A stretch of 32,000 nt of DNA from contig JBHLRO010000017.1 in assembly GCA_048882505.1 (NCBI GenBank), positions 30,001 to 62,000 of the forward strand, read 5' to 3'. Numbering within the stretch: position 1 is the stretch's first letter; each line of letters starts with the position of its first letter. The notes below the pieces were generated by a model. That model did not search any database. It was not told the origin of the DNA and worked only from the letters and a program-made list of their open reading frames with translations. The stretch comes from Candidatus Thorarchaeota archaeon (lineage in GTDB: Archaea > Asgardarchaeota > Heimdallarchaeia > Hodarchaeales > Hodarchaeaceae). This document shows positions 1 to 32,000 of the stretch, piece after piece. Made by a program: the position numbers and the translations under genes.

Positions 1-1
1 G

Positions 2-364
2 TTCAGTGGAGTTGGCCTATTCATAATATTTCTTTCAAATGATGTTCTTAGAGCAGTTTTAGGCCTATTGATTGCAGGTATCGGTTTGGGACTATTTATT
101 CCCAACAGTACCGTTTGGATAACGTTAATAACTCCGGGATCCAGTAGAGGACTTGTTTTGAGTGGATTCATGTCTTCTCTCTTTCTTGGACAATTCCTTT
201 CTCCTTTTATCAGTCAATTCTTGCTTAACTATTTCTTAGCTGCTGAAATGTTTGCTCTTAGTGGTCTAATTCTTGTCTCGATTGGAGTTATCTATTTGAT
301 TGCAACTTTATCTTTTAATTCTAAGGGACCTGCGAACCCTTCCCCCGACAGAGATCTTGGTTGA
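2..364 (+). CDS. MFS transporter, C-terminal part (5' end outside window)
   Basis: Frame is open from base 2 (FSGVGLFIIFLS...). Hydrophobic helices with the MFS-like pattern GIGLGLFIP...TP..SRG..LSGF....LGQFLSP. Confidence 0.75.
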   Translation, partial: FSGVGLFIIFLSNDVLRAVLGLLIAGIGLGLFIPNSTVWITLITPGSSRGLVLSGFMSSLFLGQFLSPFISQFLLNYFLAAEMFALSGLILVSIGVIYLIATLSFNSKGPANPSPDRDLG

Positions 365-534
365 ATTTTTATGGAACCTCGATGAAGAAGGTTTGCTTGA
401 CAACATCAAATTGAAAAACCCAAAAAGGCATTATTCAAAACTAGCATATACTTTTGTGATCTAAACCAGCCCAGGACGGAGTTCAAAAAAAAAGAGACAT
501 TAAAGCGTTTTTGAATAAAATACAAGTTTTACGA

Positions 535-735
535 CTACATATATATGGAATCATATAGGAATATACATTTATCCAGCATTGGACGACGAAAAGCGTATGC
601 TTTCATCAATTCATCTTTGAGGATCCGGTCATCAGGACTCTGAAGATTAAGTTCAAGAGATATATGGAAAAAATCGGTAGGAATTTCATAAAAAAGACTG
701 AACAGTCGATCCCGAACTTCAGAGCCTATAGTCAC
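535..735 (-). CDS. possible small hypothetical protein (66 aa)
   Basis: ORF track only; same strand as and downstream of the 841-1701 gene. No recognisable motif. Confidence 0.2.
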   Translation of the reverse strand: MTIGSEVRDRLFSLFYEIPTDFFHISLELNLQSPDDRILKDELMKAYAFRRPMLDKCIFLYDSIYM

Positions 736-840
736 GAATTATAAACCTAATTTTCTAGTTTATTCAATAGACACTTAAGAATTGGATGCTTCCCTGCGGC
801 TGAAGCCAGAAGGCCGTTAGAACAGGTAAGAACAGAAACT

Positions 841-1701
841 TCACTGGAACTGCTCTAGAATGGACGGTTTTGACGGCCGATCAACTGACATTTCAGAGGG
901 GGAAACTTTGGATTTTCTAATTAGAGAGGTAATTCTGAGACTTGTCGAGATCACAAGAAACGGAATAATAAAAACTTTCAACGTTAAACCTAGCACCAAT
1001 AAAAGACCGTTAGGTCGAATACCTGTGTAATCTATAACTTCAGGATTAGCTAAAGGAATATTACTCCCCAATAAGAATAATAATACGCCAACCAGATTCA
1101 AGACCCCTGCAATGGTAGCACGCCCGATAGGAATTTGGTCGAGGTCCCTTGCAAACTTACGATCACTAATTGGGTCAAAAAGCCTATCTTGGTAGAATAG
1201 AAACGCAAATAGCCCAAGAGCAGCGGCAACTTGGAATACCAGCATGATAGGATTATTGATTATATTGTAATAAAACTGATTATCCTCCAATTCCCACCTG
1301 CGGGGTTGTGTAAAGCCAAGGTCAAACCCTCCTTGAAGATAGAAGGGTAATCTCCATAGGAAGCTTAACGCTATCCAGGTAAATCCAGATATTGCGATAT
1401 AAAGTTCCTTGCTCCTTAATCCCGTCTCTTTTTTCGTTGTTAGGAACTGGCCAAGTGCACTGCCACTGATAATTAAGATAGCGAAAAGGTCGACTAGAAG
1501 AGCAAAGGTAAAAATGTAATTGAGGGCTTTATTAACGAGGTTTAGTTGCTCACTGGACGTTATAATTCCAAAAGTACTAGATGAGAAGACAGGAAAGATC
1601 ATAATAAATGGAATTAGTAATATCAAGTTCTGGAAAAACCAGATTCTCCAGCCAATTCGGTATGATTTACTCTTATGCAGGTCAGTCAAAAGGGTCGACA
1701 C
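841..1701 (-). CDS. multi-pass membrane protein (about 6 TM), unknown function
   Basis: 286-aa ORF with GTG start, about six hydrophobic segments and a polar C-terminal tail. Confidence 0.7.
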   Translation of the reverse strand: MSTLLTDLHKSKSYRIGWRIWFFQNLILLIPFIMIFPVFSSSTFGIITSSEQLNLVNKALNYIFTFALLVDLFAILIISGSALGQFLTTKKETGLRSKELYIAISGFTWIALSFLWRLPFYLQGGFDLGFTQPRRWELEDNQFYYNIINNPIMLVFQVAAALGLFAFLFYQDRLFDPISDRKFARDLDQIPIGRATIAGVLNLVGVLLFLLGSNIPLANPEVIDYTGIRPNGLLLVLGLTLKVFIIPFLVISTSLRITSLIRKSKVSPSEMSVDRPSKPSILEQFQ

Positions 1702-2184
1702 CTTAACGAAGTACCATCAAACGGGGAAACTACGATAACTACATACAAAACTGTGTGTAGAATGAGCTTCTTGTAATGCTTCCTCTCGAAATTTAAAAGC
1801 ATTGATTTAGCGGCAAAATAATTGTGATGAAACTTAGAAGATCAGAGGATTTCAGGGAACTAAATGTAATCGCTGAACACACAGCAATCCTGGTAGACAG
1901 CTTTGAATTTCGAGCTTCTAATTCGAAACATCATATCGATCATAGGGAATCTGGTCACAAGGTTTTGAAGTGCAAGGTAAAGATAGGGAAGATATCGGAG
2001 TATTGGGAAGTGAACTTGCCCTTCAATGAAATCGTAATATGTGGTGACTCCGATGATTCGGAAATTTGAGGTAACTCCATAGATATCTTGAAGCGTCATT
2101 TTTTTTTTGAAAAAATATGGTGAAAAAAGGTATTAACCGCTAATAATGTAAAGATAGCCCAAAAGTTATTGGAGAACAATAACT

Positions 2185-3972
2185 TTGGATAAACGTACCA
2201 GACTGAAGTTTTTCCAAACCAAGCTGTTTAACTCTGAAACTTGGTTTGAGAGAGGTTCGTATTGTTATAAGAAGGGACGTTTAGCAGAAGCGGAAAAATC
2301 GTATTTAGCTGCGCTAAAGTATGATTCAAATCATTTTAAGGCTTGGATTAATCTAGGAAAATGCCTATTGAAACAAAATCGGCTTTCAGAGGCAGAGGAT
2401 GCTTATAGGTCAGCTTTAAGTATTCAATCGAAATTTCCTGAGGGTTTTTTGCATCTAGGAATTTGTTTGTATAAGCAAGGAAAACTAAATGAAGCAAAAC
2501 AAACATTTCAGAAAGCCATAGAACTTGATCCCAATAATCTAGTTCATCGAAATAATCTTGGAAAGTTGTTTTTTGAGCAAGGTCTCTTCAAAGAGGCCGA
2601 AAAAGAATTTTTAGAAGCTTTATCCTATGACGGTGCAAATGTCTCGGTTCTAACAAATCTCGCTGTGGTTTTAAACAAACAAAATCGTTTAAAAGAAGCC
2701 ATAGAGGTATTCAGAACTATAATAGGCCTTGAACCGAAGGACGTTAAAGCATGGACGGACATGGGGTCTTTGTTAAAAAAAACAGGAGAAATGTACGAAG
2801 CGGAGGAGGCTTTCTTTAAGGCGTTACAATATGATCCGAATAATGTTAATACATTAAAAAAATTAAGGAATTTATTAAGAGATCAAGAACGTTTAAAGGA
2901 ATCATATCAGATAGCACTGAAACTAGATCGGACAGACGTTGAAACTTGGTGTAAACTTGGAAACCTGCTAAGAGGTCAAAATTACTATTCTGAGGCAGAA
3001 AAAGCCTATCGTGAAGCGTTGGATCTAGATTCTTTTCATGTTGAATCCTGGGTAGGTTTGGGAGGTGCCTTAAATGATCAAAAAGAATTTTCTGCTGCTG
3101 AAATAGCCTGTGATACGGCATTAGGTCATGATTCCAAGAACCCTAACGCATGGCTAAACCGAGGTGTCTCTCTTGAGAATCAACACCGATTAACTGAAGC
3201 AAAAAAATCATATCGAAGGGCGTTACAACTAAATCCTGATAATGTTGAAGCCCTAACTGGATTAGGTCGGATTTGCCATAGAGAGAGAGACTATCTTCAA
3301 GCCAAAGAGATCTATCAAAAAAGTCTACAACTAGATCCTAATCATCTCCATACGTTGTATAACTTAGGTAGCCTCTTTTTGGACATTAACCAGCTAGATA
3401 GTGCGAAGGAAATTTACCACAATATAATTAAGAATGAAAATTCATTCTATAATGCATGGTTTAAGCTTGGAATCGTGCTAAAAAGACAGCAAAACGTATA
3501 TGAAGCGGAAGGAGCGTTTAGAATGGCATTAAGATACAAACCATCACATGCCCAATCCTGGCATCATCTAGGAGTTCTTTTGCATGAGCAACGAAGATTT
3601 GAGAACGCAGAAGAAGCTTACCTAAACGCACTGACCTACAATCCCTCCCAAACAATCACTTGGTCTCATCTTGGGGAGTTATTAGCAAGAGAAAGACGTT
3701 TTAATGAAGCAGAGCTCGTTTTCCGGAGAATCTTGAAACTGGAACCTTGGAACTCTCTTGCCTATGCCGATCTAGGGGTGATTCTAGAGCGTTTAAACCG
3801 TTTCGAAGAAGCAGAAGAAGCTTATCGAATGGCATTGGTATCAGCACCTAGTAATGCGCCAGATAGAACTCAAATCAACGATCTTCTAAATGAACTAAAT
3901 AAGAAAATGAAACGGGGGGCCACCCCAGTAGATGCATTTCAAGCGGACTTAAATAAAATGGAGTATAGCTGA
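2185..3972 (+). CDS. tetratricopeptide-repeat protein (about 16 TPRs, no catalytic domain seen)
   Basis: Recurrent 34-aa units (AW.NLG..L....R..EA..AY..AL..DP). TTG start with GGAG at 2171-2174. Confidence 0.92.
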   Translation: MDKRTRLKFFQTKLFNSETWFERGSYCYKKGRLAEAEKSYLAALKYDSNHFKAWINLGKCLLKQNRLSEAEDAYRSALSIQSKFPEGFLHLGICLYKQGKLNEAKQTFQKAIELDPNNLVHRNNLGKLFFEQGLFKEAEKEFLEALSYDGANVSVLTNLAVVLNKQNRLKEAIEVFRTIIGLEPKDVKAWTDMGSLLKKTGEMYEAEEAFFKALQYDPNNVNTLKKLRNLLRDQERLKESYQIALKLDRTDVETWCKLGNLLRGQNYYSEAEKAYREALDLDSFHVESWVGLGGALNDQKEFSAAEIACDTALGHDSKNPNAWLNRGVSLENQHRLTEAKKSYRRALQLNPDNVEALTGLGRICHRERDYLQAKEIYQKSLQLDPNHLHTLYNLGSLFLDINQLDSAKEIYHNIIKNENSFYNAWFKLGIVLKRQQNVYEAEGAFRMALRYKPSHAQSWHHLGVLLHEQRRFENAEEAYLNALTYNPSQTITWSHLGELLARERRFNEAELVFRRILKLEPWNSLAYADLGVILERLNRFEEAEEAYRMALVSAPSNAPDRTQINDLLNELNKKMKRGATPVDAFQADLNKMEYS

Positions 3973-4054
3973 AAATATAAGAAATTGGCCTAATGGAGCC
4001 GATGCAAGCTCATGGATGGGCCTTGGTGTAAGCGAGTACCTAATATTACTGGAC

Positions 4055-5542
4055 CTATTTCATTTTATTAGCTAATGTAATTTCCTCTGCAATTAACTTA
4101 CTTAATTTGCTGACCCGATCTTCCAAACGAGGGAGAAGGTCGGTATCTACTATACCAGCCTGTTTTTCATATGTTTTTAAATACTCTAAAGTTGTCTCGA
4201 CATCTTTTTTCAAGGCAGCGCAATCTTTAGCATAGTGAGATAGATCTTTTTTACTTATGGTCTTGTAATTCTCCAGGAAGTGATCTATCAATTCAAGGTT
4301 TTTTGATAAGTCGTCCTTTGATCGAAATATTAAATCACGACTATAAGGCAAGGGATTTTCTCTTTTCACCTTTTGATAGTTTCTTATCTGACCCGCCAGT
4401 TTTATAGCTTCCAAATCAAAATCTAGCATCGTCTGTTTTTGAAGGTCGGGCTCCAAAGGGAGAGATTTCGCATATTCCTCACAAATTTCCCATGCAAATT
4501 TTATTTTGGTTACATCGTTTAACTGATCCCATCTTCCTTCTTGTAAAGAGTTACGAACTTCTTGAAGGTGACTGTTGATATCACTAGCATGTGGATAGTA
4601 TACGGATTTTTCGCTCGCCTTGAGAAATAATGAAGAGATAGTCATAAATAAAGGATTATTGAGTATAGGTTCTCTTGCTGCTTCATATCTTGTTCCAAGT
4701 TCATTCATCTCACTTATTTGGGATTTTATTCTTTCCAGCATTAATAGTTTGGATTTCCTTTGATGCCTCATTAAACTTATTTCGCCTGGTTTCTGGAGTG
4801 GTTTTACGTTTTCTAGATCTATTTCTCTAAATTCTCCTTCCTCTGTAAAATACGAGCTAATTATCTTCTTAATTGTGTCTTGTTTCTCTTTAATGAGGCT
4901 TAAATCCAGCCTCTTATAGCGAATTCTTTTGATCACAGATCCAACAATCATCAAAAAACTGGTAGCAACAATTAACAGACCAATTGCGAAAAGCACACCA
5001 GCCAAATCAAATCCTGTACGGATTTTTCTGTAGTTTGCAGCCAAATTGATGGTTTCATTATACACTATTGTGCTTTCATTCAACCAATAGGAATCCATGA
5101 CCATATAAGCTGTAAAATTACCATATTTAGGCGCTATTAGTTCAATTTCCTCCATATAGGTATCTATTGACTCACCAAGGTGTATATCTAGTCCTTCTTC
5201 ATTGGAAAAAACCGTCTCATTATCTTGAATTATTCCATAAGCCGATATAAGAATGCGTATGTTATAATCATCATTGTTAGATGTAACATTAATAATTCCC
5301 CGAATAGTTTCTGTCTCCATTGAAACCATGCCTGGTTCAGGTGTAAAGAATATAAAAATAAAGTCTCCTGAATATTCGATCTCCTTATACGATAACCAAT
5401 GATCGTTTCCATCTACAGAATTGAAGCTTCCAAACAAAATGACTGAAATTAATACCAAAGCCAGACATTCTGACCCTCGTACAGTAATAAAATGCATTAT
5501 TTCCTTTGCCCTTCTCGTAATACCAACTGGAGGAATTCTCAA
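4055..5542 (-). CDS. single-pass membrane protein with extracellular N-terminal domain and helical cytoplasmic domain
   Basis: N-terminal hydrophobic signal (LALVLISVILFGSF), acidic beta-rich region with NxS/T sequons, TM helix (LAGVLFAIGLLIVATSFLMIVGSVI), basic stop-transfer KRIRYKR, then about 290 aa of charged helical sequence. True start is probably downstream (MHFITV...). Confidence 0.75.
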   Translation of the reverse strand: MRIPPVGITRRAKEIMHFITVRGSECLALVLISVILFGSFNSVDGNDHWLSYKEIEYSGDFIFIFFTPEPGMVSMETETIRGIINVTSNNDDYNIRILISAYGIIQDNETVFSNEEGLDIHLGESIDTYMEEIELIAPKYGNFTAYMVMDSYWLNESTIVYNETINLAANYRKIRTGFDLAGVLFAIGLLIVATSFLMIVGSVIKRIRYKRLDLSLIKEKQDTIKKIISSYFTEEGEFREIDLENVKPLQKPGEISLMRHQRKSKLLMLERIKSQISEMNELGTRYEAAREPILNNPLFMTISSLFLKASEKSVYYPHASDINSHLQEVRNSLQEGRWDQLNDVTKIKFAWEICEEYAKSLPLEPDLQKQTMLDFDLEAIKLAGQIRNYQKVKRENPLPYSRDLIFRSKDDLSKNLELIDHFLENYKTISKKDLSHYAKDCAALKKDVETTLEYLKTYEKQAGIVDTDLLPRLEDRVSKLSKLIAEEITLANKMK

Positions 5543-5847
5543 AATACGGGGATCCTCTCGTTATAAAATTTTTGAGAATGTTTCCTCTAACATAATATGG
5601 AATGCATTTTGTATTTTAAAACGAGCCTTGACACAAATACAATCATAAATTCGCAGGAAATTCTCAAAGAAAAATACCCTGGAGTTTTACGGCACAATTT
5701 TCGCGCCTCCATACTCATTGATGAAAAAAATTATCTGTACTAAGTATTCTAACTCGTATTTTCTGTTGTACTCTTCCTATTGGGGCTCTACTCCCCCCCA
5801 AGGACTTTACAAGCTAAATGAAACTGGTTTTTTGGAATTTTTATTTC

Positions 5848-6780
5848 TCACAAATCTTGAGCGAAGGGAATAATTTCATCACGAAATATAGAAACGGGCT
5901 CCTGTTCAGCTAATGGATTTCTCATGTTAAAGATTGCGTGATCTATTCCCAATTCAGCAAGAGTTTTTAACATTGACCTAATGTCCTCAACGCTTTTCAG
6001 GTTTTTACTGCCTCTTGGTGATTTCTCTGGAAGATTCGGTTGATCTAAGAAAACTGATCCTAAAGTAGTTTTCTCTATTTCATCATAGTCTCTACCTTCA
6101 GTCTGACAATGCTGTTTTAGAGTCTCTAATGCCTCGCGGACTTTTTCAATTCCAGATCCCAAGAAGAGGTTACAGGCATCAGCATATTTGGCAACGAATC
6201 GGAGGGTCTTCTTTGGCCCCATTCCACCAATTAAAATAGGTGGAAATTTCTGAGTAGGAGATGGACTACATAGTGTTTCTTTTAATTGATAGTGTTTCCC
6301 CTTATATTCACCATTATTATCCGACCACATTTGTTTAATTATTTGAACTGACTCTTCAAGCATTTCAAATCTAATTTTCCAATTGTAAAAAGGAATGCCC
6401 AGCCCTATTGATTCTCGTTCAAACCAACCTGCACCAATTCCAAAGTAAGCTCGGCCCTTCGATAATATGTCAAGCGTCGTTACAGTTTTTACTAGCATCC
6501 CTGGATGACGATAAATGTTTCCTGTTACCATGGTACCTAAATTTATCTTTTCAGTCAATGCTGCAGCAAAGTTGAGCAATGAATAGCTTTCATACATATC
6601 ATCCTCGGCTGGTCCTAACAGTTGACTTTCAGAACCACCGATTTGAAAGAAATGATCCATCACCCACAGGCTAGAAAAGCCCGATTTATCCACAGTTTGG
6701 GCAATCTTTCGAAAATCATCAGAAAAGGAATTTCTTCCGTTTGGAAATGTCAAGTTTGGAACTTGTAAACCAATTTTCAT
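5848..6780 (-). CDS. LLM-class (probably F420-dependent) oxidoreductase
   Basis: Luciferase-like motifs SLWVMDHFFQI, GTMVTGNIYRHPGMLVKTVTTLDILSKGR..GIGAGW, PPILIGG.G.KKTLR.VAKYAD. Confidence 0.9.
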   Translation of the reverse strand: MKIGLQVPNLTFPNGRNSFSDDFRKIAQTVDKSGFSSLWVMDHFFQIGGSESQLLGPAEDDMYESYSLLNFAAALTEKINLGTMVTGNIYRHPGMLVKTVTTLDILSKGRAYFGIGAGWFERESIGLGIPFYNWKIRFEMLEESVQIIKQMWSDNNGEYKGKHYQLKETLCSPSPTQKFPPILIGGMGPKKTLRFVAKYADACNLFLGSGIEKVREALETLKQHCQTEGRDYDEIEKTTLGSVFLDQPNLPEKSPRGSKNLKSVEDIRSMLKTLAELGIDHAIFNMRNPLAEQEPVSIFRDEIIPFAQDL

Positions 6781-6864
6781 AGAAGAAAACTAGAGGTCAT
6801 GATGTTTAAACCCTTATGGAAGCGGTAGTTCTAATATTTGCATTTAGAAGGTTTTAGCGACATT

Positions 6865-7518
6865 TCACGGCCTATTTAGTAGGAAATCGTTGATATATTG
6901 ACCTCTCAAGGTCATAGATTTCATTCCACCACCGTGTTTGAACTGCTGGTCTTCACTTGGAATGCCTAACTCATCTTTTAGACGACTCATGAGTTTTTCT
7001 TTTTGAACTATATCAGAATACGAGGTAGATAACACGAACTTAACATCATCAATCTGATTATTTTTAATGTAATCAAAAAGCCAGTTTCCTGCCCCTGAAT
7101 CTTTCCAGAATCTACCAACGGTCGGTCCAGAAGGTAATTTCGTTACTTGTTTTATCTCATAATTTCGGATAGGTTCATTATAACGGATTAAGCCGTAATA
7201 GGCCGAGAGAATGACGCAATCCAAATCGTCATTCTGTATCAGTTGGGTCCACGCTTCCTCAGTTACTTTTGAAAATGTTCTTCCTTTATATCGCGAATAT
7301 GCTGGAAGAAATCCTTTTTCGTTAGTTGCTTCAAGATTGAAGTGGGTATCAGGCCCCTCAGAGAAACCAAACTCTTTTAGAAGACTGCTTCGCGCACCTA
7401 GAAGTTCTTCCCGGGTCTTCTCACTAATCGAGTCAGAAAATGTCTTATTAGGTTTCTTGAAAATCTGATTCTCTTTTCTCTTACTCTTTGACGAAGCAGT
7501 GACAATTAAAGTTCTCAT
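6865..7518 (-). CDS. YaaA-like (DUF328 / peroxide stress) family protein
   Basis: S..K N-terminal motif, PAYSRYKG and ILSAYYGLIRYNEPI.NY match the YaaA-like pattern. Confidence 0.7.
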   Translation of the reverse strand: MRTLIVTASSKSKRKENQIFKKPNKTFSDSISEKTREELLGARSSLLKEFGFSEGPDTHFNLEATNEKGFLPAYSRYKGRTFSKVTEEAWTQLIQNDDLDCVILSAYYGLIRYNEPIRNYEIKQVTKLPSGPTVGRFWKDSGAGNWLFDYIKNNQIDDVKFVLSTSYSDIVQKEKLMSRLKDELGIPSEDQQFKHGGGMKSMTLRGQYINDFLLNRP

Positions 7519-7549
7519 AAGTGGAAAATCTCTTTTTACGTTAAAAATC

Positions 7550-8349
7550 TTAGTTTGTGTTTGTCAGAAAAGGAAGTATTTCCGAATGAACCTTTGGACT
7601 AGCTGCAACAATACTCGTGGAATGGAATGAAAATGGTTTGTTGAGAAAGTCTGTGACTTTACCATTCGCTTCCTTTACAATTACGATCCCAGCCGCCAAA
7701 TCCCACAGGTTTACACCAGGCATAAAGAATGCACTAAAACGTCCTGCTGCGACAAAACATAACGCCAAGGCTGGAGAACCAACCTGTCTTAGTTTATTAC
7801 TCTTTATCTTAAGTTTAGGAAAGATTTCAGCAATGATCTTACGATTTCTCAGATCTCTTGCATTGCCATAGGACAAAAAAGCATTCTCAAGGGGTACCTC
7901 TGATCCTACTTGGATTCTTTTGTCATTCAGAAACGCCCCTTCTCCTACCTTAGCATAGAAGAGTTCATCCTGAATAGGAAAATATATCGCGCCAAGAAAA
8001 GGCTGTTGATCAACCAATAGGCCTATTGAGACACAGTAGAACGGATTTTGGGAAGCATAATTTGTAGTTCCATCTAACGGGTCAATTGCCCACAAATACT
8101 TGGAATATGACCCCCTTTTTCAGTTTCAAAGCATTCTTTGGACTCTTCACTCAAAATTGAATGCTTTGGAAACTCTTTTGTCAATATCTCTCGAATTTTA
8201 CCGTCAGCTTGAAGATCAGCTTGAGTAACGATACTATGATCCGATTTATAGGTTGTTTCTACCTTTCCGTACATATCAAGGAGTATTTCTCCTCCCGACA
8301 TTGCAGATGCAATCGCCACCGATAGAAATAGATCATCTATTGCGTTCAT
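7550..8349 (-). pseudogene. suhB: inositol monophosphatase family protein, split by one frameshift at about 8111-8120 (sequencing error or pseudogene)
   Basis: N-part has VTQADLQADGKIREIL...ILSEE. C-part has WAIDPLDGTTNYA, RQVGSPAL.LCFVAAG and WDLAAG. Adding one base to the A5G5 run joins them (EKGGSYSKYLWAIDP). Confidence 0.85.
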
Positions 8350-8416
8350 TTATTATTCACGACGGTCTATTATTGGATGGCGGACTTGGCCCGTGTAGTA
8401 AAATCAAATAAAAATG

Positions 8417-8902
8417 CTATTGTAATTTCACAGCTTCTTTCTCTGCCCTAATAAAATAGTTATAAATTTCATTTATTGTTCTTTTATCAGTTGTCATTAT
8501 TCCCGCTTCGAAGTTATGGTGTTCGGAATGAAAAGTTCCGTTCATTGAATGAACTATGGCAATTTCCTCGACTAACCATATTTTAGCATGAATTTTGTTG
8601 TCAATATAAACCTGAACGTTCCTTTTAAGTTTTAATTCATCCAAAGTTGGATCAGCTAAGGTTTTGATACTTGGAAGATATCCCGTTTTGTCCCTGGTGA
8701 ACATTTTAACATTTATAGTGATTGGAATATTGAGAATCGAAGTTAATAGCTGTCCTTGTCCAATATAGGGCACCATAATGTAAACTGACTTTTTTGCATA
8801 AGTAGGCAGTAATACCAATGCAGTTCTCAGTTCATGGCCTTCTAAAAACTTAATAGAATCTCCATCGCCCGCATTTAAATTTTCTATACTCATTTGGCAC
8901 AC
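8417..8902 (-). CDS. phospholipase D-like domain protein (single, non-canonical HKD motif)
   Basis: YIMVPYI strand, plus HAKIWLVE...HSMN...N.EAG resembling HxK(x)4D(x)6GSxN with D>E and G>H. Confidence 0.75.
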   Translation of the reverse strand: MCQMSIENLNAGDGDSIKFLEGHELRTALVLLPTYAKKSVYIMVPYIGQGQLLTSILNIPITINVKMFTRDKTGYLPSIKTLADPTLDELKLKRNVQVYIDNKIHAKIWLVEEIAIVHSMNGTFHSEHHNFEAGIMTTDKRTINEIYNYFIRAEKEAVKLQ

Positions 8903-9052
8903 CGAAAATGAATGAACAATAAAACACGGAACATGAGAAACATGGCTTTGGTCCTGTTACTCAAGACCTGTTTTCATTTGCCTCTATGAAACTGCTTAAA
9001 AAGTTTAAATCGTGTCAAATAGCCTACTTTTGTCCTAAGAGCTGGTAGATAA

Positions 9053-10263
9053 ATGGTAAGTATTAAAGGAGAACCATCCACAGTTATTGCAGTTGGTGTG
9101 ATTATTCTAATTCTTATCATTCCCCAATCTGGTATTTCAGGGTCATCCGAGATACCATATCAGTGGCCCGAAGCGGATCCAGAAAATCATGGTATAGATG
9201 CCTCTCTGTTAGAGGCAACGATTTCACGAGGACAAAACATGCCATTTCTCCGCAGTATACTAGTAATTAGAGACGGATTTCTTGTGGTAGAAAAGTATTT
9301 CAACGATGGTGCTAGAAACAGTCCTTTTACAATACATTCTGCCTCCAAAAGTTTTACTTCTGCTTTAATTGGAATTGCATTTCGTGAGGGGATTTTCGAA
9401 AGGTTGGATCAGAAGTTAATCGATTTCTTCTGAGTATTTCACACCCGACATGGATCCACGAAAAAAGAATATCACTATCAAACATTTACTCACGATGAAA
9501 GCGGGCTTTAATTTTAATGATTCGGGCGACGAATGGATTGCACATGTAAAAGCTAATGATTGTAAAATACGCCATAGAATTGCCGCTTCTTCACACTCCT
9601 GGAGAAGATTGGCACTACAGCACTCTACAAACAAATCTTCTCTCTGCAATTCTGACGAGGGCTGCGAATATGAGTACTAGAGAATTTGCTGAAAAACATC
9701 TGTTCACTCCCTTACAGATTTCAATCAGATATTGGCCCCAAGATCCCCAAGGATACTATACGGGGGGTCACGAGATGTATTTCGTTCCCCGAGATTTGGC
9801 AAGACTTGGGTTTTTGTATTTAAATAAGGGTGTGATTGACGGCAAGGAGGTTGTCCCCTCAGATTGGGTTCACGAATCGCTCCAAGATTACGCGGAAGGG
9901 AGAGTTGTTGAGGGGATGAGATCCTCATTTTATGAAAAAGTGGGGTATGGATACCAGTGGTGGTTGCAAAAACTCGTGGGATATGAGACATTTTCTGCTA
10001 GAGGTCACGGAGGGCAGTTCATTTTCTGTATTCCCAAACTAGATGCAATTGTGGTAACAACAGCTTCTGGAACTGTTTTTGATACCTATCCTAACCAATA
10101 TGGTCAAATGATTGATCTGGTAACGTCTATGATAGTAACTATTGATGAAAACTATACAAAACAAAGTCAAAGCAGTTCTGGTTTTGGAATAACGACATCA
10201 ATCCGCTTAATCGTTGTTATTATCGTTGGTAGGAGAAAACCCCGTAAGAAAGTTATTGATTAA
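9053..10263 (+). pseudogene. secreted beta-lactamase class C-like serine hydrolase, interrupted by two frameshifts (about 9430 and 9562)
   Basis: Three consecutive ORFs (9053-9433, 9450-9680, 9556-10263) carry successive family motifs: signal peptide, SASK (SxxK), ITIKHLLTM.AG, WHYST, GYGYQWW and ARGHGGQ. C-terminal SGF + hydrophobic + RRKPRKK tail. Confidence 0.85.
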
Positions 10264-10272
10264 GGTTAATCC

Positions 10273-10854
10273 TCATGTATTTGGGAAATATTCGTGTTTC
10301 AAAAGGGCATAGCAATATAACCCAAAACGTTTCCCATCCTTAACTTCGTGATCTCGAAAATGGCCTTCTTTAAAAAACCCACATCTCTCTGCCAGTTTCA
10401 TACTTCTTTCATTGTTATCTCCAGTAAATACAATGATTCTATGAGCTTTCAGTTCATTGAAAATATAATCAACGATATGTTTCACGGCTTCTGTGGCAAG
10501 TCCTTTACCTTGATGGGTTCTTTCCAAAAACCAGCCTAGTTCAAAAGAGGGAACCTCCCATTTTTTCGGTTCAATCCAGAGTTGACCAATGTACGTATAA
10601 GATGATTTCAACCATATTCCTAGAACAAACCTTTCCCGTCCCACCCAGAAAGCAATGAATTGTCGTATTCGGATTTCGGCCTCTTCTTGAGTTCTCACAG
10701 TAGACGCTTCGTCAATATGATCCTTTAGATATTCACGGTTGTCATTGGTCTCCAATAAGTGGAGGAAAGACTTACCATCACCCTTCTTATATCTTCGAAT
10801 AATCAAACGTTTCGTTTCAATTTTTGACGAAACGTCTAAAAGCATCTTCTCCAT
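10273..10854 (-). CDS. GNAT N-acetyltransferase, RimJ/RimL family
   Basis: IETKRLIIR, ELGWFLERTHQGKGLATEAV, N.RS.KLAERCGF.KEG. Confidence 0.9.
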   Translation of the reverse strand: MEKMLLDVSSKIETKRLIIRRYKKGDGKSFLHLLETNDNREYLKDHIDEASTVRTQEEAEIRIRQFIAFWVGRERFVLGIWLKSSYTYIGQLWIEPKKWEVPSFELGWFLERTHQGKGLATEAVKHIVDYIFNELKAHRIIVFTGDNNERSMKLAERCGFFKEGHFRDHEVKDGKRFGLYCYALLKHEYFPNT

Positions 10855-10871
10855 TTTTTTCGACCTTTCGA

Positions 10872-11399
10872 TTAAGATGATCTGATTGCGGATTTGTTAA
10901 TTATACGTAATGCCTCAGTTAAATATTCAACCACATCTTCATCACTTATAGAGGGGTCGGCAATTGTTTCACGTAGGAGATCTGACATGGTTATTATCCC
11001 TCGTAGGATTCCATTTCGACCTGTCACGGGAAGACGCTTAATGTTGTATGATGTCATACGTCTAGCGGCAACAGCTAGCGAAGATGATTCATTAACTTTA
11101 ATCAAAGGAGTAGACATGATTAATTCAAGTTTAAGTCGACTAGATTCATTATTTGCAACTATTTTTGTTACTAAATCCCGTTCAGTAACTATCCCAATGG
11201 GTTTCTCATCTACATCATGTATAATTACGCTTCCGATTCCGTGGGTCACCATTAAAGAGGCAGCGCTTTCAGCAGAGTCATCTTTTGAAAGGGAAATTAC
11301 GTCTTTCATAATATGTTTAACTTTTCTGTTGAAGGACATGGAACAGGAGACCCCATATCTAAAATTTTCCCGTACACAAAGTTTCCTTTCCTCATTCAT
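10872..11399 (-). CDS. CBS-domain pair protein
   Basis: Two CBS motifs (GIGSVII..V.EKPIGIVTERDLV; IKRLPV....GILRGIITMSDLL). Start overlaps the upstream stop (ATGAATGA), indicating translational coupling. Confidence 0.9.
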   Translation of the reverse strand: MNEERKLCVRENFRYGVSCSMSFNRKVKHIMKDVISLSKDDSAESAASLMVTHGIGSVIIHDVDEKPIGIVTERDLVTKIVANNESSRLKLELIMSTPLIKVNESSSLAVAARRMTSYNIKRLPVTGRNGILRGIITMSDLLRETIADPSISDEDVVEYLTEALRIINKSAIRSS

Positions 11400-12846
11400 A
11401 AATGTCCAAGATGTCTTTAACTAGGCCCATCTTCTTTTGAAAATCAGCTTGGCGAGCGATCATGATGCGCTGTGCTTGGGGAGATCCTGCTCCATGCAGT
11501 GACTCGGTTTTATAATTCAGTGAGGCAACTCCCATCGATAAACTCTCAATAAATCTTAGAAGCTTGTATCGATCCTCCGTGGAAACTTCGTCACATGTTT
11601 GAAGATACTTCTTGACTAATTTTCCAACTTCGTCCGATTTTAGATCATTTTCAGAGGGTAAGGTGCAGATTATTCCGCCTGCGAGATCTTCTGCATATCT
11701 TCCGATCATATATGGAAATCGGGTAACATTTTGCTTATTGACATTTGCTAGGAGCATGTCCATCTCCCAGTTTCCCGCGGGGCGCTTGAAACCCATCACA
11801 CTACATGCAACGGCACAGCACCACATAGTCTCATTTAAATGAACCATCTCGACGAGTTTGTCCCGTACGTGAGAAGCGTTTTCAACTCCATTATACTGTG
11901 CAATTAGGGCAGCGGAACCGATAAGTACATCCCCAACTCCTGTCTTGCACGCATATGATTGCCGGTGATATCCAGCAAAACGATTTACCAGTTCCCCTGT
12001 GTATTCTACCTCGCCATTCATGAACACGTTTTCATGAGGAATGAACACATCGTCAAAAATCACGAATACTTCCTGGCCTCCATACTTCCAGTTCCCTATA
12101 TCGAGATTCCCATCCTCCATTTTACGTGTATCAGAGGTTTGACGGCCATAAACCATAATAATCCCTTTGGCATTGGTATCAACACCAAAACTTACTGCAT
12201 AGGCTTCTTCTCCTTCGCGGAGGGCAAGGGTCGGCATAACTATGGCGCAATGAGAGTTCAGAAATCCTGTTTGATGTAGCTTAGCTCCTCGAACAGTGAT
12301 TCCTCTCTCCGTCTCTTCAATAACGTGGAGATAAGCATCGGGATCCGATTGTTGAGAGGGCCGCTTACTTCGGTCACCTTTAGGATCCGTCATCGCTCCT
12401 CCCACCATAAGGTCTTGATTTTGAACTCGGGTCCAATACTTTATTAAGCGCTGGTGATAATCGGAACCATCTTTTTGATCCATTTCGTAAGTTACAGAGT
12501 ATAAAGAGTTAATGGCATCCCATCCGACACATCGCTGGAAACAACATGCGGTCTTTTGGCCCAGTAAACGTTGAGCTTCAATTTTCTTGATTAAATCCTC
12601 TTTTGTTCGATGAATGTGAGTGAAGCGGTTTACGCGATTCCCAGTCAGATGAGACGAAGCCGTCATTATGTCCTTGTACTCTTCTTTCTGCGCCAATTCG
12701 TAGATTTTCTTGATGGAATTAATCGATGGTTCCATAATCTTGTAATAGGGGTGGTTCCAGAATTCAGTGATATGCTGACCAAACATATAGAGATCTATAG
12801 GCCGCAAAATGCTTTTCAGATATTCTTCAGGAGTTTTTAGCGTCAT
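11392..12846 (-). CDS. abfD: 4-hydroxybutyryl-CoA dehydratase / vinylacetyl-CoA isomerase ([4Fe-4S], FAD)
   Basis: CFQRCVG (Cx3C), AMTDPKGDRS, RGAK.HQTG, GGQE, YHRQSYACK (His and Cys cluster ligands), ESLHGAGSPQAQR. Confidence 0.9.
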   Translation of the reverse strand: MTLKTPEEYLKSILRPIDLYMFGQHITEFWNHPYYKIMEPSINSIKKIYELAQKEEYKDIMTASSHLTGNRVNRFTHIHRTKEDLIKKIEAQRLLGQKTACCFQRCVGWDAINSLYSVTYEMDQKDGSDYHQRLIKYWTRVQNQDLMVGGAMTDPKGDRSKRPSQQSDPDAYLHVIEETERGITVRGAKLHQTGFLNSHCAIVMPTLALREGEEAYAVSFGVDTNAKGIIMVYGRQTSDTRKMEDGNLDIGNWKYGGQEVFVIFDDVFIPHENVFMNGEVEYTGELVNRFAGYHRQSYACKTGVGDVLIGSAALIAQYNGVENASHVRDKLVEMVHLNETMWCCAVACSVMGFKRPAGNWEMDMLLANVNKQNVTRFPYMIGRYAEDLAGGIICTLPSENDLKSDEVGKLVKKYLQTCDEVSTEDRYKLLRFIESLSMGVASLNYKTESLHGAGSPQAQRIMIARQADFQKKMGLVKDILDIYE

Positions 12847-13534
12847 CTAAACACCACGCAAAGATTAGTTACGAAGGAAATCAAGATCATATAGATCCCC
12901 TCTTAACATTCTTTATTTGCGTCAGGAGCTTTAAATCCGAATCCTCTACATAATTGCTGGTTATATGATCGGAGTTCAAGCTCGCAAGTTGTATTGCCTA
13001 TTTTAGATGGGATGCTACTTGTGAATGCTAGATTAGTTCATTCAAAGGCGGTTCATGCTCGATCAGATTCATTAAATTTAGTAGTTCAGTCTGCAGGCGA
13101 TCATGCTCCAAAATAAATCTAGTTTCAGGACTTTTCAGGTGTTTCTCTTTTGTGAGATTAAGGCCCTGCTGGAGTACACCTTTTATGCTCAGTTTAGACT
13201 CTCCAGAATACAAAAGTGCGTTCAGCGAATTTTAAATTTATGCTCAAATGGAATTTGGATTTCAGAGAGAGACGATATGCCGACTTCAATAAACCAAATC
13301 TTTTTCCAGGCTTCGTCTTCTCCGTGTAACTTTGGGTGCCTCCTCATAATAATTTATTTTAGTCGAATTCCCGTGGGAGTATGAAATCTTAAACAATCGT
13401 TTTAAGCTGTTGTATTGGCTGGGAACTATCTTCATTCCTAAATCTGCAAAATCATCTTTTTAAGACGGTTTTTTACCCGCCATGTCGGTTCTTGCAGAAG
13501 ACAAATCAATGTCTTTGTAAAGAAGGACATTTAT

Positions 13535-13545
13535 CGGTGACACCG
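13535..13545 (+). promoter_or_regulatory. archaeal-type RBS (GGTGA) of coxB within the palindrome CGGTG-A-CACCG
   Basis: GGTGA at 13536-13540, 6 nt before the ATG at 13547. Confidence 0.45.
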
Positions 13546-13546
13546 C

Positions 13547-14110
13547 ATGAGTAGCGCGATAACTGCAGATATCCAATTCTTACTCCTATTAGCTGTAATC
13601 ATTGGAGGAGCTCTTTTCCTCACGGTCGTAGGTATATTTTTCTACATGATTACAAGGTTTAAAGAGTCTAATCCAGGACCACGACAGAAGATTGAGAAGG
13701 AGCATCGATTAGAACTTCTTTGGACTTTTGCTGCGATTATTTTGGTTGTGTTTGCATTTGTTGTCACGTTACCCACCGTTACAAAAATCGTTACTATGCC
13801 GCAGGAAGATTCTGAAATGATATGGGTCACTGGATTAAGGTTCCAGTGGCAGTTTAGGGAGGAAGCAGGAAATACTTCCGTGGGAGTTTTAAGTTTGGAT
13901 GTTGGCCAGCTATATGTCCTGAATGTGACTTCCGTTGACGTCGTGCATAGTTTCTTTGTTTATGACCTCTCATTCAAGATCGACGCCATACCTGGAGTGT
14001 TTAATCTTTTTTGGTTAAAGATTGAGACCCCAGGAACATATCGAGTACAATGCGCAGAAATGTGTGGGGACTCTCACTTTAATATGCTCGCAACTATAGT
14101 TGCCAGCTAG
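13547..14110 (+). CDS. coxB: heme-copper oxidase subunit II with CuA site, no fused cytochrome c
   Basis: Two TM helices, G.RFQW.F, DVVHSF, KIDAIPG, CuA motif CAEMCGDSHFNM. Confidence 0.95.
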   Translation: MSSAITADIQFLLLLAVIIGGALFLTVVGIFFYMITRFKESNPGPRQKIEKEHRLELLWTFAAIILVVFAFVVTLPTVTKIVTMPQEDSEMIWVTGLRFQWQFREEAGNTSVGVLSLDVGQLYVLNVTSVDVVHSFFVYDLSFKIDAIPGVFNLFWLKIETPGTYRVQCAEMCGDSHFNMLATIVAS

Positions 14111-14130
14111 ATTATCAGGGGATAACAGAA

Positions 14131-15684
14131 ATGACACTGCTTACTGAAACTACTAGTAATAGATCTACAGTCAACCAGATATTGGCAATTATTGGCACCA
14201 CAAATCATAAAACAATTGGATTATTATACTTGGTTTTTTCAATTCTCAATTTTTTGATTGCAGGATTATTCGCTCTCTTAATTCGAATCGAGTTGTTCTT
14301 ACCGGGACCAACGATCGTTTCTTCGAGTACGTATGCTGAACTATTCTCGCTTCATGGTACAGCAATGATCTTCCTCGTGGCAATGCCTATGGCTGCTGGA
14401 TTCGCAAATTATTACATACCTACCTTAATAGGTGCCAAGGATTTGTACTGGCCCAGGTGGAACAATGCGGCTTTCTTCTTACTGATTCCTGCTGGATTAT
14501 TCATTTATCTTTCATTTCTCGATGTGGGATGGACTGCCTACCCTCCATTATCTACTATCTATACCAGCTCCGCTGTAGAACTGTGGGTAGCAGGGATCAT
14601 TCTGATTGGTGTTTCCTCAATGGCCGGAGGATTAAACTTTGTTCTTACGATCTTAACCATGAGAAAACCTGGGCTTGGCTGGCGAAGTTTAGATCTCTTC
14701 ACTTGGTCAATTTTTATTACTGCAATAATACAGATTATTGCAAATCCAATATTGACAACGGGAGTGGTTCTACTTGAATTAGATCGGTTAATAATTGCCA
14801 ATACTGCAAGTACGCAAGGGATATTCTTCGCTTCCGTGAGTGGAAGTTCACCGGTTCTATGGCAGCATATATTTTGGGCGTATAGCCACCCGGCGGTCTA
14901 TATTATGGTTCTTCCTGCCATGGGAATCACCTCTTATCTTATTTCAATGTTTGCTCATGATGGAGACCCAAAACATGTTTTTGGTTATACTTCTATGGTT
15001 ATCGCATTGGGCGTGATTGCTTTCCTGGGGACGTTTGTTTGGGGACATCATCTCTTCACGGTCGGCCTGGGCAGTCAAGTAAACATTTTCTTCATGGCAG
15101 GAACTTTCATTATCGCGGTTCCTAGTGGAATTAAAACTTTCAATTGGTTGTTCACTCTTTATGGTGGCAGAATTAAATTCGAAACTCCTATGCTTTTTGC
15201 ACTAGGATTTTTATTTGGTTTTACGCTAGGAGGAATAACGGGCGTCTTTCTTAACGTAGTTCCTCTAGACTTAATTCTTCATGACACCGTCTTTGTTGTT
15301 GGCCACTTTCACTTAATTGCAATAGGGGGAATTGTCTCTACATTCTTCGGGATACTCTATTATCTTTACCCAGAAGCGACGGGAAAAATGTATAACAAAA
15401 AGTGGGCAAATCTCCATTTCTGGTTCTGGACAGTAGGTTCTATGATGACATTCGGTGCTATTGAAATGGCAGGGCTAAATGGATTCCCTCGGCGCTATTT
15501 TGATTATAGGCCCGATGCGTTTTGGATCATGATTTGGAACCAAATTGCCACAATTGGAGCAATCTTAATGGCAATTGGCGTACTAATAATGGCTATCAAC
15601 CTAATACAGAGCTACTTGAAAGGCGAACTAGCGGGCAAGAATCCATTTAATTTTGGATATCAAACCGATCGAAACACAGCATAG
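14131..15684 (+). CDS. coxA: heme-copper oxidase subunit I, type A2
   Basis: All six His ligands present (LHGT, YSHPAVY, WGHH, GHFH). D-channel GAKDLYWPRWNN, K-channel VPSGIK, PRRY. YSHPxVY replaces GHPEVY. Confidence 0.97.
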   Translation: MTLLTETTSNRSTVNQILAIIGTTNHKTIGLLYLVFSILNFLIAGLFALLIRIELFLPGPTIVSSSTYAELFSLHGTAMIFLVAMPMAAGFANYYIPTLIGAKDLYWPRWNNAAFFLLIPAGLFIYLSFLDVGWTAYPPLSTIYTSSAVELWVAGIILIGVSSMAGGLNFVLTILTMRKPGLGWRSLDLFTWSIFITAIIQIIANPILTTGVVLLELDRLIIANTASTQGIFFASVSGSSPVLWQHIFWAYSHPAVYIMVLPAMGITSYLISMFAHDGDPKHVFGYTSMVIALGVIAFLGTFVWGHHLFTVGLGSQVNIFFMAGTFIIAVPSGIKTFNWLFTLYGGRIKFETPMLFALGFLFGFTLGGITGVFLNVVPLDLILHDTVFVVGHFHLIAIGGIVSTFFGILYYLYPEATGKMYNKKWANLHFWFWTVGSMMTFGAIEMAGLNGFPRRYFDYRPDAFWIMIWNQIATIGAILMAIGVLIMAINLIQSYLKGELAGKNPFNFGYQTDRNTA

Positions 15685-15699
15685 GCAGGTGGACGTTTT

Positions 15700-16533
15700 A
15701 TGGCAAATACAAACGAAACGATCGTGACTCACAAAACTTCCCTTTGGCCCCCGTTCTTGGCTATAACAGCGGGATCTCTGGGAATTGCGCTAACATTTCT
15801 CTCCTCTGGCCAATTCATGTTAGGTATTGCCATTTTATTCAGTTATCTTATTCTTTTGATTTTATTTATAGTTCAAGAAACATCAACCCAGAAAGTAAAA
15901 GCTGAAGAAGAACGACCGTATCCACGTCATTTCTTCATGTGGATTTTTCTTGCATCAGAAGTGCTTTTCTTTGGTTTACTTATCGGAGTCTCCTTTATCA
16001 TCAGGCTACGCTCAACAGCCTGGGCAGATTTGGCGCAGTTGCTGATTGAATTGTTTGGATTCAACTTCCAAAAGAGTGGAAGAATCCCTCCCGTGTGGCC
16101 GAATGCGTCTGATGTTTTGAATATCCCATTAACTGCCGTAAACACGTTCATTCTGATATTATCTTCAGTCACTATGGTCAAGGCGGTTGAATCGATAGAA
16201 AAGGATTACAAGCAGGGGCTTCGGAATTTCTTATTCTTCACCGCGATTCTGGGAGCGGTTTTTCTAGTTATTCAACTGTTCGAGTACTATAATCTATTCA
16301 CTAGCGGCTTTACTCCCGATTCAAATCTTTTTGGAGCCACCTTTTATTTGCAAACTGGCTTTCATGGTGCCCATGTCTTCTTGGGCATTATTATGGTGTT
16401 TTTCATTGCATTAAAAGCTCATAAGGGAGGTTATTCGAAATTGAATTATTCGGGAGTCGAAGCGGTAGGGCTCTATTGGCATTTCGTGGACTTGGTATGG
16501 ATAATGCTCTTCACCATTATTTACCTAATCTAG
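15700..16533 (+). CDS. coxC: heme-copper oxidase subunit III
   Basis: H..SLWP N-terminus, MWIFLASEVLFF, NTFILILSS, FYLQTGFHGAHV, LYWHFVDLVW. Confidence 0.95.
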   Translation: MANTNETIVTHKTSLWPPFLAITAGSLGIALTFLSSGQFMLGIAILFSYLILLILFIVQETSTQKVKAEEERPYPRHFFMWIFLASEVLFFGLLIGVSFIIRLRSTAWADLAQLLIELFGFNFQKSGRIPPVWPNASDVLNIPLTAVNTFILILSSVTMVKAVESIEKDYKQGLRNFLFFTAILGAVFLVIQLFEYYNLFTSGFTPDSNLFGATFYLQTGFHGAHVFLGIIMVFFIALKAHKGGYSKLNYSGVEAVGLYWHFVDLVWIMLFTIIYLI

Positions 16534-16539
16534 GAGGAA

Positions 16540-16833
16540 ATGAAAACAATGAATACTGATACTAGAGAGAAAAACCGACCAACTAATGAAGTTTTTATTG
16601 CCCTAGCAGTGTTAACATTACTAGAATTTCTTATCAGCTATCTAGACCAAATCTTGGGTCAAAATCTGATTCTTCCCTCACTTTTAGGGATAGCAATTGT
16701 GAAAGCGGGTCTTGTGGCGGCTTTTTTCATGGGGATTCTTTACGAAAAGAATCGAAGGGATATCGTTCTGATTGTATTTATTTTTCCAGCAGTTATAGCA
16801 CTTATAATCGCAGTCATCCCTTTATTTGGTTAA
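16540..16833 (+). CDS. coxD: heme-copper oxidase subunit IV (prokaryotic COX4/CtaF-like)
   Basis: 97 aa, three TM, LAVLTLLEF...AIVKAGLVAAFFM. GGAGG RBS at 16533-16537; last gene of the operon. Confidence 0.8.
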   Translation: MKTMNTDTREKNRPTNEVFIALAVLTLLEFLISYLDQILGQNLILPSLLGIAIVKAGLVAAFFMGILYEKNRRDIVLIVFIFPAVIALIIAVIPLFG

Positions 16834-17131
16834 ATCGGGCATTGAGATGAAAACGGCGATCACATTACAAATCAACGACGTATAATCCGCACTAGAGTTT
16901 GGTTATTAGATCGCAGACAATAGGTTCGTGGCAGCAAATTTCTTTCGCCTGTTTTAATTTTTGACCAATAGAGGCAAAATAATTCCATCATAATCGAATC
17001 TGAAAAGCGTAGATAGTATAGGCTAGAGAATATCCTCCGATATATACGGATATTTGCGGATATTCGTTTCAGATCCCCTTAATAAAGTATCAGGCCCGCG
17101 GGTACTTGAAAACTAGACATTGTTCAAGTAG

Positions 17132-17311
17132 ATGCAGAATATGAGTCTGAAGGATTTTATAAAGGGTTTTAATGAGCAGCTTGAATTTTATTATAATCCA
17201 TTGTCCGAACGTTGGATTGGAACCCATAGATTTAGGCAAATTAAAGCCCAAAGGGCGAAACTCAAGAAATACACTGAGAAGATCGATAAACTCATTATAT
17301 GCAGGAACTAA
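17132..17311 (+). CDS. possible 59-aa basic small protein (below the ORF-track cut-off)
   Basis: Translated by hand: MQNMSLKDFIKGFNEQLEFYYNPLSERWIGTHRFRQIKAQRAKLKKYTEKIDKLIICRN*. Preceded by an 8-bp inverted repeat. Confidence 0.3.
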   Translation: MQNMSLKDFIKGFNEQLEFYYNPLSERWIGTHRFRQIKAQRAKLKKYTEKIDKLIICRN

Positions 17312-17598
17312 CCTTGTAAAACCGACAAGAGATGTTCCATCTAGAAATTTTCTAGCTAATCAATAGATTGGACGTTCGTACGCGCAAGAAAGAGTTCTGG
17401 GATAAAAGGGATAGAGATCAGTAGCCATTCGGGTTATGCTAAACCCTGATTCTCTTATTTACGTGAACCAATAGAAAGGGTAATAGCACATAACATCCAA
17501 ACCTGATGTTTCGGGAGACCCTTTAAAAACGACCTTTACTTTGAATGAAATTTTGCCATAATCCAATATCTTAATACGGCCTTGGGACAAATAGGTTT

Positions 17599-18606
17599 GT
17601 GGTTTTTATGCGAAATGAGACTTTCGAGCGTTATCTAAGAGAGAAAAACCTAGACCAGGAAAAAATCGATGACTCAATAGCCATAGTTACGGAATTTCGG
17701 AAATATCTCATGATTTCCAAGGAATATCAAGATAATATCACTTATGACGCCTTACACGACTTTTCAGCATATCTAATAGAGACTGGTAAAAATTCGTACG
17801 ACAATTATGTATCGCTCCTTCGCTATGGATATTTCATAGATAATAAAGAATTAATCATTGCCTCAATGGAATTACTTGACGGAAGTGAGATGATTGAGAA
17901 CTTTTCCAAGAGACTTATAGATGAATACGGAGTAAATGTACGAAACGAAATCTTCGAGGGTATGGAAGTCCCGCCTCTAGGATTACATCCAAAAAAGAAA
18001 CCACCAATTACTAAAACACTTGTCAAACGGTTTATTGAAAAATATGGGGAGGAGGAGGGTGGCGGTTTTTTCGCAAAAGGCTTAAGAAACAAGTACACGG
18101 AATCATACAAAAAACCAAGGGAAATGTTTCAAGAGAATGAAGACATTGACGAGTTTCTCCATAAAAAACGTAAAAAGTTCATTGATACCTTAGAGTCTCA
18201 TCGCAAAGAAAAATCATTGTTCTTCACTCAGGAGATAAATTCCTCAGTGCTTAATTATGTCCAGAATGACCCAACGATTGAATCAGGTACTCGTGAAGGG
18301 GATATTGTGGTTATCACAAAGATACCTTATATGACTATCCCGTTTCTAAATTCAACCGAGGAGCGACACAAGCGATACTTCTTCTGTCATAATCCATGGA
18401 TAAGAGAAGCCCTTTTAGAGGCGGATCAGCCAATTTCTCCGGCATTTTGCAATTGTAGCGGAGGTTATTATAAGAACTATTGGGAAGCCGTGCTTGACCA
18501 TTATCCTCTTAAGGTGGATCTGTTGGAATCGGTAATAAAAGGCGACAAAGTTTGTCGTTTTGCCTTGCACCTTCCCAAAGAAATCCTTGATAAAACTAGA
18601 GAATAA
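17599..18606 (+). CDS. DUF6144/V4R-like Cys-motif protein with a helical N-terminal domain resembling an integrase core-binding (SAM-like) domain
   Basis: C-terminal YFFCHNPW...FCNCSGGYY..YWEAV...V.LLESV.KGD.VCRF. N-terminal FERYL.EKNL....I.....EF.KYL...IT...L.DF..YL pattern. Confidence 0.6.
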   Translation: MVFMRNETFERYLREKNLDQEKIDDSIAIVTEFRKYLMISKEYQDNITYDALHDFSAYLIETGKNSYDNYVSLLRYGYFIDNKELIIASMELLDGSEMIENFSKRLIDEYGVNVRNEIFEGMEVPPLGLHPKKKPPITKTLVKRFIEKYGEEEGGGFFAKGLRNKYTESYKKPREMFQENEDIDEFLHKKRKKFIDTLESHRKEKSLFFTQEINSSVLNYVQNDPTIESGTREGDIVVITKIPYMTIPFLNSTEERHKRYFFCHNPWIREALLEADQPISPAFCNCSGGYYKNYWEAVLDHYPLKVDLLESVIKGDKVCRFALHLPKEILDKTRE

Positions 18607-18740
18607 TTCTAGTTTTATTCCCATATTGTCTATAACCGAACTCACGATCAAACATTGTTTTATTCAACCAAGCCAGTTGAAACCAGACATAATTATCTCG
18701 AAGTATCGAACTCAAGGCGGCATTTTTTTTCCATTTTTCA

Positions 18741-18757
18741 GGAAAAAATATAAAAAA
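18741..18757 (+). promoter_or_regulatory. putative BRE+TATA promoter of the 18799 gene
   Basis: GGAAAAAATATAAAAAA, TATA about 50 nt before the TTG start; the paralog has a similar element. Confidence 0.45.
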
Positions 18758-18798
18758 GTCCTTTTTTTCACCGCCGAAAGAAACTGGGTTGGATTTAT

Positions 18799-19701
18799 TT
18801 GAAGAAATCAAAAGTAATAAAGAGTATCTGCTATGCATTTCTGTTCATAATGTTCCTTGGTCAGGGCATTGTGCATCCATTGAGAGCCACGCATTACACC
18901 GTTGTAATAAAGGGCCACAAGTCCGATTTAACTGATCTTGTTCTAGATGGAAAGGGGGATGAATGGGTAGAGGTTCCAGGGGCATCATTATCGCTTATAT
19001 CACTCGATTTGCTCCGAACCGTTGAGGTTGAGATTCGAGTTATGTTTAATTCTTCTCATATTGCCTTATTATACACTGTACATGATGATTATGACTTTAA
19101 CAGCTCGGATCCCCACATGTCGGGCCATGTTGCCGTTTTGTGGGCTCAAGACAGAAACACGGGGATCCATATGGGCCTTGATGACCAAGGTCAAGCGACG
19201 ACCAAGGTAGATATCTGGCATTGGGAACTGGAGACAGCACCAGGCACTATCGTAGGTGGCAAGGGGACTGCCACCAGTGGGGACGATCCTGTCGGTAATT
19301 TTGACGACGAATGGGCGACTTCTCCAGTTAACAGACATGATGACACTTCTGAAAATTCACTAATGGGCGCATGGAACCACACGGGTTTTCATAATGGAAT
19401 CAACGCATCTGGCAACTATGTTTTTGAAATGACCAGACCATTGACCACTACTGAAGAGGATTTTGATATTCAAATGAAGGAGGGGAATATCTATATAATG
19501 GCCCTTGCTTATTGGGATCCTGACCAAACCCCCACAGGTTGGCAAGATAGTGGTCATATGATTTCAGCCGATTCGGCTGGGTGGCTCGAAGTACATCTCG
19601 GCGATACTGGATCAGCACCTGGTTTTGAAATAGTACTAACGCTGTTAGGCGTCACAATAATTGTAATTTCTCAAAAGAAGAAATTTCTAAAACGTAGATA
19701 G
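18799..19701 (+). CDS. surface-anchored DOMON-like / ethylbenzene dehydrogenase gamma-related putative heme-binding protein, PGF-CTERM-like (paralog A)
   Basis: Signal peptide, LDG..DEW, DIWHWE, YVFEMTRPL.T, ALAYWD, conserved HMG and GH candidate ligands. C-terminus APGF + TM + KKKFLKRR. Confidence 0.7.
   Translation: MKKSKVIKSICYAFLFIMFLGQGIVHPLRATHYTVVIKGHKSDLTDLVLDGKGDEWVEVPGASLSLISLDLLRTVEVEIRVMFNSSHIALLYTVHDDYDFNSSDPHMSGHVAVLWAQDRNTGIHMGLDDQGQATTKVDIWHWELETAPGTIVGGKGTATSGDDPVGNFDDEWATSPVNRHDDTSENSLMGAWNHTGFHNGINASGNYVFEMTRPLTTTEEDFDIQMKEGNIYIMALAYWDPDQTPTGWQDSGHMISADSAGWLEVHLGDTGSAPGFEIVLTLLGVTIIVISQKKKFLKRR
19207..19316 (+). repeat. 110-bp inverted repeat, copy 1 (inside paralog A)
   Basis: Aligned by hand with the reverse complement of 22069-22178: 108/110 identical, both mismatches synonymous Gly third positions. 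Confidence 0.95.
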
Positions 19702-19892
19702 TATTTTAGACGATAACCAGGTAATGCCGTTGGTTTACAAATGCATAAATGGCCTGTAGAACTGTGAAAAGATGTCGGGGCGTTTGATTTGGAGCAAATG
19801 AAGCTGCTCCAGATCTTGGCCGGAAGGAGGGAGACAAATGGACCTGAGGGGCCAGTTATAATCCAAAATTTCAGATTATTTTGAAAGAATAA

Positions 19893-21590
19893 TCAATCAG
19901 AGCGATTCAAACTTGGATTAATAGCGGCCTCATCGTTTAAAGGGTTGTCCAAGTGTCGTTGCTTCTTATATTTCGCCCTAATAGCTGGAATGATCACCAT
20001 CGAAGAAACCGCGATGGATCCTAAAACAGATAGAAGGAGATCCTCAGGTTGAAGATATTCTTCGGATCCTATTCCTTCGCAACTTATAAGGTCTGGAAAC
20101 AAGGGAGTAGCGTTTATTTGGTAGTTGGCGTTAAGGAGGAACAAGGCAATCCCAGCGCTGCCATCATAATATGACAGGTGATGTCCATATTGACTTAGGG
20201 ATGTAGTTAATCGTGGTTTCCCTGTTGCTACCGGAAATCTGTTATGGTTAGTTTTCTGCGTTTCAAGCCAGTTTGCAGCTCCTAGAAGCATATTTTTGAA
20301 TTGTGGGCAGCCAAATGTCTCATACATTTCGCCAAAAAAGGCTCCAATTCCAGCAGCTCCGTAACTATACCCAGTCATATAAACCTCACTATCCTCTCCA
20401 GTAATAGCTTTTGGCCATTTAAAGCCAGCATCAGTGCTGATTGCTGACCTCAATAACCAATCCGCGGCATCAATTGCGCCATTAGCATATCTGAGGTCCA
20501 TTGACTTTTTATACAACTCCAAAAAAAATTTTCCAACACCAGCGGCTCCAGCATCTATACCTGTAATTATATCAGTACTATCGATCCCTGTAGAATAGAC
20601 CACTCCTCCATTTGCCCAATTATCACCTTTTGTTTTTTCCAAAAGCCAATTTCCTATTCTTTTAGCATTAGTTAACCATCTTTCGTCGCCTGTGGAATCA
20701 TATAGGTTCAGGAAAAACGAGCCAATTCCGGCATTTCCACTTCCGAGACCCGTATAAAAATGGGAATCGTACGGGGACGAAGTCGACCACGGTAAAGCCA
20801 TTGTTCCCGGGTTTTCCTTCATGGCTATGCTTTCTAGCCACCGTGCTCCCGAAATCGCGATATTCTTCCATTCAGGTTCATTCAAAGCATGCCCGGCCTC
20901 CAAAAAAGCGCTAACAATCCCAACAGTTCCATAATTGAAGTCACTTACACCTATAATATCATTCATTCCGTACCCCCAATATTTTACTCCTCCATTGAGA
21001 CTTAGATTGGTGTTCGCTTGGTACTTTAAGGTTATCAAGGTTCTGTTTAGTAGTTCTGAGTACGTGGAATTCTTTGTATATTGATACAGATGTAAAAGAA
21101 GTGAGGCAATCCCCGCATTCCCGTATTTCTTTCCGATATAGCGATTTCTCGTTCCTTCTCCTGTAAACCAATAGATCCCACCGTTTTCATCTGCTCTTGC
21201 TCCTTTGATAATGAAGTTCGCGGCCTTCTCAGCGTATTCTAATAAGGTTTTATTTAGAGAAATGAGATAGAATGATAAAAGGACATCAGCAATGCCCGCT
21301 GTGCCCCAATGATATCCGTAAAAATATTGGTTCCAATCCTCATCCCAATCCCGAGGAGGAGGATCGATAATACGGGGCCACTTGGCCTGATCCCCTGTCT
21401 GAACCAAATCCCCTATCAAACCTTCGATGATTTCGAAGGCCATACTCCTCATCGATTCACCATTAGCTGTCTTTATCCCAGTTGTGTTTTCCTGATGCCC
21501 CCAAACACCGGAAACCGGTAGTCCTGGATATAAAAGCAGCACTAGCAGGACTAAAATCACGCCAAATTTTCTTTTTAACATATGAATCAA
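19893..21590 (-). CDS. exported, C-terminally membrane-anchored LanC-like (alpha/alpha)-toroid protein lacking Zn ligands
   Basis: Seven G/S/DxxxGxxG loop-helix repeats, signal peptide (likely ATG at 21581, MLKRKFGVILVLLVLLL), C-terminal TM followed by RAKYKKQR, several NxS/T sequons. Confidence 0.8.
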   Translation of the reverse strand: MIHMLKRKFGVILVLLVLLLYPGLPVSGVWGHQENTTGIKTANGESMRSMAFEIIEGLIGDLVQTGDQAKWPRIIDPPPRDWDEDWNQYFYGYHWGTAGIADVLLSFYLISLNKTLLEYAEKAANFIIKGARADENGGIYWFTGEGTRNRYIGKKYGNAGIASLLLHLYQYTKNSTYSELLNRTLITLKYQANTNLSLNGGVKYWGYGMNDIIGVSDFNYGTVGIVSAFLEAGHALNEPEWKNIAISGARWLESIAMKENPGTMALPWSTSSPYDSHFYTGLGSGNAGIGSFFLNLYDSTGDERWLTNAKRIGNWLLEKTKGDNWANGGVVYSTGIDSTDIITGIDAGAAGVGKFFLELYKKSMDLRYANGAIDAADWLLRSAISTDAGFKWPKAITGEDSEVYMTGYSYGAAGIGAFFGEMYETFGCPQFKNMLLGAANWLETQKTNHNRFPVATGKPRLTTSLSQYGHHLSYYDGSAGIALFLLNANYQINATPLFPDLISCEGIGSEEYLQPEDLLLSVLGSIAVSSMVIIPAIRAKYKKQRHLDNPLNDEAAINPSLNRSD

Positions 21591-21683
21591 GGGGCCGCAA
21601 CCAGTTAATTGACCATTCTCCCTATAAACAAATAAAATTAATATTGATTCTGTTGAGAAAAAAAAAGGGGGGAAATAGGAATT

Positions 21684-22622
21684 TTAGCCTTTTCTACCTT
21701 TTTTCCGGAAAAACCCTGTCCCAATTGTAACCGCAGTCAAACTAACTACCAATGCAATTACAGTAAAGCCAGGCGTTGATTGGCTTGCTGGTTCTCCCAA
21801 TTCGATATTTAGCCATCCAACAGTTTCCGCAGATACAAGGTGACCATCGTCTTCCCATCCTGTGGGGGTTTCATCGGGATCCCAATAGGCTACACCCATT
21901 TTGTAGACACTGTTCTCAGAGAACTGCGTATCATTGTCATCTGTGGTTTCTAAGGCTCTCTTCATTTCGAAAACATAATGGCCTCTCGAACCAGCGATAT
22001 CGGTATGGTTCCAATTGCCGAACAAGGAATTCTCCGCCGCATCATCATGCCTGTTTTCTGAACTCGTGGCCCATTCGTCGTCAAAATTGCCGACAGGATC
22101 GTCCCCACTGGTGGCAGTCCCCTTACCACCTACGATAGTGCCTGGTGCTGTCTCCAGTTCCCAATGCCAGATATCTACTTTTCCCTGACTGACACCTGCA
22201 TCGTCCATTCCCATGTGGGGTCCAGCTTCCTCATCTATTGCCCACATAACTGCTACGTGGCCCGATAAATGATGGTCCGAGCTGTTAAAAGCGTAATTAT
22301 CCTGTATTTCAACAAGAACGGCGATATTATCTGCATCGAATGCAACCCGCACATTTACATCAAGCTGCCTATCGTCGTTTGGAACCTCATCCCGTTCAAT
22401 CGGTACAATAGTAAACGAAAGTCCCCCTACTGCCGCCCAATCACTGGAATCTCCATCCAAGGCAATAGTTGTGAGATCCGTTTCGGTTGCTCGAAGCGTA
22501 AGGTGTGCACCATGCTCATGTTCACCGTTAGCCTGTACAAGTACAATAGTACTCACAAATCCTAACAAAAGCAGAGCAGTTAGCGATGCAATTCGCAAGG
22601 AATTTCCTATTTTAGTTTTCAT
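21684..22622 (-). CDS. surface-anchored DOMON-like / EbdC-related putative heme-binding protein, PGF-CTERM-like (paralog B)
   Basis: Same motifs as paralog A, including a 40-aa identical block (KVDIWHWE...DEWATS). His-rich HEHGAH after the signal peptide. C-terminus TPGF + TM + RKKGRK. Confidence 0.7.
   Translation of the reverse strand: MKTKIGNSLRIASLTALLLLGFVSTIVLVQANGEHEHGAHLTLRATETDLTTIALDGDSSDWAAVGGLSFTIVPIERDEVPNDDRQLDVNVRVAFDADNIAVLVEIQDNYAFNSSDHHLSGHVAVMWAIDEEAGPHMGMDDAGVSQGKVDIWHWELETAPGTIVGGKGTATSGDDPVGNFDDEWATSSENRHDDAAENSLFGNWNHTDIAGSRGHYVFEMKRALETTDDNDTQFSENSVYKMGVAYWDPDETPTGWEDDGHLVSAETVGWLNIELGEPASQSTPGFTVIALVVSLTAVTIGTGFFRKKGRKG
22069..22178 (-). repeat. 110-bp inverted repeat, copy 2 (inside paralog B)
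   Basis: Reverse complement matches 19207-19316 at 108/110 positions. Confidence 0.95.
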
Positions 22623-22676
22623 TGATTCATCACTCTAAAATTTTATGAGAATGTTTACGATGTACATTTTTCTAGT

Positions 22677-22691
22677 TATTTATATTTTTCC
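22677..22691 (-). promoter_or_regulatory. putative BRE+TATA promoter of the 22622 gene
   Basis: Minus strand reads GGAAAAATATAAATA, about 55-60 nt upstream of the ATG. Confidence 0.45.
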
Positions 22692-22841
22692 ATAAAAAAG
22701 CTGAAAAACCTGACAATGTAAACTTCGTTAAATCCTTTTTAGCGGCTAAATCTAGCTTAAAAGAAGTCCCAAAAGTAGTTTTGTATATGAAGGATCTCTA
22801 GTACCATAAAAAAACTCTAATGGATATTAAAACAAACTTTA

Positions 22842-23522
22842 TTAGGCTTCTGCCTTCATAACACGAAAAAGACAGTGGCTATCACCTTTACTAATACATT
22901 TGTCCTTTATAACCTTTCGATCCGTCAATTGACCATAGAAAACCTCATCTATTTTGCAGATCAATGGATTTAACTTCATAACCCCATACAAGACGCAATT
23001 GTGCGTTTTAATGTCATAAGAAGAATTTTCTTCTGTTATTTCGGGGTAAACCCCATATTCTTCCAAAATACCAACAAACTGCAGCAATTTCTGTTTTAAA
23101 GAATCTGGACGTCCAGTGTTTTGATTTTGACGCATTAGTTGAAGTTCTATGTCTTTTGCAATTCTCTCCCCTATGCGTTCTAGAAGCTCTATTGTTTTGT
23201 CCGTTCCATGGAGCTTTTCATGTTCATCCAAAATATAAATGCAGAAATCTTTGTATACCTTTGGGAATAATTCGATTCCTTTATCTACTAGGGTATATCG
23301 CATTGCTGGACGGCCAGATTGCCCTTTCATTTCAGAGCGCTGTATGTAGCCATCTTTTTCTAGGTTAACCAGGTAATTCCAAATAGTATTTGAGCTTAAT
23401 CCAACGGCGTTGGCTATCTGTTTAACAGTGGGTCCAGGCCCCGATCCATTAAGCAATAAGTATTGTAATATCTTTCCACGCGTTCCCTTGTTGGTTCCGT
23501 CTCCTACGAGTGACACAAACAT
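22842..23522 (-). CDS. winged-HTH transcriptional regulator, COG2345/SufR-like, with a Cys-containing C-terminal sensor domain
   Basis: TVKQIANAVGLSSNTIWNYLVNLEKDGYI...GRP..RY.L; C-terminal HNC-x12-C...C-x7-C.F. Confidence 0.85.
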   Translation of the reverse strand: MFVSLVGDGTNKGTRGKILQYLLLNGSGPGPTVKQIANAVGLSSNTIWNYLVNLEKDGYIQRSEMKGQSGRPAMRYTLVDKGIELFPKVYKDFCIYILDEHEKLHGTDKTIELLERIGERIAKDIELQLMRQNQNTGRPDSLKQKLLQFVGILEEYGVYPEITEENSSYDIKTHNCVLYGVMKLNPLICKIDEVFYGQLTDRKVIKDKCISKGDSHCLFRVMKAEA

Positions 23523-24131
23523 TCCTCAATTTATATTAAACTACCATACTCTTGGATTTAATAAATTTATTCGAGACTGAAAACGTGACGGTCGAACGAA
23601 GGAAGATTGAGCTACTAAGGCACACTTATAACTAATCACTCTGTTTAAACAAGAATCACGTTTGGATTGAAAAACTTGAAAGTGAAGATGTACTCTTCTA
23701 TTCCTCAGAATATTATTGTCACCTAATTCCGGGATCCTCCGTTCCTACAGTGTTCACCCGACTAGCTAGTAATTCACCTTTGAATTCGGTTTCTTCCCTC
23801 TCCAACGGCAATGAGTTATTCATCGGAATCAGAAAAGTGGGCGTCCGCTTCGAGAATGCTACCTCAATGTAAATTTGAACTTTTGCTCATCATTATAATG
23901 TTAAAACCCTAATACAGAGAACGTTCACATGAATAACGCTAAATTCTTGATCCCATAACCTTATTATACAAGAAAGGTCTTAATTGAGACATTGGAGTTT
24001 TTTATCTACAATATCGACGTGGTGTAGGTCTTCTTCCTTTAGTCGTAGATGAAATCACTTATGGATAAAAATCTGCTTTTTTTTTTATCAAAAGCAAGGT
24101 GTAGGGATAACATAACGGTAAAATAAGTGAT

Positions 24132-25250
24132 ATGGAATTAGAACTTCTACCTATGTGGCGATTTTATATGAAATATCAGAAATTAGGTTCCACTGGGATG
24201 CACGTATCCAGAATTAGCCTAGGTACTATGTTTTATGGAGGAGCTCAATTTAAGGCAACAAACTATCCGATAGCGCCGGAGGTGGGTAAAGCATGCATCA
24301 AAAGAGGTTTAGATGTCGGGATAAACTACCTGGACTGCGCCGATATCTACGGCGGCTATGGAGGGGCTGAGGAAATCATTGGTAACGTACTTAAGGATTA
24401 TGAGCGTGCAGATGTCGTTATTAGCACCAAGGTTCACGTACCCATGAGTCCCAAGCCTAACGATAGAGGATTAAGTAGAAAACACATCTCAGAGTCAATT
24501 AAAAGGAGCCTTAAGAGGTTAAAGACGGATTATGTTGACCTCTACTATTGTCATCGTTATGATTACTCCACACCGCTGGTCGAGACTGTCCTATCCATGA
24601 ATCAATTGATTGAGGAAGGTTATATTCTATATTGGGCAACATCTAATTGGACTGCAGCCCAATTAGAGAGAGTTCATGGGCTGGCATCAGGGTTAGGCCT
24701 TCATGCTCCAGTTTGTGATCAGGTCCAGTACAATATGTTCTTAAGGTATGGTGTAGAAGTGGAACTACCTTACACCATAGATTATACTGGACTAGGGGTC
24801 GTTGCTTATCGCGTATTATCAGCTGGTTTATTATCGGGAAGATACAACAATAGTTTGCAGAAAAATCTAACAGAAAACGATCGTCAGACAATTGAAGAGT
24901 ATGGAGGGGAAATTTCCTCGACATTAGATAAATTTACCAAACTAAATGCCTTCGCAGAAGACCTAGATCTTTCTCTTCCGCAGTTGGCGTATGTATGGGT
25001 GTTACAGAACGAATCTGTTTCCACAGCACTGATGAGCACAAGTAAACCAGAAAGAATAGAAGAAAACATACAGGCCCTAGATATTACATTGGATGCGAAC
25101 CAAATGAATACAATAGAAGAAATTTTAGCAAATACTCCCAGGGCACCGAAGATGTACCGCCATTTAGCATTTGGTACTTACCGAAACTTTCTATCAGAGG
25201 ATCCACGAGCTGAACGCGGATTGTATCCGCCAGATCCACGCGTTTTTTGA
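24132..25250 (+). CDS. aldo/keto reductase
   Basis: LG.TG..VS.ISLGTM and intact D-Y-K-H tetrad (DCADIYG, ISTKV, DLYYCHRYD). Likely start is the ATG at 24168 (MKYQKLG). Confidence 0.93.
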   Translation: MELELLPMWRFYMKYQKLGSTGMHVSRISLGTMFYGGAQFKATNYPIAPEVGKACIKRGLDVGINYLDCADIYGGYGGAEEIIGNVLKDYERADVVISTKVHVPMSPKPNDRGLSRKHISESIKRSLKRLKTDYVDLYYCHRYDYSTPLVETVLSMNQLIEEGYILYWATSNWTAAQLERVHGLASGLGLHAPVCDQVQYNMFLRYGVEVELPYTIDYTGLGVVAYRVLSAGLLSGRYNNSLQKNLTENDRQTIEEYGGEISSTLDKFTKLNAFAEDLDLSLPQLAYVWVLQNESVSTALMSTSKPERIEENIQALDITLDANQMNTIEEILANTPRAPKMYRHLAFGTYRNFLSEDPRAERGLYPPDPRVF

Positions 25251-25272
25251 CAAGGAATTGGCACGCATACAA

Positions 25273-26457
25273 TTAATCAATAAAAGATACTTGGCCAGAC
25301 AGATGGAGCCCTCTACGTCGCATTTCTGAAACAAATTCCGCGCTATCTAGGGCCAGCTCAAGAGGAACTGCTCCCCTTTTCGTGCGACCTTCGGCCATCA
25401 TAGTGGCAACGATTGCTGCATCCCAACCCGTAGTACGTTGCATCGCAGTAAATCCGGTTGATTCGTCATAAAAGTCGATAAGATCGATTTGAGCTTTTGC
25501 CTTTCTTCCCTCCTTTAATCCACAGCATATAACACGTATAACAACAACATCTTTGTCATCAGGAAACGTTACGAGGGGTTCTAGTAGCTTTGCCAGAAGT
25601 TTCCGAGGTGACACGCTTACGTTTCCCAAATTGATCTTTTCCGGGCTAAATAATCCCAAGTCATGCATTGTTTTTAGCTGGGAGTAATGTCCTGGATATC
25701 GTACAGTCTTGTTTTGGTATGTTTTTAGCTTGCCCTTGAAAGTTCGTGGGGCAGTTGAGGTTCCTCCTGCTGTAGTGAATGCCTCGAGTTTTCCTAGGGG
25801 GGAAGGGAATTCAATTTCCTCTAATTCTAGAAAACACGGAACCTCGATGATTTCACCGTTTCTAAGGAATTCGGTTGTTCCATAATATTCATTTATCAGT
25901 CCATTAACATGGAAAGTTAAGGAGTAATTGAAAGGAGGTCGTGGATTCTGCGGAAGACCCCCATCCCACATAAATATTTCTTCTGGCGTATCTAATAGAC
26001 TCATAGCATATACACAAAGGCTGGTGCCCATCCCAGGAACTTGTCCGCAATCTGGGATAATTGATATTCCGGCTTCTTTAGCTTGCGGATCCAATTCCAG
26101 TTCCTTCTTAACAAGATCCGTGTTACCGCCCAGATCACACATATTTGTTCGCGTTGCGATTGCTCCCTTGGCAATTCCAAGATTATAGTAGTAAGGTACA
26201 GCGCTTACGACTGTATTTACTCCAGAAAGAAACTCAGATAATTTAGCTTTATCTTCAACATTGATTTGGGCTGGTTTTACGATATCCGTGTCTAGGAGAT
26301 CGTTAACCCTTGAGGAAGCTTGTATCGCGGCAATAAGATTGAGATCACCAATTTTAAGCTTCTCGGCCTTGCCATATTTCGCTAAATCATAGGCTGCTGC
26401 CGTACCCTGACGGCCCGCCCCGAGAATCGCAAAAGTGCGGCCACTTGCTTTAACCAT
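25273..26457 (-). CDS. saccharopine dehydrogenase-like / L-lysine 6-dehydrogenase family oxidoreductase (COG1748)
   Basis: Rossmann ILGAGRQG, SAVPY, DCGQVPG, GGLPQNPRPPFNY, LEAFTTAGG, KTVRYPGH. ATG at 26457 chosen because the ORF-track start at 26496 overlaps the upstream gene. Confidence 0.88.
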   Translation of the reverse strand: MVKASGRTFAILGAGRQGTAAAYDLAKYGKAEKLKIGDLNLIAAIQASSRVNDLLDTDIVKPAQINVEDKAKLSEFLSGVNTVVSAVPYYYNLGIAKGAIATRTNMCDLGGNTDLVKKELELDPQAKEAGISIIPDCGQVPGMGTSLCVYAMSLLDTPEEIFMWDGGLPQNPRPPFNYSLTFHVNGLINEYYGTTEFLRNGEIIEVPCFLELEEIEFPSPLGKLEAFTTAGGTSTAPRTFKGKLKTYQNKTVRYPGHYSQLKTMHDLGLFSPEKINLGNVSVSPRKLLAKLLEPLVTFPDDKDVVVIRVICCGLKEGRKAKAQIDLIDFYDESTGFTAMQRTTGWDAAIVATMMAEGRTKRGAVPLELALDSAEFVSEMRRRGLHLSGQVSFID

Positions 26458-26473
26458 TTTCGTGTTCCTTCCA

Positions 26474-27589
26474 TCAGTCTGGATGACCATTGCCACTCCT
26501 CCTTTGCCAGGCGATGCTGCCCAACACCTCGACGAAAAGACGAGCGCATAATTGTCCTGAGATTCCAGTAGGCGAATCGTACTGGGGCCCCAGGCAGCAA
26601 ATATCGAATCCGTTTATCAGCTTCGTCCTACCTATCCTTCTTAGGGCAGAAATAATTTCTCGTGACGACAGTCCACCCGGTTCTGGATATTTCTGAGCAG
26701 GGCAGAAAGCTGGATCCATTACATCTATATCCAGGGAAATATAAAGCGAATCAGTGTTTTTACTGGCAATAGTCAGGGCCCGCTCAATGATCGCTAGTAT
26801 GCCATCCCTTTCAATTTCGGCCATGGTAAAGAAGCTGAGTCCCAATTCCTCTGCAACATATTTTTCGTGAACCTGGTTTCTCAACCCTCTAATTCCAATA
26901 GAACAATAGTTTGCAGGATTCACATTTTCTAGCTCAAGAAGTCGGACCCATTGCGATGCTGCGGAAAATTCGGGATCGTAATAGAGATCAAAATGCGAAT
27001 CAAAAGTGATAATTCCAATATTCCCCCGTGTATGATTGGTGAGCGCTTTTACCGCAGGTAATGGAATTGCATGGTCCCCTCCTGCGATCAGCGGAATCAC
27101 TCCAGCTTCATACACCCCAGATATGGCGTTATAACAGCGTTCAAGAGAAGTTTCTGGATCGGAAATAATCACTTCGACATTTCCATGATCTACAGCATTA
27201 ATATGATCAAAAAGAATGAAATTCGTTCCGAGTTCAGGAAAATATCCCCATCCATGATTGTACGAATAAAAAACAGAGTACTTACGAATGTGATCAGGGG
27301 CCTGATCCGCACCCGTCCGGTAGTATATTGAGTTAGGGAAAGCAGGCGATGCGGTCGCAGGTAAGATTGTCCAAGGATCTTGGTATTTCAATCCCTCCCA
27401 AGGAATGCCAAGGAATGCCACATCAGTATTCTTCAGCTGTTTCCCGCTTTGAACATAAGGAAGTTCCATAAAAGTTGGTACATCATCATACAGGATCGCT
27501 TTTAATCGTCTTTCCGTCCTTTGTGGAATTCGACGTTCAGCTGCGGCATAAGCTTTATCCCACGAATCTTTAAGATCGATTTTAATCAC
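26474..27589 (-). CDS. agmatinase-like ureohydrolase (arginase superfamily)
   Basis: GGDHAIP, FDSHFD (DxHxD), SLDIDVMDP and PEPGGL metal-binding motifs. Confidence 0.9.
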   Translation of the reverse strand: MIKIDLKDSWDKAYAAAERRIPQRTERRLKAILYDDVPTFMELPYVQSGKQLKNTDVAFLGIPWEGLKYQDPWTILPATASPAFPNSIYYRTGADQAPDHIRKYSVFYSYNHGWGYFPELGTNFILFDHINAVDHGNVEVIISDPETSLERCYNAISGVYEAGVIPLIAGGDHAIPLPAVKALTNHTRGNIGIITFDSHFDLYYDPEFSAASQWVRLLELENVNPANYCSIGIRGLRNQVHEKYVAEELGLSFFTMAEIERDGILAIIERALTIASKNTDSLYISLDIDVMDPAFCPAQKYPEPGGLSSREIISALRRIGRTKLINGFDICCLGPQYDSPTGISGQLCARLFVEVLGSIAWQRRSGNGHPD

Positions 27590-27679
27590 CTAAACATATT
27601 TAGAGTGAACATTCACGCTGGGATTGACCTAAGTAAAATAGCTTTGTTTCCAAACATTATTGTCAGTGGAAGGCTGCAA

Positions 27680-28177
27680 ATGGACTCATTATATCTTCTA
27701 AAGTATTTATGCTATATGGTTGAAAATCAGACAAGGTGGGTTTGCCAAAACGTTACGGACGATGATGCACGGTGGCGTCCAGAGAACAGCACCGCACCTG
27801 CAATCGGTTGGATTGTAGGGCATATTCTAGTCTGGCATGATTTAGCGTTTAACCATCGTTTTTGCGGAAACGCTACGATAACGGATGATCTGACTGCGGT
27901 CTTTGGTTTTGGAACTCCTGGAGACTTTCCACACCCTCACACCTTGAAATCCCTATTTGATTCGTTTGGTAAGATTAACAGTCAAATAGCCAAGACCTTA
28001 GAATCAAGAGACGAAGCCTGGTTAAACGCACAATTTGATTATACGGGATTTCCACAGCATTGGCACGGAAAAAGCATTGGAAAAGGTTTTGTAATCGGTC
28101 TCAACCATTCTTTTACCCATACTGGACAAATTATCGAAATAAAAAGGCAAATGGGAAAGGTGGCATGGGGAATTTAG
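27680..28177 (+). CDS. DinB/YfiT-family protein
   Basis: WIVGHI and NHSFTHTGQI His triad. ATG at 27680 preferred because the longer ORF overlaps the divergent ureohydrolase. Confidence 0.85.
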   Translation: MDSLYLLKYLCYMVENQTRWVCQNVTDDDARWRPENSTAPAIGWIVGHILVWHDLAFNHRFCGNATITDDLTAVFGFGTPGDFPHPHTLKSLFDSFGKINSQIAKTLESRDEAWLNAQFDYTGFPQHWHGKSIGKGFVIGLNHSFTHTGQIIEIKRQMGKVAWGI

Positions 28178-28677
28178 AGTCTCCCAGCTTGTCCGAGTTT
28201 GGCGGCATCTGACGTAAAAAGACTGGAATCTGCTTTATTATCCTCCTAACGGTTTCTCTCGGCCTTTATTTGATGTAAACATCAGTATACGATATTAATA
28301 GGCTAGAAGCGTCAGTTGTTTTACTTTGGTGACTAGTCCAATTTATTGTATGCCATTGAGGGATGTGGATTCGATTTTAAAACGGATACGAAGGGTTTGG
28401 AAAATATCGATTTTTTTTTTGGTTGAAAATCACCTTGGTAAAAAAAACGAAATTTCATGTTTCTTACTAAGATAGGTTTTATGAATTACGATATTCGTAA
28501 TTAGTTATTAAAAAACGATAGTTAATAGAATAGATTATTTAGCTACCCTAATAACCTATTGATTGGGTCGCCATCCATCAGAGAGAAAAACCTGATCGAT
28601 CTAACTATCAGAACAATTGGCAGCCTCCAGCCTCCGTAGATATGTTAGAATTGATCGTTTTTGGAATGGTGTAATAC

Positions 28678-31600
28678 ATGATAAGAAACGCCGTTAAGCT
28701 GTCACTCTGCATCATCTTTCTCAGTATTTTCATTATACAGACACTTTCAAGTGGTTTCGATCTGGCCGAAAACGAATCTCCCGTTCTTAAGCCGGTCCAA
28801 GTGTCGGCATTACGAGGCGATATTCCTGTAGAAATTAATGCTTTCACAAAGAGAATAAAAGCGAATTCCAAGGTTCAAAAATCAGAGGGGAGTATTCAAT
28901 CTGATTCTGGCGACTCCAATCCATTTTCTCCTATACATTCAAAGGTCGCGGGAACCGGAACTTTTATTGAGGATTATATCGATAATCATAATTCCGATGT
29001 CGATTCTCTTGCGGACTCTGGCAATTTAACAGACTTCGATAACATGAAAGACACGGATAGTGTTTTTGCCAATCTGTCAGAGACTACTGATTTAATAAGC
29101 GGTTCTTTTGGTCATGGAGTGGGAGTAGGCAACGAAGCCGCAACAGCAGATAACGGTCTGTATTATGTTTACGAAGGAGATGGAACACCCACCACCTTTT
29201 ATATTGATGGAGTCGTTGATAGCATCTTTATTGATATCGCGCAAAACTTTGGTGGAGTCTTAGATTTTTATTTAGGGACCATTTCAGGGAGTACATTTAG
29301 TTTTCACCAATACAACCCTATTGCTTCAGTTGACGTTAGTGGTAAGGGGACAGGATGGATGGAATTTACTGCACCAGCAGATTTTACTGCGTTTAATGTC
29401 AATCAAGGTGACGTACTAGCATTCTATTCTGCCATGGAGGATGCATATATTGGTAGATCCACATCAGGGAGCTATCTGCAGTACGGGTATACTACCGTCA
29501 ATGATCCGTTCAGTACTCCTCAACCAATCACTATGGGCAGCGTTGCAAGAAGAATCGAGATTTCTGTCCCCGTTACTGGCAGTTCATCCGATTATCATCT
29601 TGATCAGGAGGTTCAGTTTGAGAATGTGTACAACTCTTCACTTATTGACGAGGAATTGAGAATCAAAACGGGAGTTTTTAGTACGGGGTCTGAAAACCTA
29701 AATGTCTCATACTGGGACGGAAATTCTTGGCAGCTAATTACTTCAAGCTTAACTGCCTCGTCATGGAACAATTTCACGCTAAGCGATATTTCGGTGACTG
29801 AGCCGTACTTCACCATTAAATTCGGAGGGGCACAGACAACAGCAGACAGCATACAAGATTGGTGGATGATCGACGCTGTCCTAGTTTACGTTGAACAGCA
29901 TATAGCTACCACAATAGAGGATTATATCGATATACAGAGCGATATGGATTCCAGTCCTGATCTCGGTTCACATGACACATTTGCCGATTTACTAACAACT
30001 GACTCAGTGTATAATAACATCAGTGAAAGCGAGCCTGCCCCGTACATAAACTCTACCCTAATTGATACGGAATCTTTTGAAGGATCCTGGCCCCCATTCG
30101 GTTGGACTGAGTCAGGATTTACCAACTGGAACAAAGAAAACAATGCTGCCTATGACGGAGTCTATTCAGCAGATTTTGATGGTGCTGATCCCGGCCAATC
30201 TGGTTATCTATATACTCCAGTACTGGATGCATCCGATGCAGTTGCCATATATCTTGAATTTTGGTGGCGGGATACAGCCCTTGATTTTAACGAGTTTATT
30301 CTGGAGTTATACAATGGGACAAATTGGATTTCCTATCAAGACATGAATTCTCTCCCACATGCCGAGAACACCTGGATTTTTTATTCCGAACAGATAACGG
30401 ATAGCCAGTATTTCGTCTCAACTTTCCAGATTCGATGGAGAGCAAACGATGTCGAGAGTTTTGAAACTGCCTACCTCGATTTCGTTACAGTAACTAAAAA
30501 AATCAATAATCCTTTATCAGGCTATCAATTAGATTTAGAGGTTCAATTTACTGGTGTTTATGATTCTCCTATTATGATTGAGGAATTATCTATAAAAACG
30601 GGTACATTTGGAGGAACTGAGGATCTAAACGTTACCTATTGGGATGGAAGCTCTTGGCAGTTAATTACTTCAAGTTTGACTGCTTCTACGTGGAATAATT
30701 TCACGATTTCCCTTACTAGCCCCACTTTCACAATCAAGTTCGGTGGTTCAACAACCTCTTCAGATAATACCCAAAACTGGTGGGAAATCGATTCGGTTTT
30801 GCTCAAGGTGGAGAGTCCAGAAGATACGTTAGGTAAGGATTCCGGTTTTATTTGGCTTGATGCCCCTGATGAGATAGATTTAGGAACATCTTACAGCTCT
30901 TGGGTTCAGCAGGATATATCAGATGATAGTGTTCCCAGTTCCGCGACAGGAGTCATTCTAGCCTGGGTATCGGATAGTCTGGTGGACAATCATGCGGTAG
31001 CTAGAGGTTCGCAGGACACGAATGACTACATGAATGGGGGTTCAATATACTCAGAATTTGAAGATGAAACCTGGAGAATGCAGGTAGTTAAGCTCAGTGG
31101 CCATCGGTATATTGATACGTGGCGTGAATCTGCAACTGAAAGACTTTACGTAATGGGTTATACTGTAGGATCAGATCCGCGGTTTAGAAGAGTAGCTGCT
31201 GATTTGGGCGGTCTGACGGCCGACTCATCTTGGAATAGCGTAACTGTAACGGACGTCGATGAAAATACGACTGGTGTAATCATCTTAGGCCAATCAACCT
31301 CAAGTATTGACTCAACAATCTTAGTGAGAGCAGTGGGTTCCACGGACTCTATGATTGCAAGAGAATGGCAAGAGTTTAATATGGGAGTATTTTTCGTGGA
31401 AATTGATGGAAACGATCAATTTGATTATTATATTACGGAAGGAACATCAGCCAATTTTTACCTGATTGCAGAAGCAAAGGATAGTATTGATTGGTTAAGT
31501 ACAAATCGAATTGATATTTCAGCAACGGCGACAGGATGGACAGTACGAGACCTGGACAGTTATACTGCTTCGATACCATTGGATACTTCAGGGGTCATTT

Positions 31601-32000
31601 TACAACACGAATCAATAGGTACAGGGGGTAGTGATTATAGAAATATAGCACGAGCGTATGGTCAAACATGGACTCTACCCGATTATGATGTAGGCGGGGA
31701 TACCTGGATGATGGCAGGCAGTGGAATTGATTCACAAAACCGAATCCAAATTTACGCAGAATTCTTAGAACAAGATGTTTATATTCATGCTTTGACCCGA
31801 TTCAGTGATAGAAGTTCCCCAGTAGTTGAAAATTTTGGTGTAGATGATCCGGGAACTGGTACTGCGACGTTTTGGGCCGATTTAACAGATCAATCTGGTG
31901 TTAATACCGTTACGATTACGGTTAATGGTACTGATTATCAAATGAGCTATAACGGTTCCTTTTGGATAAAGGATTTGACTGTGAAATGGCAAAAGGTATA
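28678..32000 (+). CDS. very large secreted modular surface glycoprotein (>1107 aa, 3' end outside window; absent from the ORF track)
   Basis: Translated by hand: ATG at 28678 (MIRNAVKLSLCIIFLSIFIIQ signal peptide), no stop to the window end. Acidic S/T/D-rich beta domains, internal repeats, many NxS/T sequons, and the start of an Ig-like unit (D.SSPVV...ADLTDQSGV..V...VNG). Confidence 0.92.
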   Translation, partial: MIRNAVKLSLCIIFLSIFIIQTLSSGFDLAENESPVLKPVQVSALRGDIPVEINAFTKRIKANSKVQKSEGSIQSDSGDSNPFSPIHSKVAGTGTFIEDYIDNHNSDVDSLADSGNLTDFDNMKDTDSVFANLSETTDLISGSFGHGVGVGNEAATADNGLYYVYEGDGTPTTFYIDGVVDSIFIDIAQNFGGVLDFYLGTISGSTFSFHQYNPIASVDVSGKGTGWMEFTAPADFTAFNVNQGDVLAFYSAMEDAYIGRSTSGSYLQYGYTTVNDPFSTPQPITMGSVARRIEISVPVTGSSSDYHLDQEVQFENVYNSSLIDEELRIKTGVFSTGSENLNVSYWDGNSWQLITSSLTASSWNNFTLSDISVTEPYFTIKFGGAQTTADSIQDWWMIDAVLVYVEQHIATTIEDYIDIQSDMDSSPDLGSHDTFADLLTTDSVYNNISESEPAPYINSTLIDTESFEGSWPPFGWTESGFTNWNKENNAAYDGVYSADFDGADPGQSGYLYTPVLDASDAVAIYLEFWWRDTALDFNEFILELYNGTNWISYQDMNSLPHAENTWIFYSEQITDSQYFVSTFQIRWRANDVESFETAYLDFVTVTKKINNPLSGYQLDLEVQFTGVYDSPIMIEELSIKTGTFGGTEDLNVTYWDGSSWQLITSSLTASTWNNFTISLTSPTFTIKFGGSTTSSDNTQNWWEIDSVLLKVESPEDTLGKDSGFIWLDAPDEIDLGTSYSSWVQQDISDDSVPSSATGVILAWVSDSLVDNHAVARGSQDTNDYMNGGSIYSEFEDETWRMQVVKLSGHRYIDTWRESATERLYVMGYTVGSDPRFRRVAADLGGLTADSSWNSVTVTDVDENTTGVIILGQSTSSIDSTILVRAVGSTDSMIAREWQEFNMGVFFVEIDGNDQFDYYITEGTSANFYLIAEAKDSIDWLSTNRIDISATATGWTVRDLDSYTASIPLDTSGVILQHESIGTGGSDYRNIARAYGQTWTLPDYDVGGDTWMMAGSGIDSQNRIQIYAEFLEQDVYIHALTRFSDRSSPVVENFGVDDPGTGTATFWADLTDQSGVNTVTITVNGTDYQMSYNGSFWIKDLTVKWQKV

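Follow-up and report, generated by a model that had tools for sequence, protein, structure and literature searches.

Recurrent gene conversion very probably maintains a 110-nt inverted repeat inside two otherwise diverged EB_dh-family paralogs of a Heimdall-group archaeon

Two convergent paralogous genes (A and B) of a Heimdall-group Asgard archaeon share a nearly identical tract of 110 nt in inverted orientation, which encodes a strand-loop-strand element between two family-invariant motifs. Our comparative analysis makes it highly probable that this inverted repeat is a gene-conversion island, kept alike by recurrent ectopic conversion and thus undergoing concerted evolution. The locus lies within the window (the whole 32,000-nt stretch of DNA that was analyzed), where its parts are arranged as follows.

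18725-18757, plus strand: promoter-like motif 5' of paralog A, in which T-rich inverted half-sites precede a TATA-like AAAATATAAA box
18799-19701, plus strand: paralog A, 300 aa, with a signal peptide, an EB_dh / DOMON-like beta-sandwich and a Heimdall-CTERM-like sorting tail
19207-19316, plus strand: putative conversion tract, A copy, residues 137-173 (strand VDIWHW, family-variable loop, strand FDDEWA)
19893-21590, minus strand: LanC-like protein, an (alpha/alpha)-barrel preceded by an N-terminal signal peptide and followed by a C-terminal anchor
21658-21666, minus strand: nine-T run, read from the sequence directly 3' of the B stop codon, candidate archaeal terminator
21684-22622, minus strand: paralog B, 312 aa, architecture as in A
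22069-22178, minus strand: putative conversion tract, B copy, residues 149-185
22676-22708, minus strand: promoter-like motif 5' of paralog B, counterpart of 18725-18757

The genome of the window (G000) was compared with that of its sister species Candidatus Heimdallarchaeota TM2S.58 (G016). Both are short-read metagenome assemblies (MAGs), deposited separately and assigned to different GTDB species, and G016 carries the collinear A / LanC-like / B locus together with the tract. The motifs at 18725-18757 and 22676-22708 form an inverted-repeat pair of their own, kept between the paralogs as well as between the two species, and may act as promoters or operators. The flanking regulator-like genes (17599-18606 versus 22842-23522) have no detectable similarity to each other, which leaves the EB_dh genes as the sole duplicates at the locus; for the same reason an inverted duplication of the whole module was ruled out.

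As the first-pass annotation of this DNA had noticed, 19207-19316 and the reverse complement of 22069-22178 form a near-perfect inverted repeat, identical at 108 of 110 positions. The two differences (19260/22125 and 19296/22089) leave identical runs of 53, 35 and 20 nt; both copies begin at codon position 1 of their ORFs, and the repeat search stretches the pair to 179 nt at 85%. In the codon alignment of A with B, identical degenerate codons number 31 of 34 within the tract against 42 of 100 outside it, where amino-acid identity drops to 109/257 (42%). The corresponding pS values (Nei-Gojobori) are 0.12 within the tract and 0.75-0.78, i.e. saturated, over the rest of the genes, in agreement with the earlier remark that the flanking codons have diverged at synonymous sites. 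Shuffling of columns and codons never yielded an identical run as long as the longest ones observed, which reach 53 nt in G000 and 88 nt in G016 (p < 5e-5), and the tract boundaries agree within one codon in the two genomes.

Further evidence for conversion comes from the comparison of the two species. The G016 tract copies are identical to each other at 107 of 110 positions, so that the copies differ by 2 and 3 nt within genomes, as compared to 10-13 nt between species (97-100/110 identical; Poisson p 0.0002-0.01). That the within-genome differences are so far below those between species speaks for conversion in each lineage after the two had separated. In the four-sequence alignment, nine sites within the tract group the sequences by species and none by paralog, while outside the tract two sites group them by species and 258 by paralog (Fisher p = 3e-15); parallel change as the source of the tract pattern is disfavored at p = 4e-5. 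In other words, the sequences cluster by gene copy in the flanks but by genome in the tract, and the tract copies of one genome are closer to each other than to their orthologs. A single codon, 179 (GGT/GGC), shows a crossed pattern requiring either homoplasy or patchy conversion. Overall, ectopic gene conversion has probably occurred in both lineages since the G000-G016 split. The recent sequence exchange proposed by the first-pass annotation is thus strongly supported, the G016 tract having been homogenized on its own, with nine species-specific sites common to its paralogs.

The duplication itself is old. Removing the tract columns from the tree leaves A and B as sister clades (support 93/80), and the distance of ~1.7 substitutions per site between them speaks for an ancient split; A and B are old duplicates that originated within this Heimdall lineage. 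A search of 41 relatives, all GTDB representative genomes and JGI metagenome contigs yielded no species with an A-B pair other than G016, the remaining homologs, all with at most 45% identity, being either single copies or Chloroflexota tandem arrays. As only two species carry the pair, "recurrent" refers here to one species comparison. A third copy of the tract, a possible donor, was not found in G000 or G016.

Synonymous identity of this kind could also arise if both mRNAs needed a common RNA element, binding site or codon-level signal and selection kept their bases alike, an explanation that would fit the identity at synonymous sites within each genome and the elevated G+C of the tract compared to its surroundings. 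Between species, however, the same sites are free to change: nine tract sites common to both paralogs differ, eight of them synonymously. The ortholog pS is no lower within the tract (0.36-0.44) than outside it (0.41 for A and 0.25 for B), which implies that the bases are not constrained as such, and that synonymous sites are free between species yet homogenized within each genome. An RNA element was specifically considered and rejected: the fold energy is no better than that of shuffled sequence (z = -0.32), there is no Rfam family match, and the consensus fold contains only 2/33 compensated pairs. Altogether, we regard nucleotide-level constraint as a most implausible cause. The G+C richness reported in the first-pass annotation is real (61/110, with 40.1% for the window) and stems mostly from amino-acid composition, the GC12 being 0.57 within the tract and 0.45-0.50 outside. 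The GC3 is raised as well (0.50-0.56 versus 0.37-0.40), with p = 0.045 for A16 and 0.07-0.28 for the other three sequences; GC-biased conversion is therefore suggested by the GC3 excess at a level that is borderline at best.

Another explanation would be an assembly or polishing artefact, i.e. copies that are truly more divergent and were made alike by the assembler or a consensus step. An overlap of exactly 77 nt between contig ends in these short-read MAGs points to de Bruijn assembly at k = 77, and a few genuine differences could be lost when bubbles are removed at smaller k. On the other hand, the copies share no 77-mer, so graph collapse at k = 77 is not expected, and an identity of ~54% could not be raised to 98% in this way. 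Furthermore, two separately deposited MAGs from different GTDB species both contain the tract, and in each the two copies share variants peculiar to that genome; the Logan contig L026 (run SRR20218960) contains an exact A copy including both A-specific bases. The G016 tract, the Logan match and the absence of a shared 77-mer led us to rule this candidate out, and we assign it a negligible probability.

The preferred explanation, ectopic gene conversion, may operate as follows. A break or gap in one copy would be repaired from the other copy on that chromosome, with RadA mediating the strand invasion; the G000 genome indeed has recombination machinery, as indicated by four strong RadA/Rad51-family matches (223-317 bits). 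The heteroduplex would be limited to the region of still-high identity, anchored by VDIWHWE and NFDDEWA and ending at the diverged flanks, and every event would restore the identity required by the next one, making the island self-renewing. Homologous recombination would thus re-copy a short core between A and B while the remaining gene parts diverge freely, and such repeated copying would explain why a loop that varies across the family is the same in the A and B proteins. Resolution of the same intermediates by crossover would invert 2,752 bp as a possible by-product. A weak point of this explanation is the seeding of the first event which, with a tract this short and flanks only ~54% identical, would be accounted for only by shrinkage of a once longer stretch of identity.

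A bacterial precedent is provided by the inverted duplicate EF-Tu genes tufA and tufB of Salmonella enterica which, as described in PMC5485169 (citing Hughes 2000, J Mol Biol 297:355), evolve in concert via RecA-dependent gene conversion. These are also inverted paralogs on one chromosome, their synonymous sites are kept alike by non-reciprocal copying, and inversion of the intervening DNA is another possible outcome of the same intermediates. However, tufA and tufB are ~99% identical over their full length and far apart, whereas here only 110 nt of ~900 are homogenized, in copies 2.75 kb apart; the present case differs further in its saturated flanks and its host, an Asgard archaeon known solely through metagenome assemblies.

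This precedent bears on the alternative raised in the first-pass annotation, an invertible cassette, in which crossover at the two tracts would reversibly invert the DNA between them, through homologous recombination or by a recombinase acting in trans. We consider this unlikely. There is likewise little chance that the inversion occurs at an appreciable population frequency, producing A(N)-B(C) and B(N)-A(C) chimeras and placing the LanC-like gene behind A, and it seems improbable that tract homogenization is a side effect of crossovers. Nor do we expect, with more than slight confidence, that the homogenizing recombination resolves as crossovers often enough for both orientations to exist in natural populations. 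The proposed geometry did stand in silico: the inner segment, which includes the LanC-like gene, is 2,752 bp, and the chimeras would be open and in frame, with 300 and 312 aa. No other closely spaced inverted repeat within a contig was found in the 4.3-Mb assembly. In the tuf system almost half of the selected conversions are accompanied by inversion, to the extent reported in PMC5485169 (citing Hughes 2000), and by analogy this would make inversion at our locus mechanistically possible. The asymmetry between A and B stems, strong in the stationary N halves (1.54 versus 0.21) and weak in the swappable C halves (0.49 versus 0.31), would also fit, although ordinary regional rate differences would give it as well.

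For a working switch, on the other hand, no support was found. Synteny and chimerism in relatives had been suggested as a check, and in a very small sample (two species and one contig) we found a single orientation and no chimeric alleles. The locus is collinear between G000 and G016, and the independent contig L026, which runs from the region 5' of A through the tract and the C half of A into the LanC-like 3' end, shows this orientation too. No chimeric A/B proteins were found among 5.8 billion protein clusters, whether as full-length sequences, cluster members or short fragments, and exact look-ups of B and the LanC-like protein returned no further contigs. Moreover, the swap would split one beta-sandwich domain into halves that are 45-58% identical between the paralogs, which is not an exchange of independent domains. 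A neighboring recombinase gene is often present in invertible coding cassettes. The earlier statement that the window lacks such a gene was confirmed for ORFs of at least 100 aa, none of which gave a family match over the 32 kb; the 12-kb G016 contig likewise contains syntenic genes only and no recombinase. Genome-wide (94.5% completeness), a single tyrosine recombinase (Phage_integrase match) was found on contig C5, and no Resolvase / serine recombinase. Two observations weaken the associated idea that inversion would switch the promoter of the LanC-like gene: the promoter-like motifs of A and B are very similar, and the T9 run after the B stop codon, a candidate archaeal terminator, separates B from the LanC-like gene; a promoter swap would therefore change little. 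Overall, no evidence supports a programmed switch at this locus. A milder variant of the crossover-switch reading would be that the island is kept because both proteins must show the same loop to a shared partner.

Known invertible coding cassettes (shufflons, hsdS inversion systems and intragenic invertons; PMC10028968) are driven by recombinases. They resemble the present locus in having inverted repeats inside coding sequence, whose exchange leads to in-frame alternative surface-exposed products. However, they show both orientations in reads and use short repeats in an enzyme-mediated reaction, in contrast to a 110-nt homologous tract seen in one orientation, where the swap cuts a single domain and no recombinase is encoded nearby. 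If the crossover reading were true, it would represent an Asgard archaeal switch driven by homology and independent of recombinases, giving four N/C-half combinations of a surface heme-type protein and re-siting the LanC-like gene.

Returning to gene conversion, an archaeal parallel is found in mtrA-1/mtrA-2 of methanogens, an example of domain-limited, long-lasting conversion (PMC4632066); a total of 26 long-lasting concertedly evolving genes have been described in prokaryotes (PMC6053082). As in our case, the mtrA genes are archaeal paralogs in one locus, homogenized over part of the gene, with by-species grouping in that part and by-copy grouping elsewhere. The tract described here is a much shorter strand-loop-strand element rather than a whole domain and, with two species of one genus, any claim of duration is limited to their split. 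Gene conversion being a well-known process, the case leaves the general knowledge of it unchanged. It is, as judged from these alignments, a clean and statistically strong instance of mosaic concerted evolution in Heimdall-group Asgard archaea, and would show that in this lineage ectopic homologous recombination acts on ~110-nt tracts between otherwise saturated paralogs. For phylogeny and annotation, this means that the tract segment of the EB_dh paralogs records genome history and not gene-copy history; for the proteins, that a variable loop between conserved strands is held identical in A and B.

The assignment of A and B to the EB_dh / DMSO-reductase type II gamma-subunit-like heme b domain family is supported by profile searches and structural modeling. 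The Pfam EB_dh profile (PF09459) scores B at 50 bits, above the cut-off of 33.3, and A slightly below it (32 bits); the same profile matches NxrC (7b04_C, E = 3e-9). The AlphaFold model of A (pLDDT 82) has 2ivf_C (E = 4e-10) and 7b04_C as its best PDB folds. Both are predicted to be heme-type surface proteins. In the model of A the tract forms two strands, E137-142 and E168-173, joined by a loop of low pLDDT; across 23 homologs the tract-flanking motifs are invariant, and the intervening loop varies within the family. Both C-termini consist of a small-residue motif, a hydrophobic helix and a basic tail, scoring 23.4 (A) and 13.8 (B) bits with Heimdall-CTERM (NF045529; curated cut-off 24). The slower-evolving paralog is B, with a short stem branch in trees and 96% amino-acid identity between the G000 and G016 orthologs. 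The LanC-like protein is only 72% identical to its G016 ortholog in amino acids; it matches Pfam LANC_like at 80 bits, and all of its matches to NCBIfam lanthionine-synthetase cyclase-domain profiles are far below the cut-offs; the true start of its gene is likely the ATG at 21581.

The genome under study (G000) belongs to a Heimdall-group Asgard archaeon and holds only two EB_dh copies, the paralogs A and B, arranged as follows:

18799-19701, + strand: A, an ORF of 300 aa
19893-21590, - strand: a LanC-like ORF of 565 aa, between A and B
21684-22622, - strand: B, an ORF of 312 aa, convergent with A

B matches Pfam EB_dh (PF09459) with 50 bits and A with 32 bits, slightly below the 33.3 cut-off. 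A profile of 23 homologs matched the nitrite oxidoreductase subunit C (7b04_C), and the AlphaFold model of A (pLDDT 82) matched the folds of heme b subunits (2ivf_C, 7b04_C) and then those of CBM9 and DOMON-type sandwiches. Together with these assignments, the N-terminal signal peptides of both proteins and their tails, which resemble a Heimdall-CTERM sorting signal (for A, 23.4 bits at a cut-off of 24), suggest that A and B are probably surface-anchored, heme-type beta-sandwich proteins.

The inverted repeat described in the first-pass annotation was borne out in all its coordinates: positions 19207-19316 match the reverse complement of 22069-22178 at 108 of 110 bases, the mismatches being at 19260/22125 and 19296/22089, and both copies of this tract start at codon position 1. 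Its G+C content (61/110; 40.1% for the window) is raised mainly by amino-acid composition, GC3 being up only slightly. A repeat search extended the pair to 179 nt at 85%, the arms lying 2,620 nt apart, and self-comparison of the 4.3-Mb assembly returned it as the only closely spaced intra-contig inverted repeat. In the codon alignment of A and B, identical degenerate codons number 31/34 within the tract and 42/100 elsewhere, with amino-acid identity of 109/257 beyond it, and the identical run is longer than in any of 20,000 column or whole-codon shuffles. The tract product (residues 137-173 of A) comprises a strand VDIWHW, a loop of ~25 residues modeled with low confidence and a strand FDDEWA. 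Among the 23 aligned homologs both strand motifs show little or no variation; the loop varies widely across the family, yet is the same in A and B. When the tract columns were removed from the tree, A and B still formed sister clades (support 93/80), adjoined by the Heimdall protein P0005 and separated by ~1.7 substitutions per site, with A as the long branch. Judged by this phylogeny, A and B thus go back to an old duplication within this Heimdall lineage, and the tract island stands out in them as a minor exception.

The A / LanC-like / B arrangement was found nowhere but in G016 (Candidatus Heimdallarchaeota TM2S.58, a sister species in the same genus) in a search of 41 relatives, all GTDB representative genomes and JGI metagenome contigs. 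A 12-kb contig of G016 aligns collinearly with the window (80-90% DNA identity), and its two paralogs are again nearly identical over the same tract (107/110), whose borders agree to within a codon between the two genomes. In the four-sequence codon alignment (A and B from each genome), 9 tract sites set the G016 copies apart from the G000 copies and are common to both paralogs; these 9 group by species and no tract site groups by paralog, as against 2 and 258 sites elsewhere (Fisher p = 3e-15). Parallel change was rejected as the source of these shared sites (p = 4e-5 against their rate outside the tract). The paralog pS is 0.12 in the tract and 0.75-0.78 beyond it, while the ortholog pS is no lower in the tract (0.36-0.44) than beyond (0.41 for A, 0.25 for B); therefore synonymous sites are free to change, yet are homogenised within each genome. 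This pattern is characteristic of concerted evolution by gene conversion. A final conversion predating the species split appears unlikely for either lineage (Poisson p 0.0002-0.01), because the differences within genomes (2 and 3) are far fewer than those between species (10-13), and conversion confined to one lineage is likewise disfavoured by the counts (binomial p = 0.009). Of the two readings originally proposed, active gene conversion is thereby supported and can be stated more precisely as recurrent conversion in both species.

The tract could instead be held alike by an element acting at the nucleotide level. This explanation is contradicted by the nine between-species changes, eight of which are synonymous, by a predicted fold that is no more stable than those of shuffled sequences (z = -0.32) and by little covariation; a comparison of the tract with Rfam gave no match. 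It is also unlikely that the likeness is an assembly artefact, as the tract was recovered from two MAGs that were deposited separately and represent different species, each having variants of its own that both copies share, and its A copy recurs in a Logan contig from run SRR20218960 (L026). In G000, nearly every contig end shares exactly 77 nt with another contig, a pattern suggestive of de Bruijn assembly at k = 77; the two tract copies have no 77-mer in common. An exact 77-nt direct repeat with a spacing of 177 nt occurs at six places in G000 and looks like a k = 77 footprint, possibly reflecting small loop artefacts:

C4:20016-20269
C9:123817-124070
C12:109846-110099
C20:64456-64709
C31:12391-12644
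C45:5084-5337

Two further G000 contigs of ~3.57 kb each (C73 and C74) are 95% identical over their full length and may represent either variants from different strains or a recent duplication unresolved by the assembler.

For recurrent conversion we envisage that a break or gap in one copy would be mended from the other copy, which lies on the same chromosome, through strand invasion mediated by RadA. G000 encodes four strong RadA/Rad51-family loci (223-317 bits; C2:354335-355075, C15:48949-49689, C11:46840-47547 and C7:43807-44490) and two weak ones. Heteroduplex would be confined to the still nearly identical stretch, presumably anchored by the two invariant motifs, whose bases protein selection would keep similar anyway. 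Every event would renew the identity required by the next, so the island could persist while its flanks saturate. The closest mechanistic model is tufA/tufB of Salmonella, with inverted paralogs, conversion and linked inversion (PMC5485169), and the A/B tract is another case of a known phenomenon, gene conversion between paralogs.

The other initial reading took the tracts as crossover points of an invertible, phase-variable cassette. Its geometry holds: the intervening segment is 2,752 bp, and inversion in silico yields two chimeras with intact frames (300 and 312 aa), the one at the A locus being followed after 93 nt by the LanC-like ORF. According to the same source (PMC5485169, citing Hughes 2000), inversion accompanied almost half of the selected conversions between inverted tuf copies; by this analogy, occasional inversions are a plausible by-product of conversion at the A/B locus. 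A working switch, on the other hand, is unsupported. The orientation is the same in G000 and G016, and L026 (99.8% identical to window 18601-20104, with both A-specific tract bases) crosses the A copy in that orientation too. No chimeric A/B protein, full-length or fragment, was present in the protein collection. Recombinase genes are absent from the G016 contig and, as previously noted and now confirmed by a family search of its ORFs, from the window; in G000 as a whole the search gave a single tyrosine recombinase, encoded on a different contig, and no serine type. These findings set the locus apart from recombinase-driven invertible coding cassettes such as intragenic invertons (PMC10028968), which it resembles in geometry only and which would be expected to come with a site-specific recombinase and with alternative orientations or chimeric alleles among relatives. 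The swap would also split a single predicted beta-sandwich domain rather than exchange independent ones. The consequential promoter switch suggested for the LanC-like gene is weakened by two observations: near-identical promoter-like motifs precede A and B in both species, and a nine-T run follows the B stop codon, ahead of the LanC-like gene, so little would be expected to change if that gene came to lie behind the A locus. In the N halves the stem branch of A is seven times as long as that of B (1.54 vs 0.21), in the C halves only 1.6 times (0.49 vs 0.31; window 18799-19206 and 19317-19701 with the matching halves of B), an asymmetry compatible with, albeit no proof of, exchanged C halves and equally well accounted for by ordinary regional rate differences.

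The upstream motif consists of T-rich inverted half-sites followed by GGAAAAATATAAA (window 18725-18757 and 22676-22708; L011 around 4860-4900 and 930-975). Both paralogs in both species retain it despite saturated coding flanks, and it probably represents a shared archaeal promoter plus candidate operator, in which case A and B would be co-regulated. Positions 18154-18176 hold a third, weaker copy of the motif. The regulator-like flanking genes are not paralogs (BLASTP gave nothing below E = 1): the right-hand one (22842-23522) encodes a winged-helix protein whose C-terminal part is SufR-like or MetOD1-like, and the left-hand one (17599-18606) has a weak DUF6144 match only. A complete heme-copper oxidase operon (COX2, COX1, COX3, COX4_pro; 13547-16833), syntenic in G016, precedes the EB_dh / LanC-like module by ~2 kb. 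The LanC-like protein, predicted to be exported, is 72% identical to its G016 ortholog and evolves fast between two slower neighbors (B 96%, A 91%). Elsewhere, the EB_dh family grows by tandem duplication in Chloroflexota: the MAG contig JABMNO010000058.1 carries five homologs in a head-to-tail array (L019 4812-8976), and L017 and L020 carry two or three each.

Follow-up and report, generated by a model that had tools for sequence, protein, structure and literature searches.

The LanC-like Gene and Its Surroundings

The window analysed in this work, a stretch of 32,000 nt of DNA from an Asgard archaeon of the Heimdall group, carries an open reading frame at 19893..21590(-) whose product matches the Pfam family LANC_like (1.4e-22, 80 bits). 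The frame is open throughout. Read from its TTG codon it encodes 565 aa, and the true start, as judged from the sequence, is probably the ATG at 21581, which corresponds to residue 4 of the ORF and is where the database copy of the protein (P0002, 562 aa) begins. A scan for sigma-70 promoters gave nothing above shuffled sequences, and the sigma-70 consensus does not apply to archaea.

The protein begins with a signal peptide or signal anchor (residues 4-31, 21498..21581(-)) in which the basic MLKRK is followed by a hydrophobic run, and most of its homologs have a similar N-terminus. Close to the other end is a transmembrane helix (residues 516-539, 19974..20045(-)), conserved in the Asgard clade, and after it a basic tail (RAKYKKQR, 19896-19973(-)). 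On the Kyte-Doolittle scale, averaged over 19 residues with a threshold of 1.6, residues 1-31 and 516-539 are the only two segments that pass, in line with the signal peptide and C-terminal membrane anchor of the original prediction. Since there are just these two hydrophobic segments, and the second is followed by the basic tail, both ends of the protein are predicted to be cytoplasmic, with the domain between them facing outward.

That domain contains seven repeats of the form x4-G-[TNSA]-[AV]-G-[IV], starting at residues 92, 153, 217, 281, 344, 407 and 473; the motifs are exactly those read from the sequence at the outset, and their spacing is 61-66 residues. The two Cys residues of the protein (428 and 504) both lie outside the loops, again as first described, and are invariant in the Asgard clade. 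The overall composition is 6.2% Tyr and 3.1% Trp, and the loops are rich in both residues. The sequons pointed out earlier are indeed present, six of them in the ectodomain, but the number carries no weight, as it is not above that of shuffled sequences (mean 4.2, sd 1.9; 23% of the shuffles reach six).

The gene is flanked on both sides by genes for surface proteins of the EB_dh family, which belongs to the DOMON superfamily. Paralog A (21684..22622(-); Pfam EB_dh, 5.4e-13) lies 93 bp upstream on the same strand and has a signal peptide and a PGF-type C-terminal anchor; it also shows a weak Pfam match to CBM9. Paralog B (18799..19701(+)), assigned from domain searches and homologs, is convergent with the LanC-like gene and ends in a Heimdall-CTERM-like anchor. 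The bacterial homologs of these paralogs are lipoproteins with 43-47% identity. An inverted repeat of 179 nt (85%) has its left arm inside paralog B (19204..19382) and its right arm inside paralog A (22003..22181), so that the arms bracket the LanC-like gene. Further upstream on the same strand, domain searches identified a winged-helix regulator with a Cys-rich MetOD1/ATC_hydrolase-like (SufR-like) domain (22842..23522(-)), and the homologous locus L005 begins with a gene like it. An operon for an A-type haem-copper oxidase, in the order COX2, COX1, COX3, COX4, occupies 13547..16833(+); the LanC-like gene lies about 3 kb away from its end and about 4.2 kb away from COX1, and the same arrangement of oxidase and LanC-like gene is found in another genome (G280). 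Neither an NrfC nor an NrfD gene neighbours the LanC-like copy in the window. The frame at 17599-18606 was considered as a second regulator and rejected: it has no detectable similarity to the winged-helix regulator or to the genes of about 320 aa in the homologous loci, and gave only a weak match to DUF6144. The EB_dh identity of the two neighbours and the respiratory context were not recognised in the first reading of the locus.

A LanC-Type Barrel without the Metal Site

The AF2 model of the protein (pLDDT 90) has 14 helices arranged as seven hairpins. Together with the VIA-align comparisons and the loop motifs, it delimits an (alpha/alpha)7 barrel that spans residues 40-496 (20103..21473(-)) and carries the seven Gly loops. 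When this model was compared with solved structures, including LanC, GH76, GH88/GH105 and AGE proteins, the best eight matches were all LanC-type cyclase domains (Z 26-34), and the glycosidase structures ranked below them (Z 24 or less). The closest structure is the cyclase domain of CuvL (8car; Z 33.7, rmsd 2.6, 336 residues). NisC (2g0d), MadC (8byk), LanCL1 (3e6u), LanCL2 (6wq1) and GCR2 (3t33) follow with Z of 28-33 over 345-372 aligned residues, and the cyclase domains of two class III/IV synthetases, ThurKC (8sam) and SalKC (9ugq), score 30.1 and 26.4. The NCBIfam models for LanKC, LanL and LanM are matched over their cyclase part only and score 91-114 bits, below their cut-offs of 304-650. 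A feature search of the ESM Atlas gave scores of 0.78 or less, with bacterial LanC-family clusters as the structural neighbours. As far as the predicted model can tell, the barrel is derived from the LanC fold, as had been proposed.

What it shares with LanC and LanCL proteins (PF05147) is the two-layer (alpha/alpha)7 architecture, in which each inner helix is preceded by a Gly-rich loop, seven in all. The LanC fold is known from Zn enzymes of the cytoplasm, either lantibiotic cyclases or LanCL glutathione transferases, and the Zn-binding Cys-Cys-His site and catalytic His of these enzymes are absent from the LanC-like protein. Owing to the internal repeats, PDB searches with sequences and profiles gave alignments that were out of register, and residue equivalences were therefore taken from an alignment with Zn-bearing homologs. 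When the ligand columns of 265 homologs were read automatically, matches broken into several stretches were unreliable, and only single-stretch members were used. Repeats 4, 5 and 6 of the Zn-bearing relatives P0013 and P0014 read SHG/AHG, WCHG and CHG/CCG; in the LanC-like protein the same repeats read GSG, IDAG and SYG. The positions of the Zn ligands Cys, Cys and His are taken by Asp346, Ser409 and Tyr410, and that of the catalytic His (GxAHG) by Ser284 in GLGSG. The claim that the barrel has neither Zn nor catalytic ligands thus stands up to direct comparison and, with the Zn-Cys2His site lost along with the catalytic His, the protein is not a lanthionine cyclase of this type.

The loops line a bowl, and the loop residues facing it are invariant in the clade. 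K155, Y156, Y220 and D/E475 are conserved throughout the Zn-less clade, and the Asgard core adds Y93, W95, D346 and S409. The region of the N-terminal hairpin at residues 61-96 (W71, P78, P79, W82) is specific to the clade.

The biosynthetic setting of the cyclases is missing as well. LanC and LanCL proteins are cytoplasmic and are encoded together with a precursor peptide and a dehydratase (LanB, LanM, LanKC or LanL), whereas the LanC-like protein is predicted to be exported and membrane-anchored and has no lanthipeptide partners. Domain searches found no kinase, lyase, LanB or LanM domain in the protein or in the window, the window holds no precursor-like or dehydratase gene, and no lanthipeptide gene occurs in 16 loci of the Zn-less clade, which bears out what was first said about partners. 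Searches of the 94.6%-complete genome for LanB and LanM (PF04738, PF13575) gave no match, and the controls were silent too. Without Zn and His ligands, without lanthipeptide partners and with an outward-facing barrel, action in the manner of NisC or LanCL is impossible; topology and ligand loss agree with the earlier view of a cell-surface LanC-fold protein whose activity is unlike that of NisC or LanCL.

Gene Neighbourhoods across the Zn-less Clade

Homologous Zn-less LanC-like genes amount to about 130 representatives at E<=1e-30. A gene of the DOMON or EB_dh type adjoins the LanC-like gene in 14 of the 16 loci; L010 and L018 have no neighbour of this type. The most frequent arrangement, seen in eight loci (L001, L002, L003/L004, L005/L006, L015, L013 in part, the own-genome paralog L009 and the distant L012), is an operon that encodes a DOMON protein, a Tat-exported Fe-S protein (Fer4_11, NrfC-like), NrfD, the LanC-like protein in fourth place and a small EB_dh-like protein of about 260 aa, whose gene in many cases shares a 4-bp overlap with the stop of the LanC-like gene. 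Elsewhere, a giant DOMON/fn3 protein adjoins the copies L014 and L016, DOMON genes adjoin L019 and L024, and EB_dh-like genes adjoin L023 and L011. The linkage to DOMON/EB_dh genes is seen in three distinct arrangements. It also extends over two deep sister clades of Zn-less LanC-like proteins (support 100/99 for each). It is through hhalign (95%, 57 columns) that the 260-aa protein is tied to EB_dh; its AF2 model, built from an alignment of six sequences, reaches no more than a pLDDT of 49.7, with predicted strands that would fit a beta-sandwich.

The neighbouring DOMON, EB_dh and 260-aa proteins share the outward topology. They carry Sec-type signals and no CxxCH motif; the Fe-S protein of the operon, with 16 Cys (4x[4Fe-4S]-type), has a twin-arginine signal. 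Haem-handling genes of CcmF-like or CcmA/CcmB-like type occur in L002, L003 and L012. Respiratory and redox genes recur over the 16 loci; glycan-metabolism genes do not.

The source genome (4.3 Mb) has two LanC-like genes, the window copy and the paralog in the DOMON-NrfC-NrfD operon. Its only two EB_dh genes both flank the window copy, and one of its two DOMON genes heads the operon of the paralog, so that, of the four DOMON-superfamily genes detectable in it, three are next to a LanC-like gene. The LanC-like gene is rare, being found in 4 of 301 Asgard genomes. Within the order, COX1 is present in all three genomes that hold it, and the NrfD of the operon is confined to the same two genomes, which belong to one genus. 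DOMON proteins have been reported next to coxABC in Hodarchaeales (bioRxiv 10.1101/2024.07.04.601786). The earlier suggestion of a scaffold for the two neighbouring surface proteins, with a putative physical contact between them, is in keeping with the near-universal adjacency in these loci, the strongest evidence obtained.

A Possible Role in Surface Electron Transfer

Starting from the fold, the ligand loss, the topology and the synteny described above, we consider it most likely that the LanC-like protein has its role in respiration, and not in the chemistry of peptides or sugars. This role is drawn from its near-constant adjacency to DOMON/EB_dh proteins of haem-b type and to respiratory genes. 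The barrel would work with these surface proteins, whose haem is itself putative, as a docking platform or assembly factor of an extracytoplasmic branch of electron transfer. The path may run from membrane quinol through an NrfD/NrfC-like Fe-S module to the haem b of DOMON/EB_dh domains, and from there to the A-type haem-copper oxidase. The copy in the window, between its two EB_dh genes, would be the oxidase-linked paralog, and the second paralog would act within the DOMON-NrfC-NrfD operon. The binding surface is probably the conserved bowl formed where the inner helices begin. To the more specific proposal, that the protein is accessory to a surface haem-b branch, in docking or in assembly, we give about an even chance. 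It is worth pointing out that the window copy lies outside any NrfCD operon, and that an invariant bowl of polar and aromatic residues is equally compatible with a small-molecule or glycan ligand or with an enzyme activity; these observations, like the two loci without a DOMON-type neighbour, speak against docking or assembly.

There are several known systems with which this arrangement can be compared. The operon of the paralog, in which a Tat-exported Fe-S protein and NrfD are joined to DOMON/EB_dh domains on the outer face, resembles alternative complex III, the NrfCD-type quinol modules that have no catalytic subunit and the beta/gamma pair of type II DMSO reductases (Fe-S and EB_dh haem b). 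We know of no LanC-fold subunit in any of these systems. To our knowledge, neither the bacterial NrfCD-DOMON/EB_dh modules nor the bacterial homologs of the EB_dh paralogs need a LanC-like partner, so that the LanC-like protein is not indispensable to such modules. Among archaea, surface b-type cytochromes in place of cytochrome c have a precedent in CbsA, the exported, glycosylated and tail-anchored cytochrome b558/566 of Sulfolobus; the likeness is to the neighbours, not to the LanC-like protein, and we are aware of no LanC-fold partner described for CbsAB-SoxLN. The EB_dh family profile also finds matches in the control genome of Sulfolobus acidocaldarius. The word "DOMON" is absent from a review of NrfD (PMC8076601). 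A literature search found no paper that combines Heimdallarchaeia with lanthionine.

A different use of the bowl would be to bind or cleave glycans, be it the S-layer, N-glycans or environmental polysaccharide. The LANC_like family belongs to the same Pfam clan as the six-hairpin glycosidases and epimerases (GH76, GH47, GH88/GH105, AGE/cellobiose 2-epimerase), which are helical toroids too (Z 17-24) and often extracytoplasmic, like the LanC-like protein. Its Tyr/Trp-rich loops would suit a sugar, and the DOMON superfamily includes the sugar-binding CBM9, to which paralog A is weakly similar. GH76 is matched at 33 bits (cut-off 25.9) and GH88 weakly, below its cut-off, with Z of 20-24 for GH47, GH76 and AGE-type structures. 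The GH76 match, however, covers only residues 94-179, or one hairpin (profile positions 91-177, that is 87 of 366), and the GH76 structures (Z 21-23.5) score below every LanC domain, as do those of GH88/GH105/AGE type (Z 17-23). GH76 alpha-1,6-mannanases are (alpha/alpha)6 barrels that use two consecutive Asp residues, such as D124/D125 of Aman6, whereas the LanC-like protein has seven hairpins and no DD pair in its own sequence (P0001), nor is such a pair shared by the nine clade members compared. The glycan hydrolysis offered in the original prediction is not supported by these results and, with neighbourhoods that are respiratory rather than glycan-related, we regard a glycan binder or processor as improbable. 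Improbable to the same degree is an extracytoplasmic maturation factor, for example a chaperone that would hold haem b or another cofactor, or insert it into the Sec-exported DOMON/EB_dh domains, without being a stable subunit. Given their Sec-type signals and the lack of CxxCH, any haem b in these domains would be loaded outside the cell, the Ccm-like genes of three loci are in keeping with this, and the Lys/Tyr/Asp bowl could hold a carboxylate-bearing ligand. Yet the bacterial EB_dh homologs have no known need of such a factor, a LanC-fold haem chaperone would be unprecedented as far as we know, and the tight, often overlapping coupling with the 260-aa gene suggests a fixed protein ratio.

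Less probable still is a surface function with no relation to these neighbours, the adjacency reflecting a shared "surface island" or common regulation. The two loci without a DOMON-type neighbour would fit, and many of the loci come from related Heimdallarchaeia MAGs and are therefore not independent; the three gene arrangements, the two deep sister clades and the distribution of DOMON-superfamily genes in the source genome argue otherwise. Least of all do we expect a Zn-independent thioether or Michael-addition cyclase that acts on an exported peptide or protein, which we consider very improbable. The cyclase domains of class III lanthipeptide synthetases also have a LanC-type barrel without Zn ligands, and CuvL, ThurKC and SalKC are among the best structural matches. 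But in class III/IV synthetases the cyclase is the C-terminal part of a cytoplasmic lyase-kinase-cyclase of about 850 aa, whereas the LanC-like barrel is a free-standing domain, preceded by a signal peptide and followed by a transmembrane helix; the protein has no kinase or lyase domain, its barrel faces away from ATP, and the lanthipeptide genes are missing as described above.

The docking or assembly role could also be put more strongly. The Zn-less barrel may be an essential subunit, present in a fixed ratio, of an undescribed archaeal "DOMON-type alternative complex III" with a link to the haem-copper oxidase, either docking the haem-b carriers or being a new extracellular redox site fed by haem b. 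We see this version as rather unlikely.

Implications

Judged from sequence and gene order, the LanC-like proteins described here are an exported, tail-anchored, ligand-less clade that is tied to DOMON/EB_dh proteins, to an Fe-S/NrfD module resembling that of alternative complex III and to an A-type oxygen reductase. The predicted pairings are specific enough to be tested with recombinant ectodomains. Heimdallarchaeia are the archaea closest to eukaryotes, and their route from quinol to the oxidase is still debated. If the LanC-like protein is part of this route, it would be an unexpected component of archaeal aerobic respiration and would give the LanC fold a new role; if it should even be an essential subunit of a DOMON-type assembly, a new function of this fold would have been found in the lineage closest to eukaryotes.

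A LanC fold without the zinc site

The open reading frame at 19893-21590, on the reverse strand, translates without a stop into 565 residues; the database copy of the protein (562 aa) starts at an ATG three codons in. A motif script for x4-G-[TNSA]-[AV]-G-[IV] recovered exactly the seven LanC-type repeats of the original prediction, at residues 92, 153, 217, 281, 344, 407 and 473, with a spacing of 61-66 residues. Only two segments pass the 19-residue hydropathy threshold, residues 1-31, with MLKRK in front, and residues 516-539, with a basic tail behind. This arrangement places both ends in the cytoplasm and the repeat domain outward. The six sequons of the ectodomain are not above the number in shuffled sequences (mean 4.2; six or more in 23% of shuffles). 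The only two Cys, at 428 and 504, lie outside the Gly loops, as predicted, and do not vary among the nine members of the Asgard clade.

An AF2 model built from 46 homologs has a mean pLDDT of 90 and a pTM of 0.84, and its 14 long helices make up seven hairpins. When it was compared exhaustively with 48,161 PDB representatives, the top eight matches were all LanC-type cyclase domains: CuvL (Z 33.7), GCR2 (32.8), ThurKC (30.1), MadC (30.0), CylM (28.2), NisC (28.0), LicM2 (28.0) and SalKC (26.4). Below them came GH47 (Z 24.0), GH76 (Z 23.5), and then epimerases and GH88/GH105 (Z 17-23). Foldseek agrees with this ranking, with the groups less separated.

The alignment shows what has become of the active site. 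In the Zn-bearing relatives P0013 and P0014, repeats 4, 5 and 6 carry SHG/AHG, WCHG and CHG/CCG, respectively; at the aligned places the LanC-like protein has GSG, IDAG and SYG, and thus has neither the catalytic His nor a canonical Zn-Cys2His site. Other loop residues are kept, namely K155-Y156 (repeat 2), Y220 (repeat 3) and D/E475 (repeat 7) across the wider Zn-less clade, and Y93, W95, D346 and S409 in the Asgard core. Judged by LanC topology, these residues probably face the bowl, at the position where the Zn site would be. The fold is that of LanC, but neither the chemistry nor the location is that of a LanC enzyme. The prediction of a LanC fold at the cell surface, with another activity, stands.

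Gene neighborhoods

In the window, a complete A-type haem-copper oxidase operon (COX2-COX1-COX3-COX4, 13547-16833, forward) is followed by one gene (17599-18606, forward), EB_dh paralog B (18799-19701, forward), the LanC-like gene, EB_dh paralog A (21684-22622, reverse) and a wHTH/MetOD1-type regulator (22842-23522, reverse). Immediately upstream of this operon, and on the other strand, lies a gene (11392-12846) for an HpaB-type 4-hydroxyphenylacetate 3-hydroxylase, an O2-dependent flavin monooxygenase. The ORF running off the window end (28678-31998, >1,107 aa) has no Pfam match at E<=0.01. The congeneric genome G280 has the same arrangement relative to COX1. The COX1 proteins of the two genomes are 97% identical and the adjacent LanC-like orthologs only 73%; the LanC-like gene is thus evolving at a much higher rate.

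For the EB_dh paralogs, identity to "ethylbenzene dehydrogenase-related" lipoproteins of Actinomycetota and Chloroflexota is 43-47%. Some of the bacterial homologs are fusions with cytochrome c domains, in keeping with a redox role. Where the bacterial proteins have a lipobox, the archaeal ones have a PGF/Heimdall-CTERM-type C-terminal anchor, which suggests a transfer between the domains of life; the invariant residues Met137, His153, His206 and His261 are candidate ligands for haem. Over about 40 aa (KVDIWHWELETAPG...DEWATS) the two convergent paralogs are identical, and within them a 179-nt inverted repeat, 85% complementary, brackets the LanC-like gene (19204-19382 / 22003-22181, with further arms at 19079-19145 / 22240-22306). 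The repeat points to gene conversion or to a potentially invertible 2.6-kb segment; in G280 the bracketed segment is oriented relative to COX1 as in the window.

We read the neighborhoods of 16 distinct loci. Eight of them (L001, L002, L003/L004, L005/L006, L015, the partial L013, the distant L012, and L009) share the same-strand order DOMON (PF03351) - Fer4_11 (NrfC-like) - NrfD (PF03916) - LanC-like - a protein of about 260 aa. The gene for the latter frequently overlaps the stop codon of the LanC-like gene, and its product has a signal peptide, a C-terminal anchor and an EB_dh profile match (hhalign 95%, 57 columns). Elsewhere the LanC-like gene adjoins a 1,486-aa DOMON/fn3 protein (L014/L016), a DOMON gene (L019, L024) or weak EB_dh-like genes (L023, L011); L010 and L018 alone have no neighbor of this type. 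In several Hodarchaeales loci (L001, L003, L005) the first module is followed, about 2 kb beyond the LanC-like gene, by a second, shorter DOMON - Fer4_11 - NrfD cluster (410-424, 386-395 and 435-472 aa), and the two modules sandwich the LanC-like, 260-aa and about 320-aa genes. CcmF-like, CcmA/CcmB-like and TatC genes are close by in some loci.

Locus L009 holds the second LanC-like paralog of the window's own genome (43-46% identity), in fourth place of an operon at C5:221948-228584 (L009:4949-11585): a 571-aa protein with two DOMON domains, a Tat Fe-S protein (twin-arginine signal, 16 Cys), NrfD, the LanC-like protein and a 260-aa, EB_dh-like, tail-anchored protein. A rhodanese gene and a weak cupredoxin-like gene lie upstream, and the contig ends just downstream. 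This 4.3-Mb genome has exactly two EB_dh genes (PF09459), both flanking the window's LanC-like gene; two DOMON genes (PF03351), one heading the paralog's operon; and a single NrfD match (PF03916), inside that operon. The DOMON, EB_dh and 260-aa proteins have one common topology, a signal peptide and a tail anchor, and none has a CxxCH motif.

Relatives and distribution

The close homologs, at 42-50% identity, are annotated as Hodarchaeales, Heimdallarchaeota and one "Odinarchaeota" MAG; beyond this Asgard set identity falls sharply to 32% or less. Searching 1.84 billion representatives with a profile gave 133 proteins at E<=1e-30. In the maximum-likelihood tree the Zn-less proteins form two sister clades (support 100/99 each), and the Asgard core has separate sub-clades for oxidase-linked, NrfD-linked and giant-DOMON-linked copies. 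The gene is rare: of the 301 Asgard genomes sampled, 4 carry it, as do 2 of the 21 of its own genus. Among the 24 genomes of the order, COX1 occurs in 11, all three LanC-like holders included, and the operon's NrfD is confined to the two congeneric holders.

Possible roles of the LanC-like protein

Gene order ties the LanC-like protein to DOMON-superfamily ectoproteins and, via them, to an Fe-S/NrfD quinol module that lacks a catalytic subunit and to the oxygen reductase. Because this tie recurs in three arrangements and across two deep clades, we take as the most likely role, and with middling confidence, that of an accessory component, either a docking platform or an assembly partner, of a surface haem-b electron-transfer branch. 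A scaffold for the two neighboring surface proteins, as first proposed, is plausible. The conserved bowl would be the interaction or ligand site; haem in the DOMON/EB_dh proteins, the direction of electron flow and contact with the LanC-like protein are steps that we infer. That the protein has an unrelated surface function and sits beside these genes by coincidence seems quite improbable. A role as an extracytoplasmic cofactor chaperone is unlikely.

Glycan binding or processing is unlikely. Pfam gives LANC_like 80 bits, and a GH76 match of 33 bits that is partial (87/366 profile positions). The protein has seven hairpins versus six, and an Asp-Asp pair is neither present in it nor conserved in the clade; on these three grounds GH76 membership was rejected, and the glycan hydrolysis of the original prediction is not supported. 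A Zn-independent cyclase is extremely improbable. Matches to NCBIfam LanL, LanM and LanKC are confined to their cyclase parts and lie far under the cut-offs.

The preprint bioRxiv 10.1101/2024.07.04.601786, which reports that DOMON proteins adjoin coxABC in Hodarchaeales, does not mention "LanC"; "DOMON" does not occur in the NrfD review PMC8076601, and no paper in the literature searched combines Heimdallarchaeia with lanthionine. Many bacterial homologs carry dockerin, Ig, transglutaminase or TSP3 fusions; P0015, P0016, P0024, P0025, P0122-P0124 and others have such fusions or contain several LanC-like stretches within a length of 1,000-2,800 aa. With so many fused or giant proteins in bacteria, extracellular LanC-fold proteins free of the canonical ligands seem to be widespread and unstudied. 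The archaeal protein is a new form of the LanC fold family, in an unexpected respiratory setting.
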